From positions 7,902-71,901 of the forward strand of contig PAPT01000031.1 of assembly GCA_002708995.1 (NCBI GenBank): a stretch of DNA of 64,000 nucleotides, in the 5' to 3' direction. Positions 1 through 64,000 of this stretch are shown in pieces. The notes beneath the pieces are model-generated. The model ran no database searches, was not told the DNA's origin, and was given only the letters and a program-made list of their open reading frames with translations. The stretch comes from Geminicoccus sp. (GTDB taxonomy: Bacteria > Pseudomonadota > Alphaproteobacteria > UBA7985). How positions within the stretch are numbered: the first letter of the stretch is position 1; each line of letters begins with the position of its first letter. The translations under genes were made by a program, and so were the position numbers.

Positions 1-44
1 AGGTGTCTCGGTACCGCGCACAGAAAAAAGAACAAGAGGGCCGA

Positions 45-473
45 ATGGCTAAGGATATTCACCCCGTAGACGTCTTTGTTGGACAGCGGCTCCGTCAGCG
101 TCGGATCAGCCTTGGCATCACTCAGGAAGACATGGCCAATGCGCTGGGCCTATCGTTCCAGCAGGTGCAGAAGTATGAAAAGGGCATGAACCGCATGTCC
201 TCCTCCCGTCTCTGGGAAATTGGCCGGATCGTCGGTGTCGAGGTCGCCTACTTCTTCGAAGGCATGACCGACGACATCGCCTCGATCAAGAACCTCCGCG
301 ACGACCTTCATGCCCGCGCACAGGTCGCCCCAACCGCGCTAAGCGAGCGTGAGCTGCGGCTGGTCCACCACTACGGTGAGATCAAGGACGACACCATCCG
401 CGACGGCGTGTACTCGCTGATCCGGGCGCTGAACCTGAAAGACGGTGAAATGGACGACGAAGCCGCGGCCTAG
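45..473 (+). CDS. XRE-family helix-turn-helix transcriptional regulator
   Basis: ORF 3..473. Internal ATG at 45 (MAKDIHP...) is preceded by aagaggg at 33-39. The sequence GQRLRQRRISLGITQEDMANALGLSFQQVQKYEKG is a classic Cro/C1-type HTH. Confidence 0.7.
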   Translation: MAKDIHPVDVFVGQRLRQRRISLGITQEDMANALGLSFQQVQKYEKGMNRMSSSRLWEIGRIVGVEVAYFFEGMTDDIASIKNLRDDLHARAQVAPTALSERELRLVHHYGEIKDDTIRDGVYSLIRALNLKDGEMDDEAAA

Positions 474-555
474 CCCGGTTTCCGGGGTACCGCGCGCGGG
501 GCCTCAGCCCTCTACCTTCCCAAGATACCTGTTATGCCCGGCCTTGGCCGTTTGC

Positions 556-1566
556 CTAGATGAGCCCGACATCTCGGGTTATGGCAATGTCCAACATCGC
601 CGGATCGATATTGCCGCCTGAGAGGGTGGCGACGACCGTTTTTCCCTGCAACTCGTCCAGATGCTTGCGGGCCACGGCCAGCGCGATGGCGCCGCCGGGC
701 TCGACGATCAGCTTGAGCCGCGTGGCCGCTAAGGCAACCGCGTCCAGCGCCTGCTCGTCGCTGGCGCTGCGCCCCTCCACCCCGCAAGCCTGCAGGATCG
801 GCAGGGTCAGTTCCCCTGGGGTCGGGGTAACGATGGCGTCACAGATCGACCGGGCCGCCGGGTCATTGTGCTCGTGGCTGCCGCTGAGCAGGCTGCGGCC
901 GGTATCGTTGTGGCTGTCGGGTTCCGCCGCCCAGACCTTTGCGCCGGGAAAGCTGGTGGTCAGGGCCAGCGCACTGCCCGCCGTTAGCCCACCGCCACCG
1001 CAGCAGATGATGGCAAGGTCGAGGCTCAGCCCCCGGGCGCGCAGCTGGTTGGTTGTCTCCATACCGCTGGTTCCTTGTCCGGCGATGGTCGGGGCGAAGT
1101 CGTAGGGGGGGACCAGAACCGCCCCGGTCTCCGACTGAATCCGGCGGCCGAGGTCTTCCCGGCTTTGCGAATAGCGGTCGTAGGTGACAACCTTGGCGCC
1201 CAAAGCGATGGTGTTGGCCTTCTTAATCGCCGGAGCGTCCTCGGGCATGATGATGGTGGCCGCGACCCCGAAGTGACGGGCGGCGGCGGCGATACCCTGT
1301 GCGTGGTTGCCGCTGGAGTAGGCGACGACCCCGCGTGTGCGGTCGTTTGCGCTGAGGCTGGCGAGGCTGTTCATGGCCCCGCGCAGCTTGAACGAACCCG
1401 TGCGCTGCAGGTTCTCGCACTTGACGAAGAACCGCCCCTGGGTCGCTTCGGACAGAGCGTGGACTTCGATCAGCGGGGTCTCGACGACCAGATCGCGGAT
1501 GCGGTCGGCGGCCTTTGCCACGTCTTCGTAGCGCACGGCGAGGTTGGCGTTTGTGGTGGGATTCAT
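556..1566 (-). CDS. PLP-dependent threonine/serine dehydratase (threonine ammonia-lyase family)
   Basis: 336 aa. Contains the PLP-lysine motif GSFKLRGA and the glycine-rich loop CCGGGGL typical of fold-type II PLP threonine dehydratases. Confidence 0.8.
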   Translation of the reverse strand: MNPTTNANLAVRYEDVAKAADRIRDLVVETPLIEVHALSEATQGRFFVKCENLQRTGSFKLRGAMNSLASLSANDRTRGVVAYSSGNHAQGIAAAARHFGVAATIIMPEDAPAIKKANTIALGAKVVTYDRYSQSREDLGRRIQSETGAVLVPPYDFAPTIAGQGTSGMETTNQLRARGLSLDLAIICCGGGGLTAGSALALTTSFPGAKVWAAEPDSHNDTGRSLLSGSHEHNDPAARSICDAIVTPTPGELTLPILQACGVEGRSASDEQALDAVALAATRLKLIVEPGGAIALAVARKHLDELQGKTVVATLSGGNIDPAMLDIAITRDVGLI

Positions 1567-1628
1567 GGCGGGGCCTGTGTGTCGCGGGAGCAGCGCGATC
1601 TGCGCTAACAGTCAGGGGGAAACCTGCG

Positions 1629-3665
1629 CTACTTGCGCGAGCCAAGCAAGTGACGCGGCATCAGAATTTCGACCGCACCGCTGGCGATGCGCGTGCGGTA
1701 GAGGTTGTAGAGCGCGGTCACGCGGCGGGCGTAGTCGCGGGTCTCCCCAAAGGATATGGATTCCATCCAGACCAGCGCCTCTATGGCGTTGGTGCGCGGG
1801 TCGCCGAATTCCCGCATCCAGCGCCGGGTGTGGCCCGGCCCGCCATTATAGGCGGTGATGGCAAGCAGGTCGGCGTCCTCGAAGCGGCGTTGCAGGTCCT
1901 GAAGATAGGCCGCGCCGAGGGTCAGGTTGTAGCGCGCATCCTTGGTCAGCGCAGCCTCGTCGAAGCGCAGTTTGTGGCGTTCGGCCATGGCTTCGGCGGT
2001 GGCGGGCATCACCTGCATCAGCCCCAGCGCGCCCGAGCGGCTGACGGCACCAATCCTGAATTTGCTCTCCTGCCAGGCGATAGCGTGGACCAGCGCTTCA
2101 TCGACCCGCAGGCCGCGTGCGGGCTGGATATCCAACTGCGGCAGTAGGGCGTCGGGGTTATAGAGCCCCCGGTCGGCTGCGCGGATCGCGAACAGCAGGC
2201 TCAGGTCGCCTCGGTCCAACTCGTCAAGCAAGGTCATCAGGGCGGCCAGATCGTCTTCCGTGCGGGCGGCGCTGTTCAGCGCGTGCAGGAAGCGCTCGCC
2301 CAGCGAGTTGATGCCCATCCCGTGCAGCATCCGCGCCCACGTCACCAGCTCGGCGAGGTCGGGATCGCTCAGCCCGCGGGCTGGCCGGGGCCGGGGATAG
2401 CGCGCGTCGAACAGCTTGCGCCCCAGCGCGCTCAGGCAGGCCTGCCCGTAAAAGGTATGGGCGTGGTCGGCGCAGGCTTCGAGCTGATTGTCAGCGCCGA
2501 ACTCATCGCCCTGTGCGCGCAGGGCCTGGGCCAGCCAGTAGCGGGCGCGGGCGCGCAGCCGGGTTTCATCGGTCGCGCTCAGGGAGCGCTCGAAGGCTTC
2601 CTGTGCGGGGTGGGGCAGGCTCAGCCGGGTCAGGGCAACCCAGCCCTTGAGCCACTCGGCTTCAGCCCGGTTGCGGCCTTCTTCCAGCCCGTGGCGCTGG
2701 GCGAGGCCGATGGCGAGGTCGAAGTCCTGATCCTTCAGCGCCTGCCGGATCATAATGTGCCGCGCGCGCCATTCCTGCTCCGGCATCCGCATTTCGGTGG
2801 GGATGCTGAGCAGCGCTGCCTGTGCGGCTTCGTGCTCGCCCTCTGCATCCAGCGTCAGCACCTTCGGCACCACGAAGGCCGGGTGGCGCAGCATGTCGGT
2901 GGGCAGGGCCTCGGCGAGGCTGACATCGCCGCCGCGATCGGCGTCCACCGCTTCGGCGAAGGCGAGCCAGTCGGCATCCAGATCGTCGTAGTGGCGGCGG
3001 GCGTCGGCGCGTTTTCCGGTCATCAGCAGGAAGGCAACCCGGCGGCGCCTGTCTTCGGTCTGCAGCAGCTCGCCGAAGGTGGCTTCAAAGGCGCGCTCGT
3101 CGTCTGGTTTCATCCAGCGGGTCGCCCACTGGTGCCGGATCTCGGACGCGGTGGCGTCGAAATCGCCGGCCTCGAGCCGGGCGATCAGGTGCCGTCGCTG
3201 TGCGCTGGTCGAGGCGGGCGGGTGCTCGGCGTAGTAGGCCAGCATCTCCGCGGGTGGACGGGTCCGGGCGAGTTTGGCCTCGCGCTTGATTTCGAGGGTG
3301 CGGGTGCCCGGCCAGTGCTGGTTGGCGTCGATGAAGGCGGACAGCGTCGGCAGGTCGATCTGATCCAGCGGGGTGTCGGGGTCGTTGAAATAGAACCATT
3401 CGAGCAGCTTGGGCAGTTGCTCGGGCGGGCGGCGCATGCTCAGGGCAAGCTGGGAGGCCTGCAGGTGATTGCCCACGCGCGCTTCGCGGATGATGGCGGC
3501 GAGGGCGTCGCGCTCGTCTTCAGCGCGCGAGCCGAGCAGCACCGAGAGCAGGGCGATGCCGAAGGCGAGCAGGAACAGCAGGCCGGCGGTAACCGGCGCC
3601 CAGGGGCTGGTCAGCATGCCGACGAGGCGGTCGCGCAAATCATCCGGAGACTGGTCCTGCCTCAT
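1629..3665 (-). CDS. slt: soluble lytic murein transglycosylase (Slt family)
   Basis: ORF 1629..3818. Likely start is the ATG at 3665 (MRQDQSP...), followed by a hydrophobic signal-anchor segment. The C-terminal SLT domain motif is AIAWQESKFRIGAVSRSGALGLMQVMP. The N-terminus is a superhelical repeat region. Confidence 0.8.
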   Translation of the reverse strand: MRQDQSPDDLRDRLVGMLTSPWAPVTAGLLFLLAFGIALLSVLLGSRAEDERDALAAIIREARVGNHLQASQLALSMRRPPEQLPKLLEWFYFNDPDTPLDQIDLPTLSAFIDANQHWPGTRTLEIKREAKLARTRPPAEMLAYYAEHPPASTSAQRRHLIARLEAGDFDATASEIRHQWATRWMKPDDERAFEATFGELLQTEDRRRRVAFLLMTGKRADARRHYDDLDADWLAFAEAVDADRGGDVSLAEALPTDMLRHPAFVVPKVLTLDAEGEHEAAQAALLSIPTEMRMPEQEWRARHIMIRQALKDQDFDLAIGLAQRHGLEEGRNRAEAEWLKGWVALTRLSLPHPAQEAFERSLSATDETRLRARARYWLAQALRAQGDEFGADNQLEACADHAHTFYGQACLSALGRKLFDARYPRPRPARGLSDPDLAELVTWARMLHGMGINSLGERFLHALNSAARTEDDLAALMTLLDELDRGDLSLLFAIRAADRGLYNPDALLPQLDIQPARGLRVDEALVHAIAWQESKFRIGAVSRSGALGLMQVMPATAEAMAERHKLRFDEAALTKDARYNLTLGAAYLQDLQRRFEDADLLAITAYNGGPGHTRRWMREFGDPRTNAIEALVWMESISFGETRDYARRVTALYNLYRTRIASGAVEILMPRHLLGSRK

Positions 3666-3872
3666 CCTGCCCCCTTTGCCCCTTTCGTCTCTGGGGCCGT
3701 TGTCTGGCGGCCCGCCTGCTTCCTCACGTCGCCCCGGTCGCAGGGCGCAAACGCCACTGTAAGGCAGCACAGTTACACACAAGCGTGCTAACAATTCCTT
3801 TTCAAGGCCACCGTTCATCCCTAGTTAAAGGGTTCAAACGTCAATATTGAGACAGAGAGAGCCGGACACGCC

Positions 3873-4763
3873 ATGACTGTCGACCGAATTCGCGGTTCCA
3901 TCACCGCCCTGATCACGCCCATGCAGGCCGATGGCGGGGTCGACGAGGACCGCTACGCCGCCTTTATGGACTGGCAGATTACCGAAGGCACGCAGGGGCT
4001 GGTCCCCATGGGCACCACGGGCGAGTCTGCGACCCTGTCCCACAGCGAGCACGAGAAGGCGATCCGCCTGTGCGTCGAGGTGACCGCTGGGCGTGTGCCG
4101 GTCATCGCCGGGACGGGCTCGAACAGCACCGAAGAGGCGGTCTCGCTGTCGCTGGCCGCGCAGAAGGCCGGGGCCGACGCGCTGCTGGTGGTCACGCCCT
4201 ACTACAACAAGCCGACCCAAGCTGGGCTGATTGCCCACTACCGCGCCATCCATGACGCGACCAACCTGCCGATCATCATCTACAACATCCCCGGGCGCTC
4301 GGTGATCAACATGTCGGTCGAGACCATGGCCACCCTGTCCGCGCTCGAGCGGATCGTCGGGGTCAAGGACGCCACCGCCGATCTGGTCCGCCCGATCGAG
4401 CAGCGCCTTGCCTCCGGGCCAAATTTCATCCAGCTCTCGGGCGAAGACGCGTCGATCCTGCCGTTCATGGGCGCGGGCGGGCACGGCTGTATCTCCGTGA
4501 CCTCTAACGTCGCCCCGCGCCTGTGCGCGGAATTCCATGCGGCCTGGGCTGCGGGTGATCACGCGCAGGCGCAGGCGATCAATGACCGGCTGATGCCGCT
4601 GCACGACGCCCTGTTCGTCGAGAGCAACCCGGTGCCGGCCAAATACGCGCTCGAGCTGCTGGGCCTGGTCCAGCCCGGGCTGCGGCTGCCGCTGGTGCCG
4701 CTGTCCGAGGCCAGCGAGCAGCGGGTCCATGATGCGCTGGTGCAGGTCGGCCTGCTCAACTGA
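3873..4763 (+). CDS. dapA: 4-hydroxy-tetrahydrodipicolinate synthase
   Basis: 296 aa with DapA hallmarks (ITPM...GTTGES...YNKP...IIYNIPGRS). Sits divergent from slt and upstream of smpB, as is common in alphaproteobacteria. Confidence 0.9.
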   Translation: MTVDRIRGSITALITPMQADGGVDEDRYAAFMDWQITEGTQGLVPMGTTGESATLSHSEHEKAIRLCVEVTAGRVPVIAGTGSNSTEEAVSLSLAAQKAGADALLVVTPYYNKPTQAGLIAHYRAIHDATNLPIIIYNIPGRSVINMSVETMATLSALERIVGVKDATADLVRPIEQRLASGPNFIQLSGEDASILPFMGAGGHGCISVTSNVAPRLCAEFHAAWAAGDHAQAQAINDRLMPLHDALFVESNPVPAKYALELLGLVQPGLRLPLVPLSEASEQRVHDALVQVGLLN

Positions 4764-4793
4764 GCCCGGCGCCGCACCAGAACAAACCAGACC

Positions 4794-5249
4794 ATGGCCC
4801 GCAAAATCATCGCCCAGAACCGCAAGGCCCGGCACGAATACTTTATCGACGAAGTACTCGAAGCCGGGATTGCCCTGAGCGGCACCGAGGTGAAATCGCT
4901 GCGGGCGGGGCGGGCGTCGATCGCCGAGAGCTATGCCACTGAAATCAATGGCGAAATGTACCTCACCGGCGCCAATATTCAGGAATACGAGAAGGGCAAC
5001 CGCTTCAACCATCCCCCGGTGCGCAACCGCAAGCTGCTGCTCCGGCGGCGCGAGATCAACAAGATCATCGGCAAGCTGAAGACCAAGGGCGTGACCCTGA
5101 TCCCGCTGGCGCTGTACTTCAACGAGCGCGGGCGGGCCAAGCTGGAGCTGGGTCTGGCGCGCGGCAAGAAGCAGTACGACAAGCGCGAGAGCATCAAGCA
5201 GCGCGACTGGGACCGCCGCAAGGCGCGGGTGCTACGCGGGGATGACTGA
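4794..5249 (+). CDS. smpB: SsrA-binding protein SmpB
   Basis: 151 aa. MARK...[13 protein letters not shown]...GTEVKSLR...LIPLALYF matches SmpB end to end. Confidence 0.9.
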
Positions 5250-5355
5250 CGGCCCCTAGGCAAGGGCCGGCAACTGCGGCTATCGTCCGAACCAATCGGC
5301 CACCGACACCCGTCGAAACCCACCGATGCCCACCAATACCGGGGAGCCGGCACCC

Positions 5356-6168
5356 ATGAGCAGCGTCATCCACAACATGAAGCCCAGCCGCTATACTCCG
5401 GCGACCGAGGACGAAGCCCGGCTGCAACTCGCCACCTGCTACCGTGCCTGCGCGCAGGAGGGCTGGACCGACCTCAGCTCGACCCACATTTCCTGCCGCG
5501 TGCCCGGCACCGATGACCAGTACCTGATCAACGAACTCGGCGTGCACTTCCACGAGATGCGGCCCAACCGGCTGGTTAAGGTCTACCTCGACGGCACCCC
5601 GGTCGGCGCAGGCGAGCAGGCGCCCACCAACCCCGCCGGGCTGACCATCCATGGTGCGATCCTGCAGGGGCGGCCCGAGGTTGGTTCGGTCCTGCACACC
5701 CACACGGTGGCCGGCATGGCCTTCTCAGCGCTCAAAGACGTGGAGATCAAGCCACTGACCCAGCACGCCGTGCGCTTCTATAACCGCTGCCCGGCGCACG
5801 AGTACGAGGGCATTGCGCTGGATGCCGATGAAGGCCCGCGGCTCAAGCGCGACCTCGGTGAGCACGAGATGCTGATCCTGCGCAATCACGGCCTGCTGAC
5901 TGTCGGCGCCAACCCCGGCCACGCCTTCAACGCCATGTACTACCTAGAAAAGTCGATCCAGGTGCAGCTGGTCGCCCAGCAGTCCGGTGCGCCGCTGAAC
6001 CTGATCGGGAACAACGTGGCGGAGTCCACAGCGCAGCTCTACGCGACTTACCCGAACTTCTATGAGCGCGACTGGGACGGGACGGCGCGGTCGGTGGCGC
6101 TGGATGACCCGGCCTTCGAGGCGGCCTATATTCCGTGGCCAGAGGACGACGGCGCGCCTGCTGCCTGA
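5356..6168 (+). CDS. class II aldolase/adducin family protein
   Basis: ORF 5326..6168. ATG at 5356 is preceded by ggggag. The motif block HTHTVAGMAFSA and the overall pattern fit the class II aldolase/adducin N-terminal domain (zinc-binding histidines). Confidence 0.7.
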   Translation: MSSVIHNMKPSRYTPATEDEARLQLATCYRACAQEGWTDLSSTHISCRVPGTDDQYLINELGVHFHEMRPNRLVKVYLDGTPVGAGEQAPTNPAGLTIHGAILQGRPEVGSVLHTHTVAGMAFSALKDVEIKPLTQHAVRFYNRCPAHEYEGIALDADEGPRLKRDLGEHEMLILRNHGLLTVGANPGHAFNAMYYLEKSIQVQLVAQQSGAPLNLIGNNVAESTAQLYATYPNFYERDWDGTARSVALDDPAFEAAYIPWPEDDGAPAA

Positions 6169-6202
6169 AGCAGCAATCAGAGCCGGCCAGCAACCAGAAG
6201 CC

Positions 6203-6301
6203 ATGCCCAACCCACACCCGCGCTGGCCCTACTGGGCCCGGTTTCTGCTGCTGGCGCTGATCGCCTTCGGGGTGACAGCCGCGCTCTACGCCCTGACTTG
6301 A
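6203..6301 (+). CDS. possible small membrane peptide (hypothetical)
   Basis: Internal ATG of ORF 6062..6301. The 32-aa product has a single hydrophobic helix, FLLLALIAFGVTAALYAL. It is followed by a hairpin at 6361-6388. Weak evidence. Confidence 0.2.
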   Translation: MPNPHPRWPYWARFLLLALIAFGVTAALYALT

Positions 6302-6360
6302 GGACGAAGGCCGGAACCCGGCATCTTCCCTTCGCCCCATGGCTGCGATACCTGCACAAC

Positions 6361-6388
6361 AAAAAAAGCCCCGCCTGACCGGCGGGGC
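6361..6388 (-). terminator. intrinsic terminator for the cadherin-like gene
   Basis: aaaaaaa-GCCCCGCC-tgacc-GGCGGGGC. On the minus strand the hairpin is followed by a U7 run. It lies directly 3' of the gene ending at 6418. Confidence 0.7.
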
Positions 6389-6417
6389 TCTTGCGTGTCG
6401 TACTCGTTAGGAGACGG

Positions 6418-7809
6418 CTAGAAGTCGATTTGAGTCGACGAGAGTGTTTGCACGTCTTCGATGGTGAACTCCATGTCGGCGCCTGCATTCCAGCCCCCGT
6501 TCTTGTTCACATCAACCAGCACCCGGATGTCCGTGCCAGTGTCGTAGAACGCGACGCTGTCGGTTGCTAGCGCGGCCTGTGCTGCTGCGGAGTCAGCGTG
6601 CAGCGTGGTGTCCAGACCGTTGGTCAGGTTGAAGGCGGTGAGATCGAGCGTATCGTCCGAGCTGAAGGCCTGAACTACGTGGACCGAGGTTACCTGAGCC
6701 ACCTCGAAATCAACGATGTCTCCGCCCGTGCCCAGATCGATCGTCAGAACTGCCGATTGATCAACGCCCAGCACGATTTCATCATTGCCCGTGCCAAGGT
6801 CGAATGTAACAGCGTTGGTAATGTCAACAGTCAAGTTCAGAAGGTCTGCGCCGGAGCCCATGTCACCCGTGAGGCTGGCGTCCATGCTGTGCCCAAGCGT
6901 GATTGAGTCGTTACCTGCCGCGGCGTCAAACGAGGCGGTGATGGCGCCACTTGAAGCAATATCGTCGTTGTTCGCCGACAGGTCGCTGTTCATGTCGCCA
7001 CTCGCAGTAGTATCCGCGTCAGCTTCGCTGTCTACGGTGACTGTGATCGGCGAAGAGCTGGCTTTGCCATGATCGTCGGTGGCGGTCACAATTAGCTGGT
7101 AGTCATTGTCACGGTCCGCATCACCGGGCGAGTCAAAGTTCGGCTCATCCTTGAAGGTGATGGCACCTGCCGTGCTGATCGAGAAGAACTCAGCATCGTC
7201 CCCGGACAGGGTGAAGGTGATGGTGTCTTTCTCAGCATCGGTCGCGGATACAGTCAGCACTGTTCCGGTATCATCTTCGTCGAAACTGGTGCTGTAGGCC
7301 GTTTCGGAAAGCTCTGGTGCGGTGTTGTTCGAGCGGGTGATGACGATGTAGGCGATGATGCCCGCTGCCACCAGACCGACGGGGATCAGAATACCACCGT
7401 AGCCCAGACCGCCGAAGAAGCCCGGCGAGCTGTAGGTCGGGTAGGCGCCGGAGGTCGGTGGGATGTACCCGTTCTGCGCGACTTCCACGCCCTCGATCAG
7501 GTCAGAGACCATGATCTGGTCCCCAACGAGGCCGTATTCACCGCGTGGAATGATCATTTCCTCACCGCTGGCCAGCATGACCCGCAGATCGCCGTCTTCG
7601 GTGAAGCCCAGCGGCGTGCCGTCGATGGTGGTGAAGGGATTGTCGGTCGACGCGCGCGCGGTCTGCGCAGCGGCCTCACTCGCGGTGAAGGCGAAGGCGG
7701 CGCCAAGGCTGATCGCCGAGAAGGCTTTGGCAGCGCGGGCCATTTGCCGCTTTTGAGCGCGCCGGGAAAAGAGGATTTCAGGGGTCAAATGGTGAAATGC
7801 CGTAGCCAT
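6418..7809 (-). CDS. cadherin-like domain protein with degenerate RTX-type GGxGxD repeats (paralog 1)
   Basis: ATG at 7809 has a strong SD (aggaga); alternative start at 7743. Sec-type signal ...AAFAFTASEAAAQ; hydrophobic helix GILIPVGLVAAGIIAYIVI; cadherin-like block FTLSGDDAEFFSISTAGAITF...DYQLIVTATDDHG...ITVTV. C-terminal nonapeptides of Ca-binding beta-roll type (AAGNDSITL, GSGADLLNL, GTGNDEIVL, GTGGDIVDF). Confidence 0.6.
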   Translation of the reverse strand: MATAFHHLTPEILFSRRAQKRQMARAAKAFSAISLGAAFAFTASEAAAQTARASTDNPFTTIDGTPLGFTEDGDLRVMLASGEEMIIPRGEYGLVGDQIMVSDLIEGVEVAQNGYIPPTSGAYPTYSSPGFFGGLGYGGILIPVGLVAAGIIAYIVITRSNNTAPELSETAYSTSFDEDDTGTVLTVSATDAEKDTITFTLSGDDAEFFSISTAGAITFKDEPNFDSPGDADRDNDYQLIVTATDDHGKASSSPITVTVDSEADADTTASGDMNSDLSANNDDIASSGAITASFDAAAGNDSITLGHSMDASLTGDMGSGADLLNLTVDITNAVTFDLGTGNDEIVLGVDQSAVLTIDLGTGGDIVDFEVAQVTSVHVVQAFSSDDTLDLTAFNLTNGLDTTLHADSAAAQAALATDSVAFYDTGTDIRVLVDVNKNGGWNAGADMEFTIEDVQTLSSTQIDF

Positions 7810-7876
7810 GATCTTGTTTCTCCTGCGGGCGAAAAGTACCCAAAATATTTATGAAATCGTTTTAAACGGTGGCTGA

Positions 7877-7908
7877 ATGCCAAATATCGATAGCAAAATG
7901 CCAAATTA
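7877..7908. promoter_or_regulatory. direct repeat AATGCCAAAT x2 in an AT-rich promoter region
   Basis: aatgccaaat at 7877-7886 and again at 7899-7908, inside the AT-rich 5' region of the gene starting at 7809. Candidate regulator binding site. Confidence 0.25.
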
Positions 7909-8010
7909 TGCGTGCTGTGTACAGGCTTTCACCTGAACAATTGCAAATTACGCGCCAAAAATGGTGGATATGTGCCGCAGTTTGGTCGAACAGGGCGCCA
8001 ACCGCCGAGA

Positions 8011-9474
8011 TTATACGATTATCTGGCTGTAGTCCGTGAGGATCGTATCCTCGAATTTGACCGTGGTGCTGATCGTGCCCGCGCCGTTCTCGACCAACAG
8101 ATAGGAATCCTGACCGTTCTGATAGGCGACAACCTCGTCGTGGGTGGTCGTCAAGGCGTCCAGTGCCAGCAGTTCGCTGGTGAAGACGACTGGCGCGGCC
8201 GCGTAGAATGCAACGCCAAGGACGCCCCCGTCCGTCAGCCGCCCGCCATCGAGGATGAGCAGGTCGTCAGCGTCGAAGTTCTGGACCACCATGGTTTGCA
8301 CGTGGGAGTCGAGTTCGATCGTGTCCCGGCCCTCGCCGAGGTCGACCAACACGTCTTGTACACCCGTCGCTGCGGCGTCCACGAACAGGGTATCCGCCCC
8401 CGCACCCAACCGGATACCGATGTCGGTCACATCCGGTGCATTGATATCGGCCAGGTCGTTGCCGCTGCCCCCCGAGATGTCGAACAGGCTCGGGCTCTCT
8501 GACATATCATCGATTTGGAAGTGATCAGCGCAAACGGAGCCACCGTGCTGCGTGAAAAGCAAGGGATCAGCAATTGTGTCGATTGCGAGGAAGCCTGACT
8601 TCTTCTCGATTGTGAGAAAAACGGCTTGCTCCGCCGTTTCTCCGCGCGGGTCTTCGACCTGCACCGTGAAGCTGTAGACACCGTCTCGGTCGCGGTCGCC
8701 GGGTGAGTCGTACAGGGGGTCTTGCTTGAACGTGACCTTACCATCGTTGTCGATTTCCACGAGGTCAGAGTCATCGAACTCGCTGGCTACGATGGAGTAG
8801 GTGAGGTCTTCGTCCTGGTTGTTGGCGTCCTTGCCTGGTGCCGTGTAGACCGCTGTGCCGCACGGTTGCTCGGTGAAGGTCTCGTTGACGATCGAGTATT
8901 CGAAGGTCGGTGCCTGGTTCAGCGAGCGCCACAGCAGGTAGCCGCCGCCGACGCCGGCGACCGTGCCGGTCAGCGACAGGCTGGTACCGATGATACCGGC
9001 CCAACCGCCCGAGCCGCTGTCACCCCAGTGCCCTTCGGGCCAGAATGATTCATAACTCTCCTCAGCTGCGACAGGCGCCGTAGCCGTCACCGTCTGCGCC
9101 AGCTCGCTGGTCTCTCCCAGTAAACTGACGGCGGGCATGGCCCCCGGAAGAAACCCCGGAACAGCCCCTGGCGCAGCCAAGGGGGCGATGCTGCCGGGTG
9201 CCATCGTTGGCGCGGCCTGCGCTGCGAGGCTGCTGAGCAGGACGGGTTCTGCTGCCATTTCAGCAACCGGAGCCGTCTGCGCTGCTTCGGCACCAGCGAC
9301 AGCCGGGGACGGCGTGAAGGCGCCGTCCTGCGCTTGTGCCGCCGCCGGCAGCAGGGTCGATGCACTGGCCGCAGCAAGGATCGCGGCGCTGGCGCCCCCA
9401 GCTGTGGCACGGGTCCCCCGCTGCTGGCGTTCTGTGCCCTGAGCGGTGTGTTGCTGTGGCGTAGGCAGTTGCAT
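8011..9474 (-). CDS. cadherin-like domain protein with degenerate RTX-type repeats (paralog 2)
   Basis: ORF 8011..9546. ATG at 9474 is preceded by gaggga. Signal peptide ...STLLPAAAQAQD; Ala/Pro-rich low-complexity segment; hydrophobic segment WAGIIGTSLSLTGTVAGVGGGYLLW; cadherin-like block LTYSIVASEFDDSDLVEIDNDGKVTF...VYSFTVQVEDPRG; GGxGxD-like repeats (GGSGNDLADI, GAGADTLFV, GEGRDTIEL). Same architecture as 6418..7809. Confidence 0.6.
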   Translation of the reverse strand: MQLPTPQQHTAQGTERQQRGTRATAGGASAAILAAASASTLLPAAAQAQDGAFTPSPAVAGAEAAQTAPVAEMAAEPVLLSSLAAQAAPTMAPGSIAPLAAPGAVPGFLPGAMPAVSLLGETSELAQTVTATAPVAAEESYESFWPEGHWGDSGSGGWAGIIGTSLSLTGTVAGVGGGYLLWRSLNQAPTFEYSIVNETFTEQPCGTAVYTAPGKDANNQDEDLTYSIVASEFDDSDLVEIDNDGKVTFKQDPLYDSPGDRDRDGVYSFTVQVEDPRGETAEQAVFLTIEKKSGFLAIDTIADPLLFTQHGGSVCADHFQIDDMSESPSLFDISGGSGNDLADINAPDVTDIGIRLGAGADTLFVDAAATGVQDVLVDLGEGRDTIELDSHVQTMVVQNFDADDLLILDGGRLTDGGVLGVAFYAAAPVVFTSELLALDALTTTHDEVVAYQNGQDSYLLVENGAGTISTTVKFEDTILTDYSQIIV

Positions 9475-10000
9475 CTTGTATCCCTCAAGCCCGCGCGACC
9501 TTGAGCCGGTCGTTTTCCGCGCTTTGCGACGGGGCAGCAGCCCCATAACGTTATGCGCCTAAAATCGGGCATCGAGGGCCAAAAGTCCACCGGTAAACCG
9601 GCATTTCAGGGAAAAAATCAGACTGGCAAGGCGCTCGGAACGAGCCCGGACTTCGCTCGGGAGCGGCAGGCTGACGGCCCGCCACCCGATGAAAAGCACC
9701 GTGTGTGGTGGCCCTGCGCGCCCGTCGGCGGAACCACCCCGAGCCTGCGCCGCCTGATCCCGGGCGAGACCATGGCCTTCCCCGTCGAATTGCAGCTGGT
9801 CACCAGGACCCCCGGCTTTCAGCTCGCCGTGCCGGCCGGTTATCAGGTCTACCGGGCGCCAGAGGGCTGGTACTTCCTCGTTCGCGTTCAGTAGCACCAT
9901 CGCCGGGTTGATCTGCCCAGGGATTTCTGCCGCCGCTTGCTAGGCAGGGGGGAGAAACTACGGCATAAAGCCTGCCATCTATTGTATTGAGGCGCAGGTC

Positions 10001-11149
10001 ATGCACGCGGCAGCCATCACCGGAACCGGGCTTTTCACCCCCACCAACAGCATTTCCAACGACGAACTGGTCGAGGCGCTCAACGCCTTCGTCGAGACCT
10101 TCAACACCGAGAATGCCGCCGCCATCGAGGCGGGTGAGGTTGAAGCGCTGTCGCCGTCCTCGGACGAGTTCATCGTCAAGGCCAGCGGGATCAAATCGCG
10201 CTACGTGCTCGACAAGGAAGGCGTGCTCGACATCGGCCGGATGGCGCCGAGCCTGCCGACCCGCGGCGACGATGAAATCGCCATACAGGCGGAAATGGCG
10301 ATCCAGCCATCGCTTGACGCGCTGGCGGAAGCGGGGCTGGAGGTCAGCGATATCGACGGCGTGATCTGCGCAGCCTCGAACATGCAGCGCGCCTATCCCG
10401 CAATGTCGATCGAGATACAGGCGGCGCTGGGGCTGGAAGCGGGCTGGGCCTTCGACATGAACGTGGCCTGCTCTTCGGCGACCTTTGGCATCGACATGGC
10501 CGCTGCTGCCGTTCGGTCGGGGCAGGCGCGGCGGATCCTGATGATCAACCCAGAGATCTGCTCGGCGCATCTGAACTGGGAAAACCGCGATTGCCACTTC
10601 ATCTTCGGCGACGTCTGCACAGCCGCGATCATCGAGTGCGAAGACCTGGCGCTGGAGCGCCGCAAGCACGGCAGTGAAGGCCCGGTCTGGTCAATCCTCG
10701 GCTCCAAGTTGCGCACCCAGTTCTCCAACAACATCCGCAACAACTTCGGCTTCCTCAACCGCACCGAGGCTGACCCGCGCACCGGCTGGGATCTGCTGTT
10801 CAAGCAGGAAGGCCGCAAGGTGTTCAAGGAAGTGGTGCCCATGGTCGCCGCCATGATTGGAGAGCACCTGGGCGAGCACGATCTCGCGCCCGCCGACGTG
10901 CGCCGGTTCTGGCTGCATCAGGCCAACAAGAACATGAACGACTTCATCGCGAACAAGGTGCTGGGGCGTGTCCCGGAGGAGGACGAGGCGCCGGTGGTGC
11001 TGGATGAGTTTGCCAACACCTCTTCGGCGGGCTGCGTCATCGCCTTCCACCGCCACAGCCGTGATCTGAGTGTGGGTGATTTCGGCGTGCTCTGCTCCTT
11101 TGGGGCAGGATACTCGGCGGGCAGCGTGATCGTCCGCCGTGCGGCCTAA
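10001..11149 (+). CDS. beta-ketoacyl-ACP synthase III-like (KAS III/FabH-like) condensing enzyme
   Basis: 382 aa. Active-site Cys in NVACSSATFG, His in HQANKNM, Asn in NTSSAGC, so the FabH/CHS-like thiolase triad is present. It is longer than housekeeping FabH, and a canonical fabH is present at 46323..47303. SD gagg lies 9 nt upstream. Confidence 0.7.
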   Translation: MHAAAITGTGLFTPTNSISNDELVEALNAFVETFNTENAAAIEAGEVEALSPSSDEFIVKASGIKSRYVLDKEGVLDIGRMAPSLPTRGDDEIAIQAEMAIQPSLDALAEAGLEVSDIDGVICAASNMQRAYPAMSIEIQAALGLEAGWAFDMNVACSSATFGIDMAAAAVRSGQARRILMINPEICSAHLNWENRDCHFIFGDVCTAAIIECEDLALERRKHGSEGPVWSILGSKLRTQFSNNIRNNFGFLNRTEADPRTGWDLLFKQEGRKVFKEVVPMVAAMIGEHLGEHDLAPADVRRFWLHQANKNMNDFIANKVLGRVPEEDEAPVVLDEFANTSSAGCVIAFHRHSRDLSVGDFGVLCSFGAGYSAGSVIVRRAA

Positions 11150-11258
11150 GCCGCGCTTCGCCGTCATCGCCTTTTCCTCATCCCTCATCCCTCATTCCCC
11201 AAGCAGGCCCGATCCCTAATCCCCCAAGCTGGCCCAAGACCGCAGGAGACCCCGACCC

Positions 11259-12110
11259 ATGACAACACCCCGCTTCACCGGCACCGATGCCTACGTTGCC
11301 GACGACGGTCTGATGATGGCGGTCAACGCCGCGATTACGCTGGAAAAGCCAATTCTGGTGAAGGGGGAGCCCGGCACCGGCAAGACCATGCTGGCCGAGC
11401 AGGTGGCAACGGCCCTGGGTGCGCCCTTCATCCAGTGGCATATCAAGTCGACGACCAAGGCGCGGCAGGGTCTCTACGAATACGATGCCGTCAGCCGTCT
11501 GCGCGATGGTCAGTTGGGCGAGGAGCGGGTGCACGACATCGGCAACTACATCGTGCGCGGTAAGCTGTGGGAGGCCTTCGACAGCGACAGCCGGGCGGTG
11601 CTGCTGATCGATGAAATCGACAAGGCCGATATCGAGTTTCCCAACGACCTGCTGCTCGAACTCGACCGGATGGAGTTCTTCGTCTACGAGCTCAATCAGG
11701 TGATCAAGGCCAAGCACCGGCCGATCATCATCATCACCTCCAACAATGAAAAGGAGCTGCCGGACGCTTTCCTGCGCCGCTGCTTCTTCCACTACATCAC
11801 CTTTCCCGATCGCGAGACCCTGACGCGGATCGTCGACGTGCACTATCCGGGGATCAAGAAGACGTTGCTCAAGGCCGCGCTGGAGGCGTTTTTCGGCCTG
11901 CGCGAGATCCCGGGGTTGAAGAAGAAGCCGTCGACCTCAGAGCTGCTCGACTGGCTCAAGCTGCTGATGGCCGAAGATATCGACGAGAGCATCCTGCGTG
12001 AGTCGGCGACCAAGAAGGTGATCCCGCCGCTCTACGGCGCGCTGCTGAAGAACGAGCAGGACGTGCAACTTTTCGAGCGGCTGGCGTTCATGGCGCGGCG
12101 CGAGACCTGA
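11259..12110 (+). CDS. MoxR-like AAA+ ATPase (AAA_5; CbbQ/NirQ/NorQ/GvpN family)
   Basis: 283 aa. Walker A GEPGTGKT, Walker B LLIDEIDKA, sensor/arginine finger region ITSNNEKELPDAFLRRCFF. SD aggaga upstream. No VWA partner gene adjacent. Confidence 0.75.
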   Translation: MTTPRFTGTDAYVADDGLMMAVNAAITLEKPILVKGEPGTGKTMLAEQVATALGAPFIQWHIKSTTKARQGLYEYDAVSRLRDGQLGEERVHDIGNYIVRGKLWEAFDSDSRAVLLIDEIDKADIEFPNDLLLELDRMEFFVYELNQVIKAKHRPIIIITSNNEKELPDAFLRRCFFHYITFPDRETLTRIVDVHYPGIKKTLLKAALEAFFGLREIPGLKKKPSTSELLDWLKLLMAEDIDESILRESATKKVIPPLYGALLKNEQDVQLFERLAFMARRET

Positions 12111-12174
12111 GCCGGGTTCCGGTACGCCGCCGTAGCGTGGGGAAGGCTCCAACGCCGGCTGAAGGGTCTGCTGG

Positions 12175-12780
12175 TCAGTAACGCGAAACGCAGTCCTCGG
12201 TTACGATCGGATAGCCGCCCTGACCCACCGGGCAGTTGGCGTAGGGGTCGAAGTACTCAGGTGCCCTGTTTTCCGCTTCCGTCCCTAAAGCAGCGCCCTG
12301 AGCCAGACCCTCGATCATGGCCTCGGCCGAGGCGCCAGCGCCAGCCTCGTTCCCAGCCGTGTTCACCGTTGCACCTTCTGCCACGGCACTGGCGGCGCTC
12401 GGGTCCGTCTCGCTGCACTCGAGGAAGTAGAAGCGTTGACCAGTTGTCGGGTCGGTGGCGTCGATCACCTTGACCACGTCGCCGAAGCCCGAGCTGATGC
12501 AGTAGCCTGCTTCCTGCGCGTGGACGGTTGACTTAAATAGCGCGTGCGGGAAGGCATCGCCCGAAACTTCGACAATCATCTGGAACGCGAGCGGGTCCAT
12601 ATCCGCCGGACGGGCGCGGTCGATAGCGCTGAAGTCAGGGCTGACCTCGATCGTGGTGTCGGGTTCCATGTTGCTGAAGCTGCTGTTATTCCGGTTCTGC
12701 AGCGCAGTTTGGAGGCGCGACTGATCGCAGGCGCAAACCAGCAGGCACAGGCCCAGCAGGCTCGGTATGGCAATCTTCAT
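12175..12780 (-). CDS. secreted protein / putative lipoprotein (hypothetical)
   Basis: ORF 12175..12792 with ATG at 12780. Signal MKIAIPSLLGLCLLVCAC followed by Cys. Three further Cys in the mature part. No recognisable domain. Confidence 0.5.
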   Translation of the reverse strand: MKIAIPSLLGLCLLVCACDQSRLQTALQNRNNSSFSNMEPDTTIEVSPDFSAIDRARPADMDPLAFQMIVEVSGDAFPHALFKSTVHAQEAGYCISSGFGDVVKVIDATDPTTGQRFYFLECSETDPSAASAVAEGATVNTAGNEAGAGASAEAMIEGLAQGAALGTEAENRAPEYFDPYANCPVGQGGYPIVTEDCVSRY

Positions 12781-12899
12781 TGTGTCCCCCAACTCCCGCG
12801 ATTGAGCACTTCAGGTACCAAGACTGCGGCGGGCCGGTGCCCCTTGACGCGCAGGCCGATCCCGCACTCTAGTGAGGAATTCCAAACAGTGAAAGGGGT

Positions 12900-13330
12900 G
12901 TGTCCCGCGTGGTCGAACAGTTTACCCGGGGCCCTCGTCGGCCCCAGCCCTGGCGGCAGGAGGAATTCGATCCCCGGGTGCGCGAGACCCTCGCCGGGCA
13001 GCATTTTGCGAAGACGCTGAGGATCGAACCGGTGTCAATCGAGTACGGCCGCGTAAGCTTTTACCTGCCGGTGCGGCCGCTGGTGTTGCAGCAGCACGCC
13101 AAGTCCATGGCGGGGCTATCGGCGCGCTCATGGATACGGCAACCGGCATGTGTTCGGTGACGATAGTCGGCCTCAATGAAAGGGCGCTGACCTAAAAGCT
13201 CAAAATCAACTTCCTCAGCACCGGCGAGGGAGACACCCTGATCGCCATGGCGCGGGTGATCTAGGACGGTAACCGGCTAATCATAATGGACGCTGAGGCA
13301 ACAGCAGTTGTCCCTCATGAGAGAACTCGA
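12900..13330 (+). pseudogene. PaaI/hotdog-fold thioesterase pseudogene (frameshift plus two in-frame stops)
   Basis: Frame 1 reads ...FAKTLRIEPVSIEYGRVSFYLPVRPLVLQQHAKS. A -1 shift near 13105-13115 then restores HGGAIGALMDTATGMC..., which is the PaaI catalytic motif. Downstream homology (KLKINFLSTGEGDTLIAMARVI.DGNRLIIMDAEA) is interrupted by a TAA at about 13193 and a TAG at about 13262. GC content collapses toward the 3' end. Confidence 0.6.
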
Positions 13331-13399
13331 AGCGTTGTCCATATAACTTGTTCGTAGGCGCAGATTCCTAAGAACCAATACTAAGCTACGATAGAGCAT

Positions 13400-14788
13400 T
13401 TATTTTGGCGAAGTCATCCTGCTTGGATCAATTAATTCGTCGAATTCTTCAGGCTGGATTAATCCTGAGGTTATCGCTTCATCTCTGAGCGAAGTGTTAT
13501 TCTCAAAAGCGCGTTTTGCGATAAGCGCGGCATTGTCATACCCAATCTTTGGCGCTAGCGCTGTCACCAGCATAAGGCTACGGCGCACGTGATTATTGAT
13601 ATTTTCCCGATTCGGCTGGATCCCAACGAGGCAATTCGAACAAAACGAATTAATACTGTCTGATAGTAGCCTAGTTGACTGCAAAATATTGTGAATTATC
13701 ACAGGTTTATAGACATTCAGCTGGAGGGTCCCCTGCGACCCTGCGAATGCGATAGTAGTTTCGTTACCAATTACTTGAGCACATACCTGCGTCAGTGCCT
13801 CAATTTGAGTTGGATTGACTTTACCTGGCATAATTGAGCTGCCTTGTTCATTTTGGGGAAGATTCAACTCTCCCAGTCCACAGCGTGGTCCCGAAGCCAA
13901 AAAGCGAAGGTCATTAGCTATTTTGATGAGTGATACCGAAAAAACTTTTAAAGTCGCGGCAAAATTGACCAGCGCATCGTGTGAAGCCATGTGCTGAGAC
14001 TTGTTTTTTGGAACTCGAAAATCCTCACCAATGATTTCACTAATTTTGGCTACAATTTGTGCATCCCATCCGGGAGCAGTATTCACACCATTTCCAACTG
14101 CTGTTCCCCCCTGTGGAATAAATAGTAAATCGTCAGTAGCGACTTTCACCCTTCTAGTATTTTCTTGAATCATTTCTCGAAAGGTTTCAAATTCGTCGCT
14201 GAGCTTAATAGGTGTTGCATCCATATGATGTGTCCTGCCTATCTTTACAATACCTTGAAACTCCTGCGCTTTTTGATCAAATGTTTCTATTAAGGTTAAC
14301 AAAGCCGGCACAAGATTATTTCTTACTGCAATTATAGTGGCGACATGCATGGCAGTAGGATATGTATCATTTGATGACTGTCCAAAATTACAGTGGTCAT
14401 TTGGATGAATGACTATTTCTTTTTGATGTTTTTCTCTATATAAATAAGCGCCATAATTTGATAATACTTCATTAACATTCATGTTTGTCTGGGTTCCTGA
14501 TCCAGTTTGCCATACTGATAGTGGAAAGTGCTGATCCATCTTACCACTCATAATTGCCTCTGCGGCTTCACAAATAGCAATACAAATAGGGTCACTAATA
14601 GATTTGTGTCTTTTATTTACAATTGCTGCCGCTTTTTTTATTGCTGCTAATGCATGAATGATCTCGACGGGCTGCCTCTCCTCGCCAATCGAAAAATTTC
14701 TTAAAGATCTTTGCGTTTGTATACCCCAATACGCTGACGCAGGAATTTTTTCTTCACCAAAAGAGTCTTGAACAACTCGGTATTTCAT
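13400..14788 (-). CDS. fumC: class II fumarate hydratase (foreign, AT-rich)
   Basis: 462 aa. Fumarase/aspartase signature GSSIMPGKVNP plus WQTGSGTQTNMNVNEVL and HPNDHCNFGQSSNDTYPTAMH (FumC-type rather than AspA). SD ggaga 6 nt upstream. The gene is about 40% GC with A/T-ending codons, against about 66% in its neighbours. Confidence 0.85.
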   Translation of the reverse strand: MKYRVVQDSFGEEKIPASAYWGIQTQRSLRNFSIGEERQPVEIIHALAAIKKAAAIVNKRHKSISDPICIAICEAAEAIMSGKMDQHFPLSVWQTGSGTQTNMNVNEVLSNYGAYLYREKHQKEIVIHPNDHCNFGQSSNDTYPTAMHVATIIAVRNNLVPALLTLIETFDQKAQEFQGIVKIGRTHHMDATPIKLSDEFETFREMIQENTRRVKVATDDLLFIPQGGTAVGNGVNTAPGWDAQIVAKISEIIGEDFRVPKNKSQHMASHDALVNFAATLKVFSVSLIKIANDLRFLASGPRCGLGELNLPQNEQGSSIMPGKVNPTQIEALTQVCAQVIGNETTIAFAGSQGTLQLNVYKPVIIHNILQSTRLLSDSINSFCSNCLVGIQPNRENINNHVRRSLMLVTALAPKIGYDNAALIAKRAFENNTSLRDEAITSGLIQPEEFDELIDPSRMTSPK

Positions 14789-15112
14789 AATTTATCTCCA
14801 TTGACAGAAAATTCGGGGTAGCACTTCATATTCATTTGATTCTACTATTTTTATAAGGAGGCCGGCTATTATCATCAATATTTGTGTGAGGGGTCGCCTT
14901 CCGTAGCTGCATAAAAAGCAGATCATATTAATTCGGTAGCCGTGTAGCTAGATCAGCGCAGCAGCAGTCGACGGCGCAGACTTTTCGTGGCAGTAAGTAA
15001 ACTGCTTTGCTTCTGTAGAGTGGTCCATGGGCTGTCCACCTGTTTCAGTAGCGACCCTTTGCTGACAGTTGACATTATTTCCCAGTATGTAGCCCTGACC
15101 AGATTAACTGGT

Positions 15113-15724
15113 TCACTCCTCAATTAGCGGCGCCATATCACTGTCAGGGTCCATATCGTCCGCCGGTTGGCGGGTGTTTCGCTGCGAGACCGGGCGCGAG
15201 ATGTACTCCTGGATCTCGGTCAGCTCGACGAAGCTGTCCGCCTGCCGGCGCAACTCGTCTGCGATCATTGGCGGCGAGGACTTGATTGTCGAAATCACCG
15301 TCACCCGCACGCCCTTGCGCTGCACCGCCTCAACCAGCCGGCGGAAGTCGCCGTCGCCTGAGAACAGCACAATATGGTCGAGACGGTCGGCCATCTCCAT
15401 GACGTCGATCGCCAGTTCGATGTCCATATTGCCCTTGATCTTCCGCCGTCCGGTGGCGTCGGTGAACTCCTTGGTCGGCTTGGTGACAATGGTGTAGCCA
15501 TTGTAGTCCAGCCAATCGACCAGCGGCCGGATCGGTGAGTATTCCTGATCATCGAGCAATGCCGTGTAGTAGAAGGCACGCACCATCATCGCCTGCTTCT
15601 GGAACATGCCGAGCAGCGACTTGTAGTCGATGTCGAAGGCCAGCGCCCGCGCGGTTGCATAGAGGTTTGAGCCGTCGATGAAGAGGGCTATTCTTTCCTG
15701 CGGGTAGAAGCGCAAGTTACTCAT
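15113..15724 (-). CDS. NYN (LabA-like, PIN-related) domain protein
   Basis: 203 aa. ALFIDGSNLY...MDIELAIDVMEMA...IVLFSGDGDF is the NYN/LabA nuclease-like core. Acidic C-terminal tail. Confidence 0.7.
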   Translation of the reverse strand: MSNLRFYPQERIALFIDGSNLYATARALAFDIDYKSLLGMFQKQAMMVRAFYYTALLDDQEYSPIRPLVDWLDYNGYTIVTKPTKEFTDATGRRKIKGNMDIELAIDVMEMADRLDHIVLFSGDGDFRRLVEAVQRKGVRVTVISTIKSSPPMIADELRRQADSFVELTEIQEYISRPVSQRNTRQPADDMDPDSDMAPLIEE

Positions 15725-15839
15725 AAAATCCGCCTTGCTTTAAATGTCCCGACGTCACGGTGGCGCAAAAATGCCTGGGCGCAAAAAAATGAAGCGACCG
15801 CGGTAATAGCTTCCGCAGACATAGGGGCAACTTTTAGTT

Positions 15840-16349
15840 TTGCTCGTACGAGACTTAGGATGGTACACCCGCCCCAGCATTGCAACTTTGGTTATCCACA
15901 GGCGGCCGCGCGTGATCCTAATCGGACTCGGAAGCAACCTTCCACACCCTGAAATCGGCGATTCAGCCTCCGTATTGCGGGAGGCACTGGCCCGACTGCA
16001 CGCCAAGGGCGTAAAGATTCTGCGCGTTTCACCCTTTATCGCGACTGAGCCAGTCCCGGTGTCCGACCAGCCCTGGTATCAGAACGCGGTTTGCGCGGTC
16101 GAGTCGGCCCTGTCTGCCCGTGACTTACTGGCGGTTCTTCACGAAATCGAGGCCGATTTCGGCCGGGTCAGGGGAGTGCGGAACGCTGCCCGGATCCTCG
16201 ATCTCGACCTGCTGATCTACCACGGCAAGCGCGACCCGGTGGGGCCGCCGATCTTGCCCCATCCGCGCATGTTCGAGCGTGATTTTGTCATGGTGCCGCT
16301 GGCGACCATCGCCGATGCTGAGGCCCTACGCGCCGAATTCGACGCCTGA
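15840..16349 (+). CDS. folK: 2-amino-4-hydroxy-6-hydroxymethyldihydropteridine pyrophosphokinase (HPPK)
   Basis: VILIGLGSNL...ILRVSPFIATEPV...ILDLDLLIY...PHPRMFERDFVMVPL matches HPPK. The true start may be the in-frame GTG at 15912 (VILIGLG...). Confidence 0.8.
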   Translation: MLVRDLGWYTRPSIATLVIHRRPRVILIGLGSNLPHPEIGDSASVLREALARLHAKGVKILRVSPFIATEPVPVSDQPWYQNAVCAVESALSARDLLAVLHEIEADFGRVRGVRNAARILDLDLLIYHGKRDPVGPPILPHPRMFERDFVMVPLATIADAEALRAEFDA

Positions 16350-16493
16350 AGCACGCCACTTTGAAGCGCTTTTCAGCACGGCTGTGACCGGTCCTGTGCA
16401 GCCGGCCCGCGGAGGCGTCGACCAGAACCGTTTCCGCGCCGCGTCCTGTCGTGGGCTCTTAGCGCCCCATTCCCAAAGGTGCGAGGCCCACGC

Positions 16494-16549
16494 GCTCAGA
16501 CGCTCAGACGCTCAGACGCTCAGACGCTTAGGTGCTCAGACGCTGAGAG
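16494..16549. repeat. octanucleotide microsatellite (GCTCAGAC)n, about 7 units
   Basis: gctcagac x4 perfect, then gcttaggt, gctcagac, gctgagag. Lies in the convergent intergenic region between folK and the gamma-glutamyltransferase gene. Confidence 0.8.
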
Positions 16550-16551
16550 GT

Positions 16552-18153
16552 TCACAGGCCCGCGGCCTGGCCGTCCTTCCGCGGGTCTGAACCGGCCGAC
16601 AGAAAGCCGCTGTCCTGGTGCAGCCAGATGCCTTGACCGCCGCCGATCGGCTTCTCGGGGATTGCCAGCCGGTGGCCCCGGTCCAGCAGACCCTGACGCA
16701 GCAGTGGCGATAGCCCGGCTTCGGCCTGCACCCCGCCGGTCTTGGGCGAGGCGTGCACCCGCGGCTGGTCCAGCGCTGCCTGAATATCCAGCCCGAAGTC
16801 GAGCATGGCGGTCAGCACGTGCACCTGTCCCTGGGGCTGGTAGTCCGCCCCCATGACGCCGAAGGCCATCTGCACGTCATCGCCCTTGGTCAGCATGGCC
16901 GGAATAATGGTGTGCATGGGCCGCTTGCCTGGCCCGTAGGCGTTGGGGTGGCCGGGGTCATCGATGCGGAAGCTGCGGGCGCGGTTCTGGAACCAGATCC
17001 CCGACCCCGGCGCCACCAGCCCGGACCCGAAACTGTCGAAGACCGATGCGATCAGGCTGACCGCGTTGCGGTCGCCGTCGACCACGGCCAGGTAGACGGT
17101 GTCACCGCTGGCCGGATAGTCCGGGGTCGGCACGGGTGAGAGGCTGCGGTCGTCGCGGATGCGGGCCGCCTGCCGGTCCATGCGCGCGGGGTTGAGCACG
17201 TCCTCGACGCGGCACGGCATCGACGGCAGGTCGGCGAAGAAGGCCTCGCGGTCGGCGTAGGCGAGGTGCGCGGCCTCGATCTGCTGGTGGTAACGGTCGA
17301 GCCCGTCGACCGAGCCGGGCGTGCCCAGCCGGTCGAGGATCTGCAGCATCTCCAGCGCCACCAGCCCCTGACCGTTGGGCGGTATCTCCCACAGCCGGTG
17401 GCCGCGGTAGGCGGTGCTGATCGGGTCGACCCACGTGCTCCGGGTCGCGGCGAAATCCTCGGCGCTGTGCAGGCCACCGCCCGCGCGCAGCTTGGCCAGC
17501 ATGTCGTCCACGACCCAGCCGTCGTAGAAACCCGCCCGGCCCTTGGCCGCGATTTCCCCCAGCGTCCGCGCCAGCGCCGGGAACACCATCCGCTGGCCGA
17601 CACGGGGCAGGGCCCCGCCGGGCAGCAGCAGGGCGGCGGCGTCGGGATCGTTGGCCAGCAAATCCCGCTCCAGCCCCCAGTCGCTGCGCACCCGCGCGTG
17701 CACCGGAAAGCCAACCTCGGCATAGACCCGCCCCGGTTCGATCACCCGCGCCAGATCCCAGCTGCCGAAGCGTTCGTGCAGGGTGATAAGGCCATCCACG
17801 GCCCCGGGGACCGTCACTGCGTGCGGGTGCTGGCGGTCGACCTTGCTGGTCCCGGAGAAGGCGGCGCTGACCTGCTCCAGCGTCGCTGCTGCCGGTGCGC
17901 GGCCCGAGCCGTTGAGCCCGTAGACGGGCATTTTCCCACCCTCGGCGTAGAGCGCGAACATGTCCCCGCCCAGCCCCACGGACTGAGGCTCGACCACGCA
18001 CTGCACCAGACAGGCAGTCACGGCTGCATCCACGGCGTTACCGCCCTCGGCCAGCACCTGCAGCGCTGCCGATGTCGCAAGCGGATGAGACGTTGCAACC
18101 GCCCCCTTTTCCGCCATAACAGTAGACCGGCCGGGAAGCTCGAAACTGCGCAT
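16552..18153 (-). CDS. ggt: gamma-glutamyltransferase family protein
   Basis: ORF 16552..18354. ATG at 18153 (MRSFELPG...) is preceded by AAGGAG at -10; another ATG lies at 18117. GGT-family blocks AVDAAVTACLVQCVVEPQSVGLGGD and the nucleophile region HTIIPAM. No obvious signal peptide. Confidence 0.8.
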   Translation of the reverse strand: MRSFELPGRSTVMAEKGAVATSHPLATSAALQVLAEGGNAVDAAVTACLVQCVVEPQSVGLGGDMFALYAEGGKMPVYGLNGSGRAPAAATLEQVSAAFSGTSKVDRQHPHAVTVPGAVDGLITLHERFGSWDLARVIEPGRVYAEVGFPVHARVRSDWGLERDLLANDPDAAALLLPGGALPRVGQRMVFPALARTLGEIAAKGRAGFYDGWVVDDMLAKLRAGGGLHSAEDFAATRSTWVDPISTAYRGHRLWEIPPNGQGLVALEMLQILDRLGTPGSVDGLDRYHQQIEAAHLAYADREAFFADLPSMPCRVEDVLNPARMDRQAARIRDDRSLSPVPTPDYPASGDTVYLAVVDGDRNAVSLIASVFDSFGSGLVAPGSGIWFQNRARSFRIDDPGHPNAYGPGKRPMHTIIPAMLTKGDDVQMAFGVMGADYQPQGQVHVLTAMLDFGLDIQAALDQPRVHASPKTGGVQAEAGLSPLLRQGLLDRGHRLAIPEKPIGGGQGIWLHQDSGFLSAGSDPRKDGQAAGL

Positions 18154-18222
18154 GAACCTTACTCCTTGCGAGAATGCCAGCTCAAGCCGAGCCGACAGGA
18201 ACACGAGATCAAGGACGCTCCC

Positions 18223-20202
<1,980 letters not shown>

Positions 20203-20275
20203 GGGTCGTGCCTGTGGATTGGAGCTGAGGCGCGGTCCGGCCGGGATTGAGTCACGTTGAGGAAGGACGAGGGTT

Positions 20276-21442
20276 TTGCCAGTAATCACCACCATCGACG
20301 ATCTGCGGGAGTTGGCCCAGCGCCGGGTGCCGAAGATGTTCTTCGACTACGCCGAAAGCGGCTCCTACACCGAGCAGACGCTGCGCGACAACACCTCCGA
20401 CTTTGACAAGATCCGGCTGCGCCAGCGCGTCGCCGTGGATATGGAAGGCCGCAGCCTCGCCACACAGATGGTCGGAGAAGACGTGTCCATGCCGCTGGCG
20501 CTGGCACCGGTCGGCCTGACCGGGATGCAGCACGCCGACGGTGAAATTCTGGCCGCTCAGGCCGCCGAAGAAGCGGGGGTGCCCTTCACCCTGTCGACCA
20601 TGTCGATCTGCTCGATCGAAGACGTGGCCGAGAACACCACCAAGCCGTTCTGGTTCCAGCTCTACTTCATGCGCGATCGCGACTTCATCGAGCGCCTGAT
20701 CCAGCGCGCTTACGACGCTGCCTGTTCGGCGCTGGTGCTGACGCTGGACCTGCAAATCCTCGGCCAGCGGCACAAGGACCTCAAGAACGGCATGACCGCG
20801 CCGCCGAAGCTGACCATCCCCAATATGATCGACATGGCGGGCAAGCCGGGCTGGTCGCTGGGCATGCTTGGCACCTCGCGGCGCAGCTTCCGCAACATTG
20901 TCGGCCACGCCAAGGGGGTCAGCGACATGTCCTCGCTGATGTCGTGGACCAGCCAGCAGTTCGACCCGCGCCTGAGCTGGGACGACGTGGCCTGGATCAA
21001 GGAACGCTGGGACCGCAAGCTGATCCTCAAGGGCATCCTCGACGAGGAAGACGCCCGGATGGCGGCCAAGACCGGCGCGGATGCGATCATCGTCTCCAAC
21101 CACGGCGGCCGGCAGCTGGATGGCGCGGTATCGTCGATCTCCATGCTGCCCCGGATCGTTGAAGCCGTCGGCGACCAGATCGAGGTACACATGGACGGCG
21201 GTATCCGTAGCGGGCAGGACGTGCTCAAGGCGCGGGCGCTGGGCGCCAAGGGCACTTACAGCGGCCGGGCCTATATCTATGGCCTTGGCGCCATGGGTAA
21301 GGCGGGGGTGACCACGGCGCTGGAGGTGATCCGCAAGGAGATGGACACCACCATGGCGCTGTGCGGCTGCCGCAACATTGAGGATTTCGGCACCGATTAC
21401 CTCGTCCGCACCCCGCCGGCGACCGTAAACGATTACATGTAA
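20276..21442 (+). CDS. lldD: FMN-dependent alpha-hydroxy acid dehydrogenase (L-lactate dehydrogenase LldD-like)
   Basis: TTG start at 20276. ...RVPKMFFDYAESGSYTEQTLRDN...SNHGGRQLDG...GIRSGQDV... is collinear with LldD/glycolate oxidase family enzymes. Confidence 0.8.
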   Translation: MPVITTIDDLRELAQRRVPKMFFDYAESGSYTEQTLRDNTSDFDKIRLRQRVAVDMEGRSLATQMVGEDVSMPLALAPVGLTGMQHADGEILAAQAAEEAGVPFTLSTMSICSIEDVAENTTKPFWFQLYFMRDRDFIERLIQRAYDAACSALVLTLDLQILGQRHKDLKNGMTAPPKLTIPNMIDMAGKPGWSLGMLGTSRRSFRNIVGHAKGVSDMSSLMSWTSQQFDPRLSWDDVAWIKERWDRKLILKGILDEEDARMAAKTGADAIIVSNHGGRQLDGAVSSISMLPRIVEAVGDQIEVHMDGGIRSGQDVLKARALGAKGTYSGRAYIYGLGAMGKAGVTTALEVIRKEMDTTMALCGCRNIEDFGTDYLVRTPPATVNDYM

Positions 21443-21599
21443 TGTTTGTTTCAAAGCCGGTTTCCGTAACCACGCCTGTGATTTCAGGATAGGGCCTGCA
21501 CGGCCGCCATGTGGGCCGAATCTCCGGCTTTGGCTTGGCGGGCTCTCGCGGCCCTCCGCTAGAGTAAGGGCGCATAAACCGGATCGAAAGGAACCGACC

Positions 21600-22562
21600 G
21601 TGCCCCTGACCCCAGCCGTTTCCGCCATCATCGACAACTACGAAAGCGAAAACCCGGGCACGCGCTCCAAGCTGGTGCAGATGCTCAACCACGGCCGCCT
21701 GGGCGGCACCGGCAAGATGCTGATCTTGCCGGTGGATCAGGGCTTCGAGCACGGCCCGGCGCGGTCGTTTGCCCCGAACCCGGCGGGCTATGACCCGCTG
21801 TATCACTGGCAGCTGGCGATCGACGCTGGGCTGAGTGCCTTTGCAGCGCCGATCGGCCTGCTCTCCGCCGGGGCCGCGCACTTTGCCGGTCAGATCCCGC
21901 TGATCCTCAAGGTCAACAGCTCAAACAGCCACGCGCTCGCCGCCGATCAGGCGCTGACCGGCAGCGTGGAAGACGCTCTGCGGCTGGGCTGCGCGGGGGT
22001 CGGCTACACGCTCTATCCCGGCTCGGACCAGCAGTTCGACATGCAGGAAAAGCTGCGCCAGCTGACCAAGGATGCCCGCGACGCCGGGCTGGCCGTGGTG
22101 GTCTGGAGCTACCCGCGCGGCGGCGGCCTGAGCAAGCAGGGCGAAACCAGCCTCGATGTCATCGCCTACGCCGCCCACATCGCGGCGCTGATGGGCGCGC
22201 ATATCATCAAGGTCAAACCGCCCAAGCCCCAGATCGAGCAGGACGCTGCCCGGCCCCACTACGAGAACCGCGACTGGTCGCGGCTGGAAGACCGGATTGC
22301 TCACGTCATCCAGTCGGCCTTCGACGGCCGCCGCATCGTCATCTTCTCCGGCGGGGAAGCCAAGGGCACCGACGCGGTCTACGAGGAGATCGCGGCCATC
22401 GCCCGTGGCGGCGGCTACGGTTCCATCATCGGGCGCAACGCCTTCCAGCGCCCGCGCAAGGATGCACTGGACATGCTTGAACAGTTGATCGGCGTCTACG
22501 CCGAGCAGGCTGCCAGCGAAACGGCCATGCGCTCGGCCGCCAACGGATCCAGAGCCGCGTGA
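21600..22562 (+). CDS. class I fructose-bisphosphate aldolase (DhnA/FbaB type)
   Basis: GTG start with aaagga SD. ...GKMLILPVDQGFEHGP...HIIKVKPP... matches the archaeal/DhnA-type class I FBA with its Schiff-base lysine region. Its stop overlaps the glpX start. Confidence 0.8.
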   Translation: MPLTPAVSAIIDNYESENPGTRSKLVQMLNHGRLGGTGKMLILPVDQGFEHGPARSFAPNPAGYDPLYHWQLAIDAGLSAFAAPIGLLSAGAAHFAGQIPLILKVNSSNSHALAADQALTGSVEDALRLGCAGVGYTLYPGSDQQFDMQEKLRQLTKDARDAGLAVVVWSYPRGGGLSKQGETSLDVIAYAAHIAALMGAHIIKVKPPKPQIEQDAARPHYENRDWSRLEDRIAHVIQSAFDGRRIVIFSGGEAKGTDAVYEEIAAIARGGGYGSIIGRNAFQRPRKDALDMLEQLIGVYAEQAASETAMRSAANGSRAA

Positions 22563-23512
22563 CCACCGACAACAGCGTGAAGGCCCTGCTGCCCGACTTT
22601 GAACGCGCCTGCGCGCTGGCCGCACGGGCCTGCCTGCCGTGGGTCGGGCAGGGCGACAAGGAAGCCGCCGACGCCGCCGCCGTCGATGCCATGCGCACCG
22701 CCTTCAACGCTGCGCCCATGCACGGGCGCATCGTCATCGGCGAGGGCGAGCGCGATCAGGCGCCGATGCTCTATATCGGCGAGACCCTCGGCAATGGCCC
22801 CCGGTTGGCCTCGACGCCCGAGGTCGACATCGCCGTTGACCCGCTGGAGGGCACGACCCTGTGCGCGCAGAACCGACCGGGCGCGCTGTGCGTGGCGGCC
22901 TTTGCCCCGCGCGGTGAGCTGCTCCACGCGCCCGACGTCTACATGCAGAAGATTGCGGCCCGCCCGGGCCTCGACCTGCGCGATGACGATCTCGACCGGC
23001 CGCTCAATGAGGTTCTGGCCCGCTTGCAGGGGCAGGCCGGGCGACCCTTGCGGGTGATCATGCTCGACCGCGACCGCCACCGGCCGATGATGGCAGCGGT
23101 GCAGGCAGCGGGCGCGGCGCTGCGCCTGATCCCCGATGGCGATGTCATGGGCGCGCTGCTGACCGCGCTGCCCGGGGCGGTCGCCAGCAGCAGCCCGCGC
23201 TTCGATCTCTACGTGGGCAGCGGCGGGGCGCCAGAGGGCGTATTGGCGGCGGCAGGTTTGCAGGCGCTGGGCGGGAGCATGTTCGGACGGCTGATCTTCC
23301 GCGACGATGATGAGCGCGAGCGGGCGGCGCGGATCGGCCTTGAACCGGCAGAGCAGGGGCCGATTTTCGCGCTGTCCGGCCTCGCCTCCGGTCATGCTCA
23401 TCTGGTGCTGGCCGGGGTCACGGGTGACGTGCTCGACGGCGCGACCACCGCTGGGGCGCAGGTGCTGAGCCTCGGCGCCGGCGTGTGCAGGCTGCAGCAC
23501 TGCCGGTTCTGA
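22559..23512 (+). CDS. glpX: fructose-1,6-bisphosphatase class II
   Basis: GTG at 22559 overlaps the aldolase stop. ...GQGDKEAADAAAVDAMR...GRIVIGEGERDQAPMLYIGE...DIAVDPLEGTT...IPDGDVMGAL...GSGGAPEGVLAAAGL is collinear with GlpX. Confidence 0.85.
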   Translation: MTTDNSVKALLPDFERACALAARACLPWVGQGDKEAADAAAVDAMRTAFNAAPMHGRIVIGEGERDQAPMLYIGETLGNGPRLASTPEVDIAVDPLEGTTLCAQNRPGALCVAAFAPRGELLHAPDVYMQKIAARPGLDLRDDDLDRPLNEVLARLQGQAGRPLRVIMLDRDRHRPMMAAVQAAGAALRLIPDGDVMGALLTALPGAVASSSPRFDLYVGSGGAPEGVLAAAGLQALGGSMFGRLIFRDDDERERAARIGLEPAEQGPIFALSGLASGHAHLVLAGVTGDVLDGATTAGAQVLSLGAGVCRLQHCRF

Positions 23513-23571
23513 TTGCGGCAGTCGTTCAAGCCGGACTGATCTCACCGCGAGACTTCACCAGAACGACAAAC

Positions 23572-23601
23572 AAAAAGGGCGCCCGAGAGAGCGCCGTTTT
23601 G
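23572..23601. terminator. bidirectional intrinsic terminator
   Basis: aaaaa-GGGCGC-ccgagaga-GCGCC-gtttt. A/T runs flank the hairpin on both sides. It sits between the convergent glpX (+) and the secreted-protein gene (-). Confidence 0.6.
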
Positions 23602-23653
23602 CTTGTGTATTTTCCGGGTGATTGGCGGGCTGGGTTTCAGCCCGCCAGTTCGG

Positions 23654-24502
23654 TTAGCGGAAGATGTAAGTGTTGAAGCGGTCCGAGCGGCCGTCGGTGT
23701 AGACGGTGGTAACCTCGGCGATCAGCTTGTGACCGTAGCGCTTGAGAACCATGGTGCGGGTGGCAAAGCCCTGGTCCCACTTGGCCATAATCCGCTTGGC
23801 GGTGGTTGGGTGAGCGCCGACGCTGTCGGTCAGCGGAATGCCCTGGGTCCAGCCCCAGTTGCAGTCGTTGGGGTGGCAGGAGCCCCAGGCCTTGACCTTC
23901 ACGGCCGCACCATCGACTACAACGCGGATCTTGGTGACGCCACGGGTGTCGTCGTCGATGTTGATCCAAGCGCCTTCGAGCTGGTCGAGGTTGCTTTCAA
24001 CCGGCAGCAGGGGCAGCAAAGGCAGCAGCGGAAGGATTGGGTTAGGCTGGATGATCGGCGGGATGCTCACGGGCATCCGCTTCAGGGTGTAGCGGTAGAA
24101 GGTATCGGTGCGGCCGTCCTTGAAGTCGGTTGCGTTTTCGATGATCAGCTTGTCACCGTGCAGGTAGGCGCTGACCAGAGACGTGGCGTGGGACTTGTCG
24201 TAGCGCGCCATGACCCGCTCGGCGGACAGGGGCGAGGCGCTGACCGAAGAAGCCAGCGGCATGGCCGAGACTTCACCCCAGTCACAGTCGTTGGGGTGGC
24301 AGGCGCCCCAGGTGTTCAGGGTCGGGTGAGCACCCTCACCGCCGATCACCACTTTGGTGATGCCGCGGGTGCTGTCGTCGACGTTGATCCAGGCGCCGCG
24401 GAGGTCATCCAGACCGGCGTGGGCCGAGGTGGCGAGAAGCAGACCAGCAACGGCACCCGTTGCGGTCACAGAGATTTTTCTGAGCAGAGAAGCGATTTTC
24501 AT
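23654..24502 (-). CDS. secreted protein with an internally duplicated domain of unknown function (CHPNDC[DN]WG motif)
   Basis: ORF 23654..24622. ATG at 24502 is preceded by gagga at -9. Signal MKIASLLRKISVTATGAVAGLLLATSAHA. Two homologous modules of about 110 aa: GAWINVDDSTRGITKVV...WGACHPNDCDWG...RTDTFYRYTLKR and GAWINIDDDTRGVTKIR...WGSCHPNDCNWG...RSDRFNTYIFR. They are joined by a Pro/Leu repeat linker, IPPIIQPNPILPLLPLLPLLP. Confidence 0.6.
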   Translation of the reverse strand: MKIASLLRKISVTATGAVAGLLLATSAHAGLDDLRGAWINVDDSTRGITKVVIGGEGAHPTLNTWGACHPNDCDWGEVSAMPLASSVSASPLSAERVMARYDKSHATSLVSAYLHGDKLIIENATDFKDGRTDTFYRYTLKRMPVSIPPIIQPNPILPLLPLLPLLPVESNLDQLEGAWINIDDDTRGVTKIRVVVDGAAVKVKAWGSCHPNDCNWGWTQGIPLTDSVGAHPTTAKRIMAKWDQGFATRTMVLKRYGHKLIAEVTTVYTDGRSDRFNTYIFR

Positions 24503-24672
24503 GATTTGATCCTCAGAGAGACGTTTGAACGGGGCGGGAAGGTCGTTTCCCGTGGTTGACGCAGACCGGTGTAGGCCCGTTCTGTTGCGCGCGTTTCTCG
24601 GATCGCTTTCAGTTATCGCCATTGGTGAAACAGTGAGTGTGGCAGTGTTTCAGAAGGTTTCTGCCAGAGGGT

Positions 24673-24722
24673 AAAACCCAGACAAAAGGGGCTGGAGCAG
24701 TCTTTCAAGCTGCCACAGCCCC
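24673..24722 (-). terminator. intrinsic terminator of the 2OG oxygenase gene
   Basis: Minus strand reads GGGGCTG-(loop)-CAGCCCC followed by TTTTGTCTGGGTTTT. It lies immediately 3' of the gene ending at 24777. Confidence 0.5.
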
Positions 24723-24776
24723 GATTTACTTCGTTTTGCTGCTGGTGGTCGGAGACGACCTAAGCCCGGCTGGTCT

Positions 24777-25616
24777 TCAGCCCCCCCGCAGCTGGCGCAG
24801 ACGCTCCTGCAGGTACGAATCTGCCGTGTAGCGCTCGGACAGCACGACCTCGGGCCGTGGGTGGCAGAACAGCGGCAGGCTGATCCGGCCGATGGTCTTA
24901 TCTGCGCCTTCCGGGTTCACCACGCGGTGGGTGGTCGAGGGGAAGTACCCGCCCGAGGCTTCCTGCAGCATGTCGCCGATGTTGACGATCAGGTTGCCGA
25001 AGTCACAGGGCACTTCCAGCCAGGAGCCGTCCTTGGCCAGCACCTGCAGCCCCGGCTCGTTGGAGGCCGGCAGGATGGTGATCAGGTTGATGTCTTCGTG
25101 CGCTGCAGCACGGATCGCCGCGGGCTCTTCGTCGCCGGTCAGCGGCGGGTAGTGCAGGATGCGCAGCAGGTGCTTGGGGCTGCCCTCGATCATTGTCGAG
25201 AGGGGTTCGCTGTACAGCGTCGTCACGTCCTCGGGGGACTCGTCCTCGATCCATTGCAGCAGCTCGGCGGCGAGGTCGGTCGCCCGCTGGTGGTAGGCCT
25301 GCGCCTTGGGCAGCAGGTCGTCAGGGCAGACATCGCCGGGGTAGTAGTGGAAGAACTCCTTGATGTCTTTGATGGTGTTGCCCTTGGCCGTCTCGGACAG
25401 CGACTGCGGGTAGAACCCGCCCGCACCATTGTGGGGGACGGCGTAGTCGTTCTTGCGCTCCTCGCTGAAAAACTGACGCCAGTCGTCATAGATTTCCTGC
25501 ACTTGGTCCTGTCGCAGGGGGTGGTTCTTCAGCACGCCGAAACCGGTATCCCGGAGCGAGCGGACAAAGTCCTGCTTTGCGGTCAGGCTGGTGTAGTCAA
25601 CGGCAACGAGTTCCAT
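24777..25616 (-). CDS. 2-oxoglutarate/Fe(II)-dependent oxygenase (isopenicillin N synthase-like)
   Basis: 279 aa. HxD...H facial triad candidates (HEDINLITIL ... HRV) and the 2OG-oxygenase jelly-roll pattern. Divergent from the polyamine cluster. Confidence 0.7.
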   Translation of the reverse strand: MELVAVDYTSLTAKQDFVRSLRDTGFGVLKNHPLRQDQVQEIYDDWRQFFSEERKNDYAVPHNGAGGFYPQSLSETAKGNTIKDIKEFFHYYPGDVCPDDLLPKAQAYHQRATDLAAELLQWIEDESPEDVTTLYSEPLSTMIEGSPKHLLRILHYPPLTGDEEPAAIRAAAHEDINLITILPASNEPGLQVLAKDGSWLEVPCDFGNLIVNIGDMLQEASGGYFPSTTHRVVNPEGADKTIGRISLPLFCHPRPEVVLSERYTADSYLQERLRQLRGG

Positions 25617-25825
25617 GTATGGACTCCCGATTCAGGTTAGGAATTAACGCCTATGGTGACGCATTTTCGCAGGAAATTACAAGATAAGACCCTGTCAATT
25701 CGCCATAAACCGGTCAGGATTCGGGAAAATGGCCCTTTTGCGCAGCTTGCGCCGAAGGAATCATTTCCCCGCAACCTATCTTGGGCGTAGGTTCGCACCA
25801 TCTTTAACAGTTCGAGGCGGCGCTC

Positions 25826-27214
25826 ATGTTCTCTCTGGGCAACCTTCCGACCACCGATGAAATGATTGCAGCCGATCTCGGCAGCCACATGCATCCCTTC
25901 ACCGATCACGACGCGCTGGGTCCGGGTGACCTGCGGGTGATCACTTCAGCTGAGGGCGTGTTCATCAACGACAGCAACGGCGGACAGATCCTCGACGGGA
26001 TGGCCGGCCTGTGGTGTGTCAACATCGGCTATGGCCGGCAGGAAATCGGGGAGGCCGTCAGCCGCCAGATCGCCCAGCTGCCCTACTACAACACCTTCTT
26101 CAAGACCACGCACCCGCCGGTGATCGTGCTGTCGGAGAAGCTGGCCCAGCTCACCCCCGACGGGATCGAGAAGTTCATGTTCGGCACCTCGGGTTCGGAC
26201 AGCAACGACACGGTGATCCGCCTGGCGCGGACCTACTGGGCCGGGCGCGGCAAGCCTGACAAGACGATCATCATTTCGCGCAAGAACGCCTATCACGGCT
26301 CGTCGATGGCCGCGGCCAGCCTCGGGGGCATGCAGTTCATGCACGCCCAAGGCGGCCTGCCCATTCCCGATATTCACCACATCGGCCAGCCGTACTGGTT
26401 CGACGAAGGCGGCGACATGGACCCCGATGCCTTTGGCCTGATGCGCGCGCGCGAGCTCGAGCAGGCCATCGACCAGCTCAGCGAAGACCGGGTCGCGGCC
26501 TTTATCGCTGAGCCGATTCAGGGCGCGGGCGGGGTCATCATTCCGCCGGGCAGCTACTGGCCTGAAGTGCGCCGCATCTGTGAGGAGCGCGATATTCTGT
26601 TCGTCGCCGACGAAGTGATCTGTGGCTTCGGCCGGCTGGGCACGTGGTTCGGCTCGCAGCGGCTGGACCTGCACCCGGATATGATTGCCATGGCCAAGGG
26701 CCTGACCAGTGGCTATCTGCCCATGGGCGGGGTCGGGCTGACCAATGAGGTCTACGAGGGCGTCAGTCAGGACGGCGAGTTCGCCCACGGCTACACCTAT
26801 GCCGGTCACCCGGTCAGCGCAGCGGCGGCCATCGCCAATCTTGAAATCATGGAGCGCGAGGGTCTGGTTGACCGCGTTGGCTACCACACCAAGCACGTGT
26901 TTGCGGAGAAGTTCGCCGCGCTGGGCGACCACCCGCTGGTGGGGGAGGCCGCGACCTTCGGCCTGCTCGGCAAGCTGGAACTCGTCCCCGATGCGGCCAG
27001 CGGGTCGCGGCGGCGGTTCGAGAACAGCGGCGAGGTCGGTGGCATCTGCCGTGATTTCTGCTTCCGCAACAATCTGGTGATGCGGGCGGTGCGGGACTCC
27101 ATGGTCTGCAGCCCGCCGCTGCCGATTGCGGATGATGAAATCGACCTGCTCGTCGAGCGCGCATGGGCAGCGCTGGATCAGACGGCCGCCGCGGTTGCGG
27201 ACAAGATGGCCTGA
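25826..27214 (+). CDS. spuC: class III aminotransferase, putrescine-pyruvate aminotransferase SpuC-like
   Basis: 462 aa. ...AGLWCVNIGYGR...HPPV...FGTSGSDSNDT...AEPIQGAGGVI...FVADEVICGFGR...KGLTSGYLPMGGV... is collinear with omega-aminotransferases of the SpuC type. Confidence 0.8.
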   Translation: MFSLGNLPTTDEMIAADLGSHMHPFTDHDALGPGDLRVITSAEGVFINDSNGGQILDGMAGLWCVNIGYGRQEIGEAVSRQIAQLPYYNTFFKTTHPPVIVLSEKLAQLTPDGIEKFMFGTSGSDSNDTVIRLARTYWAGRGKPDKTIIISRKNAYHGSSMAAASLGGMQFMHAQGGLPIPDIHHIGQPYWFDEGGDMDPDAFGLMRARELEQAIDQLSEDRVAAFIAEPIQGAGGVIIPPGSYWPEVRRICEERDILFVADEVICGFGRLGTWFGSQRLDLHPDMIAMAKGLTSGYLPMGGVGLTNEVYEGVSQDGEFAHGYTYAGHPVSAAAAIANLEIMEREGLVDRVGYHTKHVFAEKFAALGDHPLVGEAATFGLLGKLELVPDAASGSRRRFENSGEVGGICRDFCFRNNLVMRAVRDSMVCSPPLPIADDEIDLLVERAWAALDQTAAAVADKMA

Positions 27215-27226
27215 GGACCGTGCATC

Positions 27227-28633
27227 ATGAACGATCTGCCACAGAGTCTTGAACCTGAAATCACTCTAGAAGAGTCCCCCGATCTCGTATCGGGGCGGAT
27301 GAGCGAGCTGCGCAAATGGGCGCGCGAGAAGGGCGTTGAGGAAATCGAGTGTCATACGCCCGATTTCGCCGGTATCGCGCGCGGCAAGGTCATGCCGGCG
27401 GAGAAGTGGTTCGGCGGGGTCGAAACCCGCCTACCGACCTCCGTGTTCTTTTCGACCATCACCGGGTCCTACGCCGACAGCCCGCACCGCGAGCTGTGGT
27501 CTGATGCGGATATGATCCTCAAGCCCGACCTGCGCACGGCGAGTTCGCTGCCCTGGGCGACGGTGCCGTCGATCCAGGTGATCCACGACGTGCTCGATCT
27601 GGACGGCAAGCCGATCGACTTTGCCCCGCGCTCGGTCCTGCGCCGCGTACTCAAGAGCTTTGAGAAGCTGGGCTGGAAGCCGGTCGTCGCGCCGGAGCTC
27701 GAGTTCTACCTGACTAAGCCGAACACCGACCCCGACCTGCCACTGGAACCGCCGCAGGGACGCTCGGGCCGGACACAGCGCAGCAATCAGGCGTTTTCCA
27801 TGCAGGGGATCGACGAGTACGAGAGCGTCACTGACCATATCTACGACTTTGCCGCCGCGCAGGGGGTCGAGATCGACACCATTATCCAGGAATTCGGCCC
27901 CGCCCAGCTCGAGGTCAACCTCGTTCACGGTGATGCGATGGAGAAGGCCGACGAGGTCTTCATCTTCAAGCGCACGGTGCGGGAGGCGGCGCTGCGCTGC
28001 GGGTGCTACGCAACCTTCATGGCCAAGCCGATCGAGGGCCACGCGGGCAACGCCATGCACATCCACCAGTCGGTGGTCGATATCGACAGCGGGGAGAACA
28101 TCTTCAGCGACGCCAAGGGTGAGCCGACCGACCTGTTCCGCTGGTTCATCGGTGGGCAGCAGAAGTACTCCTACGCCACCTCCGCGCTGTGGGCGCCCTA
28201 CGTCAACTCCTACCGGCGGCTGGTCCCGGACATGTCTGCGCCGATCAACCTCGAATGGGGCTATGATAACCGCACCACGGGGCTGCGGGTGCCGCGCTCG
28301 GGGCCGAAGAACCGCCGGGTGGAAAACCGCCTGATCGGGGCCGATACCAACCCCTATATCGCCATCGCCGGTTCGCTGGCCGCGGGCCTGCTGGGGATCA
28401 GCAACAAGGTCGAGCCGCGCGAACCGGTGACCGGAAACGGCTTTGCTGGCGGCCGGGCGCTGCCTTACTCGCTGCTCGAAGGGATCGAGGCCTTCGCCGC
28501 CAGCGAAGAGCTGGCCGAGGTGCTGGGCCAGCAGTTCGTCGACATGTACACGGCGCTGAAGTTCGAGGAATACGACGCCTTTATGCAGGTGATCAGCCCG
28601 TGGGAGCGCCAGCACCTCCTGCTCAACGTGTAG
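27227..28633 (+). CDS. glutamine synthetase family protein, gamma-glutamylpolyamine synthetase (PauA/PuuA-like)
   Basis: 468 aa. GS catalytic-domain blocks (ELEFYL, FMAKP..GHAGNAMHIHQS, NRTTGLRVP) without an adenylylation loop. Sits between the aminotransferase and the FAD oxidase, as in pau/puu clusters. Confidence 0.8.
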   Translation: MNDLPQSLEPEITLEESPDLVSGRMSELRKWAREKGVEEIECHTPDFAGIARGKVMPAEKWFGGVETRLPTSVFFSTITGSYADSPHRELWSDADMILKPDLRTASSLPWATVPSIQVIHDVLDLDGKPIDFAPRSVLRRVLKSFEKLGWKPVVAPELEFYLTKPNTDPDLPLEPPQGRSGRTQRSNQAFSMQGIDEYESVTDHIYDFAAAQGVEIDTIIQEFGPAQLEVNLVHGDAMEKADEVFIFKRTVREAALRCGCYATFMAKPIEGHAGNAMHIHQSVVDIDSGENIFSDAKGEPTDLFRWFIGGQQKYSYATSALWAPYVNSYRRLVPDMSAPINLEWGYDNRTTGLRVPRSGPKNRRVENRLIGADTNPYIAIAGSLAAGLLGISNKVEPREPVTGNGFAGGRALPYSLLEGIEAFAASEELAEVLGQQFVDMYTALKFEEYDAFMQVISPWERQHLLLNV

Positions 28634-28664
28634 CGCGCGCTGGTGTGAAACGGCAGCCAGCGAC

Positions 28665-29999
28665 GTGAGCCAGAACAGCCTTCTTCACCTCAACGACCGG
28701 GTGGGGGCCTTCCCCCCGTCCTACTACGCTGCGACGGCGAAGAACGTGGTCGAGCGCCCGCGGCTTAGCGGCATCGAGGACGCCGATGTCTGCATCATCG
28801 GCGGCGGCTTCACCGGCCTGAGCGCGGCTTTACACTGCGCGCGGCAGGGGCGGTCGGTGGTGGTCCTCGACGCCCACCGCGCGGGCTGGGGCGCCTCCGG
28901 GCGCAACGGCGGACAGGTCGGGGCGGGCCAGCGCATCGATCAGGACAGCCTCGAAGCGCTGGTCGGGGTGGATCATGCCCACGAGGCCTTCCGCATCGGG
29001 GTCGAGGCCCCGGCGCTGCTGCGCGCGCTGATCGACGAACACGCCATACCCGCGGACTACAAGCCGGGGCTGCTGCACACCAACCACCGCGCACGCTACG
29101 ACGCTGAGTCCCGAGACTATGCGGCCAAGCTGCAGGACGAATACGGCTACGACCAGATCCGCTTCGTCGAGCGCGAGGAAATGTTGGAGATGCTCGGCGC
29201 GGCGGATGCTTTCGGCGGCACGCTTGATACCGGCGGCGGGCATGTTCACCCACTGAATTTCGCGCTTGGGCTGGCCCGGGCCGCCGAGGCCGCCGGCGCG
29301 CGCATTTTTGACCGGGCAGAGGTTGCCACCGTCGGCCCCGGTGACCCGCACGAGGTCCGGCTGCGCGGCCCTGTTGCTGGAGGCGGGACCGAAACCGGTG
29401 TGCGGGCCAAAGTCGTGCTCTACGCCTGCAACGGCTATCTGAGCGGGCTGGAGCCGCGGACCTCGGCCCGGGTGATGCCGATTAACTCCTTCGTCGTCGC
29501 CACCGAGCCGCTGAGCGAGGAGCGCTGTGGGTCGCTGATCCGCGACGATGTTGCGGTCGCCGACAGCCGCTTTGTAGTCAACTACTACCGGCTGAGCGCC
29601 GACCGCCGGATGCTGTTTGGCGGCGGTGAGACCTATGGCTATCGCTTCCCGCGCGACATCCGGGCGTTCGTCCGGCGCCCGATGCTGGAGGTCTTTCCCC
29701 AGCTTGCCGACGTCGCGCTGGACTACGGCTGGGGCGGCACGCTCGGCATCACCATGAAGCGTCTGCCCGACTATGCTGAGCTGGGACCGAACCTCTATAG
29801 CCTGTCGGGCTATTCGGGGTCCGGGGTCGCCATGGCGACCAAATCGGGGCAGATTTTCGCCGACATGCTCGACGGCGACGACCGCGATTTCCGCGTCATG
29901 CAGGGCCTGCCAACCCCGGTTTTCCCCGGGTCCGGGCGCTGGCGTCAGCCACTGCTGATTGCGGCCATGAGCTGGTACGCGCTGCGAGACCGGTTTTAG
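28665..29999 (+). CDS. FAD-dependent oxidoreductase, gamma-glutamylputrescine oxidase (PuuB/PauB-like)
   Basis: 444 aa. N-terminal dinucleotide-binding fold CIIGGGFTGLSAALHCA. DAO-family layout. Position matches pau/puu clusters. Confidence 0.75.
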   Translation: MSQNSLLHLNDRVGAFPPSYYAATAKNVVERPRLSGIEDADVCIIGGGFTGLSAALHCARQGRSVVVLDAHRAGWGASGRNGGQVGAGQRIDQDSLEALVGVDHAHEAFRIGVEAPALLRALIDEHAIPADYKPGLLHTNHRARYDAESRDYAAKLQDEYGYDQIRFVEREEMLEMLGAADAFGGTLDTGGGHVHPLNFALGLARAAEAAGARIFDRAEVATVGPGDPHEVRLRGPVAGGGTETGVRAKVVLYACNGYLSGLEPRTSARVMPINSFVVATEPLSEERCGSLIRDDVAVADSRFVVNYYRLSADRRMLFGGGETYGYRFPRDIRAFVRRPMLEVFPQLADVALDYGWGGTLGITMKRLPDYAELGPNLYSLSGYSGSGVAMATKSGQIFADMLDGDDRDFRVMQGLPTPVFPGSGRWRQPLLIAAMSWYALRDRF

Positions 30000-30058
30000 G
30001 TAACGTCAGCGCTGACTGCGACGATTGCCTCGCATGCTGGCGCATCCTAAAATGAGTT

Positions 30059-30087
30059 ACGCAGATGATGTTTCTGCATTTTTTCGA
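30059..30087 (+). terminator. possible intrinsic terminator
   Basis: GCAGA-tgatgttt-TCTGC followed by ATTTTTTCG. Located between the oxidase and the agmatinase gene. Confidence 0.4.
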
Positions 30088-30098
30088 GGCGGTAAAGC

Positions 30099-31070
30099 AT
30101 GTCCAACACCCCCACCGGCGCACCGGAAATCATCGATCAGGCCTGGCGCAAGGACGCGCTCAAGGGCTCGGCCTATGAGCTGACTTATGCGGGCACACTG
30201 TCCTACGCCCGGCGGCGCTACAGCCGCGATTTGCAGGGTGTCGATATCGCCGTCTCCGGCATTCCCTTCGACAGCGCGGTGACCAACCGCCCCGGCTGCC
30301 GTCTCGGCCCGCGCGCGGTGCGGGCGGCCTCGACCCAGCTGGCCGAGCTGAACTCGTTTCCCTTTGGGTTTGACCCCTTCGACACGCTGGCCGTGGTCGA
30401 CTATGGCGACTGCGCGCTGAACGCCCACGCGCCGATGACCGTGCCCGACGATATCGCCGCCCATGCCCGTGAGATCCTCGCGACCGATACGGCCATGCTG
30501 ACCTTCGGCGGTGATCACTTCGTGGCCTATCCGCTGATCAAGGCCCATGCAGAAAAGCACGGGCCGGTGGCGCTGCTGCAGTTCGACGCGCACTGCGACA
30601 CGTGGGAGAGCAGCGGCCCGCTCGACCACGGCACAATGTTCCTCTCGGCGGTCAACGAAGGCCTGTTCGACGTCGATCACAGCATTCAGGTCGGCCTGCG
30701 CACCCACAACGATATCGATGTCGGCATCGAAGTGCTGACCGCGCCCTGGGTGCACCGCTACGGGGTCGATGCAACGCTGGAGGCGATCCGCAAGCGGGTC
30801 GGCGACCGGCCGGTCTACCTGAGCTTCGACATCGACGTGCTCGACCCGGCTTTTGCCCCCGGCACCGGCACGCCGGTCAGCGGCGGGCTCGCCAGCTGGC
30901 AGGCGCTGGAGCTGATCCGGGGTCTGGGCAGCCTCAATATGGTGGCCATGGATCTGGTCGAAGTCTCCCCGCCCTACGACCACGCGGAGATCACCGCGCT
31001 GGCCGCAGCGACCGTCGCCTACGACTGGCTGTGCGTGATGGCGCAGCGCCGTCAGCAGGGCCTGTGGTAA
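30099..31070 (+). CDS. agmatinase / guanidino-acid ureohydrolase (arginase superfamily)
   Basis: 323 aa. Mn-binding motifs GGDH, DAHCD, SFDIDVLDPAFAPGTGTP characteristic of the agmatinase (SpeB) / guanidinobutyrase family. Confidence 0.8.
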   Translation: MSNTPTGAPEIIDQAWRKDALKGSAYELTYAGTLSYARRRYSRDLQGVDIAVSGIPFDSAVTNRPGCRLGPRAVRAASTQLAELNSFPFGFDPFDTLAVVDYGDCALNAHAPMTVPDDIAAHAREILATDTAMLTFGGDHFVAYPLIKAHAEKHGPVALLQFDAHCDTWESSGPLDHGTMFLSAVNEGLFDVDHSIQVGLRTHNDIDVGIEVLTAPWVHRYGVDATLEAIRKRVGDRPVYLSFDIDVLDPAFAPGTGTPVSGGLASWQALELIRGLGSLNMVAMDLVEVSPPYDHAEITALAAATVAYDWLCVMAQRRQQGLW

Positions 31071-31106
31071 GCACGACTGTCCAGTGAAGCAGGAGGGGTA
31101 GCAGCG

Positions 31107-31841
31107 GTGAGTGTAAAGGTCGGCATCCTGATCTGTGGGCACTTTATCGAGGAGGTCGCGGCGGTCTACGAGGACTACCGTGCGCTCTATGCGCCCATGC
31201 TGGGCGAGGGCTTCGACTGCCAGCCCTATTTCGTTGTGGACGGTGAAATGCCGGCCGCGGTCGACGAGCAGGACGGCTGGCTGGTCTCCGGCTCCCGCCA
31301 CGGCGCCTATGAGGACCACGCCTGGATTCCGCCGCTCGAAGATTTTCTGCGCGCGGCCTATGCGGCCGTCGTGCCGCTGGTGGGCATTTGCTTTGGGCAT
31401 CAGGTTCTGGCGCAGGCGCTGGGCGGACGGGTCGAAAAATTCGACGGTGGCTGGTCGATCGGCCCGACAGAGTACGCCTTTGCCGACGGTCACCGTGAGA
31501 CCGTCGTCGCCTTTCATCAGGACCAGATCACGGCCAAGCCCGAGGCGGCCGCAGTCATCGCCAGCACCGATTTCTGCGCCTTTGCCGGGCTGGCCTATCC
31601 CGGCCCGACTATCAGCTTCCAGCCGCACCCGGAATTCACCCTGGCCTTCATCGGGGACTTGCTTGAGGCCTATCAGCACCGGCTCGACCCGGCAGTCGTC
31701 ACCGACGCCAGCGCGCGGCTGAGTACGCCGCTCAGCCAAGGCGGTATGATCGGCCAGATCCGCGACGTGCTGCGTGGCGGCGAGGCTATGAACGCCGCGG
31801 CGGCTGTTGCTGAGGCGCCGGCGGGCGCTGAGGCGGGCTGA
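31107..31841 (+). CDS. class I glutamine amidotransferase-like hydrolase (PuuD-like gamma-glutamyl-GABA hydrolase candidate)
   Basis: GTG start with aggagggg SD. Catalytic Cys-His pair context GICFGHQ and HPE. 244 aa, consistent with the C26/GATase1 family. Confidence 0.65.
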   Translation: MSVKVGILICGHFIEEVAAVYEDYRALYAPMLGEGFDCQPYFVVDGEMPAAVDEQDGWLVSGSRHGAYEDHAWIPPLEDFLRAAYAAVVPLVGICFGHQVLAQALGGRVEKFDGGWSIGPTEYAFADGHRETVVAFHQDQITAKPEAAAVIASTDFCAFAGLAYPGPTISFQPHPEFTLAFIGDLLEAYQHRLDPAVVTDASARLSTPLSQGGMIGQIRDVLRGGEAMNAAAAVAEAPAGAEAG

Positions 31842-32740
31842 TGGTCAGCTTCGGCAAGGACCGGCTGGAGCCGCTGTTCAAGGTCGGGCTGAAGCCGCTC
31901 GATCTGGCGCAGTGGTTCGAGCCCGATGGTGATCTTGCCGCCTACCGGGCGGAGAAGGACCGGCTGACGGCCAGTGAGGGCGATCTGGTGTTTCGCGCTG
32001 AACCGGGGACTGAGGCTGCGCAGGCGGAAGTGCGCGCGCTGCTGACCGACAATCTCGCCCGATACCACCCGGATATCAGCCTGCCCGAAGACAGCGGCAG
32101 GCCGGACCTGCTCGAGGCGGCGCGCTGCGTGCAGGAAGACCTCGTGCTGATGCGCTTGGACCCGGATGCCGACCCGGCGCGCTGGCGCATGGTCGCGGCC
32201 TCACTGCATTTCCCCTCGAGCTGGAAGCTGGGCGAGAAAATCAGCCGCCCGCTCGATGAAATCCACGACAATGTTCCCGGGTTCGGCCCGAAGACCCGCA
32301 ATGCCGGGCTGATGGCGCGGATCTTTGACGGGCTGAAGGTCGAGCAGCCGGTGCAGCGCATGAACTGGACGCTCTACCCCACGCCCACGCTTCACCATCC
32401 CTATTCAGCGCGCGACCGTGGCGCCAACCCCGACCGACACACCCTCGATGCGGAGTCTTTCATCCGGGTCGAGCGCCAGACCCTGCGCAAGCTGCCGCAG
32501 TGCGGCGATATCCTGTTCACCATCCGCATCTATATCGACCCGATCGCGGCGTTGTCGCGATACCCGGAGGCGCTGGCCGCGCTCAAGACCAACCTGCAGG
32601 CGCTGACCCCGGCAGAGCGGGACTACAAGGGCCTGCGCAAGGCCCTCGACGACGTCATCGCGGTTATTGAGGGCTTAGAAGGCACTGGCGATCAAGGCAC
32701 TGGCGAGGGCGGAACCTCCTGGGATCAGGCAGGCCCGTGA
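31841..32740 (+). CDS. conserved hypothetical protein (possibly DUF3445-like)
   Basis: 299 aa with no catalytic motif recognised by eye. The start overlaps the amidotransferase stop, and its own stop overlaps the helicase GTG (GTGA). The family assignment is memory-based and uncertain. Confidence 0.35.
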   Translation: MVSFGKDRLEPLFKVGLKPLDLAQWFEPDGDLAAYRAEKDRLTASEGDLVFRAEPGTEAAQAEVRALLTDNLARYHPDISLPEDSGRPDLLEAARCVQEDLVLMRLDPDADPARWRMVAASLHFPSSWKLGEKISRPLDEIHDNVPGFGPKTRNAGLMARIFDGLKVEQPVQRMNWTLYPTPTLHHPYSARDRGANPDRHTLDAESFIRVERQTLRKLPQCGDILFTIRIYIDPIAALSRYPEALAALKTNLQALTPAERDYKGLRKALDDVIAVIEGLEGTGDQGTGEGGTSWDQAGP

Positions 32741-35382
32741 GCCGGGGTGCCTTACAGCAACCGAGCCATCAGGCCCCAAGCCTGGGCACGGATGTCGGGC
32801 TGCCGCCGACCTTCACGCGCTGGTTCGAGGCTCGAGGCTGGGCACCCCACGCCCACCAGCTGGCCATGCTCGAGGCCGCGCAGGCGGGGCAGTCGGCCTT
32901 GCTGACCGCACCGACCGGTGGGGGCAAGACGCTGGCGGGGTTTCTGCCCTCGCTGGTCGAGCTTGCCGGTCAGCCGGATTTCGAGGGGCTGCACACGCTC
33001 TATATTTCGCCGCTCAAGGCGCTGGTGACCGACATCCGCCGAAATCTCGAAACCCCGCTGGGGGAGATGGGGCTGGCTATCACCGCTGAGGCGCGGACGG
33101 GTGACACGCCCGCCAACCGCCGCGCGCGCCAGCGTGAGCGCCCGCCCCATATCCTGATGACCACGCCGGAGAGCCTGGCGCTGCTGCTGTCCTACGAGGA
33201 CAGCGACGCTTTCTTCGGCAATCTACGCTGCGTTATCCTCGACGAGCTGCACGCTCTGGCGACCAACAAGCGCGGGCACCTGCTCAGTCTGGGTGTGGCG
33301 CGGCTGCAGAGCCTCGCGCCGGATCACCGCCGATTGGGTCTGTCGGCGACGGTCGCCGACCCGCAGTATTTGCTCGACTGGCTGCACCCGGACGCGGGGG
33401 CTGTCCCGAAGGCCGGCGCCGGCGTTGCAGAAGACGGTCACGAAGGCGCCGCTGCGGCAGGCGCGGCGCGCGTGGTCCATGTCCGCGGCCGGGCCGGGGC
33501 GCGGCCCGATATCCGCATCCTTACCCCCGAAGACCATATCCACATGCCCTGGTCGGGGCACATGGCCGTGCACGCCATGGAAGGGGTCTATCGGCTGATC
33601 CGAGATGCCGGGATGTCGATCGTGTTCGTCAACACCCGTGCGCAGGCCGAGCTGTGCTTCGCCGAGCTGTGGCGGCTCAATGAAGACGGCCTCGCCATTG
33701 CCATGCACCACGGCAGCCTCGAGCGTGAGCAGCGCCGCAAGGTCGAGGCTGCCATGGCCGCCGGGACGCTGCAGTCGGTGGTGGCGACCTCATCGCTGGA
33801 TCTGGGGATCGACTGGGGCAGCGTGGATCTGGTGGTGCAGGTCGGCGCGCCCAAGGGGGTCAGCCGCCTGATGCAGCGCATCGGACGGGCCAACCACCGC
33901 TTTGACGAGCCCAGCCGCGCTGTGCTGGTCCCGGCCAACCGGTTCGAGGTGCTGGAGTGTCAGGCCTGCATGGACGGGGTCTGGGCGGAGGAGCTCGATG
34001 GCGACCCGGCCCGGCCCGGGGGGCTGGATGTTTTGGCCCAGCACATCATCGGCATGGCCTGCGCCTGGCCCTTCCAGCCCGACGATCTCTACGCCGAGGT
34101 GATCCGGGCGCGGCCCTTCCGCAACCTCAGCCGGCAGGACTTCGACGATACGCTCGGTTTTGTCACCGATGGCGGTTACGCCCTGCGCGCCTATGAGCGC
34201 TACCAGCGCCTGCTGACCCTGCGCGACGGGCGACGGGGGATCGCCGACGGCCACCACGCGCGCCGCTATCGCATGAACATCGGCACCATCGTCGAGGCGC
34301 CGACGCTGAAAGTGCGGCTAGGGAATGGTTTTAGGCGGGCGCTGGGGGAGGTCGAGGAGTTCTTCGCTAATGGGCTGCGCCCGGGGGATACCTTCATTTT
34401 CGCCGGGCGGCTGCTGGAGTTCATCAAGATCGACGAGACCAGCCTGATCTGCCGCGCGGCGCACAAGAGCGTGCGCGACCCGGCGGTGCCGGCTTACGGC
34501 GGCGGGCGCATGCCGCTGACGGCCAACCTGGCCGACCGGGTGCGGGTCATGCTCGAAGACCCGTCCGGTTGGGCGCGCCTGCCCGACCCGGTGAGCGAGT
34601 GGTTGCAGCTGCAGGCGGCGAAGTCGCGCCTGCCCAGCGCTGACCGGCTGCTGGTCGAGACCTTCCCGCGCGGGGAGCGCATGTATCTGGTTGCCTACTG
34701 CTTCGAGGGGCGGAATGCGCACCAGACGCTGGGCATGCTGCTGACCAAGCGGCTGGAGCGCTTTGGCTACGCGCCGCTGGGGTTTGTCGCCTCGGACTAT
34801 TGCATCGCGACCTGGTCGCTGCGGGTGCCGGAGACGGCCGAGGCGGTGGCTGAGCTGTTCGATCAGGACATGCTCGGCGACGATCTGGAGGCGTGGATGG
34901 ATGAAAGCACGCTGCTCAAGCGCACCTTCCGGCGCTGCGCGGTGATAGGTGGACTGATCGATCAGAACGTCATGGGGCCGAACCGGACCCGGCGGCAGGT
35001 GACCTTCAACAATGATATTATTTATGACGTGCTGCGCCGCCACGAGCCCGGTCACGTGCTGCTGCGCGCGACCCGGCAGGATGCGGCCGGGGGGCTGACC
35101 GACGTCAGCCGGCTTGCCGATATGCTGGTGCGGTTTCAGGACCGGATCGAGCACGTGCACCTGCCGCGGGTATCCCCCATGGCGGTGCCGGTCATGCTCG
35201 ATATTGGCAAGGAAGGGGTGGCTTCGGCGAGCTCGGCCATGGACGAACTGCTGGATATCAGCGCGGCGGCATTGATCGGCGAGGCGATTGGTGATGAAAA
35301 GGACGGCGGGTCCGATGCTGAGGGCGTCGATCTGGGCGCCATGGACCTCGATGCCATGGCACGCCTGTTGGAGGGGCGCTGA
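32737..35382 (+). CDS. Lhr-type (ligase-associated-like) DEXH-box helicase
   Basis: 881 aa. Motif I TAPTGGGKT, motif II ILDELHAL, motif III LSATVAD, followed by helicase C and a long DEAD/H-associated C-terminal domain. No DNA ligase, PdeM or exonuclease gene is adjacent. Confidence 0.8.
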   Translation: MSRGALQQPSHQAPSLGTDVGLPPTFTRWFEARGWAPHAHQLAMLEAAQAGQSALLTAPTGGGKTLAGFLPSLVELAGQPDFEGLHTLYISPLKALVTDIRRNLETPLGEMGLAITAEARTGDTPANRRARQRERPPHILMTTPESLALLLSYEDSDAFFGNLRCVILDELHALATNKRGHLLSLGVARLQSLAPDHRRLGLSATVADPQYLLDWLHPDAGAVPKAGAGVAEDGHEGAAAAGAARVVHVRGRAGARPDIRILTPEDHIHMPWSGHMAVHAMEGVYRLIRDAGMSIVFVNTRAQAELCFAELWRLNEDGLAIAMHHGSLEREQRRKVEAAMAAGTLQSVVATSSLDLGIDWGSVDLVVQVGAPKGVSRLMQRIGRANHRFDEPSRAVLVPANRFEVLECQACMDGVWAEELDGDPARPGGLDVLAQHIIGMACAWPFQPDDLYAEVIRARPFRNLSRQDFDDTLGFVTDGGYALRAYERYQRLLTLRDGRRGIADGHHARRYRMNIGTIVEAPTLKVRLGNGFRRALGEVEEFFANGLRPGDTFIFAGRLLEFIKIDETSLICRAAHKSVRDPAVPAYGGGRMPLTANLADRVRVMLEDPSGWARLPDPVSEWLQLQAAKSRLPSADRLLVETFPRGERMYLVAYCFEGRNAHQTLGMLLTKRLERFGYAPLGFVASDYCIATWSLRVPETAEAVAELFDQDMLGDDLEAWMDESTLLKRTFRRCAVIGGLIDQNVMGPNRTRRQVTFNNDIIYDVLRRHEPGHVLLRATRQDAAGGLTDVSRLADMLVRFQDRIEHVHLPRVSPMAVPVMLDIGKEGVASASSAMDELLDISAAALIGEAIGDEKDGGSDAEGVDLGAMDLDAMARLLEGR

Positions 35383-35465
35383 AAAGGCCGCTGAGCGGGA
35401 GTGCTGAAAAGGGCGCGCAGGCTCGATAACAGCCGGCAAGCAGAAGAGAGTAGAACAGAACACCC

Positions 35466-35945
35466 ATGACCGACGTCCGCTTTTACCACCTTACCCGCAC
35501 CCGGCTCGAAGACGCCCTGCCGGTCATGCTAGGGCGCACGCTCGAGCGCGGCGGCCGGGCGGTGGTGCGTCTGGCCACGCCCGAGCGGCTGAAGGCGCTG
35601 GACGAGTGGTTGTGGACCTTCGACGATGCCGCCTTCATCCCCCACAGCAGTGAGGGGGGGCAGCACGCGGCCGACCAGCCGGTGTGGCTGACGCTGGGCG
35701 AGGATAACCCGGCGGGGGCCGGCTTTCTGTTCGTTGGCGAGGGGGCGGAGCTGGCTGGATTTGAAGCCTTTGAGGTCTGTGCAGTGCTGTTCGACGGCCG
35801 GGTTGAAGAAGCCGTCGCCCGAGCCCGCAGCCAGTGGGCGGTGGTCAAGGCAGCGGCTGAGGCCAAGGAACCAGCCAGCGAGGCACCCCACGCGCTCAGT
35901 TACTGGCAGCAAAACGATCGCGGCAGTTGGGTGCAGGCGCAGTAG
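35466..35945 (+). CDS. holC: DNA polymerase III chi subunit
   Basis: 159 aa. N-terminal VRFYHLTRT...LPVMLGRTLERGGRAVV... follows the chi-subunit pattern (FYxL start, Rossmann-like layout). Confidence 0.7.
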   Translation: MTDVRFYHLTRTRLEDALPVMLGRTLERGGRAVVRLATPERLKALDEWLWTFDDAAFIPHSSEGGQHAADQPVWLTLGEDNPAGAGFLFVGEGAELAGFEAFEVCAVLFDGRVEEAVARARSQWAVVKAAAEAKEPASEAPHALSYWQQNDRGSWVQAQ

Positions 35946-36178
35946 TTTCAGCGGTCCGGCCTTGGCTTGTGTGTTGGTTCAACGCAGAGAAGAACGTTGC
36001 GCGTGGGAGGGTCGCAGGCCGCGAAGCGGCCCAGAACCGAGCGCGCCACCGGCTGCTGATCGCTGGTATCCAACGCCGCCGCACACCAATCAACGGGGCT
36101 TTGGTGGCGGGCTTGCTTTGACGCCGCTTCGCGGCTTTCAAAGCGCGCCCGCGCAACCCCTGCGATTGACCTCTGGCT

Positions 36179-38191
36179 TCATTCACCGGACGCGGCTTCG
36201 AGCGTGGTCGAGAGTTCCAGCCAGGCCTCTTCGGCCTCTTCGAGCAGCTTGTCCAGCTCACCCAGCTTTTTCTGCCACGCAGGCACTTTGGCTGACTTGA
36301 CCGGATCGCTATAGACGGTTGGGTCGGCGAGCAGGGCGTGGCCTTTATCGATTTCGGCCTGAATCTTCTCCACCCGGCGTTCGGCCTCGGCCACTTGCTT
36401 CTTCAGCGGCGCCAGCGCTGCACGGGCGTTGGCGGCTGCCTGCCGGGCCTGCCGACGCTGTTCTGCGCTCTGGCTCCCTTCGCTCTGGTGCCCTTCGCTC
36501 TGGCGCCCTTCGATCGGGGCGCCGTCGCTCTGGCCCGCTTGCATGGGAGCGCCGTCGCCTTGACCGTCGTTGCTGAAGCCAGCACGCCCGTTTCGCCCGC
36601 TGCGGTTCTCCCGCTGGGCATGACGGCGCTCGGCCAGCAGCTCGCGGCGGTAGTCATTCATATCGCCCTCGAAGCGCTCGACCTGTCCACCGCGCACAAT
36701 CCACAGCCGGTCGGCCGTCAGCTCGACCAGATGCGGGTCATGTGTGACCAGAATCACCGCCCCCTTATAGCCGTTGATCGCCTGCACCAGCGCCTGACGG
36801 CTGTCGACGTCCAGATGGTTGGTCGGCTCGTCCATCAGGATGATGTGCGGCGCTTCCCGGCTGATCAGCGCGAACAGCAGCCGCGCCTTCTCCCCACCCG
36901 ACAGAGCCCCAATCCGTGTTTCCGCCTTGTCCTCACCAAAGCCGAAGCGGCCCAGCTGAGCGCGAACCACTGTCTCCGTCGCCTTGGGCATGAGCGTCTT
37001 CAGTGTCTCAAGCGGCGTGCTGTCCACTGACGGCTCATCGGTCTGGTGCTGGGCGAAGTAGCCGATCTTGAGCTTGCCCGACTTCTGTACTAGCCCCTCG
37101 CGCACCCGCAGCCGCCCGGCCAGCACCTTGAGCAGGGTCGACTTGCCGTTGCCGTTGGCGCCGAGCAGGGCGATGCGGTCATCGCTGTCGATGCGCAGGT
37201 TGACCCGCTTGAGCACCGCGGGGCCTTCGCCGTATCCGACTTCGCCGTTGTCGATGGTCAGCAGCGGGGACGCCAGCGGCCGGGGCTCGGGGAAATCGAA
37301 GGTCACAGTCCATTCGTCGGCGACCGAGGCGATGGGCTGCATCCGCGCCAGCATCTTCAGCCGCGACTGCGCCTGCCGCGCCTTGGTCGCCTTGTAGCGG
37401 AAGCGGTCCACGAAGCGCATGATATGGGCGCGCTGAGCCTCCTGCTTCTCCTTTTGCCGGACCAGAAGCGCCATGCGCTCGGCGCGGGTTTTTTCAAAAA
37501 AATCGTAGTTGCCCTTGTAGGCAGTCAGCGACTGCGCCTCGAGGTGCAGGATATCGGTTACCACCGAGTTGAGCAGGGCGCGGTCGTGGCTGACGATCAG
37601 GATCGTGCCGCGGTAGGCCTTCAGATAGGCCTCCAGCCACAGCGTGGCCTCCAGATCGAGATGGTTGGTTGGCTCGTCGAGCAGCAGCAGGTCGGGCTGG
37701 GTGAACAGCAGCGCGGCCAGCGCCACGCGCATCCGCCAGCCCCCTGAGAAGGCCGAGCACGGCTGGGCCTGTGCTGCCTCGCTGAAGCCCAGCCCGGCAA
37801 GGATCCGCGCCGCTCGGGCGGGGGCAGAGGCTGCAGAGATGTCCTCGAGCCGGGCGTGAATACCGGCGATCTGCTCGGGGGGCAGGTCGGGGCGCTCCAG
37901 CGCATCGAGCAAGTCGGCACGCTCACGGTCGGCGTCCAGCACGGTATCGATCAGCGATCGCTCACCCCCGGGGGCGTCCTGCGTGGTTATGCCCATGGAC
38001 CAGCGCCCGGGGAGCTGGATATCACCGGCATCGGGGACGATATCACCGCTGATCAGCCGCAGCAGGGTCGATTTACCCGCGCCGTTACGCCCGACCAGCC
38101 CGATCCGGTGGTTGGCGTAGAGCGTCGCCGAACAGCCCGAAAGGATCGGCCGCCCGGCAATGCGGTAGGTCAGGTTCGAAATCGACAGCAT
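36179..38191 (-). CDS. ABC-F family ATPase (Uup-like), two ABC domains plus C-terminal coiled coil
   Basis: 670 aa. Two Walker A sites ([18 protein letters not shown]), two LSGG signatures, inter-domain linker, and a K/R/E-rich C-terminal helix. A short Q/S/E/G-rich repetitive segment precedes the C-terminal helix. Confidence 0.85.
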
Positions 38192-38326
38192 GGCAGTGGT
38201 TTAGGGGGCGGGGCAGGGCAGGACAAGGGTGCCTTTCCCAATGAAGGCTGGACCTGCCCGCAAAAGCCGCCTACACGGCGGTGGAATCTACCCCTTCCAC
38301 TCCATTCTGTTCAGGGAACCACCACC

Positions 38327-38743
38327 ATGGGACGCACTTTTTCCATCATTAAACCCGACGCGACCAAGCGTAACCTCACCGGCGCGATCAACGCGATGAT
38401 CGAGGGCGCGGGCCTGCGCATCGTCGCGCAGAAGCGCGTGCTCATGACCCAGACCCAGGCCGAGCGCTTTTACGCGGTCCACGCTGAGCGGCCGTTCTTC
38501 GGCGAACTGGTCGAGTTCATGATGTCCGAACCGGTCGTCGTGCAGGTGCTCGAGGGCGAGAACGCCGTTGCCCGCTACCGCGAAGTCATGGGCGCAACCA
38601 ACCCGGCCGAAGCCGACGAAGGCACGATCCGCAAGGCACACGCCCAGTCGATCGGCGAGAACTCCGTCCACGGCTCGGACTCCGATGAGAACGCGGCGCT
38701 GGAAATCGCACAGTGGTTCTCCGAGGCGGAAATCGTCGGCTAA
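38327..38743 (+). CDS. ndk: nucleoside diphosphate kinase
   Basis: 138 aa. [12 protein letters not shown]...NAVHGSDS... is a near-canonical Ndk. It is the C-terminal part of the artefactual ORF 37856..38743. Confidence 0.9.
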
Positions 38744-38773
38744 ATCGCGCGCTGACGAGCACGGGTCACAAAA

Positions 38774-38816
38774 GAAAAACGGCGCTGGGGCTTACTGCCT
38801 CGGCGCCGTTTCCGTT
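38774..38816. terminator. bidirectional intrinsic terminator
   Basis: aaaagaaaaa-CGGCGC-tggggcttactgcctc-GGCGCCG-tttccgtt. Lies between convergent ndk (+) and the small membrane protein gene (-). Confidence 0.5.
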
Positions 38817-38843
38817 GGATTATGGCTCCTTGCCGGTGCCCGC

Positions 38844-39122
38844 TCAGAGGAAGCCCAGCAGCCAGGCGCCGAGTTTCCACAGTAGACCAAAAATACCGAA
38901 ACCGATGCTCAGCAACACGGCCGTGCTGACCGATCCGCCCATGAACACAAAGGCAATGGCCATAACGACGGTGGCCAGGATAATCAGCGGCATAGGCACC
39001 CCGAACAGGGCGGCGAGCAGCAGAATGATCATCCCGCACAGCAGCGCCAGCACGCGCGAATTGGCCATCATGCCGGAAAAGGTGGTTTTCTGAGCCTCGG
39101 GGGCGAGATCGTGGTCAGACAT
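38844..39122 (-). CDS. small integral membrane protein (hypothetical)
   Basis: 92 aa. Two or three predicted helices (VLALLCGMIILLLAALFGV, LIILATVVMAIAFVFMGG, LLSIGFGIFGLLWKLGAWLLGFL). aagga lies 13 nt upstream. Confidence 0.4.
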   Translation of the reverse strand: MSDHDLAPEAQKTTFSGMMANSRVLALLCGMIILLLAALFGVPMPLIILATVVMAIAFVFMGGSVSTAVLLSIGFGIFGLLWKLGAWLLGFL

Positions 39123-39429
39123 GTCGGTTCGGATCCTTGGAACATATCGCGGTTAAAGGTTTGGCCCCTTAAATAACCGGGCTTGAGGGGCGGAGCAACA
39201 CTCCTTGCTGCAAGGGTCGCGCGAAGTCTTGCATTCTTCCCGTTTCCGGTCGTTTCCGAACCTGGACGGCTCCCGCGCCGCCCCCGGACTGCACCCCGAT
39301 CAGGGCACGCGGCGCGGTTTTGACAAGCCAAGGCGCGCGGGATGCTTTAGGACTGCCACGATGGCGCTATGAATGGCGTTCAGGACCAGCCTGAGCGGCG
39401 CCCGGCAACGGGCCTGAGACGAGAAAGGG

Positions 39430-40698
39430 ATGATCGAGGTGATGGCGCCCAGAGACAGGGTTTTGCACGGACAGTCAAGGCCAGCGAGCACCAGGCCGCA
39501 GGGTCGCCTTGCCCTGTGGCTTGGCGTCATCCTGCTTGGGCTGTTGCCCCTGTTCGCCGCCATGGCTGACCGCGCGCGGGCGCAGACCCCGTCGCTCTGG
39601 CAAGGTTACACCGTCGAGAACATCGAGACCAAGGCGGTCGCCGGCACCGGCGCCGAAGCCCAGGAGCAGGCCTTCCGCAACGCCCGCGTCGCAGGTCTGC
39701 GCGAGGTTGCATCCCGCCTTGTCTGCCCGGAAAATCAAGCCCAGCTACGCATCCCCGCCGACAGCCAGCTCGAAGCCATGGTGCAGTCGACCGAGCTGAC
39801 AGATCAGAAAATCATCGGCAGCAGCTATTCCGGGCTGCTCAACATCGCCTTCGACCCCGATGCCGTTGGCGCTTATCTGGCCGGGCAGCGCGTGCCCCAT
39901 GCCACCGGACCGGCCCCGCGCCAGCTGGCGATCCCGATCCTGCGTGAAGAGGGCAGCCCAGCCCTGACCTTCGACGACAACCCCTGGCTACGGATCTGGT
40001 CCAGAGGCCCGGAACCAACCCTGCTGCAGACCTACGACCTGATGCGCGGAGACGAGCAGGATCGGGCGATTTTCGACCCCGAGGTGCCTTCCCGCTCCGC
40101 CGTGCTCAGCCTGATGGAAAAGTACGATTTCGCGGCGGCGCTGGTGATCCAGGCCCAGCTGACCCCGCCGCTGGGCGAGGAAGCGCCCGCGAGCCTCTAC
40201 GTCGAAGCCATCCGCATCGGTGACGGTCCGGGCGAAGTCCGGCTGGAGGCGAACCTGGTCGCCGAAACCGACGAGAGCAACGACAGCCTGCTGCGCCGGG
40301 GGGCCTTTGCGATTCAGGAGCAGGCTTCGGCCGCCTACTGCCGCACCTTCACCGCGGCCCCGGTCGCCCTGCCGACCACCATCCAGATCGTGGTTATCGG
40401 CATGGACTACAGCAGCTGGCTGCAGGCAGAAGCCTTGCTTTCCGCCCGCCCGGAGATCCGGGGTCTCACCTTCATGGGCCAGCGCGAGGGCGCCTTCGAC
40501 GTCTCGGTCGAGTTCGTCGGCGGGCTTCTGGACCTGCAGCAGGTGTTCCGGTCGGTGCGCCTGCGGTTTGAAGCCTACACCGCGCAAGCGGTGGTGCAGG
40601 ACGCCATGCAGGTCTATTTCTTCGCCCAACCAGACGTTCAGCCGCCGCCAACCAATGTCCGCATACTCCCGCTCAATGACATTCAACTGTCGAACTGA
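39430..40698 (+). CDS. conserved hypothetical exported protein (upstream of hdaA)
   Basis: 422 aa. N-terminal hydrophobic segment LALWLGVILLGLLPLFAAMA followed by ...RARAQ (signal peptide). No catalytic motif recognised. Confidence 0.5.
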   Translation: MIEVMAPRDRVLHGQSRPASTRPQGRLALWLGVILLGLLPLFAAMADRARAQTPSLWQGYTVENIETKAVAGTGAEAQEQAFRNARVAGLREVASRLVCPENQAQLRIPADSQLEAMVQSTELTDQKIIGSSYSGLLNIAFDPDAVGAYLAGQRVPHATGPAPRQLAIPILREEGSPALTFDDNPWLRIWSRGPEPTLLQTYDLMRGDEQDRAIFDPEVPSRSAVLSLMEKYDFAAALVIQAQLTPPLGEEAPASLYVEAIRIGDGPGEVRLEANLVAETDESNDSLLRRGAFAIQEQASAAYCRTFTAAPVALPTTIQIVVIGMDYSSWLQAEALLSARPEIRGLTFMGQREGAFDVSVEFVGGLLDLQQVFRSVRLRFEAYTAQAVVQDAMQVYFFAQPDVQPPPTNVRILPLNDIQLSN

Positions 40699-40710
40699 TA
40701 GCCTTGGACG

Positions 40711-41403
40711 ATGAGTGACAGGGACAGCCATGGTCAGGCTGTGCTGGGCTTCGACCTCGACCCGGCACCGGCGTTTTCGCGTGAGGCGTTTACCGTCTCA
40801 CCGGCCAACCGTCGTGCCTTTTCGCTGCTCGACGCCTGGCCGGACTGGCCCGCGCCCTTTATCAACCTCGTCGGCCCCGATGGCGCCGGCAAATCGCACC
40901 TCGCCCGCATCTGGGCGGATAAGGCCGGGGCCTACTTCGTTGATCTGGGCAGCCTCTACCGCATCAGCCCGGGACAGTGCGCCGTCGTCGACGATGTCGA
41001 CGCGCCGACCGAAGCGCAGCAGAACGCGCTGTTCCATCTCTACAACCGGCTGATGGCCCGCGGCGGGCTGCTGCTGGTCAGCCGCCAGCCGCTGAGCCGA
41101 CTTGCCACCACCACGGCCGACCTGGCCTCGCGCCTGCGCGCCGTGCCCGTGGTGGAAATTGCCGCACCCGACGACGCCCTGCTCGAAGCCGTGCTGCGCA
41201 AGCGCTTTGATGACCGCCAACTCGGCGTTGAGCAGCCGGTGATCGACTATATGGTCAGCCGGATGGATCGGTCTTTCGCTGCGTTGGAAGCGGCGGTGCA
41301 GCGCCTCGATGAACTGGCACTGTCACGCAAGCGCGCAGTGACGGTGCCGCTGGCCCGTGAAGTGCTGGCGCAGACTAGCGGTCAGTTCAGCCTCGAACTC
41401 TGA
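40711..41403 (+). CDS. hdaA: DnaA-regulatory inactivator HdaA
   Basis: 230 aa. Degenerate AAA+ fold with Walker A GPDGAGKSHL and a box VII-like region. Matches the Hda family of alphaproteobacteria in size and motif order. Confidence 0.75.
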   Translation: MSDRDSHGQAVLGFDLDPAPAFSREAFTVSPANRRAFSLLDAWPDWPAPFINLVGPDGAGKSHLARIWADKAGAYFVDLGSLYRISPGQCAVVDDVDAPTEAQQNALFHLYNRLMARGGLLLVSRQPLSRLATTTADLASRLRAVPVVEIAAPDDALLEAVLRKRFDDRQLGVEQPVIDYMVSRMDRSFAALEAAVQRLDELALSRKRAVTVPLAREVLAQTSGQFSLEL

Positions 41404-41552
41404 GGGGACGGGCGCAGGCATCGCCTAAGCCGTAGATTGGTCGCACTCAGCGGCGCAGCCAGACCACCTTTCCCGCCATACCCAGGTAGCGGACGCTAAT
41501 CCCCTCGACCGGCGGGTAGAGCGCGGCGTTATCGGCGCGGTGATGGTCTCGA

Positions 41553-41858
41553 TCAGTGTGTCCAGCGCAGCAGGCGGTCGTTCGCGAAGTTGTCCGCGTA
41601 GGCCTTGGGTCGGATCTTGCGCGCCTTGGGTTCTACGATCTGGTACACTAGCCCTTTGGCTTGCGCGTACTCGATCGCCTCTTCCTTTGAGCCGAACCAC
41701 AGCTTGAGCTGCTGCCGGGTATCGTCAGAGGAAGTCCAGCCCATCAGCGGCTCTACCGTCCGGCGCGAAGTCGGATCAAACTCCATCAGCCACTTCTTCG
41801 CATTGCTGCGGCCAGACTGCATAGCGGATTTCGGTGGCTGGGAGATGGTTACTTGCAT
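41553..41858 (-). CDS. ETC complex I subunit conserved-region protein (NDUFS4-like)
   Basis: 101 aa. ...PKSAMQSG...WLMEFD...EPLMGWTSS.D...Q..L.F...EAI.YA...G..Y.V..P...R..P..YADNF matches the bacterial NDUFS4/18-kDa subunit-like family. Confidence 0.7.
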   Translation of the reverse strand: MQVTISQPPKSAMQSGRSNAKKWLMEFDPTSRRTVEPLMGWTSSDDTRQQLKLWFGSKEEAIEYAQAKGLVYQIVEPKARKIRPKAYADNFANDRLLRWTH

Positions 41859-41930
41859 GGCGTGTCTCGGTGCTCAGCGACCCATGGGATCCGGCGGCAA
41901 ACGGAACTCGCCGAATTCTTTTTGTGAAGA

Positions 41931-42007
41931 TGGTCGGGGCAGCAAGATTCGAACTTGCGACCCCCTGTACCCAAAACAGGTGCGCTACCAGGCTGCGCCA
42001 TGCCCCG
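41931..42007 (-). tRNA. tRNA-Pro (anticodon UGG)
   Basis: The reverse complement folds as a cloverleaf: acceptor CGGGGCA/TGCCCCG, D-arm GCGC-AGCCTGGTA-GCGC, anticodon arm CCTGT-TTTGGGT-ACAGG (anticodon TGG), T-arm GCAAG-TTCGAAT-CTTGC, 3' ACCA encoded. Confidence 0.85.
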
Positions 42008-42163
42008 ACCGCTCTCAGGCGCTGAGGCCTGAAAGTGCCGGGATAATATTGATCGGCGGGGTCGCGTGCAAGAGGCTTAGAACGGCCATTTTCTAGACCC
42101 TGCTCCGCTCCCACCGGGGCGCCAGATTTTGAACACCGACTGCCCGAGCCATGCCCGATTGTC

Positions 42164-43078
42164 TCAGCCTGCTGTGCTGTCGCTGAGAGTGCCGTACCAG
42201 ACTGCGATAGCCTCGGCGCACCAGTCACCCTGATCGACGGGCAGCATATGTCCACTGCGGCCATGTTTCCGCACGCTCAGGCGCGGGGCCAGACGTTCTA
42301 GCCAGCGCAAGCGCCCGTCGGTCACTGTGCTGCCCTTACCCCCGCCGCGCAGCACCAGTACGGGCATGGGCAGGCGCTTGGCCGGCCACAGACCGGCGGG
42401 TAGGGTGGAGAAGTTCATCGCTTCGATCTCCGGGTGGAGCTTGAGTTCCAGCCCCGGCTGGCCATCGCGGCGCTTTCGCAGCACGGATTGACTGTAGTCG
42501 TGGATCGCCTCTTCGGGCCAGCTCTTCAGCGCCTTGCGGCCGCGAAAGTAGTCGATTGCCTGCTCGTGGCTGTCGAAATACTGCCGCCGCTCCCGCGCCT
42601 GCGGGATCAGACGGTTGCTGCGCGCCTCGACGTTGAGCAAGCGGGCAAGCGAAAGCCCGAGCATGAACAGCGGCGGGAAAAACACCGGTTCCAGCAGCAC
42701 CAGCCCTCGCACGTCCTCGGGGCGTTCCATCGCCGTGAACATCGAGCACAGCGCACCCATGGAGTGCCCTATCAGAATCGCCGGGCCATTGCGGTCTAGC
42801 ACGTCTTCGACATTGCCGCGGTAAACCCGCCAGTTGTGCAGCTGGGCGAGGCTCGGAATATCGTCGCTGCGGCCGTGCCCCTGCAGGTCGAAAGCCCGCA
42901 CTGGCAGGTCTGGCGCGAGCCGGGACAGCAGGCCGTTATATGTCAGGGCGGAAAAACCGTTACCGTGGAAAAACAGCGCAGGCGCAGGGGGCTCTGCAGC
43001 CGCCTCCGCTTTCGCTATCAGCCCATAGCAATAGGACTGGAGCGAACCCCAGCGCGCTTCTTTCGGGGATTGGGTCAT
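42164..43078 (-). CDS. alpha/beta-fold hydrolase
   Basis: 304 aa. Nucleophile elbow GHSMG, and HGxG near the N-terminus (FFHGNGFS). The start overlaps the reductase stop (ATGA). Confidence 0.75.
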   Translation of the reverse strand: MTQSPKEARWGSLQSYCYGLIAKAEAAAEPPAPALFFHGNGFSALTYNGLLSRLAPDLPVRAFDLQGHGRSDDIPSLAQLHNWRVYRGNVEDVLDRNGPAILIGHSMGALCSMFTAMERPEDVRGLVLLEPVFFPPLFMLGLSLARLLNVEARSNRLIPQARERRQYFDSHEQAIDYFRGRKALKSWPEEAIHDYSQSVLRKRRDGQPGLELKLHPEIEAMNFSTLPAGLWPAKRLPMPVLVLRGGGKGSTVTDGRLRWLERLAPRLSVRKHGRSGHMLPVDQGDWCAEAIAVWYGTLSDSTAG

Positions 43079-43641
43079 TGGCTAAGTTCGACGAGGCGTT
43101 CAGCGACTGCTTCAACTTCACTGGCCATGAATTCGTTGGTGACTTTGCCGTCAGCAGTGTTCTCGCGCGCGCCGGCGAAGGCGAACTCCTTACCCGAAAT
43201 ATGCATGCCCAGGTGACCCAGCACCATGCGCAAGCACTGCAACCCTTTGATCCCGCCCAGCCGGCCGGTCGAGGCCGACAGCAGCCCTACGGGTTTGTGG
43301 CGGAAGGGCGTTCCTGGTACTTCGTTAGAAGAGCGCGAAACCCAGTCGATGAAGTTTTTGAGGATGCCAGTCGGCCCACCGTTGTATTCGGGCGAAGCCA
43401 TGATGTAGCCGTCGGCCTCGACGCACAGGCGTCGGATATCATTTAGCGCTGTGGGGCGACCGTCGCGGTCTTCGAGATCCTCGCAGAAATTTGGGAAGGT
43501 ATCACCCTTCATTTCGATCTTCGTAACCCTAGCGCCAAGCGACTCCGCGTGGGCGAGAGCGTGGTTCAGAACGACATGGTTGAAGGACCCTTCGCGGGCT
43601 GAACCACAAACACCGACGATCAGTGGGGAAAACTTTGTCAT
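43075..43641 (-). CDS. NAD(P)H-dependent FMN reductase (flavodoxin-like fold)
   Basis: 188 aa. IVGVCGSAREGSFNH...SPEYNGG is the NADPH-dependent FMN reductase/ArsH/ChrR-like phosphate-binding and FMN motif. Confidence 0.75.
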   Translation of the reverse strand: MTKFSPLIVGVCGSAREGSFNHVVLNHALAHAESLGARVTKIEMKGDTFPNFCEDLEDRDGRPTALNDIRRLCVEADGYIMASPEYNGGPTGILKNFIDWVSRSSNEVPGTPFRHKPVGLLSASTGRLGGIKGLQCLRMVLGHLGMHISGKEFAFAGARENTADGKVTNEFMASEVEAVAERLVELSQ

Positions 43642-43728
43642 CAGAAGGGACCTAGAGTTACGCTTGCTTCTGTTGAAGTAGTACGGCCAACAGCCTGAGG
43701 AAACCGCAATTTACGTTTCCCTGGTGGC

Positions 43729-44058
43729 CTAATGCGCCAGAACTTCGCGAAGCTGGTAAAAGCCGGGCTTGGGTTCGTTGAAATACTCAAGAATACCGGG
43801 GTGCTCGATCGGCTTGTCACTCTCGTCGAGGATCAGGTTCTGTTCGGAGACGTAGGCTTCATAGCTGCCCGTGTCGTTCTGTGCGAGCAGGTGGTAGAAC
43901 GGCTGGTCCTTGGCAGGCCGGATTTCCTGCGGAATTGACTGGTACCATTCCTCAGTATTGGCGTACTGGGGGTCCACATCATAGATGACCCCACGAAAGC
44001 CGAATAGGCGGTGGGAGACGACCTGCCCGATATTGAACTTGGCGCTGTATTCACTCAT
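43729..44058 (-). CDS. hspQ: heat shock protein HspQ (YccV-like hemimethylated DNA-binding domain)
   Basis: ORF 43729..44118 with ATG at 44058. AKFNIGQVVSHRLFGFRGVIYDVDPQY matches the HspQ N-terminus. Confidence 0.7.
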   Translation of the reverse strand: MSEYSAKFNIGQVVSHRLFGFRGVIYDVDPQYANTEEWYQSIPQEIRPAKDQPFYHLLAQNDTGSYEAYVSEQNLILDESDKPIEHPGILEYFNEPKPGFYQLREVLAH

Positions 44059-44124
44059 GCCCTGACCTAAGCATGACTTGGGCCAAACACAACCGGAATG
44101 AGGCCGTCGCCGTAGCACTCTGGC

Positions 44125-45732
44125 TCAGACTCGGGGGCGAATCCCAGATTCCACGACAGACTGTGGCACAGTATCCACAAACCGTTCGAAGTTGCTGGCG
44201 AAGCGCTGTGCAAGATCGTCGGCCGTATCCTCATATTCGGACAGTTTTTGCCACGTCGAAGACGGCGTCAGCAGATCCGCAGGCACCGACGGACAGGCTT
44301 CGGGCACCATCAGGCCGAAGTAGGAGTCCTTGCGGAATTCGATTTCCCTGAAGGCCCCGCTGAGGATGGCGCTGATCATCGCCCGGGTGGCCTCCAGCGG
44401 GATCCGGCGACCTGTGCCGAACTTGCCGCCGGTCCAGCCAGTGTTCACCAACCAGCACTCCGCGCCTGTGGCTTCGACCTTCTGACGCAGCAGGTCCGCA
44501 TACTCACTGGGTTGGCGTGGCATGAATGGCGCGCCAAAGCAGGTCGAGAACGTCGCCTGCGGTTCATTGCCCATACCCCGCTCGGTGCCGGCAACCTTGG
44601 CCGTGTAGCCCGAGAGGAAGTGGTACATCGCCTGATCGGTCGACAGCCGCGCCAGCGGCGGCATCACGCCGTATGCGTCTGCCGTAAGCATGATCACCGC
44701 GCGTGGGTTTCGCCCCTGTCCAGTTTTGACGTGCCCCGGAATGAAGTCGATGGGGTAGGAGGAGCGCGTGTTCTCAGTCAGGCTCACGTCGGTGAAATCC
44801 GGCTCGCTGGTCATCGGGTCCAGCACCACGTTTTCCAGCAGCGCGCCGAAGCGGTTGCTGGCCGCGTAAATCTGTGGTTCAGCCTTGGCGGTCAGATTGA
44901 TAGCCTTGGCGTAGCAGCCGCCTTCGAAGTTGAAGATCCCATTCGGGCCCCAGCCGTGCTCGTCGTCGCCGATCAAGGCGCGCTCGGGGTCGGCCGAAAG
45001 CGTCGTTTTCCCCGTTCCTGAGAGACCAAAAAACAGCGCGACATCGCCCGCCGGGCCAACGTTGGCCGAGCAGTGCATGGGCAGGTCGCCGGTTTCCGGC
45101 AGTAGGAAATTCAGCACGCCGAAAATCGACTTCTTGATTTCACCCGCGTACTGCGTGCCGCCGATGAGCACGGTTCGCTTGCTGAAGTTGACCACGATGA
45201 AGGTACCCGACGCGGTGCCATGCGCCGATGGCTCTGCGGTCACATCGGGCAGGTCGATGACGGTCCAGTCGGGGACAAAACTCTCGCGGGTCTGCGGCGA
45301 GGGGCGTAGGAACATGTTCTGCGCGAACAGATTGTGCCAGGCGTAGGCCGTCACCACCCGCACGCCGATCTGCAGGCCTTCGTCGGCCCCGGCCGTCAGG
45401 TCTTGCACGAACAGGCGCTGGTCAGCGGCACCGGCTTCCATAAGCGCTTCAAGCTTTTCGTAGTGCTCGGGCGACATCGCCTGATTAACCGTGCCCCAGT
45501 CGACCTTGCTCTCGGTCAGGGCGTCGCGGACGGTAAATTTGTCTTTCGGAGACCGGCCGGTGAATTCACCGGTGCGGGCCACCAGCGCGCCGTGTGCGCT
45601 GAGCTCACCCTCATTCAGGCGCAGTGACCAGGCGACGAGGTCGGCCCGGCTCAGGTTCCAGTGCGCCTCGCGCGCTTGCGCGGCGAACGACAGGGTTTCA
45701 GCGGAAGGGGGAACAGCGCCCAGGTGGGTCAT
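44125..45732 (-). CDS. pckA: phosphoenolpyruvate carboxykinase (ATP)
   Basis: ORF 44125..45843. ATG at 45732 (MTHLGAV...) is preceded by ggagg at -9. GEFTGRSPKDKF, kinase-1a GLSGTGKTT and the rest are collinear with PckA. Confidence 0.9.
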   Translation of the reverse strand: MTHLGAVPPSAETLSFAAQAREAHWNLSRADLVAWSLRLNEGELSAHGALVARTGEFTGRSPKDKFTVRDALTESKVDWGTVNQAMSPEHYEKLEALMEAGAADQRLFVQDLTAGADEGLQIGVRVVTAYAWHNLFAQNMFLRPSPQTRESFVPDWTVIDLPDVTAEPSAHGTASGTFIVVNFSKRTVLIGGTQYAGEIKKSIFGVLNFLLPETGDLPMHCSANVGPAGDVALFFGLSGTGKTTLSADPERALIGDDEHGWGPNGIFNFEGGCYAKAINLTAKAEPQIYAASNRFGALLENVVLDPMTSEPDFTDVSLTENTRSSYPIDFIPGHVKTGQGRNPRAVIMLTADAYGVMPPLARLSTDQAMYHFLSGYTAKVAGTERGMGNEPQATFSTCFGAPFMPRQPSEYADLLRQKVEATGAECWLVNTGWTGGKFGTGRRIPLEATRAMISAILSGAFREIEFRKDSYFGLMVPEACPSVPADLLTPSSTWQKLSEYEDTADDLAQRFASNFERFVDTVPQSVVESGIRPRV

Positions 45733-46119
45733 GCTTAAGCCTCCAAAAACGACCGGCTGGGTCTCCGGCGGGTCGTGCCGACACGGCGCGGTGGAACACG
45801 CAGGCGGCTGGGTTACGTACAGCCGCGCGGTTGGACCCTGCACGGCCCCTCACCCTGTGCGTGAAAACGTGAGCGGCTCAACGCCAGCCCGCTGAACGCC
45901 TGTGGGAGGCTGGGTTGAATGGGCCTATTTCGGGGCTGAATGAAACGTGCGTTTCAAAACCATCCGGCGCCCGCCCCGTCTGCATTACACCCCGAGGGGT
46001 TGAGGGCGGAGGGAGCCGCGAAACCATGCGCCGCCCTTTGTCGACCCGAGGTCCGTTCAAGAGACTCCAATAATCTAACGCGTTGTGAACAAACAACGAA
46101 CTTAAGCAATGGGGCAATT

Positions 46120-46294
46120 TTGGCGAATCAGGGCGAAATTTTGTCTGGAGTCGCGACTCCGGCTTAAGATATGAAAAACATACTTTTCAATACGTTGTCT
46201 TTCAGAAATCGGCGTTTCATAACCGAGTCCTTTGGCACGATCAGGCCGCCAGTGAAGGCCCCCTTAAGGGGTTTTTACTGGCGGTATTTTTTTT
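46120..46294 (+). ncRNA. candidate small RNA ending at an orphan plus-strand intrinsic terminator
   Basis: Strong plus-strand terminator at 46245-46294: CCGCCAGT-(gaaggCCCCCTTAAGGGGtttttt)-ACTGGCGG followed by TATTTTTTTTG. It lies in the 590-bp spacer between fabH and pckA, which are both on the minus strand. No credible plus-strand ORF ends here. The 5' end is not defined. Confidence 0.25.
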
Positions 46295-46322
46295 GTCTTC
46301 GTTTTGGAAAAGAGTGCGCGCT

Positions 46323-47303
46323 CTACCAGCGCAGCAGCGTCGCGCCCCAAGCCAGACCGCCGCCCAGTCCCGCCATCACCATCAGATCCCCGCGCTGCAA
46401 TTCGCCGCTCTGCTCCAGCTCGTGCAGGGCCAGCGGTACCGAGGCCGCAGACGTGTTGGCGTGGGAGGCAACGGTAGAGATGAAACGTTCCGGCGGCGCA
46501 CCGATGCGTGCGGCTACGGCGGCAAGGATGCGCTGGTTGGCCTGGTGCGGGACGTACCACTTCACGTCATCAGGCGTGAACCCGTGGGCGTCGAGCAACT
46601 GGAGCACCGCGCCGGACATCTTTTCAACGGCGTGGCGGAAAACTTCTTTGCCAGCCATGTAGAGGTGGCCGACGCTCTGCGTGCTGCTCGGCCCGCCGGT
46701 GGTATGCAGGATATCGATCAGGTTGCCGTCGGCGTTCATCTGCAGGTCGATCAGGCCGCGCGGGTTCGCGCCGGTCAGGGCGTCCAGGCTGTCATCCCGC
46801 TCCATGATCACTGCGCCCGCACCGTCACCGAACAGCACGCAGGTGGTACGGTCCTCCCAGTTCAGAATGCGGGTCATGGTCTCCGAGCCGATGACGATCG
46901 CACGTCGCATGCGTCCGGTCTGCAGCAAGCCATCGGCCGCGCCGACGGCGTAGATGAAGCCGGCGCAAACGGCCTGCAGGTCGAAGGCGAGGGTGCCTGC
47001 AGGAGCCCCCAGCTCGCGCTGCACCATGGTTGCAACAGCGGGGAAGGTTAGGTCTGGGGTGGTGGTCGCGACGATGATGCCGTCGATATCGGCCGCCGTG
47101 AGCCTTGCACTGTCCAGCGCCGAACGAGCCGCAGCGATGGCGAGGCTTGATGTTGTCTCATCCTCGGCAGCGATATAGCGCTGCGCAATGCCGGTGCGGG
47201 ACTTGATCCACTGGTCGCTGGTTTCCAGCGCAGCCGGGAGGTCATCGTTGGGAACCGCCCGGGCTGGTAAGGCGCTGCCGACGGCGCGAATGACAACAGA
47301 CAT
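46323..47303 (-). CDS. fabH: 3-oxoacyl-ACP synthase III
   Basis: ATG at 47303 is preceded by AAGGAG at -8. Cys in AVCAGF, His in HQANQRI, Asn in ANTSAAS. 326 aa, canonical FabH. Confidence 0.85.
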   Translation of the reverse strand: MSVVIRAVGSALPARAVPNDDLPAALETSDQWIKSRTGIAQRYIAAEDETTSSLAIAAARSALDSARLTAADIDGIIVATTTPDLTFPAVATMVQRELGAPAGTLAFDLQAVCAGFIYAVGAADGLLQTGRMRRAIVIGSETMTRILNWEDRTTCVLFGDGAGAVIMERDDSLDALTGANPRGLIDLQMNADGNLIDILHTTGGPSSTQSVGHLYMAGKEVFRHAVEKMSGAVLQLLDAHGFTPDDVKWYVPHQANQRILAAVAARIGAPPERFISTVASHANTSAASVPLALHELEQSGELQRGDLMVMAGLGGGLAWGATLLRW

Positions 47304-47511
47304 GGGCACAGCTCCTTCAGGCGTTCCCGTAACTTATACGAATTTGCGGACCTTAGCTCTGAAAATGCGATGGAACAGGGATAATCCACTCACAGGCCTG
47401 AACCCTTTGGCTGTGAGCACGTTTTTTTCGGGGCGGAGGGGATGAATCAGACACGGTTCGACGTACATCGTTCCTTAGTATTCACCTATGCACTGCCGTG
47501 CCGGAGCCTCC

Positions 47512-49575
47512 ATGCGATCGACCTTTCGTGCCGTTGCCGGTTTCACCATGTTGTTGGGCTTTACCTTGGCCATTGCGGCCGTGGGTGCTTTCCTGATTTC
47601 TTCCCGATTTGAGAACAACCAGGCTGCCGGTGGGCGCGGGGGTGGTTTTTTCGGGTCTCAGGAGCCGACTTACACGGTGGATTTGCAGGTTTTTGAGGCT
47701 CAGGACTTCACCCCGATGATCACCGGCTTTGGCTCCATCTCCGCCGGTCGGACGGCAGATTTGCGCCCGCTGGTCAGTGGCTTGCTCGAGTCAAGCGCGC
47801 CAGCGCTGGTCGAGGGAGCCTTTATCCGCGAAGGCCAAACCCTGTTCAGCGTCGATGCCTTCGAATTTGACCTCGCCGTCAAGGATGCCGAAATTGCGCT
47901 CATCGACGCCCGGGTCCGGCTTGAGACCGCGCGCGCTGATCTCGCCGTCGAAATTGCTGCGTTCTTGCTGGCCGAAGACCAACTGGTGCTGAGCGAAGAA
48001 GACCTCGAACGTCAGCGCCAATTGCTCGATCAGGAAGTGGTTTCAGCCGCTGCAGTCGACAACGCCCAGAACGCCACGCTTGCAGCGCGTGCGAGCGTCG
48101 ATGCACGCCGGGCCAGTATCGCCCGATCAGAGGCCGCAGTCCCCACCGCCGAGCTGGCTGTCGAGCGGGCCAGCCTGAACATCGAGCGCGCCCGGCGGAA
48201 CCTCGAGAACACCACCCTGACAGCCCCTTTCGACGGCCTTGCGCAGAACGTCTCCTTCGCGCTGGGTCGGCAGGTCGGCAGCAACGATATCCTCGCGCGG
48301 CTGGTAGACCTGTCGCAGCTCGAACTGCGTTTTCAGCTCTCCGATGAGCAGCTGGGCGGTCTGATCAGCGCAGGTGGCAACCGCGACGCCCTGCGCGGGC
48401 TGCCGCTGACCCTGTCGTGGGATGTGGGCAGCCAGATCCTGACCTATGAGGCCGAGATAGACCGCACCGCCGTCGCCATCACCGAGAACCAGGGTGGGAT
48501 AGATATCTTTGCCCGGCTCAAAGACATCAATCCGGGCAATGTCCCGCCGGTGGGTGCGTTCATGGCCTACAGCTTCCCGGAACCAACGGTGAAGGGCGCC
48601 TTTGTCGTGCCGGCCGAGGCCGTCAGCCCGGCGGGTGAGATGTTCGCCGTCGATGACAGTAACCGCATTACGGTGTTTCGGGTCGACGTCCTGCGCCGAG
48701 TGGGCGATGTCACCTTGGTCGCCGGTGACGCCGTTCGACCCGGCGATGCTTTCGTGGCCCGTCGGTTCATCCAGCTGGGCGAGGGCACCAAGGTCAATCC
48801 AAACCGCCCTGAAATCCCTGAGCAGTTTGCCGACGCCCCTGCGCCGACCGGCGGTATCCCGGACACCGGTCCGGTCGAGCTGGATGCAACCCAGCAGGAC
48901 TGCATGCGGAGCCTGATTGCCGGGGCCGATGGCCTGCCCGACCGGGCGCGCGAGCGGATCACCGCCGCGATCGATGGTGGCACGATCGAGAATCCCCAGC
49001 GGCTCAAAGGCATGCAGGAGCGCATGGGGCTGGACATCGATTCCTGTTTCCCCTCGCCAGAAGTGGCCGCGCTGGCTGAGGCTGATCCGGGCGGGTTCCC
49101 GACCGGCGATGGACCGGTTGATCTGACCCCAGAGCAGCAATCCTGCCTGATCGAGCTGGTCGAGAACTCCGACCTGCCCGCCACGCCCAAGGGCTTCATC
49201 ATTCCTGCGCTCGAACGCGGGTCCATTCAGGATCCGTCCCGGATGGCCGGTCTCAAGGAGCGCGCCGGGATCGATCTGGACAGCTGCTTTCCGGCCTCCC
49301 AACCCGCCGCCGATCCTGAGGTGGCCGCGGTGACTGAGACTGATCCGGGCGGGTTCCCGACCGGCGATGGACCCGTTGATCTGACCCCAGAGCAGCAATC
49401 CTGCCTGATCGAGCTGGTCGACAACTCCGACCTGCCCGCCACGCCCAAGGGCTTCATCATTCCCGCACTCGAACGCGGGTCCATTCAGGATCCGTCCCGG
49501 ATGGCCGGTCTCAAGGAGCGCGCCGGGATCGATCTGGATAGCTGCTTTCCCCCATCCCTGCCGGTTGCAGGCTGA
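47512..49575 (+). CDS. RND efflux periplasmic adaptor (membrane fusion protein) with a C-terminal triple-repeat extension
   Basis: ORF 47488..49575 with ATG at 47512. N-terminal anchor FTMLLGFTLAIAAVGAFLI, then HlyD-like coiled-coil and beta-barrel regions up to about residue 450. After that come three copies of a Cys-containing module of about 60-85 aa that is not part of known adaptors. Immediately followed by an RND permease gene. Confidence 0.75.
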   Translation: MRSTFRAVAGFTMLLGFTLAIAAVGAFLISSRFENNQAAGGRGGGFFGSQEPTYTVDLQVFEAQDFTPMITGFGSISAGRTADLRPLVSGLLESSAPALVEGAFIREGQTLFSVDAFEFDLAVKDAEIALIDARVRLETARADLAVEIAAFLLAEDQLVLSEEDLERQRQLLDQEVVSAAAVDNAQNATLAARASVDARRASIARSEAAVPTAELAVERASLNIERARRNLENTTLTAPFDGLAQNVSFALGRQVGSNDILARLVDLSQLELRFQLSDEQLGGLISAGGNRDALRGLPLTLSWDVGSQILTYEAEIDRTAVAITENQGGIDIFARLKDINPGNVPPVGAFMAYSFPEPTVKGAFVVPAEAVSPAGEMFAVDDSNRITVFRVDVLRRVGDVTLVAGDAVRPGDAFVARRFIQLGEGTKVNPNRPEIPEQFADAPAPTGGIPDTGPVELDATQQDCMRSLIAGADGLPDRARERITAAIDGGTIENPQRLKGMQERMGLDIDSCFPSPEVAALAEADPGGFPTGDGPVDLTPEQQSCLIELVENSDLPATPKGFIIPALERGSIQDPSRMAGLKERAGIDLDSCFPASQPAADPEVAAVTETDPGGFPTGDGPVDLTPEQQSCLIELVDNSDLPATPKGFIIPALERGSIQDPSRMAGLKERAGIDLDSCFPPSLPVAG
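48850..49560 (+). repeat. in-frame tandem direct repeats inside the adaptor gene (period about 258 bp, last two copies about 98% identical)
   Basis: 49083-49296 and 49341-49554 differ at only a few positions (for example gagaactcc vs gacaactcc, and gatctggacagc vs gatctggatagc). A more diverged copy lies at about 48850-49060. Each copy encodes GGFPTGDGPVDLTPEQQSCLIELV.NSDLPATPKGFIIPALERGSIQDPSRMAGLKERAGIDLDSCFP. Confidence 0.85.
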
Positions 49576-49590
49576 GGGAGACGCCGAACC

Positions 49591-52500
49591 ATGGCACTGA
49601 CCGCTTACCGCCCCGAACGCCCCGAAGTCATCCGCGACACCGACGTGGAGAAGGGCATTATCGCCGCCTTTGCCCGTCATGGCACGGCGGCCAACATCCT
49701 GATGATGCTGATGATCGCGGCGGGGATCTGGGCTTTCTTCAACCTGCGCACCCAATTCTTCCCGGACTTCGTGCAGGAGCGCATTACCGTCAACGTCAGC
49801 TGGCCCGATGCGCCAGCAGCCTCGGTCGACGAGGCGATTGTGCAGGTGCTCGAGCCCGAAGTGCGTTTTCTTGAAAACGTCGACTCAGTCTTTGCCTCGG
49901 CGAACGACAACGCGGCTGTGTTCTCGCTGCTGTTCAAGACCGGCACCGATATGGAGCAGGCGCTGGCCAACGTGACCTCGGCTGTCGACGCGGTCGAGAA
50001 CAGCTTTCCTGAAGACGCCGCCGATGCCCGTATCCGGGTGTCAGCCTTCCGCGACCCCGTTTCGTCGATCCTGATCGCCGGACCGGTGTCGCAGTACGGC
50101 CTGAAGACCATCGCCGAGCGCATGCGCGACGACCTGCTGAACCGTGGCCTGCTCGAAGTCAACGTGCAGGGCGCCCGCAATCCGGAGATCGAGGTCGAGG
50201 TCGATGAATCCGCCCTGCGACGGCTGGGCCTGACCCCGGCCGACGTTTCCGCCGCCATTGCCCGCCGGGCCAATGATCTGCCCGCAGGGACGCTGGGCGG
50301 GGAGCGGGCGGTGCGCACGGTGGGCACCGAAGCCAGCGCCGACAGCATCGCGGACTCGCCGATCCGCGCTGAGCCCGACGGCACCGTGATCCGCGTCGGC
50401 GACGTGGCGCAGGTCACTGAATCCGTCCCCGACACCGGCCGCTCCATCTACTTCCAGGGCGAGCCGGCCATCTCGCTGCAGATCCGGCGTGGGCCGGAGG
50501 GCGATGCTATCCGCCAGCAGGCCGTGATCCGCGAGTACCTCGAAGAGATCCGGCCGACCCTTCCCACCAACATCACCATTGAGAATTACGATGTCCGCGC
50601 CGACCTGATCCTCGGCCGGGTGCTGCTGCTGCGCGATAACGCGTTCTACGGCGTGCTGATCGTGCTCGCATTCCTGTTCATGTTCCTCAACATGCGCACG
50701 GCGTTCTGGATCGCCGTCGGGATTCCGGTGTCGATCGCTGCGACGCTGGGGGTCATGTGGGCGCTGGGCCTGTCGATCAACATGTTCACGCTGTTCGCGC
50801 TGATCCTGTCGCTGGGGATTATCGTCGATGATGCCATTGTGGTGGGGGAGTACGCCGACTTCCTGCACCAGCAGGGCTACAAGCCCGCCAAGGCGGCCAT
50901 CATCGGGGCCAAGCGCATGATTGGGCCGGTGGTCGCCGCCGCGACCACCACCATCGTCGCCTTCGGGGTGCTGTATTTCCTGCCCGGCCGGCTGGGGTCG
51001 ATCGCCAGCGATATCCCGGTGACGGTGGTTGCGGTGCTGATCGCCTCGCTAATCGAGTGTTTCCTCGTCCTGCCCGGGCATATGTACCACGCCCTCAAGC
51101 AGCGGGAGCGTGCCGAGCGACGCCTGCGCTCGGGCAATGGCCACCCGACGCCGGTCAACGCTGCGATTGCGGGCTTACGCACCCGCTTTGACGCCGGCTT
51201 CGAGTATGTGCGGCTGCGCCTGTTCCGGCCCATGGTCGCCTTCTTCGTCTGGGCGCGCTATCCGCTGCTGGTCGGGGGGCTGGTGATTTTCGTCTACGCC
51301 ATTGCCATGGTGATGACCGGCTCGCCGCGGTGGTCTTTCTTCATCCGACCCGAGAACAATGCGGTTAACGTCAACCTCACCATGGTCGAGGGCGCGACCC
51401 GCGCCGACACGCTCGAGCAGCTGATGATGGCCGAGACCTACGTGCCCGAGCTGATCCGCGACGCCCGCACCAGCCATCTTTCCAACATGCAGCGCGAGCT
51501 GGGCGACATGGCAGACGGGGCCTGGTACTCCTGGCCCAAGCGCCAGTACGACCAGCGCGTGCTCGCCGCCAAGATCGAGCGCCTTGAAGAGCGGATCGAG
51601 AGTGTGCCACCCGAGGACGACGTGGTGGTGATCTTCAGCCAGGTCGGCGCGCGCGGCGGCTTTGGTTTCGGCGGCACCGGCTCAGTCTCCGACCCCGACC
51701 TGCTGGGCAATGTCCGGGTCGAGCTGGTCGAGCAGGATACCCGCATCTACGGCACCCGCTCGCTGTTCTTCGGCTTGCAGTCGATCCCCAAGCACCCCAA
51801 GCTCGAAGGGCTTGCTTCGCGCCGCTCTTTCGGCGGGGGCGATGCCTCCTCGATTTCAGTGGCACTGGTCGGCGGTGAGACCGAGCAGCTCAAGGCCGCA
51901 GCGCTGCAGCTCTCGGCCTTCCTCAATGGCATCGAAGGGGTCTCCGAGGCTGAGGACGACACGCCCTATGGCACCACGCAGCTGGTCGCGCAGGTCTCTG
52001 ACCGCGGCGCGGCGCTGGGATTTGACGCAAGCAGTGTTGGCCAGCAGCTGCGCGCGTGGATCAGCGGTGAGACGGCCGTCAATCTGGTCCGCGACGACGG
52101 CGAGATATCGGTGACGGTCAAGGTCGATGAAGCCGTGCAGACCGCTAACTTCCTCGCCGGGCTCGACCTCTATACTCCTGCGGGCACGCCGGTGAAGCTC
52201 AGTCACGTGGTCGATTTCACCGAAATTGCCGGTTTCTCCCTGATCCAGTCCCGCGACGGCGCGCGCCGGATCACTGTGCAAGCCGAACTCAACGAAGACA
52301 CAGGCAACGTCGGTGATGTCGAAGCCCGCCTGCGCGAAATCGGTGCTATCGGCGCGCTGGAAGGTGACTTCGGCGTGCAGGTCGCCTTCGAAGGCGAAGC
52401 CGAGGAAGAGCGCGAATTCCTGATTGGCTTCCGCAACGTGCTGATCATCGCCATGGCGCTGATCTTCCTGACGCTGGCGTGGGTGTTCCAGTCATTCTTC

Positions 52501-53025
52501 CGGCCGTTGATCGTCATGGCGATCATCCCACTGGGCTTCGTCGGGATGATCTTTGGCCACCTGATCCACGGGCAGGTGCTGAGCTTCCTGTCGCTGATCG
52601 GATTTGTCGGCCTGACCGGGATTATCGTCAACGACAGCATCGTGCTGATAAGCACCATCGAGCGGCGGGCGCGGCACCAGCCGGTGCGAAACGCCATCCT
52701 CGACGGCGCTGCCGACCGGCTGCGCCCGGTGCTGCTGACCTCGCTGACCACCATTGGTGGACTGATGCCGCTGCTGTTCGAGACCTCGGTACAGGCGCAG
52801 TTCCTGATCCCGCCGTCGCTGACCATCGTCTACGGCCTTGGGTTGGGAACGATCGTGGTGCTGGTGCTGGCCCCGGCGCTGTTCGCCGTGCAGCACGACA
52901 TCACCTCATCGCTGCGTTCGGCCACGGTGGTCATCAACCGGATGCTGAGCACGCGCAGACCGCGCTTCGCCTCGACCGTGCAACCGGTTACGGCCGATCC
53001 TTCGCTGGCCGACGAAGGCGCCTGA
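49591..53025 (+). CDS. RND efflux transporter permease (AcrB/HAE1-like)
   Basis: 1144 aa. Twelve-TM RND topology with two large periplasmic loops. Conserved TM4 region GIIVDDAIVV. Follows the adaptor gene with a 15-bp spacer. Confidence 0.85.
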   Translation: MALTAYRPERPEVIRDTDVEKGIIAAFARHGTAANILMMLMIAAGIWAFFNLRTQFFPDFVQERITVNVSWPDAPAASVDEAIVQVLEPEVRFLENVDSVFASANDNAAVFSLLFKTGTDMEQALANVTSAVDAVENSFPEDAADARIRVSAFRDPVSSILIAGPVSQYGLKTIAERMRDDLLNRGLLEVNVQGARNPEIEVEVDESALRRLGLTPADVSAAIARRANDLPAGTLGGERAVRTVGTEASADSIADSPIRAEPDGTVIRVGDVAQVTESVPDTGRSIYFQGEPAISLQIRRGPEGDAIRQQAVIREYLEEIRPTLPTNITIENYDVRADLILGRVLLLRDNAFYGVLIVLAFLFMFLNMRTAFWIAVGIPVSIAATLGVMWALGLSINMFTLFALILSLGIIVDDAIVVGEYADFLHQQGYKPAKAAIIGAKRMIGPVVAAATTTIVAFGVLYFLPGRLGSIASDIPVTVVAVLIASLIECFLVLPGHMYHALKQRERAERRLRSGNGHPTPVNAAIAGLRTRFDAGFEYVRLRLFRPMVAFFVWARYPLLVGGLVIFVYAIAMVMTGSPRWSFFIRPENNAVNVNLTMVEGATRADTLEQLMMAETYVPELIRDARTSHLSNMQRELGDMADGAWYSWPKRQYDQRVLAAKIERLEERIESVPPEDDVVVIFSQVGARGGFGFGGTGSVSDPDLLGNVRVELVEQDTRIYGTRSLFFGLQSIPKHPKLEGLASRRSFGGGDASSISVALVGGETEQLKAAALQLSAFLNGIEGVSEAEDDTPYGTTQLVAQVSDRGAALGFDASSVGQQLRAWISGETAVNLVRDDGEISVTVKVDEAVQTANFLAGLDLYTPAGTPVKLSHVVDFTEIAGFSLIQSRDGARRITVQAELNEDTGNVGDVEARLREIGAIGALEGDFGVQVAFEGEAEEEREFLIGFRNVLIIAMALIFLTLAWVFQSFFRPLIVMAIIPLGFVGMIFGHLIHGQVLSFLSLIGFVGLTGIIVNDSIVLISTIERRARHQPVRNAILDGAADRLRPVLLTSLTTIGGLMPLLFETSVQAQFLIPPSLTIVYGLGLGTIVVLVLAPALFAVQHDITSSLRSATVVINRMLSTRRPRFASTVQPVTADPSLADEGA

Positions 53026-53026
53026 T

Positions 53027-54010
53027 ATGGTCGACCACCGCTTCAAGTGGGATGCCCACGTCTGCCTGCCGATCTCGGTGGCGACAGACGTGAGCGACCT
53101 GCTGGCGTACCTGCGCGCCGGGGTTGATTTCATCTCGCTGAACATCGGCATGTGCATGAATCCCCTGTCGCAGATCGGCCCGGTTATCGACCACTTCACC
53201 GCCGCCATCGCCGCCACACCGGGGCTGAAGCTGGTCGGCTCTGTCGACGATCTGGAACCGGGCGTCACCGGCGTCGCCTTCGATCTGGAAGGCGCCCGTC
53301 CGCTACAGGGCCGGGCCGAAGCCGTCGCCACCTTCCACGCGCAGGGCGTGCGCATGATGCATCTGGCCTACAACCGCAACAACGAGGTCGCCGGGGGTTG
53401 CCACGACGGACCCATGGGGCTGACCGAACTGGGCCACGACGTGGTCGCCGAAGCCAACCGCCTCGGCATTCTGCTCGACCTGTCACACACCGGTGAGGCG
53501 TCGTCCTTCGACATCATCGCTGCCTCGACCCGGCCGGTGGTTTATAGCCACGCCAACGCCGCCGCCCTGCACGGGCACGCCCGCAACATCTCTAACGCAC
53601 AGATGCGCGCGGTCGCCGCGACCGGCGGCGTGGTCTGCCCGACCGGGGTCGGGAAGTTCATGGGGCTGGACCGGGCGCCCACGGCGCAGGACATGCTACC
53701 CTACATCGATCACGCGCTGGCCACCGCCGGCGAGGAGCACGTCGGCCTTGGGTCGGACATGTGGTTCGGACAGGACGGGGTGGACGAGACCCCGCCACCC
53801 GATCCGGCGACCGGGCAGGACTTCGACCCGCATTACTGGTGGCCCGAAGCCTTCGACTATGACCACAGCGCGAGCGCCATCGGCGGGGGCTATCTTGCTC
53901 CCGAGGAATGGGACGTGCTGCCGGGGCTGCTGGACGATCATCTTGGCCCCCGGATCGCTGACAAGGTGCTGGGGCATAACATGCGGCGTGTGGCGGCCGA
54001 GGTCTGGTGA
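53027..54010 (+). CDS. membrane dipeptidase family protein (peptidase M19-like)
   Basis: 327 aa. TIM-barrel dipeptidase blocks (...GVRMMHLAYNRNNEV..., DLSHTGE, VYSHANA...). Begins 2 nt after the RND stop. Confidence 0.65.
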   Translation: MVDHRFKWDAHVCLPISVATDVSDLLAYLRAGVDFISLNIGMCMNPLSQIGPVIDHFTAAIAATPGLKLVGSVDDLEPGVTGVAFDLEGARPLQGRAEAVATFHAQGVRMMHLAYNRNNEVAGGCHDGPMGLTELGHDVVAEANRLGILLDLSHTGEASSFDIIAASTRPVVYSHANAAALHGHARNISNAQMRAVAATGGVVCPTGVGKFMGLDRAPTAQDMLPYIDHALATAGEEHVGLGSDMWFGQDGVDETPPPDPATGQDFDPHYWWPEAFDYDHSASAIGGGYLAPEEWDVLPGLLDDHLGPRIADKVLGHNMRRVAAEVW

Positions 54011-54088
54011 ACCGGGTTTTGGTCAGGTGGGCAAACATGCTAGGTCTGCGCGTCCCCGAAACAGCGCCCACCAGCCGGATATCCGCCC

Positions 54089-54970
54089 GTGTTTGACCCC
54101 CGCCGCCACGCCGTCCGCCCCGACCTCGCCGACAGCCGCCTTGCCGACCTGCTGCCGGAGGATCATGCGGTCGTTGACGGCGCGCTGGAGCAGGTCAGCG
54201 CCCCAGTCGTGCCGATTTTCGCTCAGCCCGATGCCCGCGCCGAGCGCGCCAGCGAAGCGCTTCTGGGCGAGCGGGTGATGGTGTTCGAGGACCGGGACGG
54301 CTTTTCGTGGTGCCAGCTGCAGGCCGACGGCACCGTAGGCTACATCCCCACCGCTGCGCTTTCCCCGGATATCGCCGCGCCGAGCCACCGGCTGGGGGCG
54401 CTGCGCAGCTTTGTCTATGCGACCTCTGACCTGCACGGCACCGTTTCCGCAGCGCTGTCCATGGGCAGCGAAGTCCGGGTCGAGGAACAAGACGGAGACT
54501 TCAGCCGTATCGGCCCGGATGAGTGGGTCTTCACCGGCCATCTGCTGGCGGCAGATGACGTCGCTGATGATCCGGTGACGGTGGCGGCAATGTTCCTGCA
54601 CACGCCCTACCTTCGCGGTGGACGCTCGTCGCTGGGGTTGGATTGCTCGGCGCTGGTGCAGCGCGCTTTTGCTGCCTGTGGCCGTGCCTTGCCACGGGAC
54701 AGCGATATGCAGGCGGGCGATGCGCTCGACTGGCTCGATGACAGCCTCGGTGCGGATTGGCAGGAAGCCAGCGAGGGGGCTGGCACGGCGCTCCAGCGCT
54801 GCGATCTGCTGTTCTGGGATGGCCATGTCGGGCTGATGGTGGATGAAAAGCACCTGATACACGCCAGCGCCGACGCCATGGCCGTGGTGACCGAGTCGAT
54901 GGCACAAGCGGTCGCGAGGATAGAAGCTGCTGGCGCAGGCTTGCCGACCTTGGTGCGCCGTCCCATTTAG
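54089..54970 (+). CDS. NlpC/P60 (C40) family peptidase with N-terminal SH3-like region
   Basis: GTG start. Catalytic Cys in GLDCSALVQ, His in DGHVGLMVDE...HAS. The N-terminal half resembles bacterial SH3 domains. Confidence 0.7.
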   Translation: MFDPRRHAVRPDLADSRLADLLPEDHAVVDGALEQVSAPVVPIFAQPDARAERASEALLGERVMVFEDRDGFSWCQLQADGTVGYIPTAALSPDIAAPSHRLGALRSFVYATSDLHGTVSAALSMGSEVRVEEQDGDFSRIGPDEWVFTGHLLAADDVADDPVTVAAMFLHTPYLRGGRSSLGLDCSALVQRAFAACGRALPRDSDMQAGDALDWLDDSLGADWQEASEGAGTALQRCDLLFWDGHVGLMVDEKHLIHASADAMAVVTESMAQAVARIEAAGAGLPTLVRRPI

Positions 54971-55313
54971 CCCGGGACGGTTGGCCTGTTCCCAGGCCTA
55001 TTCAGGCCAGACGACCGCAATCGCCGCCGACATATCCCAGCGGAAAATGACGTAGTGCCCGACGGCAAGCGGACGGCTGTGGTCAACCACGCCGTCCTTC
55101 TGCAGCTCGGCGCTGTCCGCGCGCGTCACCGAGGCGTTGGCGAGGTCGGCGTCTATCACCGCCCAGCCCCAGCGCGGCTAGCGCGGCGCCCGAGGCTGCG
55201 TGCCTCAGCAGCTTTCTGTGGTCGAGCATGGTCAATCTTTCTAAGAAGAGAATTCGTTACAAGTTATATAACCATAGGATGATTTGGGAAGGCTGAAGTT
55301 CGGTGGGGCCGTT

Positions 55314-56291
55314 TCAGTCGAAGGAAAACAGCGCGTGGGTGCTCGAATAGTGCTCGAACACCGGCGCGTCGTCGCTGCGGTCGGGCATGGCTTCGCGCTG
55401 GCCTTCAAGCCCCGCAAAGTCGAACAAGGCGCTGTCGGCCAGCTGCGAGGGGCGGATGTCCTGCATGGCGTGGAAGATGGTATCGAGCCGACCGGGGTTG
55501 GCGCGCTCCCAGTTCTGCAGCATGGCCTTGATCTGCGCGCGCTCCGCCTGGGGCTGGGTGCCGCAGAGGGTACAGGGGATGATCGGGTATTCCATGCCGC
55601 GCGCGAACTTGGCGATATCGGCTTCGGCGCAGTAGGCCAGCGGCCGGATCACCACGTGCCGCCGGTCGTCGGTCAGCAGCTTGGGCGGCATGCCCTTAAG
55701 CCGGGCGGCGTGGAAGAGGTTGAGGAACAGCGTCTCAACCATATCATTGCGGTGGTGGCCGAGCGCGATCTTAGTTGCCCCGAGCTCCTCGGCGGTGCGG
55801 TAGATCACCCCGCGGCGCAGGCGCGAACACAGGGAGCAGGCGACCCTGTCCGCCGGAATCTTCTCCTGCACGATCGAATAGGTATCGGCCTCGATGATCC
55901 GGTACTCGATCCCCAGCTTGTCGAGGAAGCGCGGCAGCACCTCGGCGGGAAAGCCCGGCTGCTTCTGGTCGAGGTTCATAGCGATCAGCTCGAACGACAC
56001 CGGCGCCCGGCGCTGCAGCTCGCTGAGCAGGGTCAGCAGGGTGTAGCTGTCCTTACCGCCGCTGAGGCAGACCATGATGCGGTCGCCGTCCTGAATCATG
56101 CTGTAGTCGGCGATAGCCTTGCCCATTTCGCGCGCCAGCCGCCTGTGCAGGCGCTTGAAGTTGGTGCTGCTGCGGGAAATGCGCGGCTGATCGGGCGCAG
56201 CGCCGTTTTCAGCGCTGTGTCCAGAGCCGGCATCCGCGCCGCTAGTTGTGGCGGGTGCCGCCGCGTCTGGTGTGGTGTGGTCGAGGTCCAT
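55314..56291 (-). CDS. ttcA: tRNA 2-thiocytidine(32) synthetase TtcA
   Basis: Real start is the ATG at 56291 (MDLDHTTP...) inside ORF 55314..56585, which runs through the tRNA. PP-loop SGGKDS, CxxC pairs ([16 protein letters not shown]). Low-complexity N-terminal tail. Confidence 0.85.
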
Positions 56292-56473
56292 GGCCCGCAA
56301 TCTAGCTCGAAGCCACCAGAGACAAAAGACCAGCCCGCGCGCAGGGGCGTTGCGGCGGCGCCGTGCTGTGCGTTCTGCCTGCACGTTTTGCCTGCACGTT
56401 CTGGGCGCGGGCAGGGGACAGGAAGGGCGTAGAAACGTTCCGAGAATTGAACATGCAGAGAGATGGGGGGGAA

Positions 56474-56549
56474 TGGTGGGCGATGACAGGCTCGAACTGC
56501 CGACCCTCTCGGTGTAAACGAGATGCTCTACCAACTGAGCTAATCGCCC
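56474..56549 (-). tRNA. tRNA-Val (anticodon UAC)
   Basis: Reverse complement GGGCGATTAGCTCAGTTGGTAGAGCATCTCGTTTACACCGAGAGGGTCGGCAGTTCGAGCCTGTCATCGCCCACCA. Acceptor 7 bp, D-arm, anticodon loop TTTACAC (TAC), T-loop TTCGAGC, CCA encoded. Confidence 0.85.
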
Positions 56550-56680
56550 ATTCCCGCTACGGCCTGCCACAGGGGCGGACGCCATTGGTGGAGGCGGGTT
56601 TACTCCGGCCTGCGCGGGCCTTCAAGTCATAACTTTCGCTCGCACTGCGAACTTGCCATGCACGCGCTCGATGGCGGGGA

Positions 56681-57757
56681 TTATGGGGCACCGTCGCCCG
56701 GGCTGTCCGGATCGCCCGGATTGCTCCGGTCGCGCTTGGGTGGATTGCCCAGCGGCATCAGCGTCAGCACGAAGAACATGCGGTAGAGGTGGTGCAGCGT
56801 GACAAAGGCAACTTCATAGCCCAGCGCCACCGCGAGCAGCGACAGTTCCGAGGCGCCCCCCGCCGAGACTGAGATGAAGCTGCGGGCGAAGGGCTGCCCG
56901 GTGAGAAGGCTGAACAGCCACGCCCCCACCGCCGCGCATAGCAGCATGAACAGCGCCACGCCATAGGCCATGGGGATGTAACGCCACAGCTTGGCGAAGC
57001 TCACCTGCGCCATGCGCGCGCCGATGGAACTGCCAAGGATAACCTGCAGCACCGCCACCCCCTCGAAGGGGCGCTCGAAGGGCAGCACCCCCAGCGCCGC
57101 CCACAGCGCGCTGAGCAGCATGGGGCCGAGCAAGAAGGCGAGCGGAAAGCGCAGCGCGCGTCCGGCGAGCACCCCGACGATGGCGATCACCGGGTACTGC
57201 ACCCAGGTCAGCCAGTGGGTCTGCCACAGGTGGGTCTGGCCGCCAGGCAGGCTCTGGCCGTCGAAATCCTCGACCAACAGCCACACCACCAGCGGCGAGG
57301 CGATGAACACGGTCGACACCCGGATCAGGTGGATCAGCGCGACAACGTAGTCTTTGTCGGTGTAGTCTTTGGCAATGGCGATCACCTCAGACAGGCCCGC
57401 AGGCTGGGCGGAGAACCAGGCGGTGGCGCGGTCGAGCTTGCACAGGCGCAGGAAGCCGTAGGTCCCCCAGACCATGACCATGGACACGGTGGAGACCAGC
57501 AGCAGGCTCGGCCACCACTGCGGGATCTGCTGCACCAGCGACGGCGTGACGTAGGAGCCGAGCACGACCCCGACCAGCGCCAGCGCGCCCTGCCGGATGC
57601 GGTGCACAGAGTCCATGAGGCGGGAGAGGGGGCGGATCAGCCCGCCGACCACCCAGCAGCAGACCACCGAGCCGAGCATGAACGGCGCGGGCAGGTTGAG
57701 GGCGAAGAACAGAAGTCCGCCCGCCCCGCCGAGGGCAAAGGTCGCAAGGATTCCCAT
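56681..57757 (-). CDS. AbrB-family (putative ammonia monooxygenase-like) duplicated membrane protein
   Basis: 358 aa with about 10 TM helices. Internal duplication typical of the AbrB/TIGR03082 membrane family. Confidence 0.65.
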   Translation of the reverse strand: MGILATFALGGAGGLLFFALNLPAPFMLGSVVCCWVVGGLIRPLSRLMDSVHRIRQGALALVGVVLGSYVTPSLVQQIPQWWPSLLLVSTVSMVMVWGTYGFLRLCKLDRATAWFSAQPAGLSEVIAIAKDYTDKDYVVALIHLIRVSTVFIASPLVVWLLVEDFDGQSLPGGQTHLWQTHWLTWVQYPVIAIVGVLAGRALRFPLAFLLGPMLLSALWAALGVLPFERPFEGVAVLQVILGSSIGARMAQVSFAKLWRYIPMAYGVALFMLLCAAVGAWLFSLLTGQPFARSFISVSAGGASELSLLAVALGYEVAFVTLHHLYRMFFVLTLMPLGNPPKRDRSNPGDPDSPGDGAP

Positions 57758-57977
57758 GCTGGTGTCCGGGCCTGCCTTGGTTGTTTGTTGGCGTTGCTTG
57801 CGTTGCTGGCGCTGCCGCTGATGCAGGTCGGTCGCCGTTGGACGGGCGACGGTGCTGGATTAGGTCTGCGCGCTTCCGCGGGCTTTGTCACTTGCTGTGC
57901 GGGAATGGGAGAGGCGATGGAGTGGCTTTGCAGGCCTTTTGGACCGGCTGCATCGGTTCACGGCTAGCCCGCAAATG

Positions 57978-58011
57978 ACAAAAGAAAGAAGGGGGCGGTG
58001 AGGCCCCCTTC
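57978..58011 (-). terminator. intrinsic terminator of the DUF1501 gene
   Basis: Plus strand aaaagaaa-GAAGGGGGC-ggtgag-GCCCCCTTC. On the minus strand the hairpin is followed by CTTTCTTTTGTCATTT. It lies 10 nt past the stop at 58021. Confidence 0.5.
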
Positions 58012-58020
58012 CCATAGGGG

Positions 58021-59319
58021 CTAGCCGAGGATGCGGACTGGCGAGAACGCCCCTCCGCCAGCACCTTGTCCCCCGACCGCACGGGTCGGATCGAGGCCCC
58101 ACAGGTCCCGGGCAACGCCCGTATAGACGCTGCGGAAATCGGTGGTGTGTACCATATCGCGGTCGACCAGATCGCGCGCCTCCAGCGACGGCCGCTGGCC
58201 GCCCAGCCCGCCCTTAACCGCGCCGCCAGCGAGGATCACCGGCGCTGCCGTACCGTGGTCGGTGCCCGCCGAGCCGTTCTCGTAGAACCGGCGACCGAAC
58301 TCCGAGTAGGTCATCAGCGTCACCTGCTCCCACAGGCCAATGTCACGGGCGGCGCGCTCGAAGCCAGCCAGCGCTTCATCGAGCTCGGTGAGCAGGAAGG
58401 CGTGCGCCTCGGCCTGGCTGGCGTGGGTGTCGAAGCCGCCGTGGCTGACCTTGAACACCGGGGTGCTCACACCGGCGTCAAGCAGCTGCAGCGCCACGGT
58501 AAGCTGTAGCCCCAGCAGGCTGTCAGGCATGCCGAAGTCACGCTGCGCCGAGGCGTGGATCTTCCGCTCCAGCAGGTCAGCGGTACCCAGCGCGTTGCTG
58601 TGCACGCTCAGTACGTGGTCCAGCGCGGCATTCCCGCCCGAGGGCCGGACCGCATGGGCCACCGCGCTAGTGTCGTCCATGCCAGCCCCCATGGTACCGC
58701 CGATCTCGTCTATGTCCTCGTAGCCGCCCAGCACCCCGGCGGCGCGCAGGGCGTCGGTCTGCTCGAAGAAGCCTTCGATTTCCTCCAGCCCGGTAAAGCG
58801 TCCCGGCCCGCGCAGCGGCCCCATTTCACCGCCCAGACGAATGCCGTCGGTGTCAAGTTCCAGCCCGCCATCGGGGCTGCTCATCAGGCGCGAGATCCAG
58901 CCCTGGGTGGCCTTGCTGTCTGCCCCCACTCCGGCGTTCCAGATTTCGATCGAGCGGAAGTGGCTGCGGTTGGGGTCGGGATAGCCCACGCCTTCGATCA
59001 GGCGCAGGTCGCCCCGCTCCCACGTCCCTGCCAGCCCGCCGAGGCTGGGGTGCAGGCCGCCGTCGCTGTTCAGCCCCAGCACCTCCGAGCCGGAGAGCGC
59101 CAGCGTCGGGCGGGCGCGGTGGTAGTTGTCGTCGCGGAAGGGGATCAGCGTGTTGAGCCCGTCGTTGCCCCCTTCGAGTTCGATTAGGATCAGGCTCTGG
59201 TTGCCCCCGGTGGCGGCACCCGCCGCCCAGACAGGCGTGCTCAGCACGGGCAGGGAAGCAGCAGAGGTCCCCAGTAGACGCAGCCAGCTACGGCGGTTCA
59301 TGGAGAGTTCGGTGGTCAT
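58021..59319 (-). CDS. DUF1501 family protein with a twin-arginine (Tat) signal
   Basis: 432 aa. Tat motif NRRSWLRLLGTSAA. Sulfatase-like fold hallmarks GGNDGLNT and the C-terminal GTDHG. Classic partner of DUF1800. Confidence 0.75.
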   Translation of the reverse strand: MTTELSMNRRSWLRLLGTSAASLPVLSTPVWAAGAATGGNQSLILIELEGGNDGLNTLIPFRDDNYHRARPTLALSGSEVLGLNSDGGLHPSLGGLAGTWERGDLRLIEGVGYPDPNRSHFRSIEIWNAGVGADSKATQGWISRLMSSPDGGLELDTDGIRLGGEMGPLRGPGRFTGLEEIEGFFEQTDALRAAGVLGGYEDIDEIGGTMGAGMDDTSAVAHAVRPSGGNAALDHVLSVHSNALGTADLLERKIHASAQRDFGMPDSLLGLQLTVALQLLDAGVSTPVFKVSHGGFDTHASQAEAHAFLLTELDEALAGFERAARDIGLWEQVTLMTYSEFGRRFYENGSAGTDHGTAAPVILAGGAVKGGLGGQRPSLEARDLVDRDMVHTTDFRSVYTGVARDLWGLDPTRAVGGQGAGGGAFSPVRILG

Positions 59320-59354
59320 GGTCGTCGGCCTTTCATCCCGTCACAGCGGGGCTG

Positions 59355-61625
59355 TCATTTCAGGTTAAAGCGGGGGTCGAGGATCAGCGTGGTCAGCAGC
59401 TGTTCGAGGCTTTCGTCGTCCTCGATCGCAAAGGATGCCGTGGCCAAATCCGGGTTCGGCACGGGCAGCAGCAGGCCTTCGATGGCTTCTGCGGTCCGCA
59501 GATCAGCGGGCAGGGCGGCCAGCCAGTCCTGCGGCCCGGCGTGAGTTTCGCTCAGCCGCGCCTGATAGCGCGCGACAACCGCTTCATCGAGCGTGCCGTA
59601 GACGTCATCCACGCGCTCTTCGTCCGGGGTTGCGCCTGCGCTCGCCGGAATGGCCAGCGCCAGCAACTCCGGGGCGAGGCCGAGGCTGTTCGGGCGGCTG
59701 TAGCCACGCTCGAGGCTGGGGGCCTGCCGCAGGGCGCGGGCGAGGGTGCCGCGCCGGGCGAAGCGGTTGGTAACTTCTGTCGCAGCCCGCTGGACATCGC
59801 CGAAGGTTGGCAAGCTTTTGCCGGGCTCTTCGGCTGCGTCCTCGGCCAGATAGGCCCAGGTCTGGTCGTCGCGGACCGCCTTGATCAGCTCGGGCAGGGC
59901 ACTGACCAGCGCAGCGAGGAAATCGGCCTCGTCCCCGCTCAGCCGGCGCACGCCATCGGACATATCGTCGGGCGAGATGAAGAATTCGACGCCAGCTTCC
60001 GCGTCAGCCTCTTCTTCGAAGCGGTCTTCGTCGACATAGGGCAAAGTGCGGGCGAGCAGGGCCTGCAGCGGGCAACCCGCGCCGCAGTTCTCACTGCCGA
60101 CCCCGAGGTAGATTTCGCTCTCCCCGCGGCCGCTGCCAGCCTCCTGCCCGGCGCCGACGAAGAACCGGAAATCGCGGAAGGTCTGGCCCCGGAACCCGAC
60201 GTCGTAGAGCTGCAGCTCGACCCCGGTCTCCTGCCAGTCTTCGTCGCGGAACTGCCAGGCCCAGCCCAGGGCAACCTCGCCCACGCGGAAGCCGCCGGTT
60301 TCGGCCTGCTGTCCTGCTTGCCCGATTGCAGGGGATGCGGGGACGGAGCCGGCTTCAAAATCATCGTAAATCCACATCTCACCCAGATCCCGCAGCGCGG
60401 TCGAGCGCAGCGCGAGGCTTGAATCGTTGATCCAGTTTGGCCCTTCCTGCCAGCCGGCCGCGTTCGGCGGGAAGAACAGCGCCTGTCCGGCCTGCTCGCT
60501 CCAGTCGGCGATCTCGCCCAGATAGCTCGGCGCGGTGCCGAAGCTGCGGTTGAAACCGACGAACAGCTCGATTGGCGATTTGATCAGGGTGCCGTGATTG
60601 CCCGGCTCCCAGAACGCCGGGGTTTCAAGCAGCGCTTGGTACAGGGTCGGCAGGTCCCAGTCCGCCGCCCGCCAGCGCGCGACCATGGTGTCGATCTGCG
60701 CCGGGTCGGGGGTCTCGGAGATAAAGTAGCGCCACAACTGCTCGGCGATATAGGCGCCGAAGGCGGGCTGGGCGAGGATCAGGTCGGGCAGGTTGTCAGC
60801 GTTAAACCGCCCCGACTGGCCGAAGATCGTCTTCGTGCCATCGTCGTGCTGACCCTCCCAGAAGCGGAACTGACCGTGCTCGTCCATGCCGTAGCCAGTC
60901 AGCGCGCGGGCAACCTCGCGGATGTCGGCCTCGGTGTAGCCGCGCCCCTGTCCCAGCGTGAACAGCTCCAGCAGCTCGCGGGCGAGGTTTTCGTTCGGGG
61001 CGCCTTTGACGTTCTCGACGTTGCTCAGATAGAGCAGCATCGCCGAGTCACGCAGCTGCAGTGCCAGCATTTCCCGGAACGAGCCATTGAGGCTGTTGCG
61101 GATGGTCAGGAACTTGCTCGCCGTCAGCTGCGCGTTTTCGTGATTTTCGAACGAAGTCACGAAGTGGTCCATCCAGAACAGGGTCATCTGCTCCTTGAAC
61201 GGGCTGTCAGAGCCGATCATCTCCACGACCCACCATCCTTGCAGGGCCTGCAGGTTGAGGAACTGCTGACCCAGCGCTAGCTCGCCGAGGGTCTCATTCT
61301 TGGCGTAGAGGAATTCGACCGGGATCGGCCAGTCGTAGAGGTACTGGGGCAGGGGCTGGGTTTCCGGCGCCCGGGTGTCGTCGAGGATGCTGGCGAGCAG
61401 CGCGCTGCGCGGCTGTCCGACAAAGGCGCTGAGGTGGGCCGGCGCCGCGCCAAAGCTGGTGCGGGTCAGGGCGTGGCGCACGTCGGCGGCGCTCAGCGGC
61501 TGGCTCAGGTCGGCGCTGCCTGCGCTGGTCTGGGCGAAGGCGGGGGTCACAGCCGCCCCGATCGTGGTTCCCAGCGCGAGGGTCGCGGCCCCGGCCAGAA
61601 GCCGGGCAGGACTCAGGGTTTTCAT
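59355..61625 (-). CDS. DUF1800 family protein
   Basis: 756 aa. Signal MKTLSPARLLAGAATLALGTTIGAAVTPAFAQ. Conserved DUF1800 block MTLFWMDHFVTSF...NENLARELLELFTLGQGRGYTEADIREVARALTGY. Confidence 0.75.
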   Translation of the reverse strand: MKTLSPARLLAGAATLALGTTIGAAVTPAFAQTSAGSADLSQPLSAADVRHALTRTSFGAAPAHLSAFVGQPRSALLASILDDTRAPETQPLPQYLYDWPIPVEFLYAKNETLGELALGQQFLNLQALQGWWVVEMIGSDSPFKEQMTLFWMDHFVTSFENHENAQLTASKFLTIRNSLNGSFREMLALQLRDSAMLLYLSNVENVKGAPNENLARELLELFTLGQGRGYTEADIREVARALTGYGMDEHGQFRFWEGQHDDGTKTIFGQSGRFNADNLPDLILAQPAFGAYIAEQLWRYFISETPDPAQIDTMVARWRAADWDLPTLYQALLETPAFWEPGNHGTLIKSPIELFVGFNRSFGTAPSYLGEIADWSEQAGQALFFPPNAAGWQEGPNWINDSSLALRSTALRDLGEMWIYDDFEAGSVPASPAIGQAGQQAETGGFRVGEVALGWAWQFRDEDWQETGVELQLYDVGFRGQTFRDFRFFVGAGQEAGSGRGESEIYLGVGSENCGAGCPLQALLARTLPYVDEDRFEEEADAEAGVEFFISPDDMSDGVRRLSGDEADFLAALVSALPELIKAVRDDQTWAYLAEDAAEEPGKSLPTFGDVQRAATEVTNRFARRGTLARALRQAPSLERGYSRPNSLGLAPELLALAIPASAGATPDEERVDDVYGTLDEAVVARYQARLSETHAGPQDWLAALPADLRTAEAIEGLLLPVPNPDLATASFAIEDDESLEQLLTTLILDPRFNLK

Positions 61626-61762
61626 CTTTTGTCTCCTTGAAGATGAGGGGTGTTTCGCCAGTCAGTTTTGGTCGGTCGGTGCCGGGCAGCACCGGATTTT
61701 GGTGGGAGGGTACCGGCCCGGCTTTAGGTCAGATCAGGTCGGTTTGGTTCCGGTCGGTCTTT

Positions 61763-62215
61763 TCAGAGGGGCCACAGGACAAAATCCTCCCCTTCGAACA
61801 GCAGCTCCATCAGCGCCCCGCGCTTGTCCAGCGGCAGGGTGGCCAGATAGCCCACGAAATCTTCGAAGAGCGCCCGGGACAGGGCCGTGCGCTCGTCCTC
61901 GATCTGGTTGAAGGTCTCGAACAGCACTTCGGGCCGAATGTCTTCTTCCCAGAGCTGCTCGAGCACGAAGTCGGTCTGCTCGTCCATCCGCACCACCAGT
62001 TCGTCGATGCTGATGTCCCGGCTTTCGAGCAGGGCGTCGAGGTTGGCCCAGTCATTCTCGTCAAAGCCGGATTCCTCCAGCGCGGCCCAGGGGCCTTCTT
62101 CTTCTCCGGCCGGGTTGCCCCAGTTCTGCCAGATGACAAAACCGGCGGCGCTGACCACACCGATGTTGAGGAACAGCGATCCGAGCGCAATCCACAGGAT
62201 AAGCGGGTTTTTCAT
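61763..62215 (-). CDS. periplasmic acidic helical protein (third gene of the ECF operon; Spy/CpxP-like sensor candidate)
   Basis: 150 aa. N-terminal anchor LILWIALGSLFLNIGVV, then a highly acidic helical region. Begins 4 nt after the anti-sigma stop. Confidence 0.4.
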   Translation of the reverse strand: MKNPLILWIALGSLFLNIGVVSAAGFVIWQNWGNPAGEEEGPWAALEESGFDENDWANLDALLESRDISIDELVVRMDEQTDFVLEQLWEEDIRPEVLFETFNQIEDERTALSRALFEDFVGYLATLPLDKRGALMELLFEGEDFVLWPL

Positions 62216-62218
62216 GGT

Positions 62219-62629
62219 CTATTTCTCCCGGCTGCCGCTGCGGACCTTGAGGTTCAGCGCGTCGCCGACCCCGCGGAACTCGACCTGCATGGTTGGCGGG
62301 CTGCTGCCGCTGCCCAGACCGCCACCAGAGAGCAGGCCGCTGGCCAGCTGTGCCCCAGCGGTCGCGCCCAGCCCGAAGCAGACGGCCAGTCCCATGACCA
62401 GCGCCGCCATCCGCAACCGTCCGCCCGAGGTCTGGCGTTGCTGCCGGGCAGCACCAGCGGCGGCGGTCTCCGACGCCTCCGCCGCCACTTCGGCCGTATC
62501 CAGCAGCAGCAGGGCAAGGTCTGGGTCAGCCAGCATGGCGCGGTCTAGCGCGGCCTGTTCCTCTCGGTTCAGGCGCTCCCCACCCGCCCGCCGGGCGATC
62601 AGGATAAGAATATCGTTGTTGTCCGTCAT
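62219..62629 (-). CDS. putative anti-sigma factor (single-pass membrane)
   Basis: 136 aa. Cytoplasmic N-terminus, one TM helix MAALVMGLAVCFGLGATAGAQL, short Gly/Ser-rich periplasmic tail. Its start overlaps the sigma stop (ATGA). Confidence 0.5.
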   Translation of the reverse strand: MTDNNDILILIARRAGGERLNREEQAALDRAMLADPDLALLLLDTAEVAAEASETAAAGAARQQRQTSGGRLRMAALVMGLAVCFGLGATAGAQLASGLLSGGGLGSGSSPPTMQVEFRGVGDALNLKVRSGSREK

Positions 62630-63258
62630 GGCCTGTCCCCCACAGGTCGGTCGTCGGTCGTTGCCGACGTTGTGTCGTGCGCGCCGTTGTGGTCATCGGG
62701 GAAGGTCCCATCAGGCCGCAAGCCGGCGTCGCGCAGTTTCTTCAGCGCCCGTGCCTTGAGCACGCGCGCGGTGTTTTCGGAAATATCCAGCGCCCGGGCG
62801 ATATCCGGCCCCTGCATGTCCCGCTCGAAGGTCAGGCGCAGGACCAGCCCTTCACGATCGCTGACCAGGCCCTCGGGCACGACCTCGGCGATCTTTTGAC
62901 CCCCGGCTCCGGGGGCGACGGCCATCGCCTCCGCCGCGTTCAGGTCCGCGCCGCTGTGCCGCCGGGCGGCCCGTAGGCTGTTTGATGCAGTCGAGCCCCC
63001 GACCACGGCGAGAAAGGCCCGGATCGAGCCTCGGCTGGGATCGAACCGCCGCAGCAGGGCAAAGTCATCCGCCGTGATCCGCTCCAGCGACGCGCTGATC
63101 GCGTCCTGAAACAGCCCGGCGTCGGGCTTCAGTCCCTGTCTGGCGAAGGTTCGGTGCACGGCGGCCTCCAAAACGGGTCGTGCATTGAGAATAAACCGGC
63201 TCCAAGCGCGTTCTTCCCCTGCCAGCAGGGCTGAGAAATCGGTTTGATCCAAATCCAT
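62626..63258 (-). CDS. ECF-type RNA polymerase sigma-70 factor
   Basis: 210 aa. Region 2 (FSALLAGEERAWSRFI...) and region 4 HTH (ARALDISENTARVLKARALKKL). Confidence 0.8.
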   Translation of the reverse strand: MDLDQTDFSALLAGEERAWSRFILNARPVLEAAVHRTFARQGLKPDAGLFQDAISASLERITADDFALLRRFDPSRGSIRAFLAVVGGSTASNSLRAARRHSGADLNAAEAMAVAPGAGGQKIAEVVPEGLVSDREGLVLRLTFERDMQGPDIARALDISENTARVLKARALKKLRDAGLRPDGTFPDDHNGAHDTTSATTDDRPVGDRP

Positions 63259-63360
63259 TCCAGCACACGAAAGTTCGTTGTTTCAGAAGCCTTACACAGG
63301 CAGACTGGCATAGCGTTTACGCCCGATCCATTTTTTCATAAAAATCGAACAAGGTGCCCC

Positions 63361-64000
63361 ATGGCTCAGGAACCCCAGCAGTTTGTCAGCCTTTCCCACG
63401 GCCGCGTGCATTATCGCGCAGCCGGGCCAAGCGACGGGCCTGTCGTGGTGCTGATCCACGGTTTTTCCTTCGCCAGCTGGTGCTTCAACTTCCTCGGGCC
63501 GCTGCTCGAGGACGCCGGATACCGGGTGTTCGCCCCCGACCTCTATGGGCGCGGGTTCAGCGACCGGCCGGACGTGCGCCACGACCGGGGGCTCTATAAC
63601 CAGATGCTGGCCGAATTCCTCGATGCCGTCGGCATCGAAGAGCCGGCGGTCCTCGTCGGCAACTCCATGGGCGGGGCGATCGTTGCCGACTTTGCCGCGC
63701 ACTACCCGGGGCAGGTGCGGGGCCTGGTGCTGGTGGTCACGGCGGGGCTGCGGCTATCGCGGCCCATGAGTCTAGGATGGCTGGGGGTGCCGGTGATCGG
63801 CGACCTGATCTGGCGCTGGATCGGCCAGGATATCGCGGTTTCGTCTTCGCCCGACCCGGTGGTGCGGGAGATGGCCAACGCCGCCGTCAAGCAGCAGGCG
63901 GAAATCCCGGGTTACTACGCGGCACTACTCAGCACGCTGCGCAACTTCCCGCTCGACGGCATGGGGGAGAGCTTCGAGACCCTTAGCATTCAGGGTACGC
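63361..64000 (+). CDS. alpha/beta-fold hydrolase (3' end outside the window)
   Basis: Starts MAQEPQQFVSLSHGRVHYRAAGPSDGPVVVLIHGF...; nucleophile elbow GNSMGG. The ORF runs to the end of the window, so the gene is partial. Confidence 0.7.
   Translation, partial: MAQEPQQFVSLSHGRVHYRAAGPSDGPVVVLIHGFSFASWCFNFLGPLLEDAGYRVFAPDLYGRGFSDRPDVRHDRGLYNQMLAEFLDAVGIEEPAVLVGNSMGGAIVADFAAHYPGQVRGLVLVVTAGLRLSRPMSLGWLGVPVIGDLIWRWIGQDIAVSSSPDPVVREMANAAVKQQAEIPGYYAALLSTLRNFPLDGMGESFETLSIQGT

Follow-up and report, generated by a model that had tools for sequence, protein, structure and literature searches.

Several described systems frame the protein analysed here. In calycins, SCR1 consists of a 3-10 or short helix followed by strand A, with G-x-W at its centre, and in SCR3 the last strand contributes a basic residue stacked on the Trp of SCR1 (PMC5040251). 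The absence of SCR2, a criterion of kernel lipocalins, is usual for bacterial lipocalins, and a metalloprotease inhibitor family is counted among the calycins (PMC5040251). Bacterial outlier lipocalins such as Treponema pallidum Tp0751 and E. coli Blc are exported, eight-stranded +1 antiparallel barrels in which a short helix leads into the G-x-W of strand A, a basic residue ends strand H, and the open-end loops L1, L3, L5 and L7 form the functional end. Lipocalins are 160-180 residues long, with a C-terminal helix packed on the barrel. Avidins, including bradavidin2 (4ggr) and short afifavidin (6hds), are secreted eight-stranded barrels of 106-128 residues without flanking helix; these single domains associate into dimers or tetramers. 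FABPs (FABP4 and its relatives) are cytosolic calycin barrels of ten strands, with strands A and B connected through a helix-turn-helix lid. Finally, MliC/PliC, Inh (I38) and Omp19 are small exported barrels encoded by stand-alone genes, which act through conserved loops rather than through a cavity.

The protein considered here is encoded on the minus strand at 23654-24502 of a 64,000-nucleotide stretch of DNA, referred to as the window, by an ORF of 282 codons plus a stop codon (23654..23656). An in-frame ATG further upstream, at 24622, defines a possible longer ORF; the start at 24502 is matched by an MK[ILF] start in 10/10 full-length orthologs, and a Shine-Dalgarno GAGGA (24510..24514, minus strand) can be read from the sequence 7 nt upstream of this ATG. 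Purifying selection against close orthologs (dN/dS 0.08-0.16) and the existence of ten orthologous clusters of the two-module protein both count in favour of a real gene. Residues 1-29 (24416..24502, minus strand) form a Sec signal peptide with a K/R n-region, a hydrophobic core and A-x-A at residues 27-29 (MKIASLLRKISVTATGAVAGLLLATSAHA, followed by G), A27 and A29 being invariant in 11 orthologs. SPase I cleavage is predicted after A-H-A. The signal peptide contains no lipobox Cys, and the exported protein is most likely periplasmic.

Beyond the signal peptide, the protein consists of two modules of ∼112 residues joined by a linker. Module 1 (residues 30-143; 24074..24415, minus strand) and module 2 (residues 171-282; 23657..23992, minus strand) contain GAWINVD from residue 36 and GAWINID from residue 177, respectively, and are 47% identical (BLASTP E 3e-40), which is far beyond chance. 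The linker (residues 144-170; 23993..24073, minus strand) has the Pro/Leu-rich sequence PPIIQPNPILPLLPLLPLLP, whose LPLLPLLPL stretch is encoded by 2.9 copies of a 9-bp repeat unit (24003-24028); its length and sequence differ between orthologs. A preliminary description of the locus, which reported a protein with a clean signal peptide, two homologous modules and a Pro/Leu-repeat linker, was thus accurate on all of these points.

The same description placed the gene between glpX and a 2OG oxygenase gene, as we also find (22559-23512, plus strand, and 24777-25616, minus strand, for the 2OG-Fe(II) oxygenase), and proposed a monocistronic unit with its own Shine-Dalgarno sequence and a bidirectional terminator. 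Two hairpins lie 3′ of the stop codon (23623-23647 and 23578-23595), which together span 23578..23647 and reach -45.2 kcal/mol (z -8.1). The 23578-23595 hairpin is flanked by T-runs on both strands and could be a bidirectional terminator shared with glpX. On the other side, a terminator-like hairpin with a U-run follows the upstream oxygenase gene (24684..24722, minus strand; -28.9 kcal/mol, z -4.5). This hairpin, overlooked by a simple terminator scan, has its stem at 24688-24722 followed by UUUUGU, and would insulate the target gene from the oxygenase gene. Since terminator-like hairpins lie on both sides, the monocistronic reading is supported at the level of patterns. A pattern scan found no sigma-70-like promoter for the gene, and the 274-bp upstream spacer gave no Rfam match to a riboswitch or sRNA at E≤1.

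Sequence searches did not place the module in any named family. The window protein gave 0 matches in Pfam (2025 copy) at E≤10, and a search with 116 family members at E≤1 found no calycin, inhibitor or avidin family among the best 25 of 41 families. NCBIfam (2026) returned noise alone, a match to GCG_CRPN being dismissed as such (E 0.2 over 9 residues). No relative was found among PDB sequences at E≤10 with either the single protein or a profile; the match to 8pjw, a Kelch-like designed protein, was likewise noise (E 0.12). The window protein matched no PADLOC defence-system model, and relatives fused to TIR match PADLOC models through the TIR part alone. A full-text literature search found no paper on the module family. 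The module is therefore absent by name from Pfam and NCBIfam, and the earlier impression of a domain unrecognised by sequence was correct.

The fold itself, which the preliminary description regarded as unplaceable, could be assigned by structure prediction. An AF2 model of a single module, built from a 116-sequence alignment, reached pLDDT 97.1 and pTM 0.87. It consists of a short helix and eight sequential β-strands connected mostly by tight turns of 2-7 residues (in module numbering, helix 2-5, strand A 7-11 and a 7-residue A-B loop without helix), and in the full-length model module 2 shows the same helix and eight strands. Foldseek against the PDB supported this assignment, since the best 50 matches were all calycin-type barrels (lipocalins, FABPs and avidins). 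The top TM-scores were 0.63 (1bbp), 0.61 (1epa) and 0.59 (1n0s), a similarity at the level of fold only (E≥2.6e-3, ∼10% identity, no profile match); the best match, at E 2.6e-3, falls short of a confident match to a characterised domain. Each module is thus predicted to be a small calycin-like (lipocalin/avidin-type) barrel, closed and up-and-down (+1) as calycins are. Since the fold can be so assigned, the predicted architecture is not new; the module stands for a new family within a known fold and not for a new kind of protein.

Comparison with each group of barrels refined this placement. Like the bacterial outlier lipocalins, the module is exported and has a predicted helix running into strand A, with G7 and W9 conserved in 99% and 97% of the 116 sequences. 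In 88% of them the last position of strand H (113) is R or K, a candidate for the residue that would stack on W9 in the calycin signature. As in these lipocalins, SCR2 is absent, the F-G loop being a variable 2-residue turn (1.61 bits). However, the module ends straight after strand H, with no C-terminal helix in the single-module or full-length model, and has no profile relationship to the lipocalin Pfam families (protein E≤10; best 25 of 41 families for the 116 members). It further differs from lipocalins in its much smaller size (∼112 residues), its tandem occurrence, its conserved polar L1 and L7 motifs and an L3 hairpin that is probably stapled by a disulfide of its own. Several FABPs matched at TM ∼0.52, but the eight predicted strands, the lack of a lid and the export signal set the module apart from that family. 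It falls in the size class of avidins, which it resembles in lacking a flanking helix and in its G-x-W-x-N first strand (TM about 0.5-0.55 for 4ggr and 6hds, normalised by either chain's length); avidins are assemblies of single domains, whereas the window protein carries its modules in tandem on a tether.

These likenesses raise the possibility of a carrier of the classical lipocalin or avidin type, which would hold a small molecule, hydrophobic or a vitamin or cofactor such as biotin, inside the barrel, making the protein a two-site periplasmic scavenger or sequestering protein. Its best structural matches are indeed ligand-binding lipocalins, FABPs and bacterial avidins. Moreover, G-x-W-x-N is the one stretch that hhalign pairs with a strand of streptavidin and avidin, whose Asn contacts biotin, and the corresponding N11 is conserved in 89% of the 116 sequences. 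Against this, the hhalign probabilities were 0.9% for streptavidin and 0.6% for avidin, with that single strand aligned, and we rejected assignment to the avidin family on this basis. The biotin-contact residues of avidin could not be mapped onto the module, which could not be placed in PF01382, and neither Avidin nor Lipocalin appeared in the Pfam searches of the protein (E≤10) or of the 116 members (best 25 of 41 families). The loops of the ∼112-residue module are also short, it has no C-terminal helix of the lipocalin kind, and its conserved residues are polar loop residues rather than a hydrophobic cavity lining. We consider such a carrier unlikely.

The preliminary description also suggested that the two modules might form a pseudo-dimer with a shared Cys-lined pocket. 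The full-length model contained two well-folded modules (pLDDT ∼90; 82-95 in module 2), with pLDDT <50 for the signal peptide and for linker residues 145-167, and an overall pTM of 0.48. The pseudo-dimer was rejected on this pTM and on the disorder predicted for the linker. In the prediction the two barrels are instead independent of each other and joined by a disordered tether.

The most conspicuous feature of each module is a pair of Cys in the C-D hairpin. The corresponding motifs are WGACHPNDCDWG in module 1 (residues 65-76; 24275..24310, minus strand), with a predicted disulfide Cys68-Cys73, and WGSCHPNDCNWG in module 2 (residues 206-217; 23852..23887, minus strand), with a predicted disulfide Cys209-Cys214. 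In the family alignment both Cys are conserved in 116/116 sequences and the Pro in 115/116. The CxxxxC pair had been called invariant; within the motif this holds for both Cys, for the Pro and for the flanking WG on either side, but not for the His and the N/D of CHPNDC, which relatives replace in variants such as CSPTDC, CSPSDC and CHPTPC. His is conserved in 61% of the family, with Ser or Thr in the other 39%, and is S/T in 8/10 orthologous clusters of the two-module protein. In the module model, WGACHPNDCDWG occupies loop 38-43 and reaches into the beginning of strand D, so positioned that the Cys pair brackets the hairpin turn in the geometry of a disulfide staple.

Of the two roles suggested earlier for this pair, disulfide or metal site, a disulfide staple is the most likely because His is not conserved. 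A metal or redox centre formed by CxxxxC with nearby His and Asp, as in a periplasmic metallochaperone or thiol-disulfide oxidoreductase, would agree with the invariance of the two Cys in the alignment and with the His and Asp that flank them in the window protein. The substitution of His argues against it, as do the distant modules that lack the Cys pair and retain the other motifs. In addition, CxxxxC sits on a predicted β-hairpin, not at a helix N-terminus as does the thioredoxin-like CxxC, and no thioredoxin or metallochaperone family was matched in NCBIfam or Pfam (116 members, best 25 of 41 Pfam families). We regard this explanation as very improbable. In the oxidising periplasm, C-x-P-x-x-C would more plausibly form a structural disulfide bracketing the C-D turn. 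By a crude and noisy hydrophobicity test, family members without a signal peptide mostly keep the Cys pair.

The Cys motif is one of three conserved in the family: N-x-D-x-x-T-R-G in loop A-B, W-G-x-C-x-P-x-D-C-D-W-G in loop C-D and F-T-D-(x-S)-G-R in loop G-H. Judged by topology and sequence, these loops appear to cluster at the open end of the predicted barrel. The open-end loops are markedly more conserved (mean 2.87 bits) than both the closed-end loops (1.30 bits; Mann-Whitney p 1.9e-5) and the strands (1.94 bits; p 3e-4). Inward and outward positions, called by hydrophobic alternation, were ambiguous around the C-D hairpin. The conserved polar loops could equally form a Ca2+ or structural site.

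Taken together, these results lead us to favour, with a probability of about 0.55, a bivalent periplasmic protein in which two disulfide-stapled calycin-type barrels bind ligand through their open-end loops. In this marine alphaproteobacterium the protein would be exported by Sec, most likely to the periplasm, and cut after Ala29, and each module would fold separately into its eight-stranded barrel. The three loop motifs would jointly form a polar and aromatic recognition site at the open end, which would correspond to the ligand-binding end of lipocalins and avidins. With the barrels held ∼25 residues apart on a flexible Pro/Leu tether, the protein would bind either the same ligand twice or a ligand of repetitive structure. 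The ligand may be a polar small molecule, a glycan or an envelope or protein epitope rather than a lipid, because the conserved loops are rich in Asn, Asp, Thr, Arg and Trp. For this gene alone the result is modest, a probable stand-alone periplasmic protein of binding type.

The module family comprises 2266 clusters when grouped at 50% identity. In species-representative genomes it was found at 488 loci, across Alphaproteobacteria, Chlorobiota, Acidobacteriota, Bacteroidota, Desulfobacterota, Spirochaetota and the archaeon Methanothrix. All members that carry a name are called 'hypothetical protein', and naming the module would annotate thousands of such exported proteins. Defining it would also provide a confident fold prediction, namely a calycin-like barrel in which a disulfide staples the L3 loop and conserved loops cluster at the open end. 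An N-terminal hydrophobic segment precedes the first module in 152/190 members by a strict hydrophobicity test, many of the others being borderline or truncated. A few members, such as P0077 and P0082, have no signal peptide, and the domain is therefore not confined to the outside of the cytoplasm.

Relatives carry one to three copies of the domain, which in other proteins is fused to CARDB, dockerin, PASTA, Laminin_G_3, TSP3 and peptidases (Peptidase_M43/Reprolysin_5, Trypsin_2, Peptidase_C1 and transglutaminase-like). In TIR-TM-domain proteins it constitutes the C-terminal extracytoplasmic part. The fusions to surface domains and the TIR-TM proteins argue for a binding module rather than an enzyme, and this recurrence makes it a candidate module for environmental or envelope recognition. 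A bolder extension, which we rate as a long shot, is that the domain serves as the ligand-sensing ectodomain in a previously unrecognised class of prokaryotic receptors, and that free periplasmic forms capture, buffer or present the same conserved ligand. If so, TIR-TM proteins would relay a signal from outside the cytoplasm to the TIR effector within it, in a Toll-like receptor arrangement with the polypeptide order reversed, and the ligand-receptor module would be new and common to many bacterial phyla and Methanothrix.

The peptidase fusions also bear on another possibility, that the protein is a periplasmic inhibitor of a hydrolase (a lysozyme, a peptidoglycan amidase or a protease) in the manner of MliC/PliC, Inh and Omp19. 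The rigid stapled C-D hairpin would then enter an active-site cleft, and the two modules would block two enzyme molecules. Location, size and barrel type agree with these inhibitors, whose mode of action through conserved loops we also propose for the module by analogy, and the encoding gene is a solitary one, as is the case for mliC/pliC. A conserved, constrained and protruding hairpin is typical of inhibitors, and the calycin group includes the metalloprotease inhibitor family mentioned above (PMC5040251). Nevertheless, no MliC/PliC or Inh family was among the best 25 of 41 Pfam families for the 116 members, and none of these inhibitors was among the best 50 Foldseek matches. Furthermore, the M43 and transglutaminase-like members, the two peptidase fusions with reported positions, carry the domain C-terminal of the catalytic domain, which is usual for binding modules and not for inhibitory prodomains, and in most fusions the partners are surface domains without enzymatic activity, or TIR. 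An inhibitor thus seems improbable, and open-end ligand binding by two tethered barrels remains our preferred reading.

Genomic context was consistent with a protein that works on its own. No neighbour gene family was common across phyla in 80 loci, and single-module relatives had no common neighbours, which speaks against an obligate partner, for example a toxin or an effector. A TIR gene lies beside the single-module member L010; we took this to be a coincidence, the TIR protein having no copy of the domain. Synteny of the two-module orthologs is kept down to 49% identity, with a Glu_synthase-like gene inserted in some of these loci. A functional link to glpX, DeoC, FMN_dh, the 2OG oxygenase and puu-like genes was rejected, and the arrangement is read as lineage synteny only, because the target gene is bracketed by hairpins and the single-module relatives share no neighbours; the target gene has no demonstrable tie to the adjacent metabolic genes. 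We also rejected a mobile-element or viral origin, since tblastn found no match in plasmid or phage collections. A Foldseek search of BFVD returned weak barrel matches alone, and the GC content of the gene is similar to that of its flanks.

The protein encoded at window positions 23654-24502 on the minus strand (282 codons plus stop), hereafter the barrel protein, starts with a standard Sec signal peptide, MKIASLLRKISVTATGAVAGLLLATSAHA|G, whose A-x-A is the same in all orthologs compared. Its N-terminus lacks a lipobox. The preliminary description had proposed a signal peptide followed by two homologous modules, and both were confirmed, with every quoted motif found where stated. Residues 30-143 and 171-282 are about 46-47% identical (E 3e-40), and all conserved motifs are retained in each module. 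The linker joining them, PVSIPPIIQPNPILPLLPLLPLLPVES, differs in length and sequence between orthologs; its core LPLLPLLPL is encoded by 2.9 copies of a 9-bp unit. The identity between modules exceeds that of single-module relatives to the window modules (34-39%) and lies below that of orthologous modules (56-85%), indicating that the module was duplicated inside this alphaproteobacterial lineage, prior to its radiation.

The domain had been called unrecognised, and database searches upheld this. Pfam gave zero matches to the barrel protein at E<=10 and only scattered chance matches to 116 family members at E<=1, NCBIfam and PADLOC returned nothing relevant for the barrel protein, and PDB sequences gave no match, even when queried at E<=10 with a profile of the family. 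The protein might instead inhibit a hydrolase in the periplasm, as the MliC/PliC/Inh proteins do, a reading we consider unlikely.

The fold, which the preliminary description could not place, is predicted to be a calycin-like eight-stranded barrel. AlphaFold2 modelled module 1 from a 116-sequence alignment with pLDDT 97.1 and pTM 0.87, in which a short helix at residues 2-5 precedes eight strands, A-H, with mostly tight turns between them. Foldseek with this model found nothing in the PDB at E<=1e-3 and only weak matches in BFVD. All 50 PDB matches listed were nevertheless calycin-type barrels, at ∼10% sequence identity: lipocalins (1bbp, TM 0.63; 1epa, 0.61; 1n0s, 0.59), FABPs (TM ∼0.52) and the bacterial avidins 4ggr and 6hds (TM ∼0.5-0.55, normalised by either chain's length). 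In calycins, signature region SCR1 comprises the helix and strand A centred on GxW, SCR3 is the strand-H basic residue stacking on the Trp, and SCR2 is commonly missing from bacterial members (PMC5040251). In the barrel family, comprising all proteins with this module, G7 and W9 (module numbering) are 99% and 97% conserved, the last strand-H position is R or K in 88% of sequences, and the F-G turn, where SCR2 is expected, is variable. The module differs from lipocalins in having no C-terminal helix and from FABPs in having eight strands rather than ten, and only its GxWxN strand aligned with avidin/streptavidin by hhalign (probability <1%). These conserved positions and differences together place the modelled domain in a new sequence family, a calycin-like, outlier-lipocalin or avidin-sized barrel belonging to none of the named families.

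A pseudo-dimer with a shared Cys pocket, as previously suggested, found no support in the full-length model. Both barrels reached pLDDT ∼90, linker residues 145-167 stayed below 50, and pTM was 0.48. The model shows the predicted barrels as beads on a flexible tether.

The CxxxxC pair had been read as a disulfide or a metal site. Both Cys residues are present in 116/116 sequences and the intervening Pro in 115/116; the His of CHPNDC is conserved in only 61% of the family and is Ser or Thr in 8/10 orthologous clusters. In the model, the pair brackets the C-D turn, with residues 38-43 forming the loop and Cys44 the first residue of strand D. In certain distant members that have no signal peptide, modules are found that lack the pair and retain the other motifs. 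This pattern points to a structural disulfide staple across the predicted C-D hairpin. The invariant Cys residues would suit a metal or redox centre as well, which the variable His makes very improbable.

Family conservation was mapped on secondary structure as mean information content per region. Loops A-B (2.71 bits), C-D (3.20), E-F (2.24) and G-H (3.06) form one end of the +1 barrel, the lipocalins' 'open' end. They are better conserved than the opposite-end loops (B-C, 1.50; D-E, 1.21; F-G, 1.61) at p 1.9e-5 and than the strands (mean 1.94) at p 3e-4. The conserved open-end residues (N11, D13, T16, R17, G18, P41, D43, D45, W46, F76, D100, G101, R102) are, as judged from the alignment, polar/aromatic and not lipophilic in composition. 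Stepping from barrel fold to function, we infer with a probability of roughly 0.55 that the barrel protein is a Sec-exported, disulfide-stapled, bivalent binding protein, in which each of two calycin-like barrels would offer a conserved polar/aromatic site at its open end. A cavity-type small-molecule carrier, avidin-like vitamin binders included, would agree with the Foldseek matches; set against the composition of the open end, it appears doubtful.

The domain architectures also bear on binding by the barrel. Two or three module copies occur in 42 of the best 150 family representatives. Six of 86 long members (P0159, P0191, P0195, P0202, P0206 and P0258, all outside the window) start with a TIR domain, continue through one TM segment and end with the barrel domain, which is predicted to lie outside the cytoplasm in a layout resembling a receptor; PADLOC recognised the TIR part alone. 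Other partners are CARDB, dockerin, PASTA, Laminin_G_3, TSP3, FGE-sulfatase and peptidases (M43/Reprolysin, Trypsin_2, C1, transglutaminase-like), the barrel domain following the catalytic domain in those M43 and transglutaminase-like members with positions reported. Some long members have simple membrane anchors. Across this range, the domain behaves like a portable module for recognition outside the cytoplasm.

In many single-module members the C-terminus is extended by two ∼60-aa repeats, EDC-x-x-FNP...G-x-WKIVDG...C-F-V-G-R-P-x-P, among them P0270 (Chlorobaculum sp. 24CR, locus L048 3932-4852), P0274 (Spongiivirga, L045), L018, P0180, P0192, P0197, P0214 and P0256. With 0/8 of these members matching Pfam and only one or two weak DUF7044 matches in family-wide scans, the extension seems to be a second domain lacking annotation. 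Another recurrent extension of ∼90 aa, in L084 (a Methanothrix MAG) and P0156, has a Cys-rich motif, VDCYHCCESNKWC ... GRWRVWA ... GWW-F-Y, and zero Pfam matches. A minority without signal peptides (P0047, P0057, P0070, P0077, P0082, P0171, P0203, P0237) may constitute a cytoplasmic subfamily. An N-terminal 'xEF[RK]TPxDM[IL]' segment is common to P0057 and P0082; P0171, P0203 and P0237, two-module members that include modules with a replaced Cys pair, share a different one.

A whole-protein search recovered no more than ten clusters with two modules (49-97% identity), whose sources are all marine metagenomes or alphaproteobacterial MAGs, and three single-module proteins. The single-module profile A2 retrieved 181 clusters from a word-indexed database and, searched exhaustively, 2266 representative clusters at E<=1e-3, 1135 of them at E<=1e-10. 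With one motif pattern and one genome per GTDB species, 488 loci were confirmed, in Alphaproteobacteria, Chlorobium/Chlorobaculum, Acidobacteriaceae, Saprospiraceae, Flavobacteriaceae, Desulfobacterales, Spirochaetales, Trueperaceae and many Methanothrix MAGs. Plasmid and phage collections gave zero matches. Every named member, RefSeq entries of cultured strains included, is a 'hypothetical protein', and we found no literature on the family. The barrel fold itself is already known. The family has not been described before, nor have its C-D hairpin with the predicted staple, its conserved loop cluster and its architectures. It would serve as a new domain definition and could guide ligand discovery, with added interest from the TIR-TM fusions; it overturns no expectation, and the role of the barrel-protein gene itself stays generic.

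An earlier start for this gene is possible at 24622. MK[ILF] at the position equivalent to 24502 is the N-terminus in 10/10 orthologous clusters, and GAGGA lies 7 nt 5′ of the ATG at 24502. Purifying selection acts on the gene (dN/dS 0.16, 0.08 and 0.12 against orthologs of 98%, 97% and 81% protein identity). At the DNA level the window matches an 'Alphaproteobacteria bacterium' MAG at 95.6% identity and a 'Rhodospirillaceae bacterium' MAG at 91%. The neighbours named earlier were both found, glpX with a DeoC-type aldolase gene on one flank and a 2OG-Fe(II) oxygenase gene on the other. Two hairpins lie 3′ of the barrel-protein stop, the distal one with T-runs on both strands, and a terminator-like hairpin with a U-run follows the oxygenase gene (24684-24722, minus strand; -28.9 kcal/mol, z -4.5), overlooked by a simple terminator scan because its stem is bulged. 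These hairpins make monocistronic transcription plausible, though a sigma-70-type promoter was not detected for the gene.

Down to 49% identity, the genes of two-module orthologs still lie beside glpX, DeoC and FMN_dh. Single-module relatives have no neighbour common to different lineages, clustering of all ORFs at 80 loci recovered no neighbour families beyond lineage-restricted ones, and no operon partner was seen. More distant relatives with two modules have a Glu_synthase-domain gene (489 aa; L005 6358-7827, L006 1232-2701) lying between the oxygenase and barrel-protein genes; neither the window nor the 81%-identical relative has it. Adjacent class-III aminotransferase, glutamine-synthetase-like (Gln-synt_C) and DAO-type FAD oxidoreductase genes occupy window 25826-29999 and beyond on the plus strand, followed in close relatives by an arginase and a GATase gene. 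This set, syntenic in every relative carrying the two-module protein, resembles a puu-like cluster for polyamine/amine catabolism by gamma-glutamylation. At gathering score, Rfam matched only two tRNA genes in the window, at 41934-42007 and 56477-56549 (minus strand). An AMP-binding enzyme at 17266-20202 (plus strand) has a mechanical ORF of 978 aa from GTG; its real start is probably far downstream, since the Pfam domain begins at residue 418 and the relatives' ortholog is 659 aa long.

Follow-up and report, generated by a model that had tools for sequence, protein, structure and literature searches.

A widespread alphaproteobacterial adaptor domain, probably amplified in a two-cysteine form, ends an RND periplasmic adaptor of Geminicoccus sp.

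The RND periplasmic adaptor encoded in the 64,000-nucleotide stretch of Geminicoccus sp. DNA analysed here (the window) carries, behind a canonical adaptor body, a C-terminal tail that is very probably a string of three three-helix modules, representing an amplified, two-Cys version of a domain that is widespread on alphaproteobacterial adaptors. This much concerns the anatomy and the evolution of the tail. What the tail does is a more tentative matter, and the suggestion that it has a docking function is put forward as a possibility only. If anatomy, evolution and docking are taken together as one explanation, for which any single figure is a compromise, we would place its chances at about even. 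The features on which the discussion draws are the following, given by their positions in the window.

47512..49575, + strand: RND periplasmic adaptor gene, 687 aa plus stop
47515..47625, + strand: N-terminal membrane-anchor helix (aa 2-38, AF2 model)
47665..48804, + strand: canonical adaptor body (aa ~52-431; AF2 model, Foldseek, phmmer to MexA)
48805..48846, + strand: disordered linker 1, Pro/Ala/Glu-rich (pLDDT <50 over aa 434-446)
48847..49053, + strand: unit 1, type A, three-helix (aa 446-514; Cys464, Cys512)
49054..49089, + strand: disordered linker 2 (pLDDT <50 over aa 516-526)
49057..49572, + strand: DNA tandem repeat, two 258-nt copies (49057-49314 and 49315-49572)
49090..49293, + strand: unit 2, type B, three-helix (aa 527-594; Cys545, Cys592)
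49294..49347, + strand: disordered linker 3 (AF2 model; junction ASQPA, common to P0004 and P0005)
49348..49551, + strand: unit 3, type B, three-helix (aa 613-680; Cys631, Cys678)
49591..53025, + strand: cognate RND permease, 1144 aa, 15 nt downstream of the adaptor (ACR_tran 2e-129)

At its longest the open reading frame runs from 47488 to 49575 on the + strand; because the orthologues all begin MRSTF or MRTTF, the true start is taken to be 47512, which agrees with the first-pass annotation made from the letters alone. The anchor region has neither a Cys nor a lipobox, and the adaptor is therefore TM-anchored and not a lipoprotein. The full-length AF2 model resolves the body into an MP domain, a beta-barrel, a lipoyl domain and a long alpha-hairpin (aa 117-232, nt 47860-48207) with helices of about 55 residues each, and it puts the end of the body at about residue 431, where residue 450 had been estimated previously. 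The protein scores as an RND adaptor against TIGR01730 (112.2 bits, cutoff 94.9) and also exceeds the cutoff of HlyD_3 (34 bits against 22.2), whilst Foldseek matches the body to MexA, AcrA and MacA with E values of 1e-23 to 1e-20, about 390-400 residues being aligned to MexA and AcrA. An N-terminal membrane anchor and an adjoining RND permease, which count towards the same assignment, are both present. The four-domain architecture of the body is thus the one found in MexA, AcrA and MacA. Of these, MexA and AcrA are lipoproteins whereas MacA is TM-anchored; all three are 360-400 aa long and lack any folded domain beyond the MP domain, and their hairpin helices are shorter than those of the window protein. 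A long open reading frame on the opposite strand (48127-49755) was rejected as a GC-rich shadow of the adaptor gene.

Three units of about 68 aa follow the body, with disordered Pro/Ala/Glu linkers between them, and the protein ends in ...PPSLPVAG. The pattern C-x47/48-C-F-P is present in each unit, and these cysteines are the only ones in the mature adaptor; the pair is invariant in all 39 two-Cys units compared, and the unit contains no His and only one Met. Three modules with two Cys each is what the first-pass annotation had described, and its picture of a periplasmic, Cys-paired tail is likewise supported. Unit 3 differs from unit 2 by a single amino acid change (E to D), and unit 1 is only ~43% identical to either at the protein level. 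In the DNA, Tandem Repeats Finder returned the same 258-bp period that had been noted before (1.9 copies, 96% matches, score 920), and a second repeat search gave 244 nt at 95% identity; over the whole 258-nt period the copies are 91.9% identical, with differences at 21/258 positions. The identity of about 98% given earlier for 49083-49296 against 49341-49554 was too high, the actual figure being 206/214, or 96.3%.

Modelled alone by AF2, a single unit is a three-helix bundle (pLDDT 89, pTM 0.76) with helices at 14-25, 31-42 and 49-59 and an ordered tail at 63-66, and the full-length model contains three such bundles parted by segments with pLDDT <50. Searches with the tail and with single units gave only sub-threshold noise in Pfam (E up to 10), the unit had no NCBIfam match (E up to 1), and neither a PDB sequence search nor fold searches with the model returned a solved structure matching the tail. 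Family models and fold comparison likewise gave no match between the unit and PG_binding_1, LysM, SPOR, OmpA-like or LTXXQ/CpxP domains. DUF3072 (E 0.021, below cutoff) was set aside, its likeness being limited to one helix. Paramyxovirus phosphoprotein XD and the staphylococcal protein A domains are counted among the closest known systems, as generic three-helix-bundle interaction domains. Our literature search found no description of such an appendage and gave the SilB precedent only. The proposal that the tail is a novel extra domain has held up, the HMM and structure searches having given no curated family and no solved structure, and the unit is a member of an undescribed domain family.

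The further statement that no RND adaptor was known with such an appendage has to be withdrawn. An exhaustive profile search with hmmsearch, covering 1.84 billion representatives, identified a homologous, Cys-less module in 153 clusters (50% identity), whose members form a large clade of alphaproteobacterial TM-anchored adaptors, mostly from Rhodobacterales/Paracoccaceae. Nearly all of these matches stop no more than 5 residues from the C-terminus of adaptors of ~480-640 aa. Alignment of the Cys units with the Cys-less modules by hhalign (96.8% probability, E 2.9e-10, 56 columns) confirmed, at the level of profiles, the homology of the two forms. The usual Cys-less form is about 55 aa long and its adaptor ends in ...RLESRMGG; it generally occurs as a single copy, with two copies in about 20 clusters and three in one, duplication of the module having taken place independently in several lineages. 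For P0073, a single-module adaptor of full length, 1138 relatives were retrieved at E <= 1e-20, a count of whole-protein matches and not of tails. No convincing case of a stand-alone module came from the profile search, in which the short matches were C-terminal adaptor fragments or probable chimeras. The source annotation calls the Cys-less proteins 'efflux RND transporter periplasmic adaptor subunit' and nothing more, leaving the module nameless.

The Cys-less adaptors, exemplified by WP_422435502.1 of Loktanella sp. DJP18, have the homologous module in the same place, after the MP domain, and the window tail shares this C-terminal placement on a TM-anchored adaptor. As in the window, adaptor and long RND pump make up a two-gene locus that has no OMF alongside, and the adaptor bodies are 29-33% identical to that of the window protein over the full length. 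The module itself is basic to neutral and usually single in these relatives, whereas in the window it is acidic, tandem and of the two-Cys type; the window units depart from the typical Cys-less form, with its ...RMGG-COOH end, by their two Cys and an LDLDSCFP extension. Both Cys are missing together from every Cys-less relative, and a few relatives ending in ...RMGIDVPEL bridge the two forms. The comparison shows this extension and the two invariant Cys as gains that were probably made, on an existing module, in the lineage of the window.

Only about 8 marine MAG species have the two-Cys form, with 2 or 3 units each, in the orders A-B, A-B-B, B-B-B and B-B; MAGs in the window's lineage are labelled Geminicoccus, Rhodospirillaceae, Kiloniella or Alphaproteobacteria. 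Variation of unit number among orthologues had been raised as a point to check, and the two-Cys orthologues do indeed differ, having 2 or 3 units. It had also been suggested that the repeat might be an artefact of assembly. P0314, a TARA MAG contig from short reads, matches the window, and contigs of several MAGs break inside the repeat, but the three-unit form is found in at least six independent assemblies with polymorphisms of their own and also on a 700-kb contig that, to judge from its name and its frameshifts, seems to be a long-read assembly, and so it is not an assembly artefact. Neutral expansion without function is also hard to sustain, given that the dN/dS of the units is ~0.03-0.1, similar to that of the body, and that lineages with saturated synonymous sites still share both Cys and most positions of the unit. 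The B units are 75-87% identical across orthologues, their bodies 67-81%. We consider a neutral or artefactual origin to be largely refuted already and attach almost no weight to it. A contingency locus, in which the number of units would switch at high frequency through slipped-strand events or recombination and vary a phenotype within the population, would account for the finding that clusters at 90% identity or more mix 687-aa with 601-aa forms and 689-aa with 609-aa forms, the gap being 86 aa (258 nt, exactly one period) in the first case and 80 aa in the second. This too strikes us as very unlikely, however, since the length variation is confined to near-identical copies, where short-read assemblers also collapse or break repeats, and a single length is seen in the 12-26 independent sequences of lineages whose units have diverged further; the 601-aa and 687-aa variants could themselves reflect short-read assembly collapse. 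Contingency loci have a short, slippage-prone unit whose length changes switch expression, whereas the present unit is 258 nt long, a multiple of 3, in copies that are 92-96% identical, and with 21/258 differences these offer no substrate for slippage.

Of the two routes of copy gain and loss proposed in the first-pass annotation, slippage is accordingly implausible for an in-frame unit of 258 nt and recombination is the likely one, probably in the form of unequal homologous recombination. Units 2 and 3 differ at 5/45 synonymous sites in the window gene and at 3/45 in P0004, against 16-17/45 in comparisons with either P0005 unit (Fisher p = 0.003-0.006 and 0.0003-0.0007). These counts indicate that the two units have probably been homogenised in the window's lineage, and they carry the signature of the recent duplication or concerted evolution that had been suspected for the B units. 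Gene conversion may be the homogenising process, provided that the duplication happened once, in an ancestor, a premise resting on a single junction, CFPAS[QE]PA, that the window gene, P0004 and P0005 have in common; a very recent re-duplication gives the same synonymous pattern.

The permease is 22% identical to AcrB and keeps the Asp-Asp pair of TM4, which reads VDDAIVV as in AcrB, together with R971. It fits multidrug-type models better than those of the CusA/CzcA type (RND_permease_2 376 bits, TIGR00914 177 bits). In the loci examined, the partners of module-bearing adaptors are long pumps (1130-1157 aa) that form a clade of their own; these pumps share 38% identity with one another and 22% with AcrB, and the pairing is syntenic in loci L001-L008. 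Neither among the large ORFs of the window nor at any related locus examined is there an OEP-family or other OMF gene near the adaptor-pump pair, in line with the earlier remark on a missing outer-membrane channel, and the outer-membrane factor could be encoded elsewhere in the genome. A scan of 47250-55100 for promoters and terminators gave nothing above shuffled expectation. In its PC1 subdomain the window pump has a helical insertion of 44+8 aa (nt 51424-51588), which is its sole periplasmic feature specific to the clade; the pumps of the Cys-less relatives lack it and have a C-terminal extension of ~70 aa instead. In an alignment excerpt the insertion is ~55% identical between the window and L001, below the identity of the units, and it is therefore unconvincing as a co-evolving dock. 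The pump comparison revealed no periplasmic feature common to the pumps of the Cys clade and of Rhodobacterales, and hence no candidate for a docking site.

As the likeliest of the functions considered, we tentatively propose that the modules are tethered protein-protein docking units inside the efflux assembly, on its membrane-proximal side, where their target would be the periplasmic porter domain of the cognate pump or neighbouring adaptor protomers, and that added copies may give avidity or reach. A partner within the complex is suggested because the module is adaptor-specific and is positioned by the MP domain. In single-module relatives only ~10-20 residues separate the MP domain from the module, which would place the latter at the pump/MP interface, known from AcrAB and MexAB structures. 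We infer that the two Cys of a unit form an intramodule disulfide, which would staple the C-terminal extension back onto helix 1.

Other functions for the tail need to be weighed against docking. The RND adaptor SilB of Cupriavidus metallidurans CH34 ends in a CusF-like metallochaperone domain, as a review (PMC4446572) gives the work of Bersch et al. (2011), and it provides a precedent for a functional extra domain in this position. Like the window adaptor, SilB continues beyond the membrane-proximal domain with an additional folded domain. By analogy, the modules could be substrate-capture or chaperone domains that hand the transported compound to the pump, as the SilB domain does for Ag/Cu; the strong constraint on the module agrees with this, and the flexible tethers fit a fly-casting mechanism. 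We nevertheless regard such a role as unlikely. The SilB domain is a single-copy beta-barrel with a Met/His/Trp metal site, is associated with an HME pump and has a free counterpart in CusF, whereas the window module is all-helical, tandem and without a metal motif, its ancestral form has no Cys, and its pump is not of the CusA/CzcA type, having the AcrB-type TM4 Asp-Asp pair and scoring higher with multidrug-type models. A three-helix bundle of 60 aa also leaves little space for a ligand pocket, and a convincing free-standing form like CusF did not emerge from the profile search. The more specific idea that the Cys pair serves primarily to bind metal, an option in the first-pass annotation, was rejected in view of the Cys-less relatives, the AcrB-like TM4 and the lack of a His/Met cluster.

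The modules might alternatively tether the adaptor to peptidoglycan, an outer-membrane protein or an unlinked channel, with more units extending the reach. Every locus examined has the adaptor-pump pair without an adjoining OMF gene, three linkers of 12-27 residues and three modules could between them cover much of the periplasm, and unit number rose in the two-Cys clade. We think this quite improbable all the same, because the ancestral single-module linkers, at ~10-20 residues, are too short for the wall or the outer membrane, Pfam and fold searches showed no likeness to known peptidoglycan-binding domains, and the alpha-hairpin at aa 117-232 already gives the usual route to an OMF. A more far-reaching reading is doubtful too. 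On this view the domain family would be the hallmark of an entire clade of housekeeping alphaproteobacterial RND systems, and in the present marine lineage it would have become a disulfide-stapled multivalent arm, its copies kept alike by gene conversion, that recruits or tethers something in the periplasm or envelope, such as a constituent of the cell wall or outer membrane or a carrier of substrate; if true, this would be an adaptor mode outside the AcrA, MexA, CusB and SilB paradigms.

The customary picture of an RND adaptor is that of a protein with four domains, and to our knowledge the only recognised extra C-terminal domain in such proteins is the CusF-like one of SilB. The present findings show that a different, uncatalogued domain is regularly present on the adaptors of a large alphaproteobacterial clade, one that includes abundant marine Rhodobacterales, and the system in the window is not new in kind. 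Module-bearing adaptors sit in conserved core-genome loci, which suggests a role in physiological export rather than that of an acquired drug pump. In its tandem, two-Cys form the module offers a clean natural experiment on how a domain is amplified and its copies evolve in concert. Annotation would gain if the module were defined as a family, and the identity of its partner would inform how such pumps assemble or are fed.

The adaptor gene lies in one long open reading frame, directly upstream of its putative pump gene:

47488-49575, forward strand: long open reading frame
48847-49053, forward strand: unit 1, type A
49090-49293, forward strand: unit 2, type B
49348-49551, forward strand: unit 3, type B
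49591-53025, forward strand: RND permease of 1144 aa, 15 nt downstream of the adaptor (ACR_tran, 2e-129)

The conserved start is the ATG at 47512, with 13/13 orthologues opening MRSTFRAV or MRTTFRAL; the mechanical ORF call adds eight codons (47488-47511, MHCRAGAS) upstream of it and, with them, a spurious seventh Cys. The first ~430 residues are those of an RND periplasmic adaptor: they score 112 bits with TIGR01730 (cutoff 94.9), also match HlyD_3, and find MexA and MacA when used as a phmmer query. The full-length AF2 model (pLDDT 80) contains an N-terminal TM helix, a hairpin of two long helices (117-173 and 179-232) and lipoyl, barrel and membrane-proximal domains, and aligns with MexA/AcrA at a Foldseek E of 1e-23. 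The first-pass annotation was right that an extra C-terminal part follows this body, but the model places the end of the body at residue ~431 rather than near 450. Beyond it are three compact helical modules (residues 455-514, 536-594 and 622-680), separated by segments with pLDDT <50. Each unit carries two Cys, 47-48 residues apart, and the mature adaptor has none elsewhere. Unit 1 is ~43% identical in protein sequence to units 2 and 3, and the DNA of the latter two forms a tandem repeat with a period of 258 nt (TRF score 920, 96% matches; 244 nt at 95% in a second repeat search). The earlier description of three two-Cys copies with a 258-bp period is thereby confirmed as accurate, as is the near-identity of the last two, although over exactly the stretches compared there we count 206/214 (96.3%) and not 98%.

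A single B unit, modelled from an alignment of 35 units (pLDDT 89, pTM 0.76), has helices at 14-25, 31-42 and 49-59, and a two-residue bridge from an N-terminal strand to the loop leading into helix 3; the second Cys lies in an ordered turn at the C-terminus (63-66). Unit and tail queries gave only sub-threshold noise in Pfam (E up to 10) and no match in NCBIfam, and the tail matched no PDB sequence. On the model and these searches, the unit is therefore a small three-helix bundle, and nothing of known function is recognisably related to it.

A word-indexed search with the tail returned just three proteins. The whole adaptor as query returned 13 orthologues (63-97% identity) and also two distant adaptors, P0017 and P0018 (31%), in both of which the final 50 residues can be aligned to the type A unit but contain no Cys. 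A profile of 33 units and these two tails, searched against all 1.84 billion cluster representatives (E ≤0.001), matched 153 clusters, nearly all of the matches ending ≤5 residues from the C-terminus of adaptors of ~480-640 aa; the short matches are C-terminal adaptor fragments. A typical Cys-less module reads ...L-x-x-E-R-R-x-x-L-I-A-F-V-E-x-N-x-x-M-P-x-x-A-K-x-R-x-L-x-Q-L-x-x-x-x-V-P-x-x-x-x-x-R-L-E-S-R-M-G-G-COOH; two modules occur in ~20 clusters and three in one (P0042). To guard against circularity, separate profiles were built from the Cys units only (A7) and the Cys-less terminal modules only (A6), and hhalign matched these over 56 columns with 96.8% probability (E 2.9e-10). The Cys-less adaptors share the TM-anchored N-terminus of the window's protein, and their bodies are 29-33% identical to its body over the full length. 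The endings ...RMGIDVPEL or ...RLGIDLAN of four adaptors (P0028, P0039, P0059 and P0143) are intermediate between the Cys-less form and the ...RAGIDLDSCFP of the window.

The family is a large one: relatives of P0073, a full-length adaptor with a single module, fill 1138 clusters at E ≤1e-20, a count made on the adaptor as a whole rather than on its tail. These belong to Paracoccaceae and other Rhodobacterales (e.g. Marivita, Marinovum, Loktanella, Aestuariicoccus), and their annotation goes no further than efflux adaptor subunit. They are encoded in conserved neighbourhoods of the core genome, in the order UDG, CinA-like gene, 485-aa adaptor, 1130-1135-aa pump, convergent DsbD_N-domain gene and DUF179, and no OMF or regulator gene stood beside adaptor and pump in the loci examined. 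The DsbD_N-domain protein (~270 aa) is a constant neighbour of the single-module pair in loci L010, L022, L023 and L024. Outside adaptors, the module was met only in P0037 and P0063, which have similar helical repeats, and in a few probable chimeras. P0037 (929 aa) and P0063 (791 aa) are unrelated proteins with two full-length module copies each by hmmsearch (five and three matched stretches in the first search, e.g. ITLTSEQQQVLQELIQQSDLPAMEKMEILQQVADGTIERTTF), a Cys-rich C-terminus in both, and only a sub-threshold OSCP match in Pfam.

Taken together, these sequence comparisons indicate that alphaproteobacterial RND adaptors widely carry an unannotated C-terminal module, of which the tail is an amplified, two-Cys variant specific to its lineage. 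We found no curated family, structure or paper covering the module, which leaves it outside the well-described domain families, as first supposed; uniqueness among RND adaptors does not hold, given its Cys-less homologues.

The two-Cys form itself is restricted in distribution. A scan of one genome per species (185,579 species) with the patterns PKGFIIPA and [SA]GGRGGGFF found 10 loci in 8 MAG species, all uncultured marine Alphaproteobacteria (labelled Alphaproteobacteria bacterium, Geminicoccus sp. MED756 or Rhodospirillaceae bacterium; cluster members add Kiloniella sp. and Rhodospirillaceae TMED140). The locus is syntenic: PEPCK, FabH, adaptor, 1144-1157-aa pump, in some an M19 dipeptidase, and NlpC/P60.

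Unit architectures of two-Cys adaptors
A-B-B: window, P0004, P0005, P0009, P0011, P0012
A-B: P0008 lineage
B-B-B: P0006, P0007, P0010
B-B: P0013, P0014, P0015

Both Cys are invariant in 39/39 units. Orthologues carry two or three units, and the Cys-less relatives one, two or three. The three-unit P0001 has close relatives with its units 1+2 (P0015) or 1+3 (P0014), a pattern that points to loss or gain of single units. In the same neighbourhood, the M19 membrane-dipeptidase homologue (window 53027-54010), which lacks an obvious signal peptide, begins only 2 nt beyond the stop codon of the pump, a spacing suggestive of translational coupling. The window, L004 and L007 lineages have this gene; L001-L003 do not, and there NlpC/P60 directly follows the pump. 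A DUF1501/DUF1800 gene pair (58021-61625, reverse strand) is syntenic with the adaptor locus in MAG contigs L001-L005.

The window's tail and that of MBB25400.1 are identical; as the latter comes from a MAG assembled from TARA short reads (label Geminicoccus sp.), the quality of repeat assembly matters. The three-unit form recurs with its own substitutions in independent assemblies (P0004, P0309, P0317, P0319, P0322 and P0005), and also on the 700-kb contig L018, which, by its 'pilon' name and frameshift errors, looks like the product of long reads. Contigs of short-read MAGs break inside the repeat (L011/L019, L015, L016/L020; L011 ends at adaptor residue 490), as expected of a real repeat. 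The three-unit repeat is not an assembly artefact, and the possibility of a collapse, raised at the outset, is largely set aside for it. Such breaks leave the adaptor gene truncated or split across two contigs, which in practice makes this family hard to annotate.

The units are under constraint: Nei-Gojobori counts over 60 B-unit codons give dN/dS of ~0.03-0.1, and the adaptor body falls in that range too.

Synonymous divergence (dS) of B units and adaptor body
Unit 2 vs unit 3, window: 0.12 (5/45 synonymous sites)
Unit 2 vs unit 3, P0004: 0.07 (3/45)
Unit 2 vs unit 3, P0005: 0.40 (14/45)
Window or P0004 unit vs either P0005 unit: 0.42-0.57
Body, window vs P0005: 0.59

The junction CFPAS[QE]PA... 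and the linker lengths are common to the window, P0004 and P0005, and the simplest history would therefore be one duplication before these split, once the two-unit P0008 lineage had branched off. If this is assumed, units 2 and 3 resemble each other significantly more than they should in the window (Fisher p = 0.003-0.006) and in P0004 (0.0003-0.0007). Synonymous sites give no unit 2-unit 2 or unit 3-unit 3 orthology signal between the window or P0004 and P0005, and two derived residues (LPATPK and ERGS in the window and P0004, versus LPAAPK and ERGT in P0005) stand in both units of each genome. Gene conversion leaves this pattern, although the window/P0004 lineage could show it equally after duplicating the unit anew very recently; the low dS fits the two readings first offered, and the evidence for homogenisation between copies is good.

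The evidence that copy number varies today is suggestive but ambiguous. The window protein's 90%-identity cluster holds 687-aa and 601-aa forms from several independent contigs, differing by exactly 86 aa (258 nt), and P0353 (689 aa) and P0014 (609 aa) lie about one unit (80 aa) apart. Length varies only where copies are nearly identical; lineages with more diverged units keep one length across assemblies (P0006, 689 aa in 23/26 listed members, with one 625-aa partial; P0010, 687 aa bar one 105-aa fragment; P0009, 680 aa, fragments aside; P0008, 608-610 aa). Such a distribution is equally expected from real unequal recombination or short-read collapse. The predicted one-unit variants are seen, real or collapsed; slipped-strand mispairing is an implausible mechanism for a 258-nt unit.

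The pumps of module-bearing adaptors form their own clade; the window's is 38.7% identical to that of L010, and each is ~22% identical to AcrB. Rhodobacterales-type partner pumps (e.g. L010 3445-6846) have a C-terminal extension of ~70 aa with two extra hydrophobic helices, and the window's pump has VNDS at the K940 position (TM10). The single periplasmic novelty of the window-type pump, a helical insertion of 44+8 aa in PC1, a porter subdomain, relative to E. coli AcrB (after AcrB residue 591; pump residues 612-666; window 51424-51588), was considered as a dock for the module. It is also found in the L001 and L004 pumps, but is only ~55% identical between window and L001 (read off an alignment excerpt) and is absent in L010, whose adaptor has one Cys-less module, and therefore offers no convincing partner.

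The module is folded, under constraint and essentially adaptor-specific; its function we infer from its position. It always follows the membrane-proximal domain, in single-module relatives ~10-20 residues after the last body strand (...GAGI+V+P...). Structures of AcrAB-TolC and MexAB-OprM show the membrane-proximal domain resting on the pump porter domain. Given this short linker and that arrangement, the ancestral module must, by analogy, lie at the interface of the two near the inner membrane. The paired Cys had suggested metal among other possible ligands, and SilB is an RND adaptor with a metal-chaperone role (PMC4446572). A similar role is unlikely here because the module folds differently, clusters of His or Met are missing from the unit, its ancestral form lacks Cys, and the pump keeps the AcrB-type TM4 motif VDDAIVV and R971 and scores higher on multidrug-type than CusA/CzcA-type models. 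That the three-unit arm tethers the adaptor to cell wall or outer membrane is possible, but hard to square with the short-linker ancestors. We favour the module as a tethered docking element that would bind either the pump or adjacent adaptor protomers. The Cys pair, acquired together with the LDLDSCFP extension, may form a disulfide pinning this extension to helix 1; in a tandem array, such a bond would also hold in place the point where the next linker leaves. Extra copies may provide more avidity or reach.
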